Source: Candidatus Marinacidobacterales bacterium (lineage in GTDB: Bacteria > Acidobacteriota > Vicinamibacteria > Marinacidobacterales > DATDRI01). Taken from it: a stretch of DNA of 64,000 nucleotides. The notes beneath the pieces are model-generated. The model was not told the origin of the DNA, made no database searches, and saw nothing but the letters and a program-made list of their open reading frames with translations. The translations under genes were made by a program, and so were the position numbers. How positions within the stretch are numbered: position 1 is the first letter of the stretch; each line of letters begins with the position of its first letter. Below, in pieces: positions 1 to 64,000 of the stretch. The stretch lies in the NCBI GenBank assembly GCA_965219415.1, contig CBDCNP010000002.1, positions 512,001 to 576,000 on the forward strand, written 5' to 3'.

Positions 1-323
1 GCTCCAACTTTCGACTGACGACGGTCGCTACCGACCTACCGATGGCGCTGGATCAACCGGTCGATATCGGCGTCGATGACTTGTGCACTCGGTGTCGGGT
101 CTGCACGGTCGAATGCCCCCCGGATGCTCTCTCCGACCAGAAGCAATGGGTGCGGGGCACCGAGAAATGGTACGTGGATTTCGATCGCTGTGTACCGTAC
201 TTCAGCGATAATTACGGGTGTGCAATATGCCTAGAGGTTTGTCCGTGGTCGGAGTCGAGCCGCGGGTGGGACCTCTCGGAAAAGCTGCTTTCCTTGCGCT
301 CTAAGACGCCCCAACCCGCATAA
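1..323 (+). CDS. C-terminal part of a reductive dehalogenase/QueG-like protein with two 4Fe-4S motifs (5' end outside the window)
   Basis: Frame is open from the window edge (SNFRLTTVATDLPM...). Motifs CTRCRVCTVECP and C..x..CAICLEVCPW follow 'TDLP..D.P.D.G', as in RdhA/QueG C-termini. Confidence 0.7.
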   Translation, partial: SNFRLTTVATDLPMALDQPVDIGVDDLCTRCRVCTVECPPDALSDQKQWVRGTEKWYVDFDRCVPYFSDNYGCAICLEVCPWSESSRGWDLSEKLLSLRSKTPQPA

Positions 324-370
324 AAAAACCTGGGACAGATAACCCAAAGAGATTACCCGTCCCCCGGAAT

Positions 371-985
371 TTACTTTTGCAGGGCCTCGTGGACCCGGCC
401 TACCAAGTCGGGCCCCGGAGTCAACGTTTGATCTCCTTCGTCCTTCCATTTGGCAGGACAAGCCTCGGCCTGTTTCTTCGCCAGGTACAGATTGGCCTTG
501 AACTTCCTCATCAGCTCGTCGATGTTGCGCCCCATGTTGAAGAAATTCACCTCTGAGTTGAGAAGCGTGCCCTCGGGGTTGATGATGAAGGTTCCCCGGA
601 GAGCCAATCCCGCTCCTTCCTCGTAAACGCCGAACATCCTGGACACCGTACCTGTGGGGTCGGCGCCCATCGTATACTTGACGCTCGCCAACTCTTTTTC
701 GTGTCGTTGCCACGCCAGATGCACGAATTGCGTATCACAACTAACCGTGACGAGCTCCGCACCCATCTTATTGAAGCGATCGTGCTGCTCTGCCAGAGCA
801 GCAAATTCGGTCGCTCAGACGAATGTGAAGTCGGCGGGATAGAAGAACAGGATCGTCCACTTATTCTGTGACTTGATCTCGTCGAGACTTATTTTCCCGA
901 AGTCTCCCTTCACTGGATCGAACGTGGCGAGCTCGAAATTGGGCACCGGATGCCCAACTTTTAGCCCGTTTCCGGATTCACTCAT
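371..985 (-). CDS. Selenocysteine-containing AhpC/TSA peroxiredoxin (PrxU-type)
   Basis: ATG at 985 with an AGGAGG RBS. It reads ...FFYPADFTFV-TGA(815-817)-ATEFAALAEQ in frame with ORF 371..766. The TGA sits at the peroxidatic Cys position of FTFVCPTE, and the resolving 'ACPAKW' motif is present. Confidence 0.9.
776..814 (-). promoter_or_regulatory. Putative bacterial SECIS hairpin immediately 3' of the UGA
   Basis: Minus strand after the UGA: gcga ccgaatt TGCTGCTC tggca GAGCAGCA cga tcgc. This is an 8-bp upper stem with a G-containing loop and a short lower stem. Confidence 0.75.
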
Positions 986-1049
986 TGCATTTCCTCCTTA
1001 AGTCGCCTCTCGAGCTCGGCCCCGTATCATAACTCAACTGACCGTGGTC

Positions 1050-2474
1050 CTACCTCCAAAGTGAGCGCTTTGTCAGAATTCGGGAGCATAAATGACCCGC
1101 AAGGTACGTGGTCATGGCCCCAACCGCGACATTCCAAGTCCAAGCCAAAGGCGTCAGAAGACTGACCAGCGTGGGCGTGACCAAACCCGCCAACATTCCC
1201 ACCAGGGTCCCTGCCGCAGTAGCCCGACGGCTCGAGACGCCTAGCAAGAACGCACCTACAGTTGGACCCGACGCGTAGGATAAAGCCGCGAGCCCGGCCT
1301 CGAGTGCGGAAGAGACCCGTTGCGCCAACAGGGCGACAATCGCTTGGGCTACTCCCCAGAAGACGGTGAAGATCCGACCCAGACGTATCTGCTGTGCTTC
1401 CCCTGCCCTAGGATTCACGTAGGGGATGTAGAAATCCTTCAGTGTCGTCGAGGCAAGACTATTCAAAGAGGGAGACAAGGCCGCCGCTACCACCGCCGCC
1501 AAGATGAAACCGGTCCAGGCTCCCGGAAGCTCGTTGGCTATGAACGTCGGCAGGACTTCGTCTCCCCTTGCAAACGACTTCCCGCCATAGAAGGACCCAA
1601 GAAGCGTCCCGATCAAAAGAAACAGTGCGAACTGACCGAAGACGACGAATCCGGAAAGAACGAGCCCCCGTGCTGCATCTCGGGCGCTGCGTGCGGCGAG
1701 GAGTCGCTGAACCAGGTATTGGTCCGTCCCATGGGTACCGAGGATCAAGAACATCCCTCCGATGACTCCGGACCACAACGTATACGTTCTCCCGGCGTCG
1801 AGCGACAGATCGAGGACTTGGGTCTTGCCGGCCGCCGCCGCGGAAGCAAGAGTCTCCGTGATTCCTCCCGGCAGGGCATGAGCGACCGCAACCAGCACAG
1901 CCAATGCCCCGGCCAAGTAGACAAACAACTGAACGACGTCGGTCCAGATGGTGGCCTTGACTCCGCCTTCTTCTGTGTAGAACATCATCGCCGCCGCCAA
2001 CAACAGAACGAAGTAGGGCTCGGGAGCGCCAACCGCCACCGCCACGACCAATGCCGCGGCGTGAAGCCGTATCCCATCGGCTAAAGTTCGGTAGACCAGG
2101 AAGACGGCTGCCGCCACGTTGCGAACTGACGGACCGAACCGACGAAGAAGGAACTGGTAGGAGGTGAAGACTTCGCCCCGAAAGTAAGCGGGGATTAGGA
2201 CTGCGGCGATGATGAAGCGCCCCAGGATGTAGCCCAGGCCCAGCTGCAGAAAAACCCAGTTTCCGTCGTAGGAGAAACCGGGAACACGTGTGAAGGTGAG
2301 GGTACTGGTCTCCGTCGCGACGATGCAGGCGGCGATGGCCCACCAGGGGACGCTGCGGCTGGCGAGAAAGTAATCATCGACGGATTTTCTCTTCCGCCCT
2401 AGATAGACGCCGAAGAAGGAAATAGCCGCCAAGTATGCGAGCAGGACAACGACGGCAGACAAGGAGAGATTCAA
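1050..2474 (-). CDS. Sodium:solute symporter (SSS) family protein
   Basis: DYFLASRSVPWWAI, ATETSTLTF, GGVKATIWTDVVQ and DQYLVQRLLAA motifs with many TM segments. Probable TTG start at 2474 after GAGGAG. Confidence 0.9.
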   Translation of the reverse strand: MNLSLSAVVVLLAYLAAISFFGVYLGRKRKSVDDYFLASRSVPWWAIAACIVATETSTLTFTRVPGFSYDGNWVFLQLGLGYILGRFIIAAVLIPAYFRGEVFTSYQFLLRRFGPSVRNVAAAVFLVYRTLADGIRLHAAALVVAVAVGAPEPYFVLLLAAAMMFYTEEGGVKATIWTDVVQLFVYLAGALAVLVAVAHALPGGITETLASAAAAGKTQVLDLSLDAGRTYTLWSGVIGGMFLILGTHGTDQYLVQRLLAARSARDAARGLVLSGFVVFGQFALFLLIGTLLGSFYGGKSFARGDEVLPTFIANELPGAWTGFILAAVVAAALSPSLNSLASTTLKDFYIPYVNPRAGEAQQIRLGRIFTVFWGVAQAIVALLAQRVSSALEAGLAALSYASGPTVGAFLLGVSSRRATAAGTLVGMLAGLVTPTLVSLLTPLAWTWNVAVGAMTTYLAGHLCSRILTKRSLWR

Positions 2475-2547
2475 ACACACTCCTCCCCGGTTGCCGCCAC
2501 CCAAGGAAGCGTGAGGGCGTTACCGCTGGCGTGTCGAACCGGCGCGT

Positions 2548-3021
2548 TTAACTCTCTGGTTCACCGGGTGTCGGCAGGTACTTCACCGGCACCGCCGACG
2601 CGATCCACCACTTGCCATCCTTCTTTACCATCACCACGGTCACGTGGTGCTCGAAGGGGGGCAGGTCCGCGCCGTCGGGTCCCTTCATGCCCAGAACGTC
2701 ACAATCGAAATCCAATGGGGCGACGTCGGCAGTGAGGAGTCGCACCGAGTTGCTTTTCACGTCATAGGTCGTCTTCTTCATGAAGGTCGAGTGCTCATCG
2801 GTGAAGAGCTTCTCCACGTCGGCGCGGCCCTTGGCCACCCGACCGAAAGGATTGATCAGCTCGCCATCCGGGGCCCAAGGGGCCGCCATCGCCTTGGCGT
2901 CGTTCTTGTTCCAAGCGGCGGTCAATTCTTCGAGGCGCTTCTGGATCGCTTCTTCGTCACCGGCGATGGCGGTGGGAAGTGCTACCAGGGACATAAGCAA
3001 AGCTAAGAAAAACGTCTTCAT
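2548..3021 (-). CDS. Secreted NTF2-like (SgcJ/EcaC/DUF4440) protein
   Basis: N-terminal signal peptide. 'AAWNKNDAKAMAA..APDGELINPFG...GRADV' and the 'KKDGKWWI' end are typical of SnoaL/NTF2 folds. Confidence 0.75.
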   Translation of the reverse strand: MKTFFLALLMSLVALPTAIAGDEEAIQKRLEELTAAWNKNDAKAMAAPWAPDGELINPFGRVAKGRADVEKLFTDEHSTFMKKTTYDVKSNSVRLLTADVAPLDFDCDVLGMKGPDGADLPPFEHHVTVVMVKKDGKWWIASAVPVKYLPTPGEPES

Positions 3022-3137
3022 GGTGACCCTCCTTGTGTTTCAGAATCGGGCCACAAGCTACATGGGGAGGGGCACCGCCTGCAAATGGGTCCGGCGAGCT
3101 GGTATGCTTTCATCGCCATCGAAGAGGAGAGACCAAA

Positions 3138-4565
3138 ATGGCGCACGCGTATGGACAACTCGTTGACGGTAAGTGGGAAACGGGGACCGAGGCGATCTCC
3201 GTAATCGACAAATACTCCGGCGGGGAGATCGGCACCGTGCCGAGTGCCAGCAAGGACGACGTAGCGCGGGCGGTCGGTGCCGCGGCCAAGGCGTTCCCCG
3301 CCTACGCAGACCTACCGGCCCATCGGCGAGCCAAGATTTTCACCCGCGCTTCCGAGCTTTTGGAGAAATACCAGGAAGATCTGGCCGCTACCATCTGCCG
3401 TGAGGCGGGCAAGGCATGGAAGTTCTCCCTTCTGGAAGTCGCCCGCGCCATCGAGACCTTTCAGTTCGCCGCCGAAGAAGCCAAGAGAATCCATGGAGAG
3501 ACGATCCCGATGGACGCCTCGGCGGGTGGCGAGAACCGGATGGGTTTCTACATTCGCACACCGGTCGGCGTGGTCGGAGCGATCTCCCCATTCAATTTCC
3601 CGCTCAACCTGGTCGGACATAAGGTTGCGCCCGCCCTCGCGGCGGGAAACACCGTCGTACTCAAACCGGCGACCACGACTCCGCTGACCGCGGTGCGACT
3701 TGGCGAGATCCTCATGGAAGCGGGCCTCCCCGACGGGGTCTTCAATCTCGTATTCGGCAATGGGGCCACGGTGGGCGATTGGCTGGTCACCGACCCACGC
3801 ATCGCCAAGATCACGTTCACGGGAAGTCCCCCGGTTGGTCGGCAGATCATGAGCCGCGCCGGCTTGAAAAAGATCACCCTCGAGCTTGGAAACAACTCCG
3901 GTACGATCATCGAAGACGATGCGGATATCGATAAGGCGGTCCCTCGGTGCGTGGTTTCCTCCTTTGCCAACTCCGGGCAAATCTGCATTAGTCTTCAGAG
4001 GCTCTATCTCCACGAGAAGATCGCCGCGGAGTTCACCGACAAGTTTCTCGCCGCCACCGCGAAACTGAACGTAGGAAACCCCCTCGATCGAGACTGCGAT
4101 GTTGGGCCCATGATCACCGAGTCCGAGGCGGAGCGTGCCGAGGCTTGGATGAAAGAGGCGGTAGGCAAAGGGGCGAAGATCCTGATCGGCGGAAAACGGG
4201 AAGGCCGTATGTTCTGGCCCACCGTCATGACCGACGTCAAGCCAAACATGAAAGTGGTTTGCGACGAGACCTTCGCCCCGCAAGTATCCTTGGTGACTTA
4301 TCGCTCGTTCGACGAGGCGCTCGACCTCTTGGCGGACTCGGCCTACGGCCTGCAAGCCGGCATCTACACCAGCGACATCAAGAAAGCCTTTCAGGCCATC
4401 AAGCGGGTGGACGTCGGCGGCATGATGGTGAACGACACGTCGATCTTCCGCGTCGATCAGATGCCCTACGGCGGGAACAAAATGAGCGGGATCGGCCGGG
4501 AAGGCGTTCGCTTTGCTATCGAGGAGATGACGAATATACGGATGGTCTGCTTCAACCTCTCCTAG
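3138..4565 (+). CDS. NAD(P)-dependent aldehyde dehydrogenase
   Basis: ISPFNFP, FTGS, TLELG, GQIC, ETFAP and PYGGNKMSGIGREG motifs. ATG at 3138 after GAGGAG. Confidence 0.95.
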   Translation: MAHAYGQLVDGKWETGTEAISVIDKYSGGEIGTVPSASKDDVARAVGAAAKAFPAYADLPAHRRAKIFTRASELLEKYQEDLAATICREAGKAWKFSLLEVARAIETFQFAAEEAKRIHGETIPMDASAGGENRMGFYIRTPVGVVGAISPFNFPLNLVGHKVAPALAAGNTVVLKPATTTPLTAVRLGEILMEAGLPDGVFNLVFGNGATVGDWLVTDPRIAKITFTGSPPVGRQIMSRAGLKKITLELGNNSGTIIEDDADIDKAVPRCVVSSFANSGQICISLQRLYLHEKIAAEFTDKFLAATAKLNVGNPLDRDCDVGPMITESEAERAEAWMKEAVGKGAKILIGGKREGRMFWPTVMTDVKPNMKVVCDETFAPQVSLVTYRSFDEALDLLADSAYGLQAGIYTSDIKKAFQAIKRVDVGGMMVNDTSIFRVDQMPYGGNKMSGIGREGVRFAIEEMTNIRMVCFNLS

Positions 4566-4584
4566 CATTATGGTTGACGATTAG

Positions 4585-5472
4585 ATGTTCGTCGTAATTC
4601 TCACCGCCCTCACGCTGGTCGCATTTGCCGCAAACTCCCTGCTCTGCCGCATGGCACTGGGTGAGGATCTCATCGATCCCGTGACCTTTACGACCCTTCG
4701 TCTGGCGAGCGGCGCGATAATTCTCGTTCCCATCTCGAAGCTGGTGGCCGAGTCACCCCCGGCCGGACACGGCCTGGAAAAGCAAGACCTGCGAGGATCA
4801 TGGAGCTCGGGCTTGGCGTTGTTCGTGTACGCGGCCGCGTTCTCGCTCGCCTATCTCTCCCTGGACGCAGGAATGGGTGCGCTCATACTCTTTGGGGCGG
4901 TGCAGGCGACGATGATGGGTGCGGGACTGAGATCAGGTGAACGGCCGCACCCTGTTCAATGGCTTGGGCTCATTACCGCACTCGGCGGGCTCGTCTATCT
5001 CGTTTCGCCCGGGATCTCGGCGCCCGATCCACTCGGAGCGTTCTTGATGTTCATTGCCGGGATTGCCTGGGGCGCATACTCAGTTCGAGGTAGAGGCGTG
5101 GCCGCACCCGTTTCGTCAACAACCGCCAACTTCGCTCGAGCCGTCCCCATGGCAGCCATCGCCAGTGCGCTCGCGTTCTCATGGATTCACGTTGAGCGAA
5201 CCGGAGCCATCTTGGCCCTTGTGTCCGGGACCATCACGTCTGGGCTGGGGTACGTTCTGTGGTACAAGGCCCTTCGAGGCTTAACAACGACGCGAGCGTC
5301 CATCGTGCAACTCCTCGTGCCGGTTCTCGCCGCTTTCGGCGGTGTCGTGTTTCTGGCCGAGGGGGTGTCCGCAAGACTAGCCATCGCGAGCGCGATGATA
5401 CTTGGAGGCGTTGCCATGGCGGTCTTGACCCGTGCATCGGAGCCCAGCGAAGACCCAGTGAGACATGGATAA
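4585..5472 (+). CDS. DMT/EamA family transporter
   Basis: About 10 TM segments; 'AFAANSLLCRMAL' and 'SGLGYVLWY' are typical of EamA repeats. Confidence 0.88.
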   Translation: MFVVILTALTLVAFAANSLLCRMALGEDLIDPVTFTTLRLASGAIILVPISKLVAESPPAGHGLEKQDLRGSWSSGLALFVYAAAFSLAYLSLDAGMGALILFGAVQATMMGAGLRSGERPHPVQWLGLITALGGLVYLVSPGISAPDPLGAFLMFIAGIAWGAYSVRGRGVAAPVSSTTANFARAVPMAAIASALAFSWIHVERTGAILALVSGTITSGLGYVLWYKALRGLTTTRASIVQLLVPVLAAFGGVVFLAEGVSARLAIASAMILGGVAMAVLTRASEPSEDPVRHG

Positions 5473-5626
5473 GACGGAGCCCTTCGATACTGCCACCGGT
5501 TGCGAGTACGTCGAGTCCGACGACGTTGCGCTCGAGCGTCGGAGGCAGTAGGCTCCTACCAGCCGCACCAGTTCAGAAATGAATCTCCGCAGACACCGGC
5601 TGCTGCCCAAACACTAGGAGGACGCT

Positions 5627-6817
5627 ATGTCGGTTACGCGTCGGGCCTTCATGAGCACGTTGGGGTTGGAAAAACATGGAGCGCTTTCGCTCCCCTTGAT
5701 CGCCGCTCGCGGTCGCGAGGCGCTGGCGGCCACCGAGCCCCGCTCGCCCGCCATTCCCCCGCCTCCCGATTTGGACGAGATCCGTATCAGCAGCAACGAG
5801 AACCCCTTGGGACCGGGACCGTCGGCCATCCGTTCTCTTCGTGGGGCGCTCGATCAGACCAGGCTTTATCCGATGAATGCGCGGATATCCGACTCGGCCC
5901 TGAGGGAGCGCCTGGCCAGGAAGTTTGGCGTCCAGTCGGAGAACCTCGTGCTTGCCGCAGGCTCGAGCGAAATCCTGCGAAACGCGGTCCGTGCTTTTAC
6001 CGGGCCCAACGAGCCTCTCGTCACCGGGGACTGCTCCTTCGAGAACCCGGTCAAGGCCGCGGAACGGTTTGGGCGTCCGGTGAAGGCTATTCCGCTCACT
6101 GCGGATCTTGCGCTCGATCTGGACAAGATGGCGGGAGCCGCCATCGGAGCGGGGTTGGTCTATCTCTGCAACCCCAACAACCCTACCGCCACCGTCCATT
6201 CGGCCAACGCGGTGAAGGACTTCGTGAAGTTTGTGACCAGGGAATCGTCTTACACGCATATTCTGATCGACGAGGCGTATCACGATTATGTGACCGACCC
6301 ATCCTACGAGACGTCCGCCGAGCTGGCGACGAGGTACCGCAACGTGTTCGTGAGCCGCACGTTTTCGAAGGCGTACGGAATGGCCGGGCTGCGACAAGGT
6401 TACGCGGTTGGTGGCAAGGAAACGGTCGGCAAACTGCGAGCGCTCAAACTAACGGTGGACACCAACATTCTCGGCATGGCCGCTGCCATGGGAGCTCTCG
6501 ACGACGACGCGCACATCGAGGAAGAAGTGGCCCGCAACACCGCGGCCCGCAAGTACACGCTCGATTTCTTCCGGCGTGCCGGATACCGAACCACCGACAG
6601 TCAGACGAACTTCATCTTCGTGCACTTGGGGAGTCCTGCGAAAGAATTTCGGGAATCCTGCGAGAAGTACAAGATCAAAGTGGGAAGGGACTTCTCTCCC
6701 TACGAGAAAACTCACGCACGGATCTCCATCGGGACCATGGAGGAGATGCGTCGGGCCACCGAGGTCTTCCAGCGGGTTCTCGGTACGTCCGCCACCGACT
6801 CTGCCGGGCAAAGGTAA
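5627..6817 (+). CDS. PLP-dependent class I/II aminotransferase (HisC-like) with Tat signal
   Basis: TRRAFM twin-arginine motif; SSNENP, CNPNNPT, DEAY and SRTFSKAYGMAGLR motifs. Confidence 0.88.
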   Translation: MSVTRRAFMSTLGLEKHGALSLPLIAARGREALAATEPRSPAIPPPPDLDEIRISSNENPLGPGPSAIRSLRGALDQTRLYPMNARISDSALRERLARKFGVQSENLVLAAGSSEILRNAVRAFTGPNEPLVTGDCSFENPVKAAERFGRPVKAIPLTADLALDLDKMAGAAIGAGLVYLCNPNNPTATVHSANAVKDFVKFVTRESSYTHILIDEAYHDYVTDPSYETSAELATRYRNVFVSRTFSKAYGMAGLRQGYAVGGKETVGKLRALKLTVDTNILGMAAAMGALDDDAHIEEEVARNTAARKYTLDFFRRAGYRTTDSQTNFIFVHLGSPAKEFRESCEKYKIKVGRDFSPYEKTHARISIGTMEEMRRATEVFQRVLGTSATDSAGQR

Positions 6818-6827
6818 GGAGGTCGAC

Positions 6828-8006
6828 ATGCCACTTACGAGACGGAGTATGTTGAAGAACCTGGGAGTCGGCGCCGCGGGAATGTACGCGAGCTCGCTCG
6901 TCAGCACACGTTGGCAGGAGTCCATCGCCTTCGCCGCGGAGACCTCCCTGCCACTAGAGACTGTCATCAACCTGCACAACAACGAGAATCCCCTGGGCCC
7001 CGGGCAGCCCGTCCTGGACGCGGTCGACGGCGGCCTCGGTTCCGATGGCGCCAAGACGGGTCGCTATCCGTTCGCCTATGGGGACGCGCTTCACGAGGCG
7101 ATCGCTGCGAAATTCGGAGTGAAGCCCGAGAATGTCCTGATCGGGGCGGGCTCGACGCAGATCCTGGTGGACGCCACTCACGTCTACACTTCGAAGGAAA
7201 AGGCCCTGGTGGGATCTCTCCCCACCTATGAAGAGTGCTTCGGCTACGCACGCTTCATGGGTCACCGCTCCAAGGCCGTCCCACTGACGAGCGAGTTCCG
7301 TATGGATCTGGATCAGACGCTCCACGCCTGCAAGGGAGGGGGGCTTCTCTTCTACTGCAACCCCAACAACCCCGCCGCCTCAATCGTCGCCCCCAGCGAC
7401 ACGAAGGAGTTCATTCCCCGCGTCTTGAAGGCGACGTCCGATCTCCACATCCTCGCAGATGAAGCGTATTTCGACTACGTAACGACACCCGGGCATGAAA
7501 CGCTCATCCCGATGGCGGTCCAAGAACCCCGACTCATCGTGTCCCGTACCTTTTCCAAGGCGTACGGGATGGCCGGTCTTCGGGTCGGCTATGCCATCGC
7601 CCATGAGAAGACCATCGAAGAGCTCGAGAAGTTCCACATGACGCTCGGGGTCAGCGGCTTGAGCTATGCCGCCGCCATCGGCGCGCTGGAGCGCGATCAA
7701 AAGGATCCTTCTTTCATTACTAATGAACGCGCTCGGAATCGGAAGGCGCGGGACTATACGCGCAGCTGGTTCCACGAACGGGGGTACAAGGATACCGACT
7801 CGCAGGCGAACTTCCTCTTCGTCGACGTCCAGATGCCGGTGGAGGATTTCCAGGCTGGATGTCGGGAGCACGGTGTGAGGGTGGGACGTCCTTTCCCACC
7901 GCTGTGGACGCACTGCCGCACCTCGATAGGAACCTTGGAGCAGATGCAGAGAGCCACCAAGGTGTTCGAGAAGGTACTGGGCGCGAGGGCTAAGGCCGCC
8001 GCGTAG
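6828..8006 (+). CDS. Second HisC-like PLP aminotransferase with Tat signal
   Basis: ATG at 6828 after AAGGAGG. TRRSMLK motif; NNENP, CNPNNP, DEAY and SRTFSKAYGMAGLRVGY motifs. Confidence 0.88.
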   Translation: MPLTRRSMLKNLGVGAAGMYASSLVSTRWQESIAFAAETSLPLETVINLHNNENPLGPGQPVLDAVDGGLGSDGAKTGRYPFAYGDALHEAIAAKFGVKPENVLIGAGSTQILVDATHVYTSKEKALVGSLPTYEECFGYARFMGHRSKAVPLTSEFRMDLDQTLHACKGGGLLFYCNPNNPAASIVAPSDTKEFIPRVLKATSDLHILADEAYFDYVTTPGHETLIPMAVQEPRLIVSRTFSKAYGMAGLRVGYAIAHEKTIEELEKFHMTLGVSGLSYAAAIGALERDQKDPSFITNERARNRKARDYTRSWFHERGYKDTDSQANFLFVDVQMPVEDFQAGCREHGVRVGRPFPPLWTHCRTSIGTLEQMQRATKVFEKVLGARAKAAA

Positions 8007-8040
8007 ACGGAGCTTCGCTGCTGCGCTGACTGGTTAGGCG

Positions 8041-9054
8041 CTATTCACCGGGGCGCACCTTCACCGGATCCAAGAACGGGATCATCTCCCGGAGCTCCGC
8101 GCCGACCCTCTCGAGGAGCTGCTCCTGCTCGGTGGCGCGAATCTTGTTGAACTCCGGCCGTCCCGCCTTGTTCTCTTCGATCCATCCTCGCGCGTAGGTC
8201 CCATCCTTGATGTCACAGAGCATTTTTTCCATCTCTTTGATGGTCCCCTCGTTCACCACGCGCGGACCTCCCGTGTAGTCGCCATGCTCGGCGGTGTCGC
8301 TGACCGAATAACGCATGTAGTTCAAGCCGCCCCGGTACATCAGGTCGACGATGAGCTTCAACTCGTGAAGGCACTCGAAATAGGCCACCTCGGGCTGATA
8401 GCCAGCCTTCACCAGCGTGTTGAAACCGGCCTTGACGAGAGCCGACACGCCGCCGCAAAGCACGGCTTGCTCACCGAAAAGGTCGGTCTCGGTCTCCTCC
8501 GCAAAAGTCGTGACCAAGACGCCGGCCCGCGTGGCACCGAGGGCCTTGGCGTAGGAAAGCGCCTGCGCTTCCGCTTGTCCACTAGCGTCTTGCTCCACCG
8601 CCAAAAGTGCCGGAGTCCCCTGCTGAGCCGTGTAAGTCTCACGCACACGGTGTCCCGGGGCCTTGGGCGCGATCATGCTGACATCGATATTCTTCGGAGG
8701 GGTGATCGTCCCGTACCTAATGTTGAACCCGTGGCTAAACATCAAGGTGTTGCCCAATTCCAAGTGAGGCTCGATCTCCTCCTCGTAGATTTTCGGCTGC
8801 TTGGTGTCGGGAGCGAGCACCATGATGACGTCGGCCCACTTGGAAGCTTCCGCGACGTCGGTAACCTCGACGCCCTGTTCTTTCGCGATGGCGCGACGCT
8901 TACTGTCCAGCCTCAAAGCGACGCGGACCGATACTCCACTGTCCTGCAGATTCAAGGCGTGCGCGTGGCCCTGCGACCCGTAGCCGATGATGGCGACTTT
9001 TTTCTCCCGGATGAGCGAGAGATCCGCATCCTTATCGTAGAAGATCCTTGCCAT
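8041..9054 (-). CDS. ilvC: Ketol-acid reductoisomerase
   Basis: [12 protein letters not shown] start; [29 protein letters not shown] and YSVSDTAE motifs. Confidence 0.97.
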
Positions 9055-9079
9055 AAAACGTTGCTCCTTTTCGAGTCCC

Positions 9080-9673
9080 TTAGTTGGTCGCGGGATGGGC
9101 GCGTTCTTGGGCCGCCCCATTCGGAAGACGCGCATGGACGAATCCGGGCTGGACGCTGGTAGCCTCGGATCCACGCTTCATCGCAACCGTGCCGGTGCGC
9201 GCCATTTCGATGATACCGAATGGCCGCAGCACATCCAGAAGTCCATCGATCTTGTCCTCGGTGCCGGTGATCTCCACCATCAGGGCATCGGTCGTAACGT
9301 CCACGACGCGGGCCCGGAATACTTCGACGATCTGGAGTACCTGGGGACGCTCCTCCGCCGTGGCGCCGACTTTGATGAGCGCCAGATCCCGCATCACCGC
9401 GGGGCTCAGGCTCACGTCCTCGACTCGCAATACATTGACCAGCTTGTAGAGGTTAGCCTCCACGAGTCGGGCAGCGTTGGCATCAGCGTCCATCACGATC
9501 GTCATTCGGGAAACGCCGGGTTGATCCGAATGACCAACCGCCAGCGAGTCGATGTTGAAATTCCGTCGGCGGAACAAAGACACGGCGCGATTGAGAACAC
9601 CGGGTTTGTCCTCGACGTAGACGACGAATGTCCGGAGTGACCTCGACTTGGATTGATTCCCATTATTTGGCAC
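9080..9673 (-). CDS. ilvN: Acetolactate synthase small (regulatory) subunit
   Basis: ACT domain '[10 protein letters not shown]...[11 protein letters not shown]' and 'EMARTG'; lies between ilvB and ilvC. Confidence 0.95.
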
Positions 9674-9680
9674 TTTGTCC

Positions 9681-11390
9681 CTACTTTTCTTTCTCGGCTA
9701 GTGGCAATGGCCGACGAATCATTTTATGGAGATCGGCTCCGGCCGGAACCATGGGGAAGACGGTGTCTTCCTTCTCCACTTTGAAATCGATGACTACCGA
9801 GCCATGCTCGGCGCGGGCTTGCGCGACCGCGTCCTTGATCTCGTCGCGGCGTTCCACTCGCACCCCCGTCAAACCATGCGCCTCGGCGAGCTTGACGAAG
9901 TCCGGGTTACGCATGGGTGTCGCGCTGTACCTTCCACCGTAAAAAAACTCTTGCCACTGCCGCACTAGACCGAGGTAGCCGTTGTTGATGATTGCGACGT
10001 TGACCTTGAGTTCTTCTTGCGCGCAGGTGGAAAACTCCGCGGCGGTCATCTGGATGCCGCCGTCGCCTACGATTGCCCATACTTCCTCGTCGGGCATGGC
10101 CATCTTCGCGCCGATTGCGGCGGGGAGCGCGAAACCCATGGTGCCGAGCCCACCCGATGTAATGAGCTTTTTCGGGTAGTCGTGCTTGTAGTACTGCGCT
10201 TCCCACATCTGATGCTGCCCGACGTCGGTGACGACGAGTGCCTTTCCTTCGGTGTAAGTCCAAAGGTCGTTCATGACGTGTGCGGCGTAGAGGTGACCGC
10301 TGTCGGCGAGATGGAGCACGTCGCGTACCGCCGCGTCGCCTTTGAGATCGCGGACTCGTTCGTGCCATTCCGCGCGATCGCGCGACTCTGCGCCCTCGAG
10401 AAAGACTTCGAGGGTCTCTCGTAGATCACCGACGATTCCCACGTCGACCTTGATGTTCTTATTGATCTCGGACGCGTCGATCTCGACATGGATCTTTCGG
10501 GCGTTGACCGCATAAGTCTGCGGGTTGCCGATGACTCGGTCATCGAAACGCATACCGAACGCCAACAACAGATCCGCTTCCTGAATCGCGTTGTTGACCC
10601 AGGCTTCTCCGTGCATGCCCATCATACCGAGGCTCAGTGGATGGCTGGCGGGGAATCCACCCAGGCCCAAGAGTGTCGAGGCAACCGGAATACGTGTCTT
10701 CTCGACGAAATCCAGGAGCACCTGGGTGGCACCGGACATGAGGACTCCGTGTCCAGCGAGGATGATGGGACGCTTCGCCTCGTTGATGAGCTCGATCGAT
10801 TTTTCGAAGTCTTCGGGAAGAGCACGCAGGTCGGGCCGATAACCCGGCAGTCGCACCGGTGAGTTGTTCCACTCGAACTCGCAGCTACCCTGCTGGGCAT
10901 CTTTGGAGATGTCCACCAGCACCGGCCCGGGCCGACCGGAGTTTGCGAGATACAGCGCCTCTCTCAGTGATCCGGCAATCTCTTCGGTGCGCGTTACCAA
11001 GTAACTGTGTTTTGTGATGGGAAGCGTGATTCCCGTGACGTCCACCTCTTGGAAGGCGTCGGTGCCAATCGCTCCACTCGGAACTTGTCCCGTTATGCAG
11101 AGGATCGGTGATGAATCGAGCCTCGCCGTCGCGATGCCGGTGACAAGGTTCGTGGCGCCTGGACCGGACGTCGCGATGGCGACGCCGACGCGCCCTGAGG
11201 CGCGGGCGTACCCATCGGCCATATGGGCCGCACCCTGCTCGTGTCGGACCAGAACGTGCCGAACGGAATCGGAATAGTCGACGAGGGCGTCATACGCGGG
11301 AAGGATGGCCCCTCCCGGATAGCCGAAGACGACCTCTATCCCCCCTCGTTTCAACACTTCCCAGATGATCTGTGCGCCGGTTCGCTGCAT
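9681..11390 (-). CDS. ilvB: Acetolactate synthase large subunit
   Basis: FGYPGGAILP, RHEQGAAHMADGYAR, TSGPGATN, DVGQHQMW and GDGG...NN ThDP motifs. Confidence 0.97.
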   Translation of the reverse strand: MQRTGAQIIWEVLKRGGIEVVFGYPGGAILPAYDALVDYSDSVRHVLVRHEQGAAHMADGYARASGRVGVAIATSGPGATNLVTGIATARLDSSPILCITGQVPSGAIGTDAFQEVDVTGITLPITKHSYLVTRTEEIAGSLREALYLANSGRPGPVLVDISKDAQQGSCEFEWNNSPVRLPGYRPDLRALPEDFEKSIELINEAKRPIILAGHGVLMSGATQVLLDFVEKTRIPVASTLLGLGGFPASHPLSLGMMGMHGEAWVNNAIQEADLLLAFGMRFDDRVIGNPQTYAVNARKIHVEIDASEINKNIKVDVGIVGDLRETLEVFLEGAESRDRAEWHERVRDLKGDAAVRDVLHLADSGHLYAAHVMNDLWTYTEGKALVVTDVGQHQMWEAQYYKHDYPKKLITSGGLGTMGFALPAAIGAKMAMPDEEVWAIVGDGGIQMTAAEFSTCAQEELKVNVAIINNGYLGLVRQWQEFFYGGRYSATPMRNPDFVKLAEAHGLTGVRVERRDEIKDAVAQARAEHGSVVIDFKVEKEDTVFPMVPAGADLHKMIRRPLPLAEKEK

Positions 11391-11420
11391 TTTGGCTGCC
11401 TGGCCTTCCCTAGAATCAAG

Positions 11421-11479
11421 TACCGACCGACCGACCGGTCGGTAATCTCTAATTTAGCGCGCCTCGCCCCCGGGGTCAA
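11421..11479 (-). promoter_or_regulatory. Sigma70-type promoter of ilvBNC with a palindromic operator downstream
   Basis: Minus strand TTGACC(11479-11474)-17 nt-TAAATT(11456-11451). The perfect palindrome ACCGACCGGTCGGT lies at 11430-11443. Confidence 0.6.
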
Positions 11480-11494
11480 GTTCGTAGGCGAACC

Positions 11495-12985
11495 CTAGAC
11501 CAGCCCGAGAAGGGTCAGCACGGAGAAGACCGCGTAGCCGACATAGAAAAGGCTGGTCAGGGCCATCAGGGCTGTCATGATCCATCCAGGCTTCGCCGCC
11601 GGTGGAAGAAACCGCCGGTTCATCACCAGGGTCAAAGGACAATAGATGGCCATCGCGATCCCCCCAGAGAAGCCGGCCAGGAACAGGAAGCTCTGAGCCC
11701 GGGTACTGGTTTCCAATACGTAGGTCAGAAAACAACCGAGAAGAATCCACGCACCGGCCACCACCGCATACCAGAAACCGAGGGGGCGCTTTCGAGCCGC
11801 GGCGAAATTTGTGTGGAGGATGTCGGACAAGCTGCGCGCGACCCCGTCCACCAGAGTCAGTTGAGTGGACAGAAGCGTCGCGACCGCAACGAGCAGAAAT
11901 ACGGTGGTAAGGGGCGCAAATACGTTTCCCAAGGCGACCGCCTCCAACGCGAGAAAACTGATCTCCTTCCCTTCATAGAAAGCCTGCAGCCCTTCCCACT
12001 CGACGGTGCCGGATTGTGTCAATGGGTAGACCACGGCCAGCGAGGCAAAGATGAATAGCAGGATGGTGAAGTTGCTCAGAAACCAGAAGAAGAGGACCTG
12101 CTCTCGAACCGCGTGAAGCCACCAGCGTCGCCACCGATTGCGATTCTCCGCATCGTCGGGGAAACGATAGCCGGTAAGAGACTCCCTCGGTTCGCGGTCG
12201 CGAAGAATGTTGGTCAAGACGGGGATGCGCCCCCCCATCCCCATGTTCTTGTCGCGTAAGTAGAAACAGAAAAAAAGATTCGCCGTCCCTCCGGCGCCGG
12301 CGAATACGATCCAGCTAAAAAACTGGGGGTAACTCACGGCCGGTTCCTTGTGCCCTAGGTTAACGGCTCCCTTCGCGACGGCGAGCCAAAGATCACTTCT
12401 ACCGAGCAACACCGCGAGGATGAGCAACCCGACGACCGCAACGACGATCATCAATGAAGTCCATCGCTCTACCGATCGATAGATCACCTTGGGACCGAAC
12501 AGCATGAGCGCCACAACGAAGAAGGTAAGAGCGGTCCACACCCAATCCGGCCCCCCTTCCATCGGCGTGACCTGCGGGCCGAGCACTAGCGCACGAAGCG
12601 CCTCCCCACAACTTCGGGCCCAGCCGGGCAAGAGCCATGACGTGACGTTGAGAAGCAAGAACACGAATGCAAAGCCGCGCCACAATCGAGCGTAACCGGT
12701 GTACGCGGTCTCGCCGGTGGCCAGCGCGTAGCGCGCGACCTCAAGGTTGATGACCATTTGCAGAAGAATCCCGATGCCGGCCGCCCATATCATTCCGGTG
12801 CCGTAGCGTCCGACGGCGGTCGGCCAGATTATTAACTCGCCCGCTCCAATAGATAGGCCAACCAAGACCGCGCCGGGCCCAACCAATCGCCAAAAATTGC
12901 CCGGGTAAGGAGGTAGTTCGGCGGACGCGAGGGGCGGAAGGGGCGATCCACTGCGTCGTCGTTGCTTAGCGGTGTCGTCCTGCAT
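11495..12985 (-). CDS. Nramp-like (YcsG-type) membrane transporter
   Basis: '[20 protein letters not shown]' and 'RYALATGET' motifs with about 11 TM segments. Confidence 0.75.
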
Positions 12986-13102
12986 GCCTTTCCGATTGGA
13001 AAACGCAGACTATCGACTCGCTCGGACGTAATCAAATGTGCGAGAGCACAAGCGCCCGCCGACGTCGACCCCGTGATGTATACTCCGGCGAGGGAGAAAA
13101 AC

Positions 13103-14755
13103 ATGCGTAGCGATGCTGTGAAAACAGGACTTTCCCGCGCGCCGGCTCGGGCGATGCTCAAAGCCACTGGCCTCACCGACGAGGACTTGGCGCGGCCGCT
13201 CGTCGCCGTCGCCAATACTTGGACCGAAGTCACTCCCTGCAACTTTCATCTGCGCCGGCTCGCCGAAAAAGTAAAAGAGGGCGTTCGCTCCGCCGGAGGC
13301 ACGCCGATCGAGTTCAATACCATCACCGTTTCCGACGGCATCGCGATGGGCTCGGAAGGAATGAAGGCATCGCTGGTTTCGAGAGAAATCGTCGCTGATT
13401 CAATCGAGCTCGCGGTAAACGGACACCTCTTCGATGCGGTCGTCGCCATCTCCGGATGCGACAAAACCATCCCCGGGACGGTGATGGCCTTGGTTCGCTT
13501 GGACCTCCCCTCCCTCATGCTTTACGGGGGCTCCATCCTTCCGGGTACTTTTCAAGGACGAGACGTGACGATCCAAGATGTGTTTGAAGCCGTTGGAGCG
13601 TGTGCCGCAGGCCGAATGACGGAGGCCGAGCTCCACGAGCTCGAAGACAACGCTTGTCCAGGCGCGGGCGCATGTGGCGGTCAATTCACGGCCAATACGA
13701 TGTCCACCGCCATGACGATGCTCGGCATCTCACCCATGGGGGTGAACGATATCCCGGCGGTGGCGAAGGAGAAAGACGCCGCGGCCTTCCGCTGCGGTGA
13801 GCTCGTCATGGCGCTTCTCGAAAAAGGCGTCCGGCCTAGTCAAATCATTACCCGCCCGGCGCTCGAGAACGCCATCGCCTCGGTTGCCGCCACCGGCGGT
13901 TCGACCAACGCGGTCCTTCATCTTTTGGCCATTGCCCGAGAAGCGGGTGTGCCTCTGGAATTGGAGGACTTCGATACCATCGCCGCCAAGACGCCGATCA
14001 TTGCCGACCTCAAACCCGGAGGACGCTTTACCGCTCCCGATCTCGAGCGAGCCGGCGGATTACGCCTCTTGACGCAGCGCCTAATGGATGGAGGTTTCTT
14101 GACCGATCACCCCACGGTCAGTGGCCGCACACTCTTCGAGGAGGCGAAGCTTGCCAAAGAGACGGCCGGGCAAACCGTCATCCGTCCTGTAGCGGAGCCG
14201 CTCAAAGCCTCGGGCGGCTTCGCGATCTTGCACGGGTCGCTCGCCCCCGAAGGGTGCGTGGTCAAGCTCGCGGGGCATGACAGAGTTCAACACGAAGGAC
14301 CGGCACGCGTCTTCGAACGCGAGGAGGACGCCTTTGAAGCCGTGCAGAGTGGTGCGATAAACCCAGGCGATGTCGTCGTGATTCGCTACGAAGGTCCCAA
14401 AGGCGGTCCGGGTATGCGGGAGATGCTCGCGGTGACGGCGGCGTTGGTTGGCCAAGGGCTAGGAGACTCTGTCGCACTCATCACCGATGGCCGCTTCAGT
14501 GGAGCGACGCACGGGCTCATGGTCGGGCACGTCGCGCCCGAAGCAGCGGCCGGCGGCCCCATTGCCTTCGTGCAAAACGGCGATACGATTCGATTCGATA
14601 TCGAAGGACGTCGGCTGGACCTCGACGCAAACTTGGAGGACCGCCGCGCCCGCTGGAAACCGCCTACGACCACAAAACCGAAGGGCGTGATGGCCAAGTA
14701 CGCGCAGCTGGTGTCCTCAGCCTCCGACGGCGCGGTCACGACCGCGACGGGTTGA
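13103..14755 (+). CDS. ilvD: Dihydroxy-acid dehydratase
   Basis: [44 protein letters not shown] and TDGRFSG motifs. ATG at 13103. Confidence 0.97.
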
Positions 14756-14758
14756 CGT

Positions 14759-15715
14759 TTAGTCCCGGCCAAACATTTTCATGATCTCCAGGAAAAGTAT
14801 GCTCTCCTCGTCGCCGAGCACGAGGGCGGTGTCCGCATGATCGTGGTCCTCGAGTACCAGAAACTCCGCTCGAGAACCCATTGCCTTTAGCCGTTTTACG
14901 AACAGCCGAGGTGAGTCATGGAGAATCGCCTCACCTGTTCCCGCGGAGAAGAAAACGACTGGAGGCGCGGTGTCGATGTTCTGGAGGGGATCGGCTTCCT
15001 GGCGAAGCGCGGGATCGGCGACGTAAGCATTACCTTCCGCCTTTCTTATCGCGTAGACTCCGCCACCGAGGGCTGCCTCGGGGTCCCCGACAACGATGGA
15101 CGTGCTGATGGGAGCGCAACCCTTGATGAGATCCGCGGGTAGCCTCTTCTCTTTGAGCCACCCTCCCCGTACGCAGACTTCGGCGGCCAATATTCCCCCC
15201 GCTGAATGCCCACCGACATAAATGTGATCCGGATCACCTCCGTAATTGGCAATGTTCCGATACAACCAGGACAATGCCGACCGGATGTCCTCGGGTTGGC
15301 TGGGATAGTAGAAGCCCTGCGGAGTGAGTCGATAGCTGGTGACGGCGGTGATGAAGCCTCGCTTGGCGAAAGGACCGGCAACGTATCCGTAGTGGCTGCG
15401 ATCCCCTTCTCGAAAACCTCCTCCGTGAATGAACAGGAACACCGGCGCCTTGGTGGGTTTCTCTTCGGGGAAGTACAAGTCGAGCTTCTGCTTCTCGTGC
15501 TCCCCAAAGGCGAGATCGAGAGTGTGCGGAAGCTTCTTTCTGGTTTTCGCTGTCCAGTCGTCGAGCATGTCATAGAAGGCGACCCAATCGATCTCGAACG
15601 TGTCGGCATGCGTATACGTGTAGTACTGCGTCTTCTCTTGCGCCTCCCCGGGTGACGGGAGCAGGAGAACGCTACTAAACAAGAGAGTCTTCGCAAGCGG
15701 TTTCGGATTCAGCAA
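14759..15715 (-). CDS. Secreted alpha/beta hydrolase (arylformamidase/esterase-like)
   Basis: Signal peptide; HGGGF oxyanion motif, GHSAG nucleophile elbow and a C-terminal His (HDH). Confidence 0.85.
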   Translation of the reverse strand: MLNPKPLAKTLLFSSVLLLPSPGEAQEKTQYYTYTHADTFEIDWVAFYDMLDDWTAKTRKKLPHTLDLAFGEHEKQKLDLYFPEEKPTKAPVFLFIHGGGFREGDRSHYGYVAGPFAKRGFITAVTSYRLTPQGFYYPSQPEDIRSALSWLYRNIANYGGDPDHIYVGGHSAGGILAAEVCVRGGWLKEKRLPADLIKGCAPISTSIVVGDPEAALGGGVYAIRKAEGNAYVADPALRQEADPLQNIDTAPPVVFFSAGTGEAILHDSPRLFVKRLKAMGSRAEFLVLEDHDHADTALVLGDEESILFLEIMKMFGRD

Positions 15716-15735
15716 TTTCGTTCCCTCCTTGGAAC

Positions 15736-16482
15736 CTAGCGGATCACCTTACCCTTAGAGCTCACCCGGTACGGCTCAGGCAACACAACCTCGACCTTTT
15801 TCCGGAAACCCTTCACTTCCCAGCCGAGTCGCTCTAAGGTTTCGGTGATGCGGGTCTGCACGCGGACAGAGTCCTCTTCGTCACTCACCAGAGCCTCTAA
15901 TAGCGGCTCGCGCGCACGTTCGTCGGCATGCACCTCGAGACACTCTACGGCAGAGATTCGCACCGTGTCATCCGGGCTTTTGAGGCAAGGGATCACACCT
16001 TCCACGACACCGCTCACGGGCATCGACTCGAGCGCCTTGATGATCTGGGTGGCCTTCTCTCCTCGAATGCGAACGGAATCGCCCTGGAAAAGGATCTCGA
16101 GGAGAAAAGGAACGACTTCTTCGTCGGGGCGGAGCGTGCTGAGAGCATCTATCGCCCACGTCAGTTGGTCGTGGCGACGGATATAGAGCTTCAACGGTTC
16201 GACCGCTTCTTGGCCGAAGCCGACGAGCACGTCGCGGACGTACCGTTTTTCGTCCTGATCGACTCCCAGGTTCTCGGTGGTCGCGGAGAAACGGCGCGCC
16301 AGTGAGTAGATCGCTTGGGAGGTGCCGATGGCTTTCAGCTTCTCGACCGCTTCCAAACGCGCGTCATGTTGTGCGTACCGCTCGAGGAGCGTCTTGGTGC
16401 TGCGGTTAATTCGTAGCCTGAGCCTTCCCTCCGCGCTCGTCAGATCTTTGAGCACGGAGAAGGCTGTTTCTACTATCGACAT
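15736..16482 (-). CDS. HEAT-repeat protein
   Basis: Repeated helical units such as 'DDTVRISAVECL...AREPLLEAL'. Confidence 0.7.
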   Translation of the reverse strand: MSIVETAFSVLKDLTSAEGRLRLRINRSTKTLLERYAQHDARLEAVEKLKAIGTSQAIYSLARRFSATTENLGVDQDEKRYVRDVLVGFGQEAVEPLKLYIRRHDQLTWAIDALSTLRPDEEVVPFLLEILFQGDSVRIRGEKATQIIKALESMPVSGVVEGVIPCLKSPDDTVRISAVECLEVHADERAREPLLEALVSDEEDSVRVQTRITETLERLGWEVKGFRKKVEVVLPEPYRVSSKGKVIR

Positions 16483-16781
16483 TATCTCTTATAGCATTAA
16501 TTAGTGGTCGTTCGTCTCTTCGACTCACTCCCGGGCCTCGCTCTTCAATAAATGGAGCGGGGCCCCACCCCCACGCCTCATGCTCCGTCGCTGGCGCGAC
16601 TGGGCATGGGCTCAAGGCTGCGCTCGGCCTCACGCCACGGCCGAATCGTCCGCATTCGGGCTGCTTCGAGGGTATCAGATGTTCCCGGTATCACTTCGAA
16701 GCTACTCACCCCCAGGATAATTCCCTTGCGTCTAGAAAACTGCCCTAACAATTCCTCCCAGCCGGCGGCGCTACGCGCCGA

Positions 16782-18014
16782 CTATAACGCTAATTCAGCG
16801 GGTGCGCCCCCCAAGGCCTCGTCAAAAAAGTCCATGACCCGATTCCAGAAGATCCCGGGGGGTGGGTAGTTGTCGAAACCATGCTCGCCGCCTGGCAGCA
16901 ACCATCGTTCACTGGGTAGACCCGCCTCGCGGCGAAGATCGTCGAGATACTCGGAGTGGTAAGGCGGCACTTGATCGTCGGCGTCGCCGTGAATGAACAA
17001 CACCGGGGCCTGAATCTCGGTAATGACCTCGGCGGGACGGATGCTCATAAGATCGACGCCGGCGCGCCAACGAACCGCGACGCTGAGCGGATAGCGGAGC
17101 CACGTCCCCACGCCGCGCGAGCTCAACATCTCACCGGCGGCGGCCCAAAAGTCCGAGTAGGGTGCGTCGAGGGCCAAGGCGGCGAGGGCGGGGTCCTCGG
17201 CGGCGGCAAAGATGGCGGACGCCGCGCCGTTCGAGGTTCCAAAAACCACCACCCCATCCGGCCGGACCGATTCCTGTTGGCGGACCCACTTAGTGATGCT
17301 GGCTATATCGAGACGCTCGTTCACGGTAAAGGTCACGAAATCACCTTCACTCGCTCCTCGGCCGCTCAAATCCATGGTGAGAAAACCGTATCCGCGACGA
17401 TACCAGTGTTTCGCGCTCTCCAAACCTTGGAAACGCGATGCCCACAAGCCATGCACGAAGACGCCGACTCGCCCATCGCTCCCTTCGGGAGGCGGGACGA
17501 ACCAACCTCGAAGATTGAAACCGCTAGACGAGGCAACCTCCACGTCCTCGTAAGGAAGTCCCAGGTCCGCCGGGTTTCGGAGAAACGGTTTGAGCACCAA
17601 CTGAACATCCCGGGAGACCTCCCCCTCTCTCTCTACGGTCAGCCTCACCGCATCCCCCGCCTCGTACTCGCTGATAAACAGACTGTGAAGCTCTCTTCCG
17701 TCCAGAAACACAGTCCCATCGACGCGAGTGATCACGTCGCCGGACCGCAGTCCGATTTCCCGTCCCGACTCCCATGGTCTGCGGATTTGCAAGCCTTCGG
17801 GATTTTCCGAACGTTCGGTCCAACCCAGAAACGCAAAGCCGGGCACCGGCCCCCCGTCCCGAACCGGGGTCCCGAAGAAGTCCTCACCCGGAACACGGCG
17901 CTGTCCCGTGAGATACGAGAGCGCCATCCGATCCACGGTGTAGGCAGCGAATCCAAGGAGACCCACGAGCAAAACGGTGAGCAACTTCCAGACCCAACGG
18001 CGTTTGTGGCTCAA
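16782..18014 (-). CDS. Membrane-anchored PDZ domain plus alpha/beta hydrolase
   Basis: N-terminal TM; PDZ 'GLRSGDVITRVDG'; hydrolase 'LRGWFVP...VHG', GTSNG elbow, 'IHGDADDQVP' and GGEH. Confidence 0.8.
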   Translation of the reverse strand: MSHKRRWVWKLLTVLLVGLLGFAAYTVDRMALSYLTGQRRVPGEDFFGTPVRDGGPVPGFAFLGWTERSENPEGLQIRRPWESGREIGLRSGDVITRVDGTVFLDGRELHSLFISEYEAGDAVRLTVEREGEVSRDVQLVLKPFLRNPADLGLPYEDVEVASSSGFNLRGWFVPPPEGSDGRVGVFVHGLWASRFQGLESAKHWYRRGYGFLTMDLSGRGASEGDFVTFTVNERLDIASITKWVRQQESVRPDGVVVFGTSNGAASAIFAAAEDPALAALALDAPYSDFWAAAGEMLSSRGVGTWLRYPLSVAVRWRAGVDLMSIRPAEVITEIQAPVLFIHGDADDQVPPYHSEYLDDLRREAGLPSERWLLPGGEHGFDNYPPPGIFWNRVMDFFDEALGGAPAELAL

Positions 18015-18112
18015 GAACGTTCCTCCTTACATACAGGCTTAAGAGGGCATCATAGCCATCGGGCGCCGACCGAGCAAAGCGGCGTGACTGTGCTACATTA
18101 GCCCTTCGCTTC

Positions 18113-18538
18113 ATGTCCACGACCTTTTCCCGCTCGATGCGCTCGCTCGAACGCGACGGGTTTCATTTCACTCTGGCCGCTTTACTCTTCGCTACGCTGC
18201 TTCTCGCTGCGTGGGGCGCCTGGTTTTTTCTCGCCGCAATCCCCGTGTATGCGGTGACCAATAACTTCCGTATCGATACGAGCGGTCCCTCGACAAGAAT
18301 CCTCGCGGAGTTCGATGTCGGCGAAGCTCGTGCCGTCCGGCCGCAGCAGAATGCATGGCTTCGTTCGAACGACACGCGCGCACTGTCCGCGACGGTTGCG
18401 CGAGTCAGTGAAACTAGAGTCGAGCTCATCGTTCACGAACCGATTTCTCCGAACCTACCAAACCAAGGCCAAGTCGAGATCGAAATAGAAAGAGCAACGC
18501 CGTCGACACTCCTGCTTCGTTCGATCGGACGCGACTAA
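18113..18538 (+). CDS. Short HlyD/membrane-fusion-like protein lacking the coiled-coil hairpin
   Basis: 'FSRSMRSL..TM(AAWGAWFF)..PVY' N-terminus and 'GQVEIEIERATP..LLLR' C-terminus resemble MFPs of peptide exporters. It is the first gene of the ABC operon. Confidence 0.55.
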   Translation: MSTTFSRSMRSLERDGFHFTLAALLFATLLLAAWGAWFFLAAIPVYAVTNNFRIDTSGPSTRILAEFDVGEARAVRPQQNAWLRSNDTRALSATVARVSETRVELIVHEPISPNLPNQGQVEIEIERATPSTLLLRSIGRD

Positions 18539-18549
18539 GGCTCCGAACT

Positions 18550-21215
18550 TTGCGCGCCCGACATCGTTTCTTTGCACCGGAGGTGGTCCAATCGTCCGCG
18601 ATGGACTGTGGACCGGCCGCCCTCAAGAGCTTGTTGGACGGCTTCGGGATTCCGGTGAGCTACGGCCGGCTACGAGAGGCCTGCCAAACCGATGTAGACG
18701 GCACCTCCATCGACACATTGGAAGACATTGCGGTCGAGCTCGGCCTCGAAGCCGAGCAGATCTTGGTGCCTACCGATCATGTTCTCCTCCCGGCGGCGCA
18801 TGCGCTACCCGCTTTGGCGGTTGCCGAGCTGCCAAACGGTGGGACGCATTTCGTCATCGTGTGGAGTCGACACGGTCGACTCGTGCAGGTCATGGATCCC
18901 GCCTTCGGCCGAAGATGGATCTCCGAGGAGCGGTTCTTGTATGAGCTCTACGAGCACACCATGCTGGTCCCCGCCGCCGCATGGCGTGAGTGGACGGTCG
19001 GGAGCGAGGCGCGCGGTGCCATCGGGTCGAGGCTCGATGCCCTGAATGTTCCGAAAAACACTTCACGTGATTTGATCGAACAAGCGTCAGCCCGTCCCGA
19101 TTGGAAGGCTTTGGCAAGACTGGACGCTGCCGTCCGGGCAACCGACTCGCTCGCGCGATCGGGCGGCATCGGTCTCGGCGATGAAGCAACGCGTGTTCTG
19201 AGAAGCCTCATCGAAAGCGGCGATATCCCGGAAGACTTTTGGTCGGCGCGCCCCCCTGATGATGATGGGGATGACGCTGATGAGGAGTCGGAGCAAGAGG
19301 AGCACGTCTGGGCACGAGGCGCGGTGCTAGTCCGAGTGCGTGGCCGTCGCCCGTCGTCCACCGACTCCTCCGAGCGCTCAACCGAAGAACTATCCCCAGA
19401 GCTCGTCGCGGCTCGTGAGGAACCTACCGCCCGGCCCGGTAGAGCGTTATTCAAACTCCTTCAGGCCGATGGACGGCTCTCCCTGACCGCTTTGGCCCTC
19501 GCCTTTTTCGTGGTAGCCGGCGGTCTCGTGATCGAAGCACTACTCTTTCGTGGCCTACTGGAGCTGGTTCCAGCGCTCGGCTCATCCACGCAACGGCTCG
19601 GTGCCTTGTCGGCGCTCGTAGCTTTCGCCTTGTTTCTCTTGCTCTCGAGCTCCCCATCGCGGGAGGCATCCTCCGTCTCGGGCGACGGCTCGAAGGCCGG
19701 CTGCGCACGGCGTTCCTAGCGAAAATCCCTCGTCTTGGGGATCGTTACTTTCGAAGTCGACTGATCTCCGATATGGCAGAGCGCAGCCATAGCGTCCACG
19801 GCCTGAGGCGTCTCCCGAATCTGGGTGAGGCCTTCATCGCTTCTTTTTTCGAGCTGACGTTGACGGTTGCAGGAATTATCTGGCTCGCCCCCGCAAGTGC
19901 CCCGGTTGCGCTTTTCGCGGGTGTGCTCGCGATCGGACTGCCGCTGGCAGGTCAACCGGTTCTGATGGAAAGGGACCTTCGCGTGCGGAGCCACCTGGGC
20001 ATCCTTAGTCGCTTCTACCTCGATTCACTGCTAGGGCTGGTGGCGGTGCGGGCCCATGCCGCTGGGCCTTCCATCCGAAACGAGCACGAGGCGGAGCTCG
20101 TGCAGTGGACGAGAGCGCGTTTGTCATTCCAGAGATCCGTGGTCGGTGTCGAGGGCATCCAGGCCCTGACCGGATTCGGGGTTGCCGCCTTCCTCCTATT
20201 GAGTCACCTGAATCGGGGAGGAGACCTGGGGATCGTGTTGCTCTTGGTCTACTGGGCGCTCAACTTGCCGTTTCTCGGTCTCACCATCGCTCAGCTTGCT
20301 TGGCAATACCCGGCCCATCACAACGTCACACTTTGCTTGACCGAGCCGCTCGGTGCGCCCGACGACGAGTCAGACCCGAATTCTCACACAGCAACAAAGA
20401 ACGACCCCGGAAGGAAAACGGGCGCCGCGATTCAGATGCGAGAGCTGAGCGTGCGAGCCGGCGGCCACATCATCCTCGATCGTATCGATCTCGAGATCGA
20501 TCCGGGCAGTCACGTGGCGGTGGTGGGTCATTCCGGCGCGGGCAAGTCGAGCCTGTTCGGGGTCCTCCTCGGCTGGCACCGAGCGAGCTATGGAGGGGTC
20601 CTGATCGACGGCGTCCCCCTGGAGGGTAGCGAGCTCGGACGTCTCCGTTCGGGAACGGCGTGGGTCGATCCGTCGGTTCAGGTTTGGAACCGCTCACTGT
20701 CCGACAATCTGCTGTATGGGCACGAGGGGCCCGCCATGTCTCTCGAGATGGCCATCGATCAATCCGATCTCCGCGACGTACTGGAGTCCTTGCCGCAAGG
20801 CCAGGAAACGCTGCTGGGAGAAAACGGCGGATTGGTTTCAGGCGGTGAAGGCCAAAGAGTTCGGCTCGGCCGCGCGATGATGCGATCGTCGGTGCGCTTG
20901 GTTCTCCTGGATGAGCCGTTTCGCGGCCTTGGGCGCGAACAAAGGGCCGAGCTGCTGGCTCGTTGTCGGGAACTTTGGAAACACGCCACTCTGCTCTGCG
21001 TCACTCACGAGATCGCCGAGACCGATTCGTTCGATCGCGTGCTCGTTATGAACGGTGGAAAACTCGTCGAGGACGGCGCACCGGAATCACTCGCTGCCCA
21101 GGCAAGCTCTCGCTACCGCAACCTGCAGGAGTCCGAAAAAGCGATCGCCGGCATATGCAGTGGCGAGTCTTGGCGACGGCTCGAGCTCGTCGATGGCAAG
21201 TTGGCCGAGCGATAG
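18550..21215 (+). CDS. Peptidase C39-containing ABC transporter (PCAT), one frameshift near 19650
   Basis: C39 catalytic motifs QSSAMDCGPAAL, THFVIV and MDPAFGRR; TMD; Walker A GHSGAGKS, VSGGEGQR and LLDEP. ORFs 18550..19719 and 19773..21215 join across a 1-nt shift. Confidence 0.85.
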
Positions 21216-21217
21216 AA

Positions 21218-23138
21218 ATGTCTACACCCGATCACGAATCCATACGCCACCTCTCGTGGCCGACCGAGGAAATGGCGGAGGGGTTGGCCCTCCTGGCACG
21301 ACGCGCGGGCCTCGGCCCTCGTAGCGCGCAGATACCTTCCCTAGACCAGAGCTCACGAGACGACACCTTCTCTCATTGGGATGGCGGCCAGCGCAGCGTG
21401 GATGGGGCTCGAAGCCCAGCCCGTCGAGTCCACCTATCCGGAGCTTCCCGGCTTTCTCTTGCGATCGGGGCCGGCGGTCGTTCGCTTGCCCGCACCGGGC
21501 ACGAATCGTTTTCTGCTGTTGTTGAAAGGCAAGGGGAAACAACGTCTCGATCGTCGGAAACGACCGGGCCATCCACTCACTGCCTCTCGCGCGGGTGGAA
21601 GGAATCCTGGCCCCGCACGAAGCAAAGCGAGTCGGCGTTATGGTCGACAAGCTTCTCGATCGTATCGGGCTCGTCGGACTCGATGGCACCCGTCGCCGGC
21701 AACGCGCTCGAGAAGTCATGGTGCGCGAGCGATTAGGCAAGGCTGTGGTGGGCGGTTCTTGGATATTGCGCTTGCCTGCGAGCGCTAGAACCAAGTCGCT
21801 GATGAGGCACGCGCACCTCCCCCATTACTTACTCGCCTTCATTGGGGCGCACACCGTTCAGTATCTACTGTGGATCGCTTCGTGGTGGGTGATCGGGCGC
21901 GGCGCGCTCGAGGGACGTGTAAGCTCGGGATGGCTGGCCGCTTGGGTACTTCTACTGCTTACCATGATCCCATTCCGACTAGTCGCCACCTGGTTCGAGG
22001 GTTTGTTGAGCATTCGGGCCGGAGCATTACTCAAACAAAGACTTCTGCAAGGAGCGCTTCGACTCACCCCAGACGAAATTCGGCACGACGGGGCCGGTCA
22101 TCATTTGGGTCGTGTACTCGAATCGGAGGCGGTCGAAGATCTCGCCCTCACGGGAGGGTTCTTGGCGTTGATCGCCGGGATCGAATTGATCATCGCAACC
22201 TTCGTACTCGCAACGGGTGCGGGAAGCGGGTACCACGTCGTACTTCTCGGCGCCTGGCTCGGTTTGGCGTGGATGACGGGCCGCCATTTCTTTCGGCGGC
22301 GGCGGCGGCGGTGATGGCCGGCCAGGCAAGTGCTGGGTTGTTGGGCGGTCGGACTCGGCGGCATGCTTCTCGCCTATCGAGCGCTCGACAAGCTCGTCGA
22401 TGGCTTCTCCGATCTGGCTGATGCGGTCATCGCCTGGCAACAGGTGTCCCTCCTTTCCACGGCGCTCGGCGACGAGAAGCCCCCGGCGAGCCAGCATTGG
22501 ATATCCCCCCGGATACAGGACGCCCCTCGACTCTTCTCGAAGCCGACGCGATCGGTTTTCGTTATCCCGATCGAACGTCCCCGGTTATCCAGGAGGCGAC
22601 TCTCAGGATCTCGGTGGGGGAGCGAGCGATCCTCGCTTCGCCATCGGGCGGAGGCAAGTCCACGCTGGTGTCTCTCTTGACCGGGCTCCGCACGGCAGAT
22701 TCAGGTTCGATGCTTCTTTACGGCCTCGCCCCGGAAAGGCTCGGCGCCCAACGTTGGACGCGAAGAGTCGCCGCCGCCCCACAGTTCAATGAGAATCACG
22801 TGTTCACCGAGACCTTCGCCTTCAATCTCCTGATGGGTCGCGGCTGGCCGCCGAAGCCTGCCGACCTAGAAGACGCGGAAGGGTTGTGCCAGGAGCTCGG
22901 CTTGGGTGGGCTCATCGAGAGAATGCCGGGCGGGCTTTTCCAGCTGGTCGGCGAAATGGGCTGGCAACTCTCTCATGGTGAGAAGAGCCGACTCTACATC
23001 GCGCGGGCACTGCTCCAGGGAGCCGACGTCGTGATCCTCGACGAGAGCTTTGCCGCGCTGGACCCGGAGAATTTCCGCCGGTCGCTCGAATGTGCCCTCG
23101 AGCATGCTCCCAGCCTTCTTGTAACAACCCATACCTAA
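21218..23138 (+). pseudogene. Second ABC transporter subunit (degenerate N-terminal domain, TMD, NBD), several frameshifts and an apparent internal deletion near 22310
   Basis: Pieces lie in ORFs 20963.., 21381.., 21595.., 22330.. and 22497... Walker A SPSGGGKST, signature LSHGEKSR and ILDES. Confidence 0.75.
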
Positions 23139-23306
23139 CGTTCGTGGGTGCGCTCCCACGCCGGATTTTGCCCTCGGGGTGTGGGCTTGACACCACGACG
23201 ACTTTCTTGTACGCAGGTCCTGCGGCTGTCTGGCCTGTTCAGCGGGGGGATGTTCCCACTGTTGCAGCGGGTCAGTTTCTTACCCGTTAGGGGGGGCGAA
23301 AGCCAC

Positions 23307-23360
23307 ATGAAGGTCAAGACAAGTATCAAGGCGGGGCCCAGCATCCGGAGGGGCCGGTAG
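23307..23360 (+). CDS. Putative 17-aa precursor peptide MKVKTSIKAG-PSIRRGR
   Basis: ATG at 23307 after a G-rich SD-like run, TAG at 23358-60. It lies directly downstream of the C39 exporter and upstream of a strong terminator. The AG dipeptide resembles a double-glycine-type cleavage site. Confidence 0.65.
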   Translation: MKVKTSIKAGPSIRRGR

Positions 23361-23391
23361 CCTCGACCTAAGCAACTTACGGTGTGATCTG

Positions 23392-23424
23392 GCGAGCAAC
23401 GGGTTCTCGTTGCTCGCTTTTTTT
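23392..23424 (+). terminator. Intrinsic terminator after the peptide ORF
   Basis: GCGAGCAACG-ggttct-CGTTGCTCGC followed by T7. Confidence 0.85.
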
Positions 23425-23432
23425 GCGGCTGG

Positions 23433-24125
23433 TCAACGCCCTGCTGCGCGGTCCTTGCTGAGACGACTCGCGCTCTTCTTGAACAGGGCCTTTACGTCCG
23501 GTCGCGCCAGGAACGAGCTGGAATGCTCGGGAAGGGCGCTGTTTCGAATCCACTCGACCTCCTGGGCCGCCTTTGCGAAAGCCTCGACCGCCTCCTCTGG
23601 ACGCCCAAGCGCCTGATAAGCTTCTCCGAGCGTGGCATAGCCCGCATAGAGTAGCGGCCTTCCGGAGAATCCCTCGGCGATTCGCACCGACGCCTGCGCC
23701 TCGGTCTCCGCCGCCCCAGCGTTTCCTTGTGCCAGGTACACCTCTGCTAGCGCTGCGGCGGCGCGTGCTTCGATTACACGGAGCCGGGAGTTGGCCGCCT
23801 CCCTCTTGGCCTTCACAAGAGTACTTCTTGCGTCGGCAAGTCGTCCCTCAGCCAGATAGACCCGCGCCAGCTCGACCCCCGATAAGATCTGCATTCTCCT
23901 CTCACCGGCCCGCGCTGCGGCTTCCCCACCAGATTTACACTTGGCGCGCGCTTGCCTAATATCGCCACGGAGCCGGTGCAGTCTTGACTGACCGAGAAGA
24001 ATAAGAGGTAGCAGGTCTTCCGCAAGGGCATCGCCAGCCAGCTTCGCGGCCTCGCCCAAATTCTTTTCTGCTGCCTCGAACTGACCCAGTGTGGTCAATA
24101 GGTGGCCAAGGTGAGCCTTTACATC
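23433..24125 (-). pseudogene. C-terminal fragment of a TPR protein (5' part missing)
   Basis: TPR-like helices (LGHLLTTLGQFEAA, LAEVYLAQGNAGAA, LGEAYQALGRPEEA). Upstream of about 24125 the frame is only the antisense of the neighbouring gene. Confidence 0.6.
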
Positions 24126-24129
24126 GGCT

Positions 24130-25142
24130 ACGCAGGGTGAGGTGATCGCCAACGATCTCATCCTCAAGGCAGAAACGGTCCGTATCGAAGGGACCATCGA
24201 GGGGGATCTGATCGCGGCCGCCCAATCGGTCACGGTGACCGGCCGAGTCGGCGGCGACGTAATCGTAGCGGTCCAGAAACTGAACGTGGACGGCCGGGTC
24301 GATGGGAACGTGCGAGCCGGGGCCGAGTTCATCGATCTGAAGGGGTTCGTTGCGAGGAATGTCACCGTGGCCGGCGAAAGCGTGGAGCTCCACGCCGGTG
24401 CGGTAGTAGATGGAACTTTTCCGAGAAAAGCAACCTCGATGGACGCATAGGGCGCGATCTCATCGTTTTTGCGGCAAAGAGCCGCATTAACGGCCGGATC
24501 GGGGGCACCGCCCGGTTGGCAGGAGGATCGATCAGCATTGATCCCGACTCTGAGATTGGAGGCGACGTCCGCATCTTCACCGGTAAAGATCCGGACATTT
24601 CCCCCGAAGCGACTCTTGCGAGCGATCCGGAAATCGAGATCATCCGGGAAACACCTGAGTATGCGAGTGCAGGGTCTTATCTGTGGCCGATCCTCTTCTG
24701 GGCGGCGGCCTTTGTGTACGGTTTAGTGATACTGCTCGTGCTGCCAAGATTCTTCGCTGGCGTGCTCAGCCGGATACCGAGGTACGGCCTTTCCATCGGG
24801 ATCGGAGCCGCCGCCCTCGTCGCCGTCCCGGTGGTGGCGACGATAATTAGTCTTACTCTGGTCGGACTCCCGGTTGGAATCCTCACCTTTGTGGCTTATG
24901 TCGCGGCCGTCTACTCGGCGCAAGTCTTCGTTGGAACGTGGCTGGGACGAGAGCTGTTAGGACCGCCGGTGGGGCAGGGCGATGCCATCGGAAGGCTCGC
25001 CCTGGGGCTGGCCCTGATCCACGTCGTGAAGCTGATTCCGTTCGTTGGGTCGCTGGCGGATCTAGCGGTATGCTTGTGGGGCCTGGACGCGCTCACCCTG
25101 TACTTTTTCGAGCCTCGCGCGGCGCAGACCGCGCCGGCCTAG
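24130..25142 (+). pseudogene. Polymer-forming cytoskeletal (bactofilin-like) beta-helix protein with C-terminal TM domain; 5'-truncated and frameshifted near 24415
   Basis: Repeats 'V.I.G.V.GD(L/V)' followed by a multi-TM segment 'LTLVGLP...IPFVG'. Confidence 0.7.
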
Positions 25143-25165
25143 GTAGTCTGGATTCCAAATAAGAG

Positions 25166-25684
25166 ATGGTATTGAAGGCGATACAGCAGTTTTTCGATAC
25201 CAAAATTCAGCCTGCTACGGGCATCGCCCGAACAGGTTCGGCTGGCTCGACCGCATCGGAGCACTCCCTGCAACTTGCCACCGCCGCGCTGCTGATCGAA
25301 ATGACGCGGGCCGACTTCAAGGTCGAAGAGAGCGAGCGGCGCATGGTGGGTGACGCCATTCGGCGCGCTTTCGATCTATCGCCTGAGGAAACCGCGGAGC
25401 TCATTCGTCTCGCCGAAGAGGAGTCGCAGCAATCGGTTTCGATTTACGACTTCACCCGGCTCATCGATCGGGGCTTTGAATTAGGGCAGAAAAAACACAT
25501 CGTGGAGTTGCTCTGGAGGGTAGCGTTCAGCGACGCCGAGCTCGAAAAACACGAGGAGCACCTCATCCGCAAGATCGCCAAGCTCATTCACGTCCCGCAC
25601 CCGGATTTCATCGACGCCAAGCTCAGGGCGAAGGAGTCTCTGAAGCACGAGGCGTCCGAGGAAGCGCCGCCGTCAACAACCTAG
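25166..25684 (+). CDS. TerB family protein
   Basis: 'LATAALLIEMTRAD' and 'LWRVAFSD..L..HEEHLIRKIAKL' motifs. Confidence 0.85.
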   Translation: MVLKAIQQFFDTKIQPATGIARTGSAGSTASEHSLQLATAALLIEMTRADFKVEESERRMVGDAIRRAFDLSPEETAELIRLAEEESQQSVSIYDFTRLIDRGFELGQKKHIVELLWRVAFSDAELEKHEEHLIRKIAKLIHVPHPDFIDAKLRAKESLKHEASEEAPPSTT

Positions 25685-25686
25685 GG

Positions 25687-26757
25687 CTAAGCGGTGGAGA
25701 CGGCATCCGCGATGAAGCCACCTACCTCCTTGGTTGGCTTGGCCGCATCCGGGCCCACCAAGTCGGCGGTCAAGAAACCCTTCTTCATGGAGGCCGCGAT
25801 CGCTTCGTCGATCGCAGCAGCCTCCTCACTCAAATCAAAAGAGTAGCGAAGCATCATCGCCATCGAACCGATGGCACCGATGGGGTTCGCAATTCCTTTT
25901 CCAGCGATGTCGGGAGCGGAGCCGTGCACCGGTTCGTAGAGCCCAACGCTACCCCCGATGCTTGCCGAGGGTAGAAGCCCCAAAGAGCCGGCCAACACCG
26001 ACGCCTCGTCACTCAAAATGTCGCCGAATAGATTCCCCGTCACCATGACGTCGAACTGGCGGGGGTTTGTGATGAGCTCCATCGCCGCCCGATCGACGTA
26101 CATGTGATCGAGTCGGACGTCGGCGTATTCTTTCCCGATGGATTCGACAACCTCGCGCCACATCTTAGACGTCTCGAGCACGTTGGACTTGTCCACCGAA
26201 GTGACATGGCCTTGCCGCCCTTGCGCGGCCTCGAAAGCGACCCGGGCGATCCTCTCGACCTCTGCACCGGTGTAGACCAGGGTGTTCCAGGCGCGAGCAG
26301 CCGCTCCGTCCCCTTCCCTTCCCCGCGGCTCGCCAAAGTACACGCCGCCGATGAGCTCCCGGACGATGAGCACATCCAAACCCTTTAGTGCCTCATCGCG
26401 AAACGGTGAGCCTTCGGGATTGAATTGCGACACGATGGGACGAAGGTTCGCGAAATTGCCCAGTAGGCGCCGCAGTTCCAGCAGGGCCGCCTCGGGCCGC
26501 TCACTGGGAGGGAACTTGTCATAGGCCGGATCGCCCACCGCGCCTAGAAACACCGCCTGGCTCCCGAGACAGGCGTTTCGCGTCTCGTCGGGGAAGGCCT
26601 TGCCAAACTGGGCGTAGGCCCGCGTTCCAAACGGGTGCTCCGGCGCCGAGAGCTCATGGCCGAAACGACTCGCCACGGCCTCGAGTACACGGATGGCCTC
26701 TGCCGTGACCTCGGGTCCGATGCCGTCTCCTGGAAGGACTGTTATTTCGAGCTTCAT
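25687..26757 (-). CDS. leuB: 3-isopropylmalate dehydrogenase
   Basis: LPGDGIGPEV, VDKSNVL, NLFGDILSDEAS and YEPVHGSAPDIAGKGIANP motifs. Confidence 0.97.
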   Translation of the reverse strand: MKLEITVLPGDGIGPEVTAEAIRVLEAVASRFGHELSAPEHPFGTRAYAQFGKAFPDETRNACLGSQAVFLGAVGDPAYDKFPPSERPEAALLELRRLLGNFANLRPIVSQFNPEGSPFRDEALKGLDVLIVRELIGGVYFGEPRGREGDGAAARAWNTLVYTGAEVERIARVAFEAAQGRQGHVTSVDKSNVLETSKMWREVVESIGKEYADVRLDHMYVDRAAMELITNPRQFDVMVTGNLFGDILSDEASVLAGSLGLLPSASIGGSVGLYEPVHGSAPDIAGKGIANPIGAIGSMAMMLRYSFDLSEEAAAIDEAIAASMKKGFLTADLVGPDAAKPTKEVGGFIADAVSTA

Positions 26758-26796
26758 GGTCCTCCTTTATAACCAGTGAACGCGGTTTTCCAAACC

Positions 26797-26825
26797 AAAA
26801 AAAAGGGGCGCGCTGGGCGCGCCCC
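26797..26825 (-). terminator. Intrinsic terminator in the leuB leader (attenuator candidate)
   Basis: Minus strand GGGGCGCGC-cca-GCGCGCCCC followed by T8, about 40 nt upstream of the leuB ATG. Confidence 0.75.
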
Positions 26826-27030
26826 CGAACCCCTGTCGAGAACCGAAGGACTATGTGGAGTTGTTAAGGACGTGGGTAAGGATGTAGCGGGATGATAAAG
26901 CGGCTTCGATCGTTGGATGGGATTGGCACCGCATAATAAGTCTTACGGGCCTCAAGTGGACCCTCGGTCGAATTAACCCAACAGAGGAACGATACGAGCG
27001 CATGTTAAGTAAGCTAGGTTGGGCAGAGTT

Positions 27031-27059
27031 ATCATAGGGATCCCGGGACGATCTGTCAA
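27031..27059 (-). promoter_or_regulatory. Sigma70 promoter upstream of the leuB leader
   Basis: TTGACA-17 nt-TATGAT on the minus strand. Confidence 0.75.
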
Positions 27060-27271
27060 GCATGAAGTCTTCATTCGGTGATCTTGCGGGGTCCCTCACT
27101 AGGCTGAAAAACCCGCCCTGGCTCATGCTTAGCAGTAGGCGATTCAGGCAAGTCATTTAATTACAACAATTACGGCGGAAACAATCGGGCCCGACTTTCC
27201 CGCGGGTCGACTCACGGCCCCACCAACCATTTGCCCGTTTCTCGACAGCAGACTAACATCGAGCCACCCGC

Positions 27272-29173
27272 ATGACCTCTATCGAAGAACTCGAACAAGA
27301 GTTGGCCGCACTCGCCCGGGACGAGTCGTCTGTCGAGAAACGCATCGATCTGCTCAACAAGCTGGCCTGGGAGATTGGCTACCAGAACGTAGATCGAGCC
27401 GCCGAGCTGACAGAAGAAGTCAAGACATTGGCAACCGAGCGTTCCTACCGGAAGGGCATCGCCTTCAGCCGGTTGAACGAGGCCTTCGGCGATTACTACT
27501 TCGCGAAGCACCAAAGGGCGCTTGTCCGTAGTCGCGAGGCCCTCGATCTGCTCCGCGAAATCGGCGAGCGGGGCGGTGAAGCAGACACCCTCTTCGGGCT
27601 CGGCATGGTTCATTGGTCTCTGGGCGACTACGAAAAGGCGCTCCAACACATGCACGATAGCCTGGATTTACTCCGCGATCTGGCGAACCCGAGCAGAGAA
27701 GCTTGGGTCGTCACTTCGATCGGCGGGGTCTACGAGAATCTAGGCGACCTGGACAAGGCGTTGGAGTTTCACAACCGAAGCCTCGAGATTTTCCGATCCT
27801 TGGGCGATCGAAACGGTGAAGGACGGTCGCTCACCGGTATCGGTACGGTCTTCCAACGGCAGAACGAGCAGGCGCGCGCCCTCGACTACCACCGTAGAGC
27901 GCTGACCATCTTTAGAGACGTCGGCAACAAGATGGGTCTCTCTCGCGTGCCTTAAACGATATCGGGACCCTCCATCAGGCGCGAAACAAGTTCGACAAGG
28001 CCCTTCAATTCCACACCGAAGCGCTCGAGATCCGGCGACAGCTCCGCACGAGGCACGCCGAGACGACGAGCCTCATCAATCTAGGGAAGCTCTACAACCA
28101 GAAAAAAGAGCCCGAAACGGCGCTCGGGTTTCTGGAACAAGCCCTGGCGCTTTCTACCGAGCTGGGTGCCAAGCCGAAGACGTACCAGTCTCACGAGGCG
28201 CTCTCCGAGACCTACGCCGCTTTGGGCGACTATGCCGTGGCACTCGAACACGAGCGCTCCTTCCACCGCATCAAGGAGGCCGTCTTCAGTGATGAGACCA
28301 CGACGCGATTGAAGAACCTCCAAGTTAGCTTCGAAGTCGAAAAGGCGGAAAAGGAAGCGGAGATCCACCGATTGCGGAACATCGAGCTCGCCGATGCACT
28401 CCGAAAGCTAAAGGAAGCCCAGGCACAGCTGATCCAATCGGAGAAGATGGCGGCGGTGGGCCGACTGGTCGCCGGGGTTGCCCACGAGGTCAACACGCCG
28501 ATCGGCGCCATCCAGAGCAACACCAACGTCTCGCAGCGCGCCGTCGAGAAGATTGCTCGAGCGCTAGACTCGGGTCGTTCTATCGACGAGCTCAGAAGCA
28601 ATCGAGACTTGAAACGAGGGTTAGACACACTAAAGGTGAACAACGAAACGACCGAGTCGGCCCGGACGAAGAATCTCAGAGCTCGTGAACCGCCTGAAGA
28701 ACTTCGCTCGACTCGACGAAGCCGAGTTCAAGCTAGTCGACGTCCATGAGGGTTTGGAGAGCACCCTGAGCCTCATTGCACCTCAATGGAAAGACCGCAT
28801 CCGGGTGATCAAACAGTTTGGGGCGCTGCCCAAGATCGAATGCTACCCCAACGAATTGAACCAGGTGTTCATGACCTTGCTCCTCAGTGCTTCGGAAGCG
28901 ATTGAAGGCGAAGGAACGATCACCGTCGAGACCGCAACCCATAACGGAGAGGTCTCGGTAACGACTGCGGACACCGGCAAAGGCATACCACCCGATGAGC
29001 TCGAGAAGATCTTCGACATAGGGATCAGTCAAAAGGGTCCCCAGCTACGGATGCACGCCGGCCTCGCCAACAGCTATGCGATCGTCGAACGACACCGCGG
29101 GAATATCAAAGTGGAGAGTGAGCTCGGTAAAGGGACCACCTTCCGAATCCGCCTACCGGTGAGACAAACCTGA
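27272..29173 (+). CDS. TPR-repeat sensor histidine kinase (frameshifts near 27950 and 28670)
   Basis: TPR array; H-box '[10 protein letters not shown]'; 'LNQVFM', 'DTGKGI' and 'GKGTTF' spread over three consecutive ORFs. Confidence 0.85.
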
Positions 29174-29375
29174 AACGGGGAGTTGCGGGGGCTCGGAGGT
29201 CAGGGCCGAGCCGGAAAACAGTCGTAGCTGCCCAACCACACCGGCGTCTCTTCAGCCCTCGTTATCCGCCCAGCTGCAGAACTAGACGGCGGGGAGAGCG
29301 CTCCCCGTGAATCCGATGGGGGCGCCGGAACCTGGACCGGATTCGGAAAGCGCATCGATACTCAGGGTCTGGTTT

Positions 29376-30128
29376 TCAAGCAGCACGACTCTCCAAGTGG
29401 CTCAGAATGGTCGCGGCGGCTTGGTCGGCTTCGCCACGAGACCCTTTCAGCACCGGCACCGAGTCGATGGCGCACTTCAAGGTGGCCAGTGCAAACTCCG
29501 GCCGCAAGCGGGCAACGACCGTGTTGGCCAGAAGTGCGAGCATGGGGGGACGTGCGCCAACGGTTCCGCCAATATCTTGGATCTCGACTCTTCTCGCCTG
29601 ACCGTCGCCCTCTCTAAGGGAAAGCGCTCTGGGATAAGGATGGGCGCGACCCTTCGCATCCAGTACCGCGAACTCATCGGAATAGTAGCTGGCGCCGGCT
29701 CGAACGAGCGCCTCGACGAGGGTGCTCTTCCCACTGAAGGAACGTCCAGGAATGAGAATCGCACGATTTCGCCAGCCGACGACCCCCGCGTGAACGAACA
29801 ATCGGTTCTTGGCTTGTAGCGCAACGGTGATCTGAAGATCCGATTCGAGCCCCTGCATCACCTGCTGCAAGTTTAGGCTGCGCGCCACTCGTCTGCTGTC
29901 GGAGTACAACAGGTTGTACCGGCGAATTCGCGACTTGCCGTTCGTTCCGCCGATGCGAAGAGAGTACAAGTAGTCGACCAGGGGCGATGTCGACGGCTTC
30001 CAACCTGGCGGCAGAGCCTTCGCAAACTCTTCGGGAACTTCCTTTTTGTTCACGCGGATGCCGAAGCGAACGCCGTACGCGCGAAAGGCCGTGCCACCCG
30101 CCCACCCGAGGCGGTCAAGCTTCTGCAG
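29376..30128 (-). CDS. HPr kinase-related P-loop protein
   Basis: 'FVHAGVV...ILIPGRSFSGKSTLV...YYSDE' motifs. The frame extends upstream to (L)QKLDRLGWAGG at 30128, so the start is uncertain. Confidence 0.75.
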   Translation of the reverse strand: MQKLDRLGWAGGTAFRAYGVRFGIRVNKKEVPEEFAKALPPGWKPSTSPLVDYLYSLRIGGTNGKSRIRRYNLLYSDSRRVARSLNLQQVMQGLESDLQITVALQAKNRLFVHAGVVGWRNRAILIPGRSFSGKSTLVEALVRAGASYYSDEFAVLDAKGRAHPYPRALSLREGDGQARRVEIQDIGGTVGARPPMLALLANTVVARLRPEFALATLKCAIDSVPVLKGSRGEADQAAATILSHLESRAA

Positions 30129-30780
30129 TCACGTAGACGGTTCTTTGAGTCTGGGCACGAAAGAAGCTAGCACCAGTCGTCTCCTCTCATCGGTTCATCT
30201 CGTCGTCAATTTGTTGTGGAAGATGCGCGCAAGTTAGAGCCGGCCGCGTTTGACAGCCAGGGCTTTGGCTTTTCTAAACGCTGACTGAAAAGTTGTATCT
30301 GAAAGTATATCAGTAGGTTAACAAAAGCGACCCGGCGTGCGCAACCGGCGCCGTAGACTTCCGAAGGAGATGGCCAGAGAGGCGACACGACCTTTTTCAC
30401 GACCCCATCGTTTCGTACTCCAAGACGCCGGTGTGCATGGTCATCTTCCAGTTGGGCCCGACCCTGGAGTAGACCTTGCACACTCGGCCCTTCCAATGAT
30501 TGAGGCGACCTTCACCGTCGATCCACAGGGTATCGATGTCGACCACTGCGAAGGCGCCATCGCCCTCTTGGGAGACCTCTATCTTCTTAATCTCTCTCTT
30601 GTTGTGAGACAGCCGATGGGTATCGAACAAACTCTGCCATCCCTTTCGCCACCGCTCGACGTCGTACCGACCTTGTTCCAGGATCCAGTCCATCGGATCG
30701 TGCGCTTGAGCCGTTGGAGGCCATGGCCAAACCATATCGGGATGGAAGACGGACAGGAGCAGGTCGACGTCCTGGGTATC

Positions 30781-32180
30781 GAGTTATAACCAGAAGTTGT
30801 GGATCGCCTGAATGAGAAAGGCGGCGTATCCTTCCATGTAAGACAAAGGCCAAACCGGTTTTAGCGAACCGGAGGAAGGAAACGCCACCGATGCTGAGGA
30901 TACAAGATCCACCGAAGGAAACGAAACATGAGGAAGTCGGGACTGCGCTCGATGAGCTGGCTCGTGAGGGGGCGCGTCGAATGTTGATGACGGCGCTGGA
31001 GGAGGAAGTCGGAGACTACATCGAAAGCCACTCTCCGGAACGAGACGAGAACGGACACGCGAGCGTAGTCCGCAACGGTCGAGCTCGAGCCCGCAAAGTG
31101 ACGATGGGCTGCGGAACGATGGAAGTCGAGGCGCCGCGAGTCAACGACAAGCGGGTGATCGATGGAGAACGTCAGCGCTTCACGAGCAGCATCTTACCTC
31201 CGTATATGCGTCGCTCCCCGAAGGTGAGTGAGGTTTTGCCGTTGCTGTACTTGCGCGGATTGTCGACGAACGATTTCGGGCCTGCGCTGAAGGAGCTGCT
31301 GGGCGAGGAGGCTTCGGGGCTTTCGTCGACGGCGATCACGAGGCTGACGGCGAAATGGCAGTCGGAGTACGAAGAGTTTCGGAAACGAGACTTGAGCCGC
31401 GAGGATTACGCGTACATCTGGGTCGACGGCGTTCACTTCAATGTTCGTCTCGAAGACGACAGGCTTTGCACCCTTGTCGTTCTTGGTGTTCGGGCGGATG
31501 GGACGAAGGAGCTGCTCGCGGTGGAGGACGGTTATCGAGAGAGCGAGGAGAGCTGGGCGTACGTGCTGAGGGAACTAGATCGCCGCGGGATGAAACCTCC
31601 TCTTCTCGCCATCGGAGACGGCGCCTTGGGATTCTGGGCTGCGGTTCGAAACGTATGGCCGGAAACCCGTCACCAGTTGTGCTGCGTTCACAAGACAAAA
31701 AACGTCCTCGACAAGCTACCGAGGCGTCTTCATGGCCGTGTGAAGAGCGCCCTGAACGAGATCGTCAAGGCTGAGACCAGGGAGCAGGCGGAAGAAGCTC
31801 TTGAGCGGTTCGAATCGGACTACGGGGCCAAGTACCCCAAGGCTGTCGCATCCCTGACCAAGCACCAGGACAAACTCCTGACGTTCTACGATTTCCCCGC
31901 CGAGCACTGGGAGCACATCCGAACCGCCAACCCCATCGAGTCGGCGTTCGCCACGGTGCGACTCCGGCAGAGAGTTACCAAGGGAGCAGGCTCCCGTTCG
32001 AAAACCCTCCTCATGGCCTACAAGTTACTCGACATGGCGAGCCAACGATGGCGCCGGGTGAACGCCCCCGCACTTGTCGCTCGGATACTTGAGGGAGAGA
32101 AGTTCGTCGACGGATTAAACGAAGAAGCGAGGAACGCCGCTTGACTCAGAAAGTTGATCCACAACTCTTGACAATATCTC
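30781..32180 (+). mobile_element. IS256-family insertion sequence (1400 bp) with 9-bp target duplication CTGGGTATC
   Basis: Imperfect terminal IRs GAGTTATAACCAGAAGTTGTGGATC and (rc) GAGATATTGTCAAGAGTTGTGGATC. CTGGGTATC occurs at 30772-30780 and 32181-32189. Confidence 0.93.
30891..32144 (+). CDS. IS256-family (Mutator-type) DDE transposase
   Basis: 'LYLRGLST.DF', WVDG, GDGALG, 'C.VHK..N' and 'RTANPIESAF' motifs; intact 417 aa. Confidence 0.95.
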   Translation: MLRIQDPPKETKHEEVGTALDELAREGARRMLMTALEEEVGDYIESHSPERDENGHASVVRNGRARARKVTMGCGTMEVEAPRVNDKRVIDGERQRFTSSILPPYMRRSPKVSEVLPLLYLRGLSTNDFGPALKELLGEEASGLSSTAITRLTAKWQSEYEEFRKRDLSREDYAYIWVDGVHFNVRLEDDRLCTLVVLGVRADGTKELLAVEDGYRESEESWAYVLRELDRRGMKPPLLAIGDGALGFWAAVRNVWPETRHQLCCVHKTKNVLDKLPRRLHGRVKSALNEIVKAETREQAEEALERFESDYGAKYPKAVASLTKHQDKLLTFYDFPAEHWEHIRTANPIESAFATVRLRQRVTKGAGSRSKTLLMAYKLLDMASQRWRRVNAPALVARILEGEKFVDGLNEEARNAA

Positions 32181-32468
32181 CTGGGTATCCCAGGCGCGAG
32201 TCTCACGATTGACGATCTCTTCAATCTCGCTTCTGGTATTCATGCCTTTCTTCTCTCCACAGAAGGTGGCTTCGCAGACCGCCTAGGCGTGATTGGTTTC
32301 CCCACTTGCGGCGTATAAGCCTAGCAAGGTGAAGGACCTGGCAGCTCTCGAAAACCGGTGGTTGAGCGGCGGCGCTTGTCGGGAAACAATCCGAGTCGAC
32401 CTGGATCACGTGATCCAACGGAGCTGCCGCCGACAACGGACCGACTCGCGCCCGATAGCCAAACTGAA

Positions 32469-32530
32469 TTCCTAATGTTTTAGTTGACACCAAGTCACCA
32501 TCTAGGTATACTCTACTATGAAATTAGGAG
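32469..32530 (+). promoter_or_regulatory. Sigma70 promoter flanked by two BlaI-type operator-like boxes
   Basis: TTGACA(32484)-17 nt-TATACT(32507). The boxes CCTAATGTTTTAGT and ACTATGAAATTAGG flank it and are imperfect inverted copies. Confidence 0.7.
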
Positions 32531-32546
32531 ATGGTTAACAATTCTC

Positions 32547-32936
32547 ATGGCCAGAAAGAAAGCCAGCGGACAGCTCACCCCCCTGGAGTTAGAGCTGATG
32601 AAAGTGCTTTGGGAGCTGGGCCCGGCAAACGTTCAGTCCGTCCAGAGCGCTCTGGCTCCGAAAAGGAAGCTCGCATACACCACCGTGCAGACGGTGCTGA
32701 ACGTGATGCACCGCAAGCGGAAGGTCAAACGGATTCTCCAGAACAGGGCGTACTTTTACTCCCCAGCCGTTAGCCGCCGCGAGGAAACGAAGTTGGTGCT
32801 CGACGACATGATCGATCGACTCTTCAGCGGCTCCGCCGAAAGCCTTGTCCTGAGCCTCGTTGAGGATCGGCGCCTGTCCCGCAAGGAGTTAGATCGACTC
32901 AACCGAATCGTTGACTCCTCGGAAAGTAAGTCGTGA
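32547..32936 (+). CDS. BlaI/MecI/CopY family transcriptional repressor
   Basis: 'LTPLELELMKVLW', 'LAYTTVQTVL' and 'FSGS..SLV..LV' motifs. Confidence 0.92.
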   Translation: MARKKASGQLTPLELELMKVLWELGPANVQSVQSALAPKRKLAYTTVQTVLNVMHRKRKVKRILQNRAYFYSPAVSRREETKLVLDDMIDRLFSGSAESLVLSLVEDRRLSRKELDRLNRIVDSSESKS

Positions 32937-33270
32937 ACACGGTTGGGTCGCTGCTCGTCCTGTTCTTGCTGAACGCGATGTGGCAGATTCCGCTCGTGGC
33001 GGCTGCAGCTTTGGCTTGCACCCGCGTAGCGAAACGCATGCCTTCTCGCCACCAATACAAAGAACACCGCGTGGCTCGACAGCCATGATTGTCGGACCGG
33101 ACGGCAAGACTTACTTCGCCAGAGTCGGCCAGCTTTTCTACGACGGGACCCTTATAGCCATGGACAACGGCACGCTCACCTTTCGAATAGCGGACAAGAA
33201 TCCTTTTTCTGCTACGACCGTCCGGGAAGTTACACTAGCCATGCACCCCATGGCCAGCGATGCCAAGTGA
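32933..33270 (+). pseudogene. Remnant of a BlaR1/M56 gene: N-terminal TM joined out of frame to a PilP-like C-terminal domain
   Basis: GTG overlaps the blaI stop and reads MNTVGSLLVLFLLNAMWQIPLVA..., then switches near 33055 to 'AMIVGPDGKTYFARVGQLFYDG'. No HEXXH domain remains. Confidence 0.55.
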
Positions 33271-33358
33271 GATGCAGACGGGGATTAGCTCTCCGAGCAT
33301 GGCAAAGTAGCTGCAGGCGTCCGTGCCGCGGCCGCCGACTCCCTTTCGGAGTGGCGCC

Positions 33359-35272
33359 CTACTCCTTGAGCTTCTCTTCGAGAAGCTCGCCCGCGATATC
33401 CATGAAGTCCCGCTCGGTGACAATTCCAACCAGTCGACCATCCTTCACCACCGGTAGGGAGCCGATCCGGTGACTTCGCATGAGCTCGAGTGCCTCCAGA
33501 CTCGAAGTCTCCGGCGAGACGGTAACCGGGTCTTTCTTCATGATGTCCCCCACCGGGACAGGCTGCCCGCCGGTCTCGGCACGCCCTTGGGCCAATAGAT
33601 GGATGAGCGCACGATAGGAAATCAACCCCACCAACCGACTGTCATGGTCTTCCACCGGCACGTGGCGGATCCTCTCCCAGTCCATCAAGCTCGCGACCAG
33701 GTCGATGGGTTCGTCCTCGTGAACCGTAAAGAGGTCGGTGGTCATGAACTGCTCGACCTTCACGTAGTGCTGCTTCCAGCCACCCGCCTCTTCGAGCCGT
33801 GCCAGTTCCCACTTCGCGATCGGCTTCCCTTCTTTCTGACGCTCGACGGTTGCCGCGGTCAAGGCGCTCAACCTCTCTCCAGGTGTGCCGTGTTCCTTCA
33901 TTGCGGCGAGCGAAGACAAGATCCACTGTGATCCTGTCATTTTCGACTCCACTCTCTCTGCAACCACGCCGAGGTATCGATCGATATCGGCCTCAGCGAT
34001 ACTCCGCCGACCGAGGCCCTTCCGCGCCAAGGGCAGCAGCGTCTCCAGAATGAGCTCACCTGCCGGGCCGGTTTTTCCCTCCAACCAAGTCAGCTCGGCA
34101 CTAAGCCCTTGCCGGCTGGCGGCCATGAAGTTCGCGGCGGCGTCTTCGAACTCCATGACTCGCGTGATGTCTTCGTACTCCATAGAGAGGCCGCTGATCA
34201 GCCCGAACCAAAGCGCCGCATTGGCCACTTCGTCGAGCGGCGTCGGCCCCGATGGCAGGACACGGTTCTCGATCCGGAGATGTGGCTTGCCATCCGTTAT
34301 CCCGTAGCAGGCGCGGTTCCATCGATAGACCGTCCCGTTGTGCAGGCGGAGGGCCTTGAGCTCGGGGGCCTCACCCTTCTCGAGCTTGGCGAAGGGATCC
34401 TCGTCCAACTCCGTTCCCAGAATGATCTTGAACCGGGCGATGTCCTCCTTGAAAAGCTCTGCGGCGGAGCTCTTGACCCAGCTCCGGCCGAAGCTGACAC
34501 GAGGGCTACGGTCGCGCAAATGGTGGCTGGAGCTTCGCGTATCTACGGCTTGCTGGAAGAGTGCGATCCTGGTCTCGCGCCAAAGACGGCGCCCGAAGAG
34601 CAACGGTGAATTCGTAGCCGCCGCGATGACCGGAGCTGCGACCGCCTGCGCGACGTTGTACAGATTCGCGAACTCGTCTATGCCGGATTGAAAGTGAACC
34701 TGGAAGCTCGTGTTGCAGGCCTCCAGCATCACCGAATCGTGCTTGATCAGGACCTCGTCCACCCCCTTGATGCGGAACTCGTAGGCGCCACCTCGTAGCC
34801 GACTCAGAGCTCGATTGAGCGCGAAATAGCGCGGCAGCGGCGTCATGTTTTCGAGTCCCAAGTCAGATTTGCGGAGAGTTGGGAGAATGCCGGTCAAAAC
34901 GATTTCCCCGCCGCAGCGATGAGCCGCCTCCCGAGCCCTGTTGAGCATCTCGTTCAGCTGTGATTCGAGTCGCGAGAGGCAATCACCGCCGAAATCCAGT
35001 GGATCGAGATTCACTTCGAGATTGAACTTACCGAGCTCGGTCGTGAAATGGGAATCGTTGATTTCGTCGAGCACCTCGAGCGCCAAACCGGCGGGGCGCC
35101 AGCCATCGTCGACCAAGAAAAGCTCCTGTTCGGCTCCGATGCGCCGCACGTCAGACTCGATCATGCCCTCCTCGACCATGGTCTCGAACGCCCGCAGATC
35201 GTTCAGCAGGCTCCTCATAAAGAGCCGGAGCTGTTCACCGGAGATGTCGGGTTGGACTTGCTGCTCGCCCAT
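33359..35272 (-). CDS. Glutamate--cysteine ligase family 2 protein fused to tandem CBS domains
   Basis: 'IGAEQE', 'TELGKFNLE', 'SFQVH', 'HNGTVYRWNR' and 'LRIENR' motifs, then two CBS repeats. Confidence 0.88.
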   Translation of the reverse strand: MGEQQVQPDISGEQLRLFMRSLLNDLRAFETMVEEGMIESDVRRIGAEQELFLVDDGWRPAGLALEVLDEINDSHFTTELGKFNLEVNLDPLDFGGDCLSRLESQLNEMLNRAREAAHRCGGEIVLTGILPTLRKSDLGLENMTPLPRYFALNRALSRLRGGAYEFRIKGVDEVLIKHDSVMLEACNTSFQVHFQSGIDEFANLYNVAQAVAAPVIAAATNSPLLFGRRLWRETRIALFQQAVDTRSSSHHLRDRSPRVSFGRSWVKSSAAELFKEDIARFKIILGTELDEDPFAKLEKGEAPELKALRLHNGTVYRWNRACYGITDGKPHLRIENRVLPSGPTPLDEVANAALWFGLISGLSMEYEDITRVMEFEDAAANFMAASRQGLSAELTWLEGKTGPAGELILETLLPLARKGLGRRSIAEADIDRYLGVVAERVESKMTGSQWILSSLAAMKEHGTPGERLSALTAATVERQKEGKPIAKWELARLEEAGGWKQHYVKVEQFMTTDLFTVHEDEPIDLVASLMDWERIRHVPVEDHDSRLVGLISYRALIHLLAQGRAETGGQPVPVGDIMKKDPVTVSPETSSLEALELMRSHRIGSLPVVKDGRLVGIVTERDFMDIAGELLEEKLKE

Positions 35273-35345
35273 GGAATCCCCCTTCGCTCAGGATTCTATG
35301 GGCAGTGAGGGATCGGAATCAAAGGGTCGCTAGTGTCACTGAGCT

Positions 35346-36620
35346 TTACGAACTGCCCGCCGCGAGGGGTAAGCGAAGCGTCGCAACACAGCCAGCCTCC
35401 GAGTCTCGGTTCTCGAGTGTGAGATTTCCGCCATGTGCTTCCGCGATCTGACGGCTGAGCACGAGACCGATGCCCGGGCCCTCTGCCTTGGTGGTAAAGA
35501 AAGGTACGAAGAGGTTCGACGTGTTGGAGAACCCGGGACCATCGTCTTCCACCCAGACCTCGAGGCTTTCTCCTTCCGCCCTCCAGCCCACCCGTACTCC
35601 ACCTTCGGTTTCTTGGGATGCGTCTACGGCGTTGTGGATCAAGTTGATGAGAAGCTGTTCGAGTTGGGAGGCATCGGCTTGGATGACGAGAGCCGGCCCC
35701 GAAGACACGCTCACTGGGAGCCGGGTCTCCAAAGTGGCCACACGCTGCACCCAAGTCCCGACGTCCAAGGGTTCGAAGGACGGATGAGGGAGTCGCGCCA
35801 GTCGCGCGTAGGCTCCCATGAACCGGCTTAGCGACTCGGATCGCTCGGCGATCACGTCCAGGACTCTTTTGGCATCTCCTTCCAGTCCGGGCGGCGTGGG
35901 CTCACGCTCGAGCAAATGGGCGAGCGTGGCGGCCATGGATTTGATCGGAGTCAGAGAATTGTTCAGCTCGTGACCGATAACCCGAATCAGGCGCTGCCAG
36001 GCTTGGCGTTCCTCTTCTCGAAGCGCCTGGCTGAGATCCGATAGCACCACCATCTGGTGAGGAAGTCCGCTCTCCCGAAAGCTGCTGCGTCGAAGCCCCC
36101 AGCGACCCGATTTACCGGGGAATGTCTTTTGTATGGTCTGCGCCGCCTCTCCTTCCAAACAATCGGATAGGCCAAGCTCTAGAGCGGTTCTTCTCAGCAG
36201 GCGCTCCGCGGATCTGGCGAGAAGCCGCTCGCCGGCGCGGTTCACCAAACTCAAGCGGTGATGTTCACCGAACGTAAAGACGGCGACCTTCGATCTCCTC
36301 CATGACCTTTCGAAGCAGCGTCGTCGCCTCGAGCGCTCCGAGACGCTGGCTGCGAAGTGTCTCCCCGAGCGCGTTGGCCTCCAACATGACTTGCCCCAGC
36401 GCCTCCTCCCGACTCGCACCGCGAGCTCGAATGGAGTAGTCCCCTTCCCGAAGCGCTGCAAGGAGATTGGACAGTGTCTGCAAAGGCAGCACAACCCGCT
36501 CCCGAAGGGCGAAACAAAACCCGAGCCAGAACCCAAGGATCAAAACGGAGAGGGTCCATTGCACCTTGGGCGTGTAGTCACCCCCCCACAACATGATCAT
36601 CGATATCAAGACCGCCGGGG
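35346..36620 (-). pseudogene. NtrY-like sensor histidine kinase, N-terminus missing, frameshift near 36290
   Basis: 'LIRVIGHELNNSL', 'LINLIHNA', 'DDGPG' and 'FFTTK' motifs; TM/HAMP part lies in ORF 36265..36747. Confidence 0.8.
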
Positions 36621-37685
36621 TGCTTTCCGCCTGTCCATAAGCCGGACGGCCTACATAAAGAATGTCGACCAGTCGCTCTAGCTCCACCGTCCCATCGACG
36701 CTCAGGTCGGGCCGCGCACCCTTCGGTAGCGGACCAATGAGCGCCACATCGACCTGAACGGTTCCCTCCTGGACGGCCGGATCGACGCGGATGACTTCTC
36801 CCTCGATCAGTCCGTTTCGGGTATCGATGGTCGCCTTTGTCCGACCTCGACGTCCTTAGCTTGCGTCTCCGCGATACGAAGCTCAGCCTTGAGCTTGTCG
36901 GGCTGAGCGACCTTGGCCAGAATCGTTCCGGGAGTCACTTGCTGTCCTTCCTCTACCGGTACTTGCTGCAGCACCCCGTCGATTCCCGCACGCACCTTCA
37001 GAGCGCGGACCTGTTCATGGCGAAGCTCGGCCAGAGCGCGGAACTGGTCGACCCTGGCGCGTCGGGCCGCCAACTGCGCGTCGCCCGACTCGCTCGCAAT
37101 CTCGAGCCTTTTCTGTTCGAGCTCGTGCCGGGTGGCGAGCTCTTTCGCACGCACCGCGGACAACTGAACGATGAGATCCCCGATCAACCCCTCCTCATGC
37201 AGCTTCTTGTCGGCTTCCGCTTGGAGCTTGGCTTGGTTGAATTCCGCCAGGACGTTGGCGGCGTCGGCTTGCTGATTCAAGAATTGACTCTGTAGCTGCA
37301 CCTTGAGATCTACGAACTCGGCCTCGGCGGCGCGCAGTTGATATTCCGAATCGAGCGCCGCTTGCTCCAACTCGGGATTACTCATTTCGAGCAGAATGGT
37401 ATCGGCCTCGACTTTGATGCCAGGTAGCATGCGGCGTTCGATCCGCCCGTCGGTCCGCGCCGAGATCCATCGAATCTCCTCCGGTACCAACGTGCCCGGT
37501 CCACGGACTTGCCGGAGCATCGAGCCCCGTTTCACGGTGTCCATGTAGACGGTCGCACGATTGACGCTGGGCGCCGCAGGCTCGAGCCGCGAAAGGGCGA
37601 CCGTGATCACCAGCAACCCGGCGCCTGTACAGATGATGCGGCGGGCCTTTTTCTTCTTGGCGACGTCTGGTCGCGGTATATCCAT
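36620..37685 (-). pseudogene. HlyD/RND periplasmic adaptor of an ABC efflux operon, frameshift near 36835, C-terminus missing
   Basis: 'MDIPRP', 'VRGPGTLVPEEIRWI', long coiled coil and 'RPDLSVDGTVELERL...VGRP'. Confidence 0.82.
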
Positions 37686-37711
37686 TAATGTGCCTCCACA
37701 CCCTTATATGC

Positions 37712-37837
37712 GCAAATGGTGTGCCATTTGTTCCCTTTTTTTATCGTTCTGAAAATAAAGGACTTATTCATCGAAAACGCACAGAGCTGTATCCGCAAGT
37801 GTCCGCTTTCGGGACCGATTTTGCCCGGGAGCGGACA
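37712..37837 (-). promoter_or_regulatory. Sigma54 promoter with upstream enhancer-like palindromes
   Basis: Minus strand TGGCAC-ACCAT-TTGC (37726-37712), then an AT-rich spacer. Two imperfect TGTCCG-N4-CGGACA boxes lie at 37800-37815 and 37822-37837. Confidence 0.75.
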
Positions 37838-37951
37838 TTCTACAACGACTCCCTCTCCCTCCGCCTTCGCGTGAAGCTTCGGCGGACCCGGCCGAAGTCA
37901 TCGGAACGGAGGCAGACGGAGGCGGGCAGGGAGAAGGGGTCTGCTGCATTC

Positions 37952-39688
37952 TCAGTCAGAAGTCTTGGACTGGGCTCCGGCCGCGATTTGGTAAAGAAGC
38001 TCCTCCCGCACCAGCGCGAAGGGCAACGTCCCAATCTTGAGAACCCGATCGTGAAAATCCTTCAAGGTCCCCTTGCGGCCCATGAGGTACATTTGCGCGA
38101 AGTACTCGTCGCGCAGCTGCATGAGCTGGTGGTATCCCCACGTCGCGATGCCGGTTCGAGCGTAGCCGTGTGTGGCTCCTTGAACCTGCAGGAAGGAGTA
38201 CGGCTCGGCGAACATCACGTCGCTGGTCATCAAGTTGACTCCCTCCTCCACGCTCACGTACCCCAGGTGCATCCCGGCGTCATAGATGACGCGCGCGTAG
38301 CGCCATAGCTTGAGCCGTTCCATTTCGACACGGTACTCGTCGTGTTTGTCGGGTGGATAGAACCCGTAGTCCGGCGTCAACACCCACTCCACGTAGTAGC
38401 ACCAAGCCTGATTGCTATACGCGCTCTCATAGGTTCGAAGCCTGCGCGGGTTGTGATTGTTGTACAACGCCACCAGCCCGTGACCAGGATAGACTTCGTG
38501 CGGCATCAGGGCGGTGATGAAGGCATAATTATGGGACCTCAAAAATCTTTCTTTCTCCTCGGGGCTCCACCGCGGATCCATCGGCGCTAACATGACCGCC
38601 CCGGGGAACTTCGAGCCGGCCGCACGTGGCGCACCGCCGAACCCCGTGAACGTCAGCTTGTTGTAGTACGCCGGCGAATAGATGGCTCCCGCCGCGTTCT
38701 CGGTGTCCCACGGCATGGACATCAGAACGTTCTCGATGAGCCACGGACGATCCCGTCGAACCTGGACGAGGAAATCATTGAGCATCGATTCCTCGGTGGG
38801 GTGGTCACTTTGTAGATCGGTCTCGATCTGACGCCAGCTTCGCCCGCCCGCGACCTTGGCAGCGGTCTGGTCCAGGACACGAAGCTGTTCCTCGAATTGA
38901 CTCCGTCCCCATTGGTAAAAGGACTCCGCGTCTAGATCCGCGACGTGGTAGAAGTCGCGTAGGCGCGCATCGAATATTTCTTGTCCGACTCTCCATTCAC
39001 CTTCTGGTTTCTGCGGCAGATCGGAATCCAAGAAATCCCCGAAGCCACGGAGCGCGGCCAACACTTTCTCGTTCTCCACCAGCAATTCCACGCGTTGGTC
39101 CGGCACCCGATCCGCGAATCGAGGGACATCAACCTCGAAGGTCTCGATGGCACCCTCCAGCAATCCCTTGGCCGGATCGAGCCACAGCGGAATGAAGACT
39201 TTCAAATTGATCTTGGCGTTTTCGAGCCGTGCGGGAATGGTCTTCATGACGGCAAGAACGGTGGCGGCCCGATCTGTCACCGGGCGGTTCTCGAGATAGA
39301 GGAGGCCGCCTCGAGCGGAGACGATGGGCTCGATCCGCAAATAGAGGGTGGGATCCTTTTCCCAATACTTGACCTTCTCCCCATCCATGACCTTGGTTTT
39401 CAAGATCCCCTCTAGATAGCGGTAGTCGATGTCCTGCTGGAAGCTCAGTGCCTCACGATCGGTCGCGTGAAGCTCATCGAGAAGTCCGCGCGCCGTGTCG
39501 AGCCGGTTTTGGTAGTACGCCGCGCTACCATCGTTCACAGCGGTTGTCCCAGTACCGACGTCGTGGAATTCGGCCAGGTACTCGTCGATGAGTGATTCGA
39601 AGGCCGGGTCCAACTTCTGTGATGAAGCGATGAATGGGCTGCCGGCAAGCAACCCCAACACCAACACGAACAGCCCTGTGAGTCTCAT
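37952..39688 (-). CDS. DUF885 family secreted protein (putative metallopeptidase)
   Basis: Signal peptide from MRLTG; 'HEVYPGH', 'AW..Y.E' and 'LKDFHDRVLKIG..P' motifs. Confidence 0.82.
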   Translation of the reverse strand: MRLTGLFVLVLGLLAGSPFIASSQKLDPAFESLIDEYLAEFHDVGTGTTAVNDGSAAYYQNRLDTARGLLDELHATDREALSFQQDIDYRYLEGILKTKVMDGEKVKYWEKDPTLYLRIEPIVSARGGLLYLENRPVTDRAATVLAVMKTIPARLENAKINLKVFIPLWLDPAKGLLEGAIETFEVDVPRFADRVPDQRVELLVENEKVLAALRGFGDFLDSDLPQKPEGEWRVGQEIFDARLRDFYHVADLDAESFYQWGRSQFEEQLRVLDQTAAKVAGGRSWRQIETDLQSDHPTEESMLNDFLVQVRRDRPWLIENVLMSMPWDTENAAGAIYSPAYYNKLTFTGFGGAPRAAGSKFPGAVMLAPMDPRWSPEEKERFLRSHNYAFITALMPHEVYPGHGLVALYNNHNPRRLRTYESAYSNQAWCYYVEWVLTPDYGFYPPDKHDEYRVEMERLKLWRYARVIYDAGMHLGYVSVEEGVNLMTSDVMFAEPYSFLQVQGATHGYARTGIATWGYHQLMQLRDEYFAQMYLMGRKGTLKDFHDRVLKIGTLPFALVREELLYQIAAGAQSKTSD

Positions 39689-39705
39689 AGTGGCTCCCAC
39701 GCGGT

Positions 39706-40140
39706 CTAGGCCGCGCTGACCCTCGTCTCCAATTTGACTGGCGTCTTCATGGATTTGGATATCAGACAATTCTGCTCGGCCTTGTGGAGCAGCCGTTCGG
39801 CCCTTTCGGTATCGGACGCCTTGACCACAGTCAAATCCACTTCTATCACGATGCCCGTGAAAATCCACCCCTGCCCCTCAAGCCGCTCGACGGTTCCCTT
39901 CGCCGTCGAGCGCCAGCCAGAAACCTCCAGTTGGGATATACGCGCCATGGCTACAAAGGTCCACAAAATACAGGTATTCGCCGACGAGAGGAACTGGTGC
40001 TCGGGACTCCAGTTGCCACCAGGTCCTCCGAACTCTAGCGGCGGAGCCGTCGTCAGGGTCGGCAGCCCCGGGGATTCGGCCCGACCGCCCTGTGCATCAG
40101 TCCAGCTAGCCGAGGTGTGATACTCGTGCCTTTTCTGCAT
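39706..40140 (-). CDS. OsmC/Ohr family protein
   Basis: 'PLEFGGPGGNWSPE....S..TC' and 'AEQNCLISKS' two-Cys pattern. Confidence 0.88.
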   Translation of the reverse strand: MQKRHEYHTSASWTDAQGGRAESPGLPTLTTAPPLEFGGPGGNWSPEHQFLSSANTCILWTFVAMARISQLEVSGWRSTAKGTVERLEGQGWIFTGIVIEVDLTVVKASDTERAERLLHKAEQNCLISKSMKTPVKLETRVSAA

Positions 40141-40176
40141 CTTAGGAACTCCGGAGTGGGTGCTGGCTTACGTTGC

Positions 40177-42093
40177 TCATTCTTGAACCAGTGAATCCTC
40201 GGGAAGCAGGCTCCTTCCCGGCAAGTGCGCCGGAATCGACAATCCCAGCATGTGGAGCACTGTCGGAACGATATCGATGGCGCGCACGCGAGACCATTTG
40301 CTTCCCGCCGGAACTCTCGGACCCCAGGCCGCGCAAACTGCCAGCATATCTCGGCGGGTCGGCAGAAAAATATGGTTCCCTTCCGGAGCCTTCCGTGTCA
40401 GCACTTCGTCCTTGCCGGTGCGATCCGAAAAATGATACCCGCGTGCCAGGTCAAGAAAGAGGTCGCCAGTATTCTTGCCGCCGGGCTGGAGGAGCCCTCG
40501 GGTTGCCGGTTCGAAGAACGCGGTCACGACTCTCTCGCCGCTCAACGGGTCCTCGACCGCACCGAGCGCCTTGCGCACCCGCGCCAGCACTCGAGGCTTC
40601 TCCTCGAGCGGCACGATCCCACCCTTTCTGTCGATGGTATTCACCGCCACGGAGGTGTCGGTGGTCGGCAAGAGAAGCGCCTCGGTTCGCGCGAGATCGA
40701 TGGATCGATCGGAGTTGAGGGCGAGTAGGCCGGCGTGGGCAAGAGCGATGTTCACGTTGAAGTTCTGATTGGTGCCCGCCATGCCGTGATCGGCAACGAC
40801 CACCACATGTACTCCGTCGCGGGAAGCGTAGTCCATCATCGCGCCCAAGAGATGGTCCTGCAGCTCGAAGGCCGCCACGAGCGTTGGCCACACTTTCTCG
40901 GCCAGGGCGGCATCGAAACCCGGCATCGCAGGATCCACATAACCGACCGACGCATGCGCCAGCTCATCGGTAACGGGTGAGTACATGATAACGAGTCGGT
41001 AGTCTCCTTCATCCAGAACACGGACCACCTGCCTCCGAATTTGCTCGTTGAGATGGGCCTCCGTATCCAGTAGCCGCTCCTCTGCAGAACCGTCGCCGCC
41101 CTTCATTAACGTCCTTCCCAGTCGACCGGTTTTGTACAGACGGTCTCCAGCGTTTCCAGCGAAGGCCTCGATCTCCGTTTCACCTATTCCCGGAAATGCG
41201 TTCGAGGAGCTGAGAATCGCCTCGGCACTGCTTCGGTAAATCATGAAACGAGACGCCGTCTCATCGAGATCGAACACTCGGAGTGAAAACCAAAGCTCCT
41301 CGCCTTGCAGCGTCGTCGCGATGGGCGAGGAAAAGGATTCGTCTCTTCCCGGTTTGACTCGCGCTAAAAATTGGCCGGCTTGCTTATTGGCGCAGATGCC
41401 TAGGGTGTCGCAACCCACTGCTGGATCAAACGGATCGTCAAAGAAAAGCGCCCAAAAGGATCGATCGCCCACCCTCAGGACGAACTCTCGTGCCTCGGCC
41501 CCCTCAGCTTCCGCAATCGCCCATCCCCACGCCGGCGCAAGTGTGACGCGCCGATCGGTGAGGACGTCCGCGGTGATGCGTTGTCCCGAGTAGCCATAAA
41601 GCAATCCCAGGTTCTCGGCTTCTTCGGAACGCAACCGACCGAGGCTGTCGGCGAACGGATAGGACTGCGTTGCGTGGAAGACGTAGGTCATCAAACCCGC
41701 CCGCGCCGTCATCACCCAGATCGGATCGGCCCGTAGCGGAGGTGAGAAAAACCCTGATTCTTTTTCCAGTCGCGTGTGCTCGCTTGGCGGCTCCAGGAGA
41801 AGCGAGTTCCCGGTGATGCCGCTGGCGTGTCCATAGACACCGGTCCAAAACGTAGCGTTTGCGGCCGCGGTCTTGGTGGGGTAGGTGGTGATCATGCCGT
41901 CCGACCAAGCCCCCTCACGCACTACCCTTTGTAGATGGGGCAACCTACCCTCCGCCAGGATCCGAGACGCGACCCAGTGCGCCGCTCCATCCCAGATAAA
42001 GAAGATGACCCGGGGAGGCGGGCTCCAACTGAAGGCAAGCGAGGTGGCAAAGAAGAAAATCGCAAGAGGTGTCACCGCCTTGAGTCTGCGCAC
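40177..42093 (-). CDS. Alkaline phosphatase superfamily (nucleotide pyrophosphatase/phosphodiesterase) protein
   Basis: Signal peptide; 'IWDGA', 'PTKTAA..ATFWTG', 'DELAH', 'ADHG' and 'DIVPTV' motifs. Confidence 0.85.
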   Translation of the reverse strand: MRRLKAVTPLAIFFFATSLAFSWSPPPRVIFFIWDGAAHWVASRILAEGRLPHLQRVVREGAWSDGMITTYPTKTAAANATFWTGVYGHASGITGNSLLLEPPSEHTRLEKESGFFSPPLRADPIWVMTARAGLMTYVFHATQSYPFADSLGRLRSEEAENLGLLYGYSGQRITADVLTDRRVTLAPAWGWAIAEAEGAEAREFVLRVGDRSFWALFFDDPFDPAVGCDTLGICANKQAGQFLARVKPGRDESFSSPIATTLQGEELWFSLRVFDLDETASRFMIYRSSAEAILSSSNAFPGIGETEIEAFAGNAGDRLYKTGRLGRTLMKGGDGSAEERLLDTEAHLNEQIRRQVVRVLDEGDYRLVIMYSPVTDELAHASVGYVDPAMPGFDAALAEKVWPTLVAAFELQDHLLGAMMDYASRDGVHVVVVADHGMAGTNQNFNVNIALAHAGLLALNSDRSIDLARTEALLLPTTDTSVAVNTIDRKGGIVPLEEKPRVLARVRKALGAVEDPLSGERVVTAFFEPATRGLLQPGGKNTGDLFLDLARGYHFSDRTGKDEVLTRKAPEGNHIFLPTRRDMLAVCAAWGPRVPAGSKWSRVRAIDIVPTVLHMLGLSIPAHLPGRSLLPEDSLVQE

Positions 42094-42164
42094 AGATGGA
42101 TTCTAACACTGCGCTGGGAGAATTCGTGGCGAGCGTATATATTGCGCCGACGGAGAAATCATCG

Positions 42165-43583
42165 ATGACCTGGATACGCCGCCTTTTATCAATTGGCTTC
42201 GTTTTGATGCTCCCCTGCCTCGCCAGCGGAGAGGACGACGAGTCCTTCCAGAAGGCGGCAACTCAGATTCTCGGCGCCGCCCAACAGAATTCCCGTGTCA
42301 TGGATACTCTACGGCACCTGACCGATCGTATCGGCCCTCGCCTCAGTGGCTCGCCGGGTGCCGAAGCCGCCGTCGAATGGACCACGGCAAGAATGCGAGC
42401 CGACGGCCTGAACGTTTCGTTGCAACCGGTGAAAGTACCTCGCTGGATCCGCGGCGAGGAAATCGGCGAGCTCCTCACGCCTTCCCGCCAAGAGCTCTCT
42501 CTCACCGCGCTGGGAGGCACCGTCGCCACACCCAGCAAAGGACTCACCGCCGAAGTCATCGAGGTTCGAAGTTTTCAGGAGCTCGATGAGCGCAGCGAAG
42601 AAATCCAGGGAAAGATCGTCTACTACCACAGTACGATGGATCCAGCACTCAACCCTTTCGAAGCGTACAGCCGAGCCGTGGTTTTCCGGGCCCGCGGGGC
42701 GATCGAAGCGGCGCGACTCGGTGCGGTAGGCTCTCTCATTCGGTCCCTGGCGACCGTCAGCTTGCGAACGCCACACACCGGTGCCATGAGCTACGACCCC
42801 GATGTGCCGCGCATCCCGCACGCGGCGCTCAGCACCGAAGACGGGGATCTCCTGCATCGTCTGATCGCCGAAGGCGAAAAGCCGACGGTGCGCTTGACTC
42901 TGACTCCCCGCCGGGAGTCCGACGTCGAGTCTGCCAATGTGATCGCGGAGCTACCCGGCCGCGAGCTCCCCGAAGAGATCGTGCTCATCGGTGCGCACTT
43001 GGATTCCTGGGATCTCGGAACCGGAGCCTTCGACGATGCGGCGGGCTGCGCCTTGGTCATGGAAACGCCGCAACTCCTAAAGCAGCTTGGGTTGATCCCA
43101 CGCCGCACGATTCGCGTCGTGCTCTTCATGGACGAGGAGAGCGGACTTCGCGGTGCGCGTCGCTACGCGAAGCTCTCGCCGGAGGAGCTCCGGGCCCACG
43201 TCGCAGCGATCGAGGCCGATACGGGAGCAGACGATCCCCTCGGATTCAGCGTCAGCCAAGGAGGAAGGGCCCTGAAGCTAATCAAGAAATGGGCGAGGAT
43301 GCTCGAGCCGATCGAGGCCGATCAGATCATCGAGGGCGGTTTCGGAGGTGCGGACATCGGTCTGCTAGGTCGCCAAGGCGTTCTCGCGTTGGGCCTCTTA
43401 CAAGATCCGTCGCGGTATTTCTTCTACCACCACTCGCGGACCGACACGTTCGATAAAGTGAACCCGGAAGCCATGCGGCGAAACCTGGCCGCCATGGCGC
43501 TCATGGCCTATGCGCTTGCAGAGACAGAAGAGGATCTAAGAGGCGATCGGGGTGGCCGTCGCCCGACTAGCAGCCGCCGGTAG
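42165..43583 (+). CDS. M28 family peptidase (carboxypeptidase Q-like)
   Basis: 'IGPRLSGS', PA domain, 'GAHLDSWD', 'GAFDD..G', 'EE.GL.G' and 'YHHSRTDT' motifs. Confidence 0.92.
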   Translation: MTWIRRLLSIGFVLMLPCLASGEDDESFQKAATQILGAAQQNSRVMDTLRHLTDRIGPRLSGSPGAEAAVEWTTARMRADGLNVSLQPVKVPRWIRGEEIGELLTPSRQELSLTALGGTVATPSKGLTAEVIEVRSFQELDERSEEIQGKIVYYHSTMDPALNPFEAYSRAVVFRARGAIEAARLGAVGSLIRSLATVSLRTPHTGAMSYDPDVPRIPHAALSTEDGDLLHRLIAEGEKPTVRLTLTPRRESDVESANVIAELPGRELPEEIVLIGAHLDSWDLGTGAFDDAAGCALVMETPQLLKQLGLIPRRTIRVVLFMDEESGLRGARRYAKLSPEELRAHVAAIEADTGADDPLGFSVSQGGRALKLIKKWARMLEPIEADQIIEGGFGGADIGLLGRQGVLALGLLQDPSRYFFYHHSRTDTFDKVNPEAMRRNLAAMALMAYALAETEEDLRGDRGGRRPTSSRR

Positions 43584-43663
43584 CGAAACGACCGGGTGCT
43601 GACGTCAAAGTTGCGTTCCTCACCCCCGCCAACTACCCGCTAGACCTCCAAACCATCGCTGCG

Positions 43664-44827
43664 CTATTCGCGCTGCGCGTCCTTCTCGTACCGGGCCAGG
43701 TTGGTTTTGATCCGTTCGGCGAGCCGATCGTCTTCGCCATCAAGCTGGCTCACCGCTTTCTTTTGCCAATCGAGCGCTTGATCCAGATTCCCCATGTCGT
43801 AGTGCACCCGTGCCAGCGTTTCCAGGAACCGAACGTTCTGTTCTTCTGCCAACTCGTTGGCGCGCCGCGCCGCCTGGAGAGCAAAGCGCAGATCTCTCCT
43901 GGCGATTCCGGGCGAGGACAGAGTCGCATCGGCCAATCTGCCAAGCTCCTCCTCTTGATCCCAAATCTCTTTCATGAAGGCGTAGCCGAACTTGTACCCC
44001 GCTTCGGGATCCTTCAGATCGCGAAGCAGGGTCACGAACCTGAGCTGCTTGGCGTGGTTGGTTGGATCGAGCCGCGGGTCCAGCGATCGATCGGGCGACG
44101 CCGTGCTCATCGACAGGTAGATCTCGACGTCGAGCTCATCGGCAATGCGGTCGGCCCAATCACGAGACGAGGCCTTCCAACCAAGCTCCTCGCGCTTGAG
44201 CGTGAAGGCGCTCTCCAGAAACAAGAGATCGCCGTCGAGGCGCGCCATCGTCCCAAAGGTCGATGGCATGAAGGTCAGCGTCGCCGGGATCGTCAGTTGT
44301 TTGACGCTTTCCTTAACGGTCAACTTGGCTTCCAACTCGACCTCGTAGTGGGTCGACACTTCGTCGTGGTGGGTCTGGGTGAACCCGACGACGCGGGTAA
44401 TTTCAACGAGCATTTCGGGATGATTGTCTCGGTCTAGAAACTCTGAACTCTGGACTATCTCGTTCCCTCCGCCCGGTGTGGTGAAGTTGTCGTCGATGCC
44501 GGTCTCCCAAGACACCACCGGTATCCGAAAAGCCGCATGGAGCACTGGAGTCGTTCCGGCCTCGTCCAGGTCGAAAGGCGCTACGACGTAGCCGACCAAC
44601 CGCTTGGTCGTAACGGTAAGCCTCTGGAGCAAAGCGTCGGAGACGAGAAAGACTTGCGGCCCCTCTCCAGGCCGAACGAAGTAGACTTCTCCCGCGTCCA
44701 TCTGCTCATCGGGCACGTTGAGAGTCTGCCCGCCCAGCGAACGCCCCGGAACCTGGCCGTATCCAGCAACGGCCGACAAGATCGCTCACGCCACCAGGCA
44801 TCCGAGAAATCTTGACGCAGAAATCAT
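43664..44827 (-). CDS. Secreted protein with YceI-like domain and C-terminal TPR (frameshift in the signal region)
   Basis: YceI-like 'IPVVSWETG...FLD....P....LTVK' and TPR 'LETLARVHYDMGNLDQALDWQKKAV'. ATG at 44827 is coupled to the upstream stop. Confidence 0.6.
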
Positions 44828-46142
44828 TAGTGGCTCCCCAGGTCGAGGGCCTTGATTGTGGTCCGGTTCCGGATGTAGAGCGTGCCGTCCGCCAAAGTGG
44901 GGGGCGCCCAGACCAACCGATCCATCACGTGGGCGCGGCTGTGAATCGTCAGATCCTCGGGAATTGGTGTCGCGATGGCCAGATCCCCCTCCTCGTCCAA
45001 AATGACCACATGGTCTCCCGCTCTCAAGAGATGCGCTCGACCAAAACCACGCTTTCTCCACACCACCTTTCCCGTCCTCACGTGGATGCCCATTAGAAAA
45101 GCGGGCCCGAAGTCTCCACTGGACCCGTAGACGTGGTCCCCAATCCTAACCGCCGACGCATACATCACTCGCATCTTTCGGCTGTACCAGAGCTCCTCAG
45201 CCTCGAACCGGTCTCCTTTTTTCTTTACTTCGATCACGCGGCTACCGTCCGCGTATGCACTCGAGCCGAACAACAGCTGGTCTTCACCCCAGATCTGCGT
45301 CGACATGATCGTCCCCGCGGTTTTCGGCAGCGATAGGTGCCAGCGGAGCTCGCCGTTACGCGGGTCGATACCGGCCCGGTCTGGTCCCATGGCCACGAAG
45401 AGCTGATCCTCTCCTTCGACGTTGACGAGAATCGGGGCAGAATAGCCGGCGCGGAAACTCTGGCTTTTCCAGACGATCTCTCCGCTCTCCGCGTGGAACG
45501 CCACCACCGCTTGGTCTTTGCCACCCACCCCCAGGATCACCTTACCGTCGTAGGCGATGGGGCTAGGCCCGTAGCCTCTGCCCAAATGGCTGGCCTCCAT
45601 CTCCTTCATGAGATCGCGGGCCCAAAGCACCTCCCCGGTGCGCTTGTCGAGGCAATGGAGCTTCACCGTCGAGCTAACAGTAAAGAGGCGTTCTCCCAGC
45701 AGCAGGGGCGTCGCGATGGGTCCGGGACCGAACTCGAGAACCATGTCTTCAACGGTGGGCGAATCGTAGGAGGTTTCCCAGAGAGTCTCGCCGGTGTCGG
45801 GTAGTGTCCTAATTTAGGACACTACCCGGTGTCGGCGTCGATGGCAATCACCACGTCGCCTTCCCCCTGCCGGTACATCGTGTACAGCCGATGGTTCTCT
45901 ACGAGGATGGCCGAGTAGCCGTCTCCGAGCTCCCGACTCCAAAGCTCTTTCGGCCCCGATTCGGGCCACGTAAGCGCGAGGCTCACACCATCGACGGTAA
46001 AATTTCGATGCGGCCCGCCAAACTGCGTCCACTGGGAATAGCCAGGCGCCGCGAGTAGCGAGACGCTTAACCCGAGGGAACCGAGTCTCAGAAGGCCGAA
46101 GCTGTTTCGAGAAACCAACCACCAACCGAGTCTTTTCCGCAT
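44827..46142 (-). pseudogene. PQQ-binding-like beta-propeller protein disrupted by a 35-bp insertion
   Basis: 'WTQFGGPHRN', 'LW.RELGDGYS' and repeated 'TG...W' motifs. Removing 45801-45835 restores ...IDADTGETLWE... Confidence 0.85.
45791..45835. repeat. 25-bp perfect palindrome flanked by a 10-bp direct repeat (IS footprint-like)
   Basis: CCGGTGTCGG [GTAGTGTCCTAA T TTAGGACACTAC] CCGGTGTCGG. Confidence 0.9.
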
Positions 46143-46347
46143 CCCGTCCACCTCAAACGGTCTTTAGAATTTCCTTGATTTGATCCAGCTCGATTACGCG
46201 TGTCCGGGGCAGACTCTCTCTGATCGGCGACCGGTGCGGCACATCATATCTCACAAGGCGGGGAAACTTGATTGCCGTTTTGTTGGACGGACGGACAAAA
46301 TTCGACCTCTCGATGCTACAATCGGCTGCACCTAGGAGGGATGGATC

Positions 46348-47232
46348 GTGTCGTTGGCACTCTTACTGTGTTTCTCGATGATGCAGCCTGCCCAAGGGCA
46401 GAGCCCAGAACTCAAGGTCTACATTTCTGCCGACATGGAAGGCGTCGGTGGAGCGGTGACGCGCCAACAAGTGAGTCGGGACGGCTTCGAATACGAGCGT
46501 TTCCGTGAGCTCATGACAACCGAAGTGAACGCTGCTATTGAAAGCGCCTTAGAGGCGGGGGCGACCGAGATCGTAGTCAGCGACTCACACGGCAGCGGCC
46601 AAAACCTTCTTGTCGACCAACTCAATCCGGCGGCGAAGCTGATCCGCTCCTTCCCGCGGCCGCAAGACATGATGCAAGGAATCGACGCCAGTTTCGACGC
46701 CGCCTTGTTCATCGGCTATCACGCCGGCCAAGGGAATCCCGACGGGGTCCTTGCCCATACGATGAACGGCGAAGTGCTGTGGATCAAGCTAAACGGCGTA
46801 ACCGTGGGAGAGCCCGGCTTCAACGCCGCTTTGGCGGGACACTTCGGAGTGCCAGTCATCATGATCGCCGGCGACCAGGGCGCCGTCGGGGGGCTGCGAG
46901 ATTTGGTTGGCGATGTCGAAGGCGCCGAGGTGAAGCACGCCTACGGCGCCACTTCCGCGCTGACGCTACATCCTACGCGGTCACAACAGCTCATCGCCGA
47001 GCGCACGACCACTGCCCTCGGTCGACTCCGAGACTTCAAACCCTACCAGGTGGCGACGCCTATCAGCATGGAGGTTGCCTTCAAGAACACCGTGACCACC
47101 GAAGTCGTTGCCATGATTCCGGGCGTGGAGCGAACTGCTCCGAACGCGGTGAAACTTACCGTGCCCGACATGGTGGCGGCAGCCAAGTTCGTTGTCGTGC
47201 TCATGTACCTCGAAGTGGCCAACGAAGGTTAG
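46348..47232 (+). CDS. M55 family D-aminopeptidase (DppA-like) with signal peptide
   Basis: 'KVYISADMEG', 'DSHG', 'FIGYHA' and 'LAHT' motifs. Confidence 0.92.
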   Translation: MSLALLLCFSMMQPAQGQSPELKVYISADMEGVGGAVTRQQVSRDGFEYERFRELMTTEVNAAIESALEAGATEIVVSDSHGSGQNLLVDQLNPAAKLIRSFPRPQDMMQGIDASFDAALFIGYHAGQGNPDGVLAHTMNGEVLWIKLNGVTVGEPGFNAALAGHFGVPVIMIAGDQGAVGGLRDLVGDVEGAEVKHAYGATSALTLHPTRSQQLIAERTTTALGRLRDFKPYQVATPISMEVAFKNTVTTEVVAMIPGVERTAPNAVKLTVPDMVAAAKFVVVLMYLEVANEG

Positions 47233-47239
47233 TGCCGGC

Positions 47240-47322
47240 GGCGTCTCCAAAATCAATAAAAAGGTCGAGTCGAACAACCCAAGGCCGCGAACTAGCTCGG
47301 CCGATTCGTCATCGCGCTCCAT
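47240..47322 (-). pseudogene. N-terminal stub of an APC amino-acid permease
   Basis: MERDDESAELVRGLGLFDSTFLLI matches the usual 'L.R.LGL.D' permease start, then runs into the dppA 3' end. Confidence 0.55.
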
Positions 47323-47369
47323 ATGGGGATGTGGGAGTCGTAGTCCGGAGTCTTATTGGGAACGGGGTC

Positions 47370-47432
47370 CTATTGTTCCCCCTCCCAAATAGCGATGCCG
47401 CCGGCCTGTTTTCCGACGGCGACCGCCGCAAG
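47370..47432 (-). repeat. Displaced copy of the 3' end of the 57196..58341 propeller gene (left island boundary)
   Basis: Encodes LAAVAVGKQAGGIAIWEGEQ*, against VASVDVGKQAGGIAIWERDR* in the intact gene. Shares CTCCCAAATAGCGATGCCGCC exactly. Confidence 0.85.
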
Positions 47433-47543
47433 CACGCTCTTAAGGCGTCCTGTAAACGACGACCCCACCTGGGGCTCTGACTGGACGCAGGGTCGACGCT
47501 GAGTGGTTAATCACGGATTGCGGCGCTTGAGTTAGAAGCCGAC

Positions 47544-47849
47544 TTAGACGCCTTGGAGGCGAACCCGTTTGTCCCCGAAACTCGCAACAACTTCAAGTTC
47601 TCCACCCAGCGCCTCAACGTACCGCCGCAACGTAGACACCAAGTGGTCCTCACGCCTTTCGGTTCGGGATAGCTCCGATTGTGCTACCTCCGCAAGCCTA
47701 GCCAACTCCTCCTGCGTTTTTCCCAATGACTCCCGTAACACCTTGAGATTCATTTCGAGGAGTTCGGCTTCTACCCAGCGCCGGTTGGCTTCCCGCTGGG
47801 CGGGCGTCAGCTTGGTAGCTTTCAAATCCTTCCAACGGTGGACACGCAT
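47544..47849 (-). CDS. Xre-family HTH antitoxin (HigA-like)
   Basis: 'LRESLGKTQEELA...Q.ELSR.E....STLRRYVEALGGELEV' motif; directly downstream of the toxin. Confidence 0.88.
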   Translation of the reverse strand: MRVHRWKDLKATKLTPAQREANRRWVEAELLEMNLKVLRESLGKTQEELARLAEVAQSELSRTERREDHLVSTLRRYVEALGGELEVVASFGDKRVRLQGV

Positions 47850-47851
47850 AT

Positions 47852-48179
47852 CTACTTCCTCCTCTCCTCTTCCTCAGCGAGGTATTGCTGCCAACTGGCC
47901 TCAGCCTTCGGGACAAATGTCTCGTAGAATCGATCGTCCCCAGTCTTGTCTCCCGCGATCAAGAGAACGGCCTGTCGCCAAGGATCGAACGCGTAGAAAA
48001 CGCGGAACGGGCGCCCCCGAGACTGGACCCGAAGTTCCCGTAGCGGAAATCGGCTCTCCTCAATACCGTCCCCTCCACCTCAAGGAGGTCTACCACCCGG
48101 GCGACGTCGACCCGTTTCGTCGTTGTCGAGAGCTTCCCACCACTCCTTGAACTCATCGGTCCACGATGACCTCAACCAC
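47852..48179 (-). pseudogene. RelE/HigB-like toxin, frameshifted
   Basis: Fragments VEVIV/TDEFKEWWEAL, VDLLEVEG and LRELRVQSRGRPFRVFYAFDP..QAVLLIAGDKTGDDRFY in shifting frames; toxin-first order. Confidence 0.78.
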
Positions 48180-48186
48180 AATCCAT

Positions 48187-48215
48187 AGTATACGCTTAAC
48201 CTCATATTCTGTCAA
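48187..48215 (-). promoter_or_regulatory. Sigma70 promoter of the TA operon, probably leaderless
   Basis: TTGACA-17 nt-TATACT ending about 7 nt before the GTG at 48179. Confidence 0.7.
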
Positions 48216-48499
48216 GCGCATATTCCCAATACAAGCACGGACCGGGATGACCCGCGATCTTGGCATGAGCTGCGGCTGTGGCTCCTGAGTTGTGGCTGTG
48301 GAACGCTCAGCTGCGGTTCTGGCGCACAAGCTGCGGCAGACGAAGCCCGCCCGCCCCAAGCTCCGGAGGGAGTCGGCCTCGCTTCGCGAACGGGCAAGGC
48401 TCGCGCAGCGGAGCAAGGCACGCGCCCTTCGCTGGAATCCAATGAGTCAAGCTTCGGTCACGTCCCTTGCATCGCTGTCCGATAGTGGCCTACAGATCC

Positions 48500-49327
48500 T
48501 TACGTTTGATGCTGCCTCCTGAGTTTCCAAAGCAGAAAACGATTCGGAGGGGAGCCAAGTCCGGCCGCTTTCCAGAGGGCCCAGAGCCTTTTCCGGTTGC
48601 CGGGCTCCTCGGGATCCTGTGGCGATTCTGCCGTCAGCAGAAGCAAACCTCCGTTCCGTAGATCGCGCCTTCGCAAACCGCCGATCTTTGCCTTCTCGAC
48701 GATGCCATCTATTAGTGCTTTCCAACGCTCGGAGAAGAAGTTGGCCCAATAGACGGATTGCAGAGGCCACGCCACTTCCTCCCCGGGGTGAACGCGAGGC
48801 GCGGACGCCAGCATGCCTGGCAAAAAGGAGAGGGGGGCAGCACTTCCGTCCAACGCAATTGCATCTGTTATATCATGTGCATGCCCGTGATCGGCCCCGA
48901 CCGTTTCGAAGAGCGCCACGAGAAACTCTAAAACACTTTCGATGTGTTCTTGGTTTGTAGCCTCGCCGACTCTGACGCTGATGCTTGACTTGGCGTAACT
49001 CCCGCGCTCCCAGCCGCTCCCCCTCGGTCGCAGGCGTGGTCCATCGAGCAGCTCAGTGATAGTGACCGTGAACTGCGACGGGTCACTATGCGCGAGCATC
49101 AATGCCTTTCCAGGATTTTTCCGTAGTTTCGCAATCAGAGCGTCTCTTTCCCCCTCCCGGCTGCCAACTCCATGCCACGTCGGGGCGCCAATCCGATCCG
49201 TATAATCATACTTGTCAAGACACACGTATTGTTGTTCGTCCGCTAAGAACTGCAACAACCTTGCCGGTTCCTCCTGGAGCAGGCGGCTGTACGCAACAAA
49301 GTGTGCTGACAGTTGTGGATTCAGCAT
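48500..49327 (-). CDS. Putative immunity protein for the Rhs toxin
   Basis: Starts 7 nt after the Rhs stop. The C-terminal 'VYWANFFS...L.NGGLLLL....P' pattern resembles REase-toxin immunity proteins. Confidence 0.6.
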   Translation of the reverse strand: MLNPQLSAHFVAYSRLLQEEPARLLQFLADEQQYVCLDKYDYTDRIGAPTWHGVGSREGERDALIAKLRKNPGKALMLAHSDPSQFTVTITELLDGPRLRPRGSGWERGSYAKSSISVRVGEATNQEHIESVLEFLVALFETVGADHGHAHDITDAIALDGSAAPLSFLPGMLASAPRVHPGEEVAWPLQSVYWANFFSERWKALIDGIVEKAKIGGLRRRDLRNGGLLLLTAESPQDPEEPGNRKRLWALWKAAGLGSPPNRFLLWKLRRQHQT

Positions 49328-49333
49328 TGACTA

Positions 49334-52300
49334 CTAGGGGAGGACTGAAAAAACTCGGATTCTTGCGCCCTCTGCTCTCCCGAGCGCTGTAAGCTCATCC
49401 ACGAATTGCTTGTTCGGCGCCTTCAAGAAGAAGTACCAGAGGTCTGTACCTGCGTTCTTGGCGGCTCCTAGGAATACCTTGAACTGTGCCAGCCTAAACG
49501 CTGCCTGGCTCAGTCTAGCCTCAATAAGAATTCCTCGCCATACGAAATCGATAATACGACTGCCTTTCGGCCCCGCGCCGAATCCAGCGACTCTCCCTCC
49601 CACGATCACGACCTGGCGGAACGCCTGTTCCCTAAACACAATCTCAAAAAGGAACTTCTCAAACGCTCGCCCCAAACTCAGCCGCGCGCGACCGCGGAAT
49701 ATCTCAAAGGCCCGAGCCAAGATAGGCAGTCGTCGCGACCCTTCCCTTGCTCCGGCTCCAATAAGGCCAGCCGGCGACGGGAAATTGACACCCGAAAAAG
49801 CCGCGGCTAGGCCTATGACAATACCCTCAACGGCGGTCGTCAATTTGGGAACCGAGATCGCAATCAGTGTCACTCTCAGGTTGATAGCAGCCAGCGTGCT
49901 TGCGAAGAGGCCTTCCCCAGTGGGATCAACGTTGTTGACGGGATTTGCGTGGACATGTAGATATTTGTGGAGACTTAGCGGATCGAATTCTAAGCCCTCG
50001 AAGGGGTCTAAACTGGCAAACTGTCCGACGGCAGGATCCATCCACCGGGCGCGGTTATAGTTATAATAGAAGCCCATGTTGGGCTGGAAGGGTTCTCCTG
50101 CAAATTGGTACGGCTTGCGGATCGGTCCCGACGTGCTGTAATTGCTCACCAAACGCGGTGTATTCGTACCTGTCGGTGACGTTGCCAGTTTCGTCCGTAA
50201 GGAAGCGGATGGATCCCAGCCCATCGGCGTGGTAGTAGCGGGTTTCGGTGGGTCGAATAACCGAGAGAAGGTCGTCGACGCCCCTTACGTAGTAGGCGAG
50301 CACGTTGCCCGCGTTGTCCGTTTCGGCGACGACGTGGCTGAGAGAGCCGGAGGGATCTACTAAGAACTCGGTGAGCGCAGGCGGTCCGGTAGCGGGCGTG
50401 ATTTCTGTCCGCACGCGATTGCCGTCAGCATCGTACGCGTGGGCGACGACTGCCCCGTCCGCCTTTTCTACCCTGACCAATCGATTCTCGAAGTCCCAGA
50501 AGTAGGTGGCTTCGGCTGACTTGCTGGTCAGGTTTCCGTTTTCGTCATACCCGTAAATGGTGCCGTTCTCCGTCAAGAGCCGGTCTCGGTCGTCGTAGGT
50601 GTAATTCACCAACCCAGCGCCGGAACCCGTGGTAGTCTGCAGCTCTCGGTTGCCCACGGGGTCGTAGTCAAATACCTTCTGATAGACGAACCCGCCCACG
50701 TCACTGACCTGCTCTGCGGTGAGACGATACAGGCCGTCGTAGGTGTACTCCCTGAACGTCCCATCGGCCTCGTCGATGCGCTCGCGGTTACCCGCCAGCC
50801 CCAGGGTGAAGTCATAGGACTGGATCACCCCCGTCGGTCCGTTAGTCGTGAGATTGGTTAAGCGATTGAGTGTGTCGTAGCTGTAGCTGGTAGCAGTTCC
50901 ATTCGGTTGGCTGAGCGAGCTCCGGTTCCCATTTCGATCCCAGTCGAAGTCGTAGGTTCCGTTGTTGGGATCGGCTACGGTATCCAACCGACTCGCATCA
51001 TCGTAGGTGTAGATGGTTTCGAGGATCGTTGGGCCGATCGTTGCCTTGAGACTGGTTCGATTGCCATTGGCGTCGAAAACGTAGTCCAACCGGCGGCCAT
51101 CTGGATATGCGAGACTCTGCAGCCGGTCTCTTTCGTCGTACGTGTAGCTAGTGACGCCCCTGGAGTCGGTGGTCGACTCCCGCTGGCCGGTATTTGTGTA
51201 CGTAAACGCTACGAAGCTCGTATCGGGGAAACCCCGTCGGGTGAGTCGATGGTTGACGTCATAGTCGAAAGTGACCTGGTTCCCGTCAAACTTGGTCCAG
51301 ATCTTCAGGTTCCCAGCAGGGTCGTACTCCTTGGACTCGAAAATCCCATCCGGTAGTGTCCGCCTGGTCTCCCGCCCGAGTTCGTCATACTCAAAGCCGG
51401 TGACGTGATTGTTGGCATCCTCTTGCTCGATGCGGTTCCCTACCTCGTCGTAGCGGTAGATCGTCTCCTGCGCCAAGGCATCAATTACTGTAGTGAGACG
51501 GCCCAAACAATCGTACTTGAACTCGGTGACCTTTCCTTCTTGGTCGATCTCTCGAATGCGGCGGCCCAAGCTGTCGTAGTCCGTTTGGATGAAGGTCCCG
51601 TCCGCGAAGATGGTCTTGGTCCGTCGGTTGAGCGCATCGTACTCGAAGGTCGTGTCTTCTCCTTTGGCATCTTTGATGAGAATCTGGTTGCCGGTCTCGT
51701 CGTAGTCGAATGCTGTCTCATTCCCGAGAGGGTCGGTGATCTTCGTGCGACGGCCTGCCTTGTCGTAGTCGTAGAAGGTCGACTTACCTCGGCCATCGAC
51801 CGTTTCTGCCAGTCTTCCGGCGTCGTCGTAGACGTTTTGGGTAAAAGCTTCGTCGGCGAAAGTCGTCTTCGTCAGTCGCCCCAGGCTGTCGTACTCAAAC
51901 CCGGTCGTACGACCATCACGGTCCTCCGACCTCAGCCGCCGCCCCTCCCCATCGTAGGTAAACTCTTCGGTCGTCAGATCCGGGAACGTGGTCTTGACCG
52001 GCCGCCCCATCTCGTCGTACTCAAACTCCGTCTTCCGATTCAGTTGGTCGAAGCTCTCGATCTGCTTCCCGAGCTTGTCGTAGACCGTGCGGGTAGTCGT
52101 TCCGTCGGGGTCCTCGGTTTCAAGGAGCCGGCTCTGCTTGTCGTAGGTAAAGATGGTCTCGAGGGTCTCGATACCCGAGGGAGTCGTTCTCGTCCGCGTC
52201 TCGGTTGTCCGATTTCCGTTGGTGTCGTACGTAAAACTCGTCTCATTGCCCAGGGCATCGGTTTCTTTTGTCAAGTTACCGAACGAGTCGTACTCGAACT

Positions 52301-53714
52301 GGGTTACACATTCCACGCCATCGACCAGGACCGACTGCGTTTCTACGTTGCCCTTATTGTCGTAAGTGAAGGTGGTTTCGTTACCCAACGCATCGATGGT
52401 CTTTTCCAAGTTGCCGTTGGAATCATAGACATTGGTGGTCGGGTTCCCGCGAGCATCCGTGGTCGTCTCTACCTGGTCCCTTTCGTTGTAGGCGAAGGTG
52501 GTCTCATTGCCTTCGGGATCCTCCATGCTTGTCAGGTTGTCGCGGTCGTCGTAAGTGAAGAACGTCGTCGCCGGGTCGGTATTGCTCGGATCGTGCGCCT
52601 CCGTCTCGGATAGACGATTATCCTCCTCATCAAATGTCCTCAAGATGATCTTCCCATTCGGATCGATCTCTCGTACCACGTTCCCCCGGTCGTCGTACTC
52701 AAGCACGCGCTGCGCGCCGTTCCGATCGCGAATGATCTCCACCCGCGCATCGGGATCGTGGGTGTACTCAATCGTCTTGCCGAAGGCATCGGTGTGACTG
52801 ATGAGCCTTCCCGTATCCGGATCGTAGTCGTTCCGGATGGGCATGATGCCTCGGGGATCTTCAATCCCATCTAAGTGATGCGGGATCGGGTCCAAGTAGG
52901 TAAACGTTGTAGTGTTGTTTTCCCGGTCTGAATAGGTTTCGAGGTCCCCGTTGGCATCGTAGCGGTAGAGCATCGCGTTGCCCTCGGGGTCGGTGATCGA
53001 CTGGATACGCCCTTCGGCATCACGATCGAAGACGACGCCCTTGCCGCTCGAGTGGGTAATGCCACCGGGACCGATGGTGAGCTGGTTCCCATTGAGATCG
53101 GTGAGGCTCTTCAGCCCATCGACTTGATCGATGAGAAACTCCCGCCCGTCGCGAAGCGTCAGCCGGTAGAGATCCGGGTCATAGATCGAAAAATCCGGTG
53201 CGAAAAGCTGCACCGAGCCAGGGAACGCTCCGACCACGAAAACCAGGCCTCCGTCGGCCGGCGCCAAAGAGCTGTGGGTACCCGGCAGGGGACGGAAGGT
53301 CAACGTCACTTGATCCATGGGGGTGAACTGTTGACACGAGGGCGTGACGATCGGCTCGAACTCGTGGACCTCCCCGCCTGGAAAGGTGATAGTCACCACC
53401 GACGGCTTCACAGGGGGCAGACAGTAAGTCAAGAACGGTCCCGGAATGAGCTGGCCTTGCCAGGAAACACCCGCCACGCCGTTTTCCCCGACGGTCAGCT
53501 CTTCGATGTCGAGCGTCCACCCGAACCCGAAATCCCCCAATCGTTTATCCCGAGAGTCATACGTCCGCGTGATCCGAATGGGAAGACCGGCCACAGGAAC
53601 TTCGAGATCCACAAACGAGACAGTAAAGTGCCCGACCTTGAAGTTGTCTTGCACCACCACGAAGACCGATGTACTCGTAGACTGTGCGGCCTGGTCGGTG
53701 GCTCTGAGCCGCAT
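49334..53714 (-). CDS. Rhs/YD-repeat polymorphic toxin core and C-terminal putative PD-(D/E)xK nuclease (frameshift near 50115)
   Basis: Many YD repeats; 'YYHADGLGS', 'Y.Y.AFG', 'RARWMDP..G.F.S.DP' and 'NPVNNVDPTG' cleavage motif. The tip has G..FE / IDF / IEAR / Q. Confidence 0.88.
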
Positions 53715-55235
53715 ATGGAAGGTCGGCTACTGTCCGCGCCGCGCTTGCCCCCGCCACTGCTGCTGTCGTCGCTGCTGCTGCTATCACTACTCCGACTGTC
53801 ACCGCTGCTGTCGTCGCTACTGCTGCTATCACTACTTCGACTGTCATCGCTGCTGTGGTCGTCCTCCGGCCCCTCCTCCCCGACACCAACCCGAATCGTT
53901 AATTCGCGGCTCCGATCACGGACGAAAACGTCCTTGTTGTGATCCGTATCATCATCCACAAGGTTCGTGGCCTTGGACTCGAACGCCACGAATCGGCCGC
54001 TGGCATTGATGGACGGGGCCTCGCTGTCTCCATCGCCTTGTTCGCCCTCGCTGCTCATGCTGACGCGCGTGGTCTCGCCGGAATCCCGATCGTGCACGAA
54101 GACATCGGCCTTCCGGTTCGTATCATCGGGCACAAGATTGGTCGACTTACTTGTGAACGCTACGAAATGTCCGTCGGCATTGATGCTGGCGGAACCGCTG
54201 TCGCGATCTCCTTCGATTCCGTCGCTCGTCACACTTACTCGGGTCGTCTCACCGGTTGTGCGGTCGTGGACGAAAACGTCCTGTTTCCATTTGGTGTCAG
54301 AGAGGACGAGGTTTTTCGCCTTCGAATGAAAGGCAACGAATCGACCGTCGGCGCTGATCGCCGCATGGCTACTGTCCTTGTTCCCTACCGAGCCGCCGCT
54401 CGCGATGCTTACCATGGTCGTCTCACGCGTGTGCCGGTCGTGGACGAAGATCTGCTTTTTCCAGTGCGTGCCCTTCGGGAGAGAGATTGGAAGCTTTGGA
54501 CTCGAAAGCGACGAAGTGACCGTCCGCGCTGATCGCGGGAGCCCCGCTTCCACCATTCGCTTGCTCGCCGTCGGCTCGCAATGCTCAGCCGTACGGTCTC
54601 ACCCGTATCGCGGTTGTGCACGAAGACGTCAGGCTTCTTGTTCGTGTCACCGGGCACTAGGTTTTTAGCCTTCGACTCGAACGCTACGAAACGGCCGTCC
54701 CCACTAATGGACGGCTTTCCACTGTCGGCATAGGCTTCCCTGCCGTCGCTCGCCACGCTTATCCGACTCGTTTCGCCCGACTCTCGGTCTCGGACGAAGA
54801 CGTCCTGGACGTAGTTGGAGTCTCCGGGGACGAGGTTCTTCGCGCGGGATGAAAACGCCACCCAGCGACCATCCGCACTGCTGGACGCGTCTTGGCTGTC
54901 GCGATTCCCCTGTTCCTCTGCGCTGGAGAGGCTCAGCCGGATAATTTCTCCCACTGTGACTGAGGGCGATGGTGCCGGCGCTGCAATTGGACGGACCGGC
55001 GGCGACGAACTGCCGCCGACAGTGCTAGAGCCAGCCGTGGGTGTCGAGACCTCTGCAAGAGGAACCGGGTTCTCTGGAAAAACCACGAGGGTCGGAGAAG
55101 CCGCCCGCGAAGGGAAGCGAGCGGGAAAAACCGATTGGAGCATGCGGATCTCGGCGACGACAGTCGTCTCCAACAAGAAGTAATAAGGATGACGGAACTA
55201 ACGATCTTGCGCGGCCGCTCGAGCGCCTTGGTCAT
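53715..55235 (-). pseudogene. N-terminal part of the Rhs protein: signal-like start and TolB/PD40-like propeller repeats; frameshifted and joined out of frame to the core
   Basis: Five repeats 'S(I)S.DG(R/H)(F/W)VAF.SKA.NLV..D.N...DVFV.DR..GET.R.S'. Hydrophobic N-terminus from MTKALERPRKIVSSVILI. Confidence 0.75.
53759..53848 (-). repeat. 45-bp tandem duplication encoding a Ser/Asp-rich tract
   Basis: Two near-identical units encode (D/G)DSRSSDSSSSDDSS. Confidence 0.85.
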
Positions 55236-55631
55236 CGTTCCATCCCAGGCGAGTCCATGGCCCACGTAAGGAGAGCGCACCGAACGAGGCGCGAAATCAC
55301 GGGCTCCTCGCTACAGTTTCGAACGCTACACCCCCTTGGAACCGCGGCGGAGACACTCGTCCCGCCGAATCGCTCAAGAACTCTTCGATGTTCGAAAAGG
55401 GTGGGTCTAGCGGTTCCGATCCAGTGTTGGAAAACGGGCGGAGCTCGGAGGAAAGGAATTAATAAGTCCAGCGGAAAGAAACACCACAAGCGCTCCCGGG
55501 GCCGAACCGGCAGACAAACCCTCAAGTCCTCTTAGCCCGCGCGTTGGTTGGGGAGCGTCGCGCAAAGCCCTACTGGGCGCCAAATTATCAGAAAAGACGG
55601 CGCGCCGTCAAAGAGGAGAACTCTCGCCGAC

Positions 55632-55692
55632 CTAGCGGTCTCGCTCCCAAAGAGCGATGCCGCCGGCTGTCTTCTCACTACCGAGGCAAGCT
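55632..55692 (-). repeat. Second, degenerate copy of the propeller gene 3' end (internal island boundary)
   Basis: CTAGCGGTCTCGCTCCCAAAgAGCGATGCCGCC matches 57196-57228 with one mismatch and encodes ...AGGIALWERDR*. Confidence 0.88.
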
Positions 55693-55855
55693 CGCTCGGA
55701 GGGTATTTCCCAAGAAGGCCCGCCTTCGGGAAACGATACGCGTCTTTCGTGCCACTTGGCTGGCCGGATTCCGAAGCGTAATCGGACTATACGCAATATT
55801 GTGTTTAACACGCAATAATACGCATACTATCCTAACAACTGAAGGGTGGTGTCTT

Positions 55856-56575
55856 ATGAACCTGTACGTCTACAGCCAAGCGACGCTTGCGTCCAAAGCT
55901 CAAGCTTTGGTTCATCGGCTCGGCGTGGAAGCCGATTCGCAGATAAGTCACTTTCCCATTGTCCCCCGGACGCTGCCAGCACGCGCCCACTGCGTCCTGG
56001 TCCTATCGGGCAACGAGCCAACCGACCTCATCCGAACGAATCTGCGGAGACTCGCTCGGGGTAGTCGCTGGTCTGGCAAAGTTGTTCTCTACTCGGAGAG
56101 CCCGGAGCTAGACAAGGTCGTTGTATGGGCGCGCTTGCTCGAGAGGCTCTTCCCGAAGCGTTCCCATGTTTGCTTCGTCGACGACAAGCTCGCCCGCGTA
56201 CTAAAACTCCATCCGGTTCGCTCTGCACAGACTCCGCAAACCATTCCAGCGGTTCAGTCTGCGGATGTTTCAACTCTCCGACGAGACCTCGGCCTAACAC
56301 AGGAACAGATGGCTTCTGCCGTCGGCGTCAGTCCAAGGACAGTTCAGAACTGGGAACTCGGTAAGCCTTCTCCACGAACTGCAAGGCGCCTTCAAGATTT
56401 GTTCGAGCTGCGAGAAGTGTTGAAGGAGTACCTGCCGTTTGATCAGCTTGGGCAATGGCTCTCGTCTGCCAACGACTCCTTCGAGGGCTCATCGCCAGTG
56501 AATTGGATCTTGGCAGGGAGGGCACGGGACGTTCTACTCGGGTTTCGCCGACTTCAAACAGGCGAACCCTGGTGA
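55856..56575 (+). CDS. Xre-HTH / MbcA-ParS-type antitoxin with a long N-terminal extension
   Basis: HTH 'LRRDLGLTQEQMA..VGVS.RTVQNWE'; C-terminal 'QWL...N..F.G.SP...I..G....V' toxin-binding domain. Confidence 0.8.
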   Translation: MNLYVYSQATLASKAQALVHRLGVEADSQISHFPIVPRTLPARAHCVLVLSGNEPTDLIRTNLRRLARGSRWSGKVVLYSESPELDKVVVWARLLERLFPKRSHVCFVDDKLARVLKLHPVRSAQTPQTIPAVQSADVSTLRRDLGLTQEQMASAVGVSPRTVQNWELGKPSPRTARRLQDLFELREVLKEYLPFDQLGQWLSSANDSFEGSSPVNWILAGRARDVLLGFRRLQTGEPW

Positions 56576-57150
56576 CGCTTCCCCGTGCTTGGGTTCAGCT
56601 GCTCAAGCGCCTGAGCCGGGACGCCGCGCCGCTCGAACGTCATTTCTTTCGTTCGGTGGAAATAAGGTACGCTCACCCGGACGACGTACTCACCGGGGAA
56701 GGTACACGACGCTACGGCGGACGCTTCGCCCGTACTGGCGTGCGCGCCGTCTATCTCGCCGCCGATGAAGAAACTGCTCTCTGCGAGGTCACCGCCCGAA
56801 AAAAACGCCTCAGTGGCCGACGCCAGATAGAATTGACCGACTACCCGCGAGTCACCTACGTCGTCGAGGTTAAGTTAGCGCGCCATATCAACCTCGCAGC
56901 AATGGCGAGTGGAGGCGAGTCTGGCAAGCTCGTGAGTGCCTGCCTCGCCCCGGATATTCGAGACTCTCAAGAGGTGGGCGAGTTCCTGAGCGACGCAGAA
57001 GTCCAAGGGATTCTCTACCCGTCCGCAACACCCGAATGCAAAGGAGAGAATGTGGTTGTATTTCGGGAACTTCCTCCCAAACCGAGCCTCGAGCTTGTCA
57101 ACAGGGACCGTGTGATTGCTCTTTTCGAGGAGTGGGCTAAGCGCGGTTGA
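56572..57150 (+). CDS. RES-domain toxin (putative NAD+ phosphorylase)
   Basis: GTGA overlap with the antitoxin; R (FRSV), 'GGRF', 'YLA....TALCE' and 'GILYPS...N.V.F' motifs. Confidence 0.88.
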   Translation: MTLPRAWVQLLKRLSRDAAPLERHFFRSVEIRYAHPDDVLTGEGTRRYGGRFARTGVRAVYLAADEETALCEVTARKKRLSGRRQIELTDYPRVTYVVEVKLARHINLAAMASGGESGKLVSACLAPDIRDSQEVGEFLSDAEVQGILYPSATPECKGENVVVFRELPPKPSLELVNRDRVIALFEEWAKRG

Positions 57151-57195
57151 CTCCACTTGTCCGGTGGCGACCAGCGGCCGGCCCTGGCCAAGCAA

Positions 57196-58341
57196 CTAGC
57201 GGTCTCGCTCCCAAATAGCGATGCCGCCCGCCTGCTTTCCCACATCCACCGACGCAACCAGTCGAGGCGGCGCGATCTGGAAGACGTCGACGCTTCCCGG
57301 CTCCCCACCGACGCCCTCCACGGTGACGATGGCGAATTTCCCATCCGGAGTCACCACAACGCCATGAGGTACGCTACGCGAAGAAGAGACGCTGGCGATC
57401 TCCTCTCCGGTCTCGAGATTCCAGAAGCCGACCGCGGCACCTTTCTTATAGGTAGCAACGAGGACTTTGCCGTCCGGGGTGACGTCGAGGTTGTAAGGAC
57501 CGGGACCGGTTTCGAACTTCCTCGTAACCTTCCAATCCTCGAGGTCCACCTCCAGGACGATGTCCTTGGCGTTCCCCGCAACGTAAACCTTCCCCTGCGG
57601 CGTCGGCGGCGTCACCCACGTCGGTTGGACCACCTTCGACACCGGATATCCGGTTTCGTTTCCTTCACCATGCTGATGCACGTCGCCACTCTGAGTATTC
57701 GGGTCGACTAGTGACAGCCTCCGGTTGACCTCGAACCGTAGGGCGTCGAACTCCATCAACTCGTCGCTCATCATGTTGACGGAATAGAGGCGAGCCCCTT
57801 TCGCGTCCAACCGAGCCCCGTGCGGCATGATGCCGGTGGGGATCTGGGCCACCTCGATCATCGTCTCCGCCTCTACCACCGAGATACTGCTGGGCTCCAT
57901 ATCCCCGTGGAGGTTGAAGTTGACGACGTAGAGGAGACCGGTGCTCGGTGACACCGCGAGTGTCGCCGGAAACATGCCGACCGTCACGTCTCCCACCCAG
58001 TCGTCGGTGCCGGTCTCGTACTTGTGGATAGAGCCGTAAGGCATTCCGTGGGCGATCGAGACGAACCAGTGCCGACCGTCCGGAGAGATGTTGATGCCGT
58101 GGGGGCCTTCGATGTCGGCCGGGAAGCTCCCTACCGGAATACTCTTGGCCACCTCGAGCCCTCCGGGACCGAAACGAATGAGTTCGACCCGGTCATCCGA
58201 CTCGGCGGCAACGTAGGCATAGTAGTTATGCGTCGGTTTCGTTAGATCTTCCGCCGGAAGCGTGGTCGGCTGGACGAATACAAGGGCGAGCGCCGGCAAA
58301 AGCCAGCGCCCGCCGGTATAGATAGCTGACGGCTCCATCAT
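57196..58341 (-). CDS. Secreted YVTN/YncE-type beta-propeller protein
   Basis: Signal peptide; 'EGPHG', 'G.MPHG', 'GPYNL.VTPDGK' and 'PHGVVVTPDGK' repeats. Confidence 0.82.
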   Translation of the reverse strand: MMEPSAIYTGGRWLLPALALVFVQPTTLPAEDLTKPTHNYYAYVAAESDDRVELIRFGPGGLEVAKSIPVGSFPADIEGPHGINISPDGRHWFVSIAHGMPYGSIHKYETGTDDWVGDVTVGMFPATLAVSPSTGLLYVVNFNLHGDMEPSSISVVEAETMIEVAQIPTGIMPHGARLDAKGARLYSVNMMSDELMEFDALRFEVNRRLSLVDPNTQSGDVHQHGEGNETGYPVSKVVQPTWVTPPTPQGKVYVAGNAKDIVLEVDLEDWKVTRKFETGPGPYNLDVTPDGKVLVATYKKGAAVGFWNLETGEEIASVSSSRSVPHGVVVTPDGKFAIVTVEGVGGEPGSVDVFQIAPPRLVASVDVGKQAGGIAIWERDR

Positions 58342-58346
58342 CTTTA

Positions 58347-60419
58347 TTACCTGGGCTCCCCGAAGTCCCGGGGCTTGGAATCTTTGGTCTCTTCTTTCGG
58401 AACGAGTCTCACCGCCCAAAGCCCGGAATTGAAATCTGCGACGAAGATGTTGCCTTTGTAGGGCTGCGGTCCCCATGCGAACGGAGCGTTCGGGATGTAG
58501 CCTTCGGGATCGGTTGGAACCCAAAACGCGATCTCCCGCCCCTGCTTGTAGAGGTCACCACTCAACTCACCGGAAACGTCAACGACTCGCAATCCCCCGT
58601 TGTAGTACCCGATGTACATGATGTCGTCTTCGATCCACAGGTTGTGAGTGCCAGCTTCCGGCACCTGATAGCGCGCCACCTCACGTGGATTCTCCCAATC
58701 GTCCCACTCGATGACGTGGATCCAACCGGCGGCGCGATCGGGAATCGAGCCCGGCTGCGGGTTGAAGTCGGCGTACGGAAACGCTTCGTCGCCCATGAAG
58801 GCATAGAATTTCCCGGTCGACTTGCTTCGGTAGGGGTAGGCAGCGTGATTCCACCCGTTCGGATGCGCGTGACTGCCGAGCTTCACCGGATTGTTCGGCG
58901 AACCCCCTTTCCCACCTCCGCCGACGTCCACCGCCACCACGCCGTCCGTCCAGTTGGAGGAATAGGCGATGCCGTCCTCGACCCAGACGTCGTGGATGCC
59001 GTGGCCGGGCGTGTCGAGCTCGAAGCGGCCCACGCGAGTGGGCTTGGTGGGGTCTTCTATATTAATGATGTCGTAGCGACGACCGTTGTTGATCGCGTAA
59101 ATGTGGTTGTTGTGGATGAAGACGTTGTGTACGCCGCCGTTCAGCTGGTCGTCATACCGAGCGATGACCCGCACGCCATCCCGGGGATTCGAAATGTCGA
59201 GGATGACGAGGCCGTTCTTGCGGTTCGAAGCCCCTTCCCTGCTGATCACGGCGACCTTCGCATCCTCCGATACCTTGACGTCGTTCACGGTACGGGCATC
59301 GACTCGCACCACATCGATCAGCTGCATGTTCTTGGGATCGGTGACGTCCCAGATATAGGCGTGACCGTCGGCGCCCCAAGTCCCGGTTAGGGCGTAGTCC
59401 CGCCCATCGACGCCTTCCCAGATCCAGAGATCCGAGGTATGTCGATCGCGGACCGCACCCTGTCCCATGACTTCGATCTCTTGACTGATGTCGCGGGGCA
59501 CGATCTTGATCGTCCGCCGCGCCGAGTGCGATCCGGCTACTGCGACAACGGTGTGGAGTCCGGAGCGTTCCGCCACGAAGGCACCAGTGGGATCGACGTG
59601 CGAGATCGCTCCTGGCGCGATAATGGTATCGAACGGTTTTCCGTAGCTGGCGAATTGGACTGGAAACTCTGGGACTTCCTTGCCCTTGGCATCGCGCGCC
59701 ACTGCGTTGAAATGAACGACGTCGCCGGTCCTCGCTTGCTTGGTGCTTACCTCGAGCTCGAACGAAGCAACGGGGTTCTCGAGGACCTCGATGTTCGCGG
59801 TCCCGTCGACGTCCTCAGCCGTTGCAACGATCTTGGCCTTTCCCGGCTTGTGGAGAATCAGGTTGCCCAACTCGTCGATAGTCGCTACATCCTTGTTCTT
59901 ACTCTCGAAGGCCACTTGCAACTCGGTGCGCCAAGCTCCCGAGGTGTCCCGAACTTCCGTCTGAACCGGCACCACCGTGCCCGCATAACAGCGTGATGGA
60001 AGACTGATGAACGAAACCGATGCGATGGGCGGATTCGGTATCGTGACCGGCACTTCGACGCGGAGCAGCATGTCTGCCCTTCGACCCCTTTGCTCTGGGT
60101 CCTTGGGCACCACCGCAATGAGGGTGTGGTCTCCGGGGCGATAGGCTTCCACGTCGCCTTCCGGGGTCACGCCGACGCTGCGCCGCGAGCGCGAGAAAAA
60201 CATAACCAGCATATCGACCGTCTCACCGGAGGCGTCCTTCACGGTCGCGGTGAGCTTGGCCTTCTCGCCGACCTTTAAATGGAGCTCGGTGGGCTCGACG
60301 ATGAGCTCCGCCGGTTCTGGCCCCGCTCCGTCCTGCTTTTCCTGGGCATCTTGTGCAGTCGCCAGCGCCGCCAAGAGAAGTGCCCCCATCGCAACGATGG
60401 CGATCTTCGAAAAATTCAC
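58347..60419 (-). CDS. Secreted Ig-like (Big_2) plus LVIVD-repeat protein
   Basis: Signal peptide from GTG 60419; Ig-like N-terminus; 'GLVILDISNP', 'GVHNV', 'IHDVWV' and 'GGLRVVDVS' repeats. Confidence 0.82.
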   Translation of the reverse strand: MNFSKIAIVAMGALLLAALATAQDAQEKQDGAGPEPAELIVEPTELHLKVGEKAKLTATVKDASGETVDMLVMFFSRSRRSVGVTPEGDVEAYRPGDHTLIAVVPKDPEQRGRRADMLLRVEVPVTIPNPPIASVSFISLPSRCYAGTVVPVQTEVRDTSGAWRTELQVAFESKNKDVATIDELGNLILHKPGKAKIVATAEDVDGTANIEVLENPVASFELEVSTKQARTGDVVHFNAVARDAKGKEVPEFPVQFASYGKPFDTIIAPGAISHVDPTGAFVAERSGLHTVVAVAGSHSARRTIKIVPRDISQEIEVMGQGAVRDRHTSDLWIWEGVDGRDYALTGTWGADGHAYIWDVTDPKNMQLIDVVRVDARTVNDVKVSEDAKVAVISREGASNRKNGLVILDISNPRDGVRVIARYDDQLNGGVHNVFIHNNHIYAINNGRRYDIINIEDPTKPTRVGRFELDTPGHGIHDVWVEDGIAYSSNWTDGVVAVDVGGGGKGGSPNNPVKLGSHAHPNGWNHAAYPYRSKSTGKFYAFMGDEAFPYADFNPQPGSIPDRAAGWIHVIEWDDWENPREVARYQVPEAGTHNLWIEDDIMYIGYYNGGLRVVDVSGELSGDLYKQGREIAFWVPTDPEGYIPNAPFAWGPQPYKGNIFVADFNSGLWAVRLVPKEETKDSKPRDFGEPR

Positions 60420-60671
60420 GTTTCCACGTCCTTTCCTTCCTCCCCGCGCGAAACGCGAAGAGCAACACTGAACTTGCAAAACCATTTGAGCCTATTGAGC
60501 TTGACGCGCCGCGTCGGGCGCTAGAAATACTGGCGGATCGGCTTGGAGCCGCCGCTCGACCCGCCAGCCTACCTCGTCGACGGCTCCGCGGCAAGGGCCC
60601 GCCCGTCCGTGCCTGCCCGTGCCCGCCCATGTTAGAGTGGCGCCTGAAGGAAGCGAAGAAGTGAACGAAGA

Positions 60672-62288
60672 ATGAGAGAAAACCGCGACGTCATCCTCGA
60701 GACGCTTCGACGTGTCCGAAACCGCGGCCGCTTCAATCGCGGACTCCGAGAATTTGCTTTCGTGTTCTGCCTCTTTTTGGCTTCGGTGCTGGCCTTCCAG
60801 CTCATCCGGCTACGAGTTGGCATCCCGGCAGGGCCGGCGGGCCTCGACACGTATCTTTCGCACATCTGGCTCATAGCGTTGAGTGTTTTCTTCGTCTGGA
60901 GGGTGAGCCGCACGCGTACCCTCGCCGAGGCAGCCGCCATCGTCGACAACCAGGGAGATCTCAAGGACGAACTCAAGACGGCCTACTGGTTTATCAACAA
61001 TGACAGAGATGACGATGCCTCTCCCTGGATCGAGCTCCAGGCGCGACGTGCTGCAACGACCGTCGCCGAGCTCGATCTCGGCAAGCTCGTACCGACGGTC
61101 ATTCCAAAGGGTCTGTTTCTTGCTGATGGGGTGCTGCTCGCAATTGGGATCTTTCTTTGGACACTTCCCGGCCAACCATCCATGGTCCCGTCGCATGGCC
61201 CGTTGGAGCTGACTCGCGATGAGGAAAAACAGGTTCAGGATATCCGGGAGTTGCTCGCAGATGCGGCACAAAGCGAAACGGTTCAAGAGCTGGATGAAAC
61301 GCTCGAGCGGCTCGAGCAAGGCGAGCTGTCCCTGGACGACGGGCTGCAAGACCTAGCTATCGTCGAGAACCTCCTGTCCGAAGGGAACCTGGAAGTGAGC
61401 ACTATTAAGGAGGGCTTGGGCGAGCTCGCCAAGGACCTTCGTTCGTCTTCCGAGCTGACGTCGGTAGCCGATGCCATAGATTCCGGCGATCTGAACGAGG
61501 CCTCTGACCTCCTCCGTGCTTTGGCCGAAAACCTGCCCGATGCCCCCGCCGACATGGCCGCTTTGCGCGAGGCGCTCGATAGAGCGTCCCAGGCGGAAGA
61601 CGCCTCATTAGAGGAGCTCCTGGAGAACTTGCGGCAGGCCGCGGAAGCCTTGGCAAGTCAGGATAGCGACGAGGCCCAACGAGCCTTGGAAGAAGCGGCC
61701 GAGGAGCTCGAGTCGATGGGTCGCAAAATGGAAGCACAGGGCCAAATGAACGAAGCCCGTCGCCAGCTCGGCGAGCTGCGGCAATCTCTAGGTGAACAAT
61801 CGCCTTTCGGAGCATCGGATGAGCAACCTCCCCCGTCGGATACATCAGATACAGGGGAAGGCGAGACCGCTCCCGCCAAGGCGGGTGGCATGGCAATGCC
61901 GGACGGTGACGTCCAGCTACAAATGGGCGGCGGTGCCGCACCCGATCCGACCGACGTACTCGACGCCGGGCCGGGAGGGCATTCCACCGGTCCCTCTCAG
62001 GGAGAAGACAATATTCCAGGCGACCCAACGCGGCTCGAAGTCCAGCTCGAAATGGAATTGCTGGCCTCTGAAGAAGACCCGGAACGCGATCTGCCCGAGG
62101 ATATCTTCGACAAAGAGAGTAGACAGGAACATTCATTAGTCGATTACCGAGAGGCTAGCCCGCGATCGGATTATGTCAGCGAGGCCATCATGAACGAGGA
62201 ACGGATTCCGTGGCGTTATCGTAATCTCGTCAAGAAATACTTCTTGGCACTGCGTCCTCAGCAGGCCCAGCCAGAAGACAACAACTGA
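60672..62288 (+). CDS. Membrane-anchored coiled-coil protein (DUF4175-like) associated with the MoxR operon
   Basis: Three TM segments, a long acidic helical region and C-terminal 'IPWRYRNLVKKYF'. Confidence 0.7.
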   Translation: MRENRDVILETLRRVRNRGRFNRGLREFAFVFCLFLASVLAFQLIRLRVGIPAGPAGLDTYLSHIWLIALSVFFVWRVSRTRTLAEAAAIVDNQGDLKDELKTAYWFINNDRDDDASPWIELQARRAATTVAELDLGKLVPTVIPKGLFLADGVLLAIGIFLWTLPGQPSMVPSHGPLELTRDEEKQVQDIRELLADAAQSETVQELDETLERLEQGELSLDDGLQDLAIVENLLSEGNLEVSTIKEGLGELAKDLRSSSELTSVADAIDSGDLNEASDLLRALAENLPDAPADMAALREALDRASQAEDASLEELLENLRQAAEALASQDSDEAQRALEEAAEELESMGRKMEAQGQMNEARRQLGELRQSLGEQSPFGASDEQPPPSDTSDTGEGETAPAKAGGMAMPDGDVQLQMGGGAAPDPTDVLDAGPGGHSTGPSQGEDNIPGDPTRLEVQLEMELLASEEDPERDLPEDIFDKESRQEHSLVDYREASPRSDYVSEAIMNEERIPWRYRNLVKKYFLALRPQQAQPEDNN

Positions 62289-62298
62289 GAGCATATAT

Positions 62299-63294
62299 AT
62301 GGTCGCCAATCTAGACAGGCAAATAGAGGTATTTAGGGAGCAGTTTCGTGTCGTCCGGAACGAGATCTCGCGCATCATCGTGGGACACGAGGAGATCGTC
62401 GAGGCCGTCATCACTAGCCTGCTCTCCAACGGACACGTTCTCTTAGAGGGCATTCCGGGGCTCGGAAAGACCAAGCTCGTTCAAACACTCGCCGACGTGC
62501 TCCATCTCGAGTTCTCGCGAATCCAGTTCACGCCGGATCTGATGCCCGGCGACATCATCGGCACCAACGTCGTGCACGAAAACGAAGAGGGGCACAAGTT
62601 CTTGGACTTCCAGCCCGGCCCGGTGTTCGCGAACATCATCCTCGCAGACGAGATCAACCGTGCCACCCCCAAAACGCAGTCGGCTTTGCTGGAAGCCATG
62701 CAGGAGAAAACCGTCACCGTTGGCAAGGTGACTCATCACCTAGAGAAACCCTTCTTCGTCTTAGCCACCCAAAACCCGCTGGAGATGGAAGGCACTTACC
62801 CGCTTCCCGAAGCGCAACTCGATCGGTTCCTCTTCAAGCTCAAGATCGGCTTTCCGGATCTTGAGAGCCTTCACGAAATCCTCGACCGCACGACTCGAGT
62901 CGACGAGCCGACCGTGGATCGGGTCCTCGATCAGGGACAGATCTTGGAGATGCGGAAGACGGCTCGCTCGGTTCCCATCGCCAAGCCGGTTCAGGAGTAC
63001 GCGATCAAGCTCACGCTGGCGACGCATCCGGAATCATCAGAGGCCCACGAGATCACCAAGCGATACGTTCGCTTTGGGGCCAGCCCTCGCGGAACACAAG
63101 CGCTGGTTATCGGGGGCAAGGTTCATGCGCTCCTCAACGATCGGGTACATGTCTCCTGTGAAGACGTTCGCGCCGTCGCGCTGGCATCGTTGCGTCACCG
63201 GGTGCTCTTGAACTTCGAGGGAGAAGCAGAACGGATCGACCCCGACACCATCCTCGAGGCGATCCTGGAAACGGTCCCCGAGCCGTCGGAGTAA
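62299..63294 (+). CDS. MoxR family AAA+ ATPase
   Basis: 'LLEGIPGLGKT', 'RIQFTPDLMP', 'DEINRA', 'ATQNPLE..GTYPLPEAQLDRF' and 'GASPR' motifs. Confidence 0.95.
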   Translation: MVANLDRQIEVFREQFRVVRNEISRIIVGHEEIVEAVITSLLSNGHVLLEGIPGLGKTKLVQTLADVLHLEFSRIQFTPDLMPGDIIGTNVVHENEEGHKFLDFQPGPVFANIILADEINRATPKTQSALLEAMQEKTVTVGKVTHHLEKPFFVLATQNPLEMEGTYPLPEAQLDRFLFKLKIGFPDLESLHEILDRTTRVDEPTVDRVLDQGQILEMRKTARSVPIAKPVQEYAIKLTLATHPESSEAHEITKRYVRFGASPRGTQALVIGGKVHALLNDRVHVSCEDVRAVALASLRHRVLLNFEGEAERIDPDTILEAILETVPEPSE

Positions 63295-63305
63295 ATCCCC
63301 ACTTA

Positions 63306-64000
63306 ATGTCAGTCCAAGAAAAGCCGAGCACCCTTTTCGACGAAGACTTCCTTCGCAAGCTCGAGTATCTGAACATCGTTTCCAACCGGCTCATTCCCGG
63401 TCACCTCAAGGGCCAGCATCGAGCACGGAAGAAGGGCTCCGGCCTGGAGTTCGCCGATTATCGCCCGTACGTTGCGGGTGATGACACACGCAACGTCGAC
63501 TGGAGGACCTACCTCCGCTTAGACAAGCTGTTGTTACGAATGTTCGACGAGGAAGCGGACCTCCCCATCTACATATTCTTCGACGCCAGCCGATCGATGA
63601 ACTATGGAACGCCGCCGAAGTTCGACTACGCCCGCAAGGTTGCGGCAGCGCTCTGTTACATCGGTCTGCTGAACCTCGATCGCGTCAGCCTCATCGCCTT
63701 CGCCGACGGCAAAGCGGCAGAAATGTCTTCGCGGCGTGGCAAGAACCAGATCCACCACGCCTTTCGGTTCCTCGAAGGCGTGGACTTGCAAGACGCGACT
63801 CACATGCAGCCGGCGTTCAAGAGTTTCTTCAGCGCCAAGAGGCGGCGAGGGCTGGTGGTGGTCATTTCTGATTTCCTGGATCCGGACGGCGTCGAACAGG
63901 CTTTCAATTGGCTGCGATACCTCCGACAGGATGTCTTCACCTTGCACATTGTCAGTGCCGAGGAAAAACGACCCGAGCTCCCGGCGGAGGTTCTCCTGGT
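63306..64000 (+). CDS. DUF58 (VWA-like) protein, runs off the window end
   Basis: ATG at 63306; 'GSGLEFADYRPY..GDD.R.VDW', 'FDAS.SM' and 'VVISDFLD' motifs; follows MoxR. Confidence 0.9.
   Translation, partial: MSVQEKPSTLFDEDFLRKLEYLNIVSNRLIPGHLKGQHRARKKGSGLEFADYRPYVAGDDTRNVDWRTYLRLDKLLLRMFDEEADLPIYIFFDASRSMNYGTPPKFDYARKVAAALCYIGLLNLDRVSLIAFADGKAAEMSSRRGKNQIHHAFRFLEGVDLQDATHMQPAFKSFFSAKRRRGLVVVISDFLDPDGVEQAFNWLRYLRQDVFTLHIVSAEEKRPELPAEVLL

Follow-up and report, generated by a model that had tools for sequence, protein, structure and literature searches.

A conserved 17-codon gene with leader/tail anatomy beside a decaying C39 transporter locus in a Candidatus Marinacidobacterales genome

A 17-codon open reading frame (ORF) in the genome of a Candidatus Marinacidobacterales bacterium is a genuine, conserved gene with a leader/tail anatomy, and it is linked to genes for a C39 peptidase-bearing ABC transporter (PCAT) and a Ser/Thr kinase. 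In this genome the locus itself is a decaying relic, best annotated as a set of pseudogenes and one small intact ORF (Table 1). All coordinates refer to the window, the whole stretch of 64,000 nucleotides that was analysed, and the overall sample for comparison consisted of 50 loci and 45 genomes. With modest confidence, we hypothesize that the gene encodes a tiny precursor peptide that would be cleaved behind a short leader and exported by a C39 transporter, and whose tail would act as a signal read by the kinase, a system of which this genome keeps a relic.

Table 1. Coordinates of the features at the small-gene locus in the window
Feature	Position	Strand	Remarks
HlyD-family adaptor remnant, 141 aa	18113..18538	+	N-terminal membrane helix and C-terminal piece; residues ~66-278 of the full adaptor missing
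PCAT gene, 5' piece	18550..19719	+	C39 domain (aa 12-140), acidic ~200-aa insert, first membrane helices
PCAT gene, 3' piece, other frame (open from 19443)	19773..21215	+	Remaining membrane domain and ATPase
Second ABC protein (ABC2) pseudogene, without peptidase domain	21218..23138	+	Intact 709-aa orthologue in G001
Possible promoter	23187..23215	+	TTGACA, 17 bases, TACGCA (G001: TATATA); by-eye reading
5' leader	23216..23306	+	Conserved with G001; predicted hairpin; G-rich ribosome-binding stretch 23290-23296
Small gene, 17 codons and stop	23307..23360	+	Leader MKVKTSIKAG, tail PSIRRGR; orthologues in 10 relatives
Intrinsic terminator	23391..23425	+	Hairpin 23391-23418, then T-run; 12 pairs by tool
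Ser/Thr kinase-TPR gene remnant, convergent	23433..24365	-	TPR Pfam matches; tblastn with G001 protein residues 740-957

The product of the small gene is MKVKTSIKAGPSIRRGR. A reading made earlier from the DNA letters and translations (the sequence-only reading) had claimed this ORF as the sole plus-strand coding unit before a terminator; the ORF is indeed present and conserved, and the stretch from the ABC gene to the hairpin contains no further long frame on that strand. The 11 orthologues, from the window and 10 relatives, each start with ATG and follow a purine- or G-rich ribosome-binding stretch, the latter read by eye from printed flanks. Their N-termini share the pattern MKVKTx(I/V/L)(K/R/Q)(A/S)G, which is encoded by many synonymous codons (three for Val3, and four each for Thr5, Ala9 and Gly10), and their tails are variable, 5-10 residues long and composed mostly of Gly, Lys and Arg. 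Between the window and G001, a genome of the same genus, 8 of the 11 changed codons are synonymous, and this synonymous turnover argues for selection on the protein. A Pro directly follows the proposed cut in the window and in 4/11 orthologues; many proteases disfavour Pro after the cut site. The gene is single-copy, as no second leader ORF was found elsewhere in the genome, and none of the 16 sequencing runs listed for the locus is an RNA run. A bL36 relic, suggested by a resemblance in the first 8 residues, was rejected, as PF00444, searched across the whole genome, matches only C3:1662982-1663092 (67.2 bits) and not the small ORF.

The shortness of the ORF, far below statistical gene-calling limits, and the occurrence of the strict leader DNA pattern in only 2 of 401 genomes of the phylum might suggest a functionless chance frame. 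This explanation is exceedingly improbable and close to refuted: orthologues are present in 10 relatives, the leader defines a 50-locus family, and a reversed-pattern control gave 0/401. The strict pattern also yields too low a count, since the leaders of order-level relatives contain Arg, Gln or Ser variants.

Downstream of the gene lies a G+C-rich hairpin with a T-run, the form of an intrinsic (Rho-independent) terminator. The perfect 10-bp stem described earlier is present as the core of a longer hairpin. Positions 22900-23600 contain two terminator-like sites, whereas shuffled sequences average 0.8, and a hairpin with T-run was seen at most 90 nt past the stop in 11/11 orthologues (printed flanks read by eye), G001 retaining a hairpin of different sequence. 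Consensus scanning listed no promoter here or in G001. It is very unlikely that a small RNA or regulatory 5' leader is the functional unit and the ORF incidental. The ~160 bases before the ATG are more conserved than the ORF between the window and G001, the two sequences to which alignment and folds of the 5' leader are confined, and the predicted fold of a 207-nt transcript model is more stable than those of shuffled sequences (z -2.37). Against such an RNA, Rfam covariance models over 16000-26000 gave no match at E up to 1, and the upstream DNA recurs as a long match in 1 of 40 relatives, while the peptide is found in 10 relatives with different upstream DNA. The synonymous codon turnover likewise points to the protein, and there is no downstream same-strand gene for a leader to control.

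Searched from the transporter side, PCAT was found in 20 of 41 order-level genomes, and in each of the 10 relatives with both PCAT and ABC2 and a flank longer than 1 kb, a leader-type ORF lies 0.17-4.5 kb after ABC2. Outside the order, PCAT occurs in 4 of 120 genomes of the phylum, two of which have leader-type ORFs beside it; in G141 and G045, PCAT is present and the search patterns found no leader ORF within 7-8 kb. The sequence-only reading had proposed a conserved short leader followed by a variable core, and had named as its test a scan of homologous transporters for small KT..KAG ORFs. That scan is positive (10/10 relatives, 2/4 distant phylum-mates), and since the relatives carry ORFs with conserved leader and variable tail, the model passes its own test. 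It is also borne out from the peptide side, by the 19 of 50 peptide loci with a PCAT.

The next gene after the small ORF is, in 10/10 relatives, a convergent kinase-TPR gene; the earlier reading does not mention it. The intact copies encode proteins of 1183-1245 aa with Pkinase and TPR matches, the kinase being of the membrane Ser/Thr type with a long TPR region after the membrane helix. The kinase link consists of synteny within this one order. In other lineages, the genes that recur beside the peptide genes encode an ECF sigma factor and a TPR protein of 360-480 aa that looks cytoplasmic; sigma factors of the PF07638 type lie near 17 of the 50 peptide loci.

The sequence-only reading had taken the surrounding genes for a candidate minimal export system, but the adaptor, the C39 transporter gene and ABC2 are all damaged in this genome. 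The first gene, described as short and MFP-like, has no Pfam or NCBIfam match, and its ends match both ends of ~400-aa HlyD adaptors; because these ends correspond to the two ends of full-length adaptors elsewhere, its middle has been deleted. Residues 1-65 and 56-150 of the G001 adaptor match sites ~650 nt apart in full-length HlyD genes (found in G004, G005, G024 and G030), and residues 279-376 of the L009 HlyD match the window adaptor. The same short adaptor is present in both other genomes of the genus, including G001, in which the ABC genes are intact, and the genus may already have lacked outer-membrane export.

The transporter gene claimed at 18550-21215 is not a single gene. Relative to G001, a 1-base deletion near 19638 brings the 5' piece to a stop and leaves two pieces in different frames, the second of which is 85% identical to residues 352-887 of the G001 PCAT and includes an ATPase domain (PF00005, E 1e-20). 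The supposed second ABC subunit is a pseudogene with four single-base indels, a 220-base and a 2-base deletion (relative to G001: +1 at 21378, +1 at 21540, -220 at 22311, +1 at 22343, -1 at 22449 and -2 at 23110). In the kinase-TPR remnant, homology is limited to the last ~219 residues (23475-24131), about the last quarter of the protein, and the kinase, the membrane helix and most TPRs are gone.

Sequencing error is unlikely as the cause of the frameshifts, because one lesion is a 220-base deletion, the flanking genes are clean (the three upstream genes, 14765-18014, have no frameshift relative to G001) and identical contigs come from two studies: 18100-23450 is matched with 0 differences and 0 gaps by contigs of runs X1 (study P1), X3 and X5 (study P2). 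One of these three may be the source sample. In run X7, from a 99%-like strain, position 21310 is joined to 24172, so that ABC2, the ORF and the TPR remnant are lost. The genome has one PCAT/ABC2 set only. Since the lesions affect the adaptor gene, the two ABC genes and the kinase gene, and the genome lacks a second copy, export of the peptide has probably been lost in this genome.

The C39 domain in the window matches PF03412 (E 4e-22), and its catalytic residues are intact, as had been noted earlier: Gln, Cys, His and Asp are each conserved without exception in 13/13 aligned homologues, the window included, and the domain as a whole is highly conserved (mean column identity 67%). Its closest solved relatives are PCAT1, ComA and LahT (4RY2, E 3.5e-15; 3K8U; 6MPZ). 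Peptidase, membrane domain and ATPase form one polypeptide in G001 (887 aa) but not in the window, and an insert of ~200 aa separates the peptidase from the membrane domain, the model match beginning at residue 351. The best NCBIfam match of the intact G001 PCAT is TIGR03796, at 155.9 bits against a cut-off of 853.3, and ABC2 likewise stays below the TIGR03797 cut-off (90.7 vs 709.4 bits). The three-gene order HlyD-PCAT-ABC2 is present in relatives and at distant loci, and all three genes are damaged in the window.

In the mechanism that we favour, the 10-residue N-terminus (Met-Lys-x-Lys-Thr-x-hydrophobic-Lys/Arg-Ala-Gly) is most likely an unusually short leader of the double-glycine type. 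The C39 domain of the adjacent dedicated transporter would bind this leader and cut behind Ala-Gly, the PCAT/ABC pair and the HlyD adaptor would export the short variable tail (PSIRRGR in the window), and the exported tail would be a signal read by the convergent membrane Ser/Thr kinase-TPR protein. Position -1 is Gly in 11/11 orthologues and position -2 is Ala in 8 and Ser in 3. According to the accessible text of PMC6959990, the double-glycine leader consensus is L(-12)xxxE(-8)L(-7)xxxxG(-2)G(-1), and the leucines at -12 and -7 form a 'hydrophobic knot' in the PCAT1 and LahT complexes. The leader fits the PCAT1 positions named in that text by its Gly at -1, its Ala, Ser or Gly at -2 and its hydrophobic -4 residue. 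Neither the hydrophobic knot nor Glu(-8) is found here: position -7 is occupied by Lys or Arg and -8 by Val, and the leader starts with Met at -10, so that there is no -12. As the leader lacks the -12 and -7 leucines, recognition by the C39 domain would have to differ. A complex prediction for the C39 domain and a 60-aa two-unit precursor, run without controls, scored 0.04 against a mark of 0.32, which speaks neither for nor against the complex.

The absence of these canonical contacts would also fit a small protein that is neither cut nor exported, acting inside the cell, for instance by regulating or plugging the transporter or kinase, or by binding RNA or ribosomes as a small basic peptide. 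Lys and Arg account for 7 of the 17 residues of this very basic peptide, and its ORF is intact here despite the broken exporter. We nevertheless consider an intracellular role quite unlikely: conservation stops exactly at the Gly and gives way to sequence of hypervariable composition and length, as in double-glycine leaders, the gene is linked to a protease-bearing exporter at many loci, and an ordinary ribosomal protein L36 gene is present elsewhere in the genome.

Searched from the peptide side, the leader family was found at 50 loci in public genomes, in records labelled mainly Acidobacteriota but also Planctomycetota, Verrucomicrobiota and Actinomycetota. A PCAT of 45-57% identity lies within 10 kb at 19 of these loci, usually with ABC2 and HlyD; the available DNA of the other 31 has none, some of them ending at a contig edge and others being separate arrays. 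The 19 PCAT-linked loci contain 84 ORFs that begin with the leader and encode 14-140 aa, 34 of them no longer than 30 aa, and the window ORF represents the shortest form of the family. Many distant members end the leader in Gly-Gly, some form large paralogous arrays with hypervariable tails, and in multi-unit members every leader unit is followed by another strictly conserved motif, NHN(Q/E)T. We found neither a Pfam or NCBIfam model nor a publication for the family, and regard it as undescribed. A 60-aa member gave no Pfam or NCBIfam family at E up to 10, and the NHLP and Nif11 models do not match the peptides. In searches of the main text of open-access papers, NHNETL, NHNQTL and KTNVKAG occurred in none, the 18 matches of NHNET were unrelated words, and literature on PCAT, Acidobacteria, double-glycine, TPR and ECF held nothing on the family. 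The nearest ESM Atlas clusters (193, 309 and 66 members) are unnamed 'hypothetical protein' entries, and serve as a lead only.

It is unlikely that the gene encodes the precursor of a RiPP or antimicrobial that uses the same exporter and is matured by enzymes encoded elsewhere. The paralogous arrays with hypervariable tails do resemble natural combinatorial RiPP families, as these are described in the accessible part of PMC2887384. NHN(Q/E)T in the multi-unit members could be a recognition or modification site, and among NCBIfam models the NHLP bacteriocin exporter comes closest. Against this, and in line with the earlier remark that no modification enzyme is adjacent, none of 32 chosen neighbour ORFs at 13 loci matches a known maturase or other peptide-modifying family; they are TPR proteins, HlyD, an ECF sigma factor, housekeeping genes or ORFs with no match. 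The NHN motif is missing from the window ORF and its order-level orthologues, whose tails are short and mostly Gly, Lys and Arg. Unmodified peptides of 5-10 residues are unlikely antibiotics, and the antimicrobial role that had been suggested for such a peptide found no support.

The small-ORF system is probably a variant of double-glycine peptide export and possibly a peptide signalling module. A wider reading, which we put forward tentatively and regard as doubtful, is that double-membraned bacteria of soil and water communicate by linear peptides, with this family as the signal. Genes of 14-30 codons would encode a 10-residue leader cut by a dedicated C39 transporter, and tails of 5-10 residues would be strain-specific signals. 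They would be sensed by a membrane Ser/Thr kinase with TPRs or, in other lineages, by a TPR protein with an ECF sigma factor, and one gene for a multi-unit precursor would yield several signals. If the tails are signals, they offer a testable case of peptide communication in poorly studied soil phyla and a pattern with which to search for hundreds of unannotated genes.

C39 transporters are well-established peptide exporters. The known substrates, as far as the partial sources used here describe them, have leaders of ~24 residues or far more, and in double-membraned bacteria the substrates are often unknown, as for HetC (accessible text of PMC10986499). At the present loci candidate substrates are visible, encoded by genes below gene-caller size, with a leader that lacks two contacts of the solved complexes. 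These genes occur in several phyla and are tied to regulatory proteins rather than modifying enzymes. Membrane Hanks-type kinases reportedly activate ECF43-type sigma factors in the pairs PknS/EcfK and PknT/EcfP (PMC13147305, PMC8999054). We know of no peptide ligand for such a pathway. Similarly, a membrane Ser/Thr kinase (in this order) or a PF07638-type ECF sigma factor (at 17/50 loci elsewhere) adjoins the peptide genes.

PCAT1 with its substrate CtA (Clostridium thermocellum), ComA with ComC, and LahT likewise have a C39 domain (Gln, Cys, His, Asp) fused to an ABC exporter. To judge from the accessible text on PCAT1/CtA, both leaders end in two small residues, the last one Gly, and are hydrophobic at -4, but the leader has 10 residues here and 24 in CtA, with no -12 and with Lys instead of Leu at -7. 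The cargo is 5-10 residues, compared with 66 for CtA, and, unlike PCAT1, the present transporter has a ~200-aa insert after the peptidase and is partnered by a peptidase-less ABC protein and an adaptor. The NHLP/Nif11 export cluster (TIGR03794 HlyD-like, TIGR03796 ABC with peptidase, TIGR03797 ABC without peptidase) has the same three-gene architecture, according to the accessible part of Haft et al. 2010 (PMC2887384). There, too, the precursors are conserved up to a Gly motif and hypervariable beyond it, and paralogous precursor arrays are frequent and sometimes distant from the transporter. The NHLP and Nif11 leaders average 83 and 70 residues in that account, compared to 10 here, and, unlike that cluster, the present transporter scores far below the TIGR03796 and TIGR03797 cut-offs, with no model matching the peptides.

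The GG-motif secreted products of Synechococcus elongatus biofilms are also small and non-antibiotic in role, in a double-membraned host; compared by description, they are called small proteins in the accessible part of PMC4997328, whereas the peptides here have 15-20 residues. HetC of Nostoc PCC 7120 is another PCAT in a double-membraned bacterium, proposed as the exporter of a short signalling peptide, its substrate being still unknown according to the available portions of PMC10986499 and PMC4133259. No sequence relation was seen to the PatS / RGSGR peptides considered for HetC, and, in contrast to HetC, the candidate substrate at the present locus is encoded beside its transporter.

The locus combines genes for a C39-peptidase ABC transporter (PCAT), a second ABC protein that has no peptidase domain (ABC2) and a HlyD-like adaptor with a 17-codon ORF. 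Pfam matched Peptidase_C39 (E 4e-22) and two ABC_tran domains, while Rfam gave no match within 16000-26000. The divergent upstream neighbour (16782-18014, minus strand) encodes a membrane-anchored protein of 410 aa with PDZ and alpha/beta-hydrolase (S9/S15-like peptidase) regions, and is conserved in the same-genus genome G001.

Features of the export locus, in window coordinates
Feature	Position	Strand	Basis
ORF, 141 codons, one membrane helix	18113-18538	+	ends resemble HlyD ends
PCAT gene, split over two frames	18550-19719 and 19773-21215	+	Pfam, frames
ABC2 gene, in pieces	21218-23138	+	alignment with G001
Non-coding DNA, 168 bases, between ABC2 pieces and small ORF		+	
Small ORF MKVKTSIKAGPSIRRGR, 17 codons	23307-23360	+	
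Hairpin then T-run	23391-23425	+	
Convergent ORF containing TPR	23433-24365	opposite	Pfam

The window's copy of this export locus is a relic. Lesions were defined against G001, whose copies of these three genes have unbroken frames (154, 887 and 709 aa). The sequence-only reading had described an ABC transporter with an intact C39 triad and a second ABC subunit; the C39 domain stands, but the PCAT gene is broken by a 1-base deletion at about 19638, and the second subunit's gene is a pseudogene, carrying +1 (21378), +1 (21540), -220 (22311), +1 (22343), -1 (22449) and -2 (23110). What had been described as a short MFP-like gene was borne out in part: the ends of the 141-aa protein match both ends of the ~400-aa full-length HlyD adaptors, but their middle is absent and no family matched; this short form is common to G000, G001 and G002. 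The convergent ORF corresponds to the C-terminal ~219 residues of a Ser/Thr kinase-TPR protein, of which the relatives' copies are whole (1183-1245 aa). No frameshift was found in the three upstream genes (14765-18014) on comparison with G001. The region 18100-23450 is reproduced with 0 differences and 0 gaps by contigs of sequencing runs X1 (study P1) and X3 and X5 (study P2), one of which may be the source sample. The genome (96% complete) carries neither another PCAT/ABC2 set nor another ORF of the leader type.

A 99%-like sister strain, sequenced in run X7, has an additional base after 19643 that restores the PCAT frame at that point, and has lost 1 base at 19893; its PCAT lesions differ from those of the window. 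Its contig joins 21310 to 24172, a deletion of about 2.86 kb relative to the window that leaves it without ABC2, the small ORF or the remnant of the TPR gene. Decay of the locus seems to be proceeding independently in sister strains. Elsewhere in the order, PCAT is reduced to its first ~185 residues in G002, and it occurs only as fragments, or as copies with stop codons, in G016, G018, G022, G026 and G002; the system seems to be lost frequently.

The 17-codon ORF is a true gene. Its counterpart at the same place in G001, MKVKTKLKAGWSIRRGRGK, differs in 11 codons, and 8 of these changes are synonymous, which is unlikely under neutrality because, by a rough reckoning, only about a quarter of random changes would be synonymous. 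The G001 PCAT was searched against 41 order-level genomes, 20 of which matched, and 16 loci were fetched. An ORF of 15-20 codons lies 0.17-4.5 kb 3' of ABC2 in all 10 relatives with PCAT, ABC2 and >1 kb of downstream DNA (G001, G004, G005, G008, G010, G022, G026, G028, G034 and G038). At the four loci without the ORF (G024, G030, G020 and G006) the sequence stops ≤730 bases after ABC2; G002, G016 and G018, with PCAT fragments only, fall outside the ten, and the unpublished G007 is the basis of no claim. All 11 ORFs, the window's included, start with ATG, and their flanks, read by eye, hold a purine- or G-rich stretch before it and a hairpin with T-run ≤90 bases from the stop; the ORF and terminator of the sequence-only reading are present and kept.

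The suggested scan of homologous transporters' flanks recovered, in 10/10 of these relatives within the order, a conserved leader with variable tails. The relatives' ORFs begin M(K/T/Q)V(K/R)(T/S)x(I/V/L)(K/R/Q)(A/S)G, and across the 11 ORFs each conserved leader residue is encoded by 3-4 different codons. The tails are PSIRRGR (window), WSIRRGRGK, PGTGGGHD, PSSDRGTGF, TGRKF, DGGKKF, SGGNQFNHYP, WKGKKF, GHGGCGKQF, PGDGKQY and WSGQHGKQF. The ~160 bases 5' of the window's ORF (23144-23306) agree with G001 more closely than the ORF does, long stretches being identical, and contain a predicted hairpin (CAGCGGGGGGATGTTCCCACTG region); no long match to them was found among the remaining 39 relatives searched. 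In G004, the interval from ABC2 to the small ORF contains a duplicated fragment of the 3' end of ABC2 (L078, 13443-13745).

When 401 Acidobacteriota genomes were scanned with a strict DNA pattern of the leader, a single further genome matched, and a reversed-pattern control matched 0. The matching ORF, of 60 aa, holds the unit KVKTNVKAG-x-NHNETLV twice, and a protein search with it returned 61 relatives, all unnamed and none (0/61) with a Pfam domain. Scanning their alignment over one genome per species yielded 50 loci, labelled mostly as Acidobacteriota classes, and also as Planctomycetota (including Kuenenia), Verrucomicrobiota, Actinomycetota and others. These loci hold 84 leader-starting ORFs of 14-140 aa, 34 of them ≤30 aa and 26 being single units without the NHN motif. 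Long members repeat a leader-like unit, 3-8 variable residues and NHN(Q/E)T..R, and close with a final leader unit and short tail; the window's ORF is shaped like that last unit, alone. In multi-unit precursors (≤140 aa; L009, L014, L017, L018, L025 and others) NHN(Q/E)T is invariant, its final three residues having the form Asn-x-Thr. This motif may be a second site of recognition, cleavage or modification. No Pfam or NCBIfam model and, in a search of open-access article texts, no paper was found, and the family appears undescribed.

A PCAT (45-57% identical) lies within 10 kb at 19 of the 50 loci, mostly with ABC2 and full-length HlyD, usually in the order peptide, HlyD, PCAT, ABC2; L011 and L039 share the window's arrangement, with the peptide after ABC2. 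Outside the order, where PCAT was found in 4/120 phylum genomes, the flank scan succeeded in part: four tiny leader ORFs adjoin PCAT in G080, and two ORFs of 38-42 aa in G062 carry the leader motif after an N-terminal extension, but G141 and G045 have no leader ORF by the patterns used. The reported lack of an adjacent modification enzyme held, none of a known kind occurring among 32 neighbour ORFs chosen at 13 family loci. A TPR_10/TPR_12 protein of 363-480 aa with no visible signal peptide is present at 12/13 loci and, by tblastn, at 19/50; the same search placed an ECF sigma factor of PF07638 type at 17/50, loci lacking the transporter included. The sigma factors share 44-57% identity, with up to three in one locus (examples in L011:541-1143, L017, L027 and L022), a pattern that hints at a dedicated sigma factor governing these peptides or governed by them. 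In L018, an N-terminal ECF piece is fused to TPRs. The constant neighbour in the window's order is instead the convergent kinase-TPR gene (10/10).

The observation of the sequence-only reading is partly confirmed and its interpretation, an export system for a leader-bearing peptide, partly supported. Conservation stops at the final Gly of the leader, in which position -2 is small and position -4 hydrophobic, and the sequence beyond is variable throughout; judged from sequence, the precursor is built like a double-glycine leader plus core. The C39 domain would cut behind Ala-Gly (before Pro in the window), the tail would be exported, and the TPR region of the kinase would sense it. Among these transporters the C39 domain is unusually uniform (mean column identity 67%), and its nearest solved relatives are PCAT1, ComA and LahT. 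An insert of ~200 residues, partly very acidic, joins the C39 and membrane domains (~140-350 in G001; 18970-19600 in the window), and the N-terminal extension of ABC2 (~200 residues) has no family match.

The PCAT1-CtA structure is described with the leader consensus L(-12)xxxE(-8)L(-7)xxxxG(-2)G(-1), a helix at -10 to -4, a hydrophobic knot formed by -7 and -12, and specificity set by -4 (PMC6959990). The leader here reaches only to -10 and has Lys at -7, and its binding must therefore differ from that described there. Against the NHLP exporter models, the intact PCAT and ABC2 of G001 remain far under the cut-offs, at 155.9 bits (cut-off 853.3) and 90.7 (cut-off 709.4). Haft's NHLP/Nif11 cluster nevertheless shares the three-gene architecture, and its leaders average 83 and 70 residues, compared with 24 in classical bacteriocins (PMC2887384). 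On these grounds we interpret the system as a novel version of this kind of export, in which both leader and cargo are extremely short.
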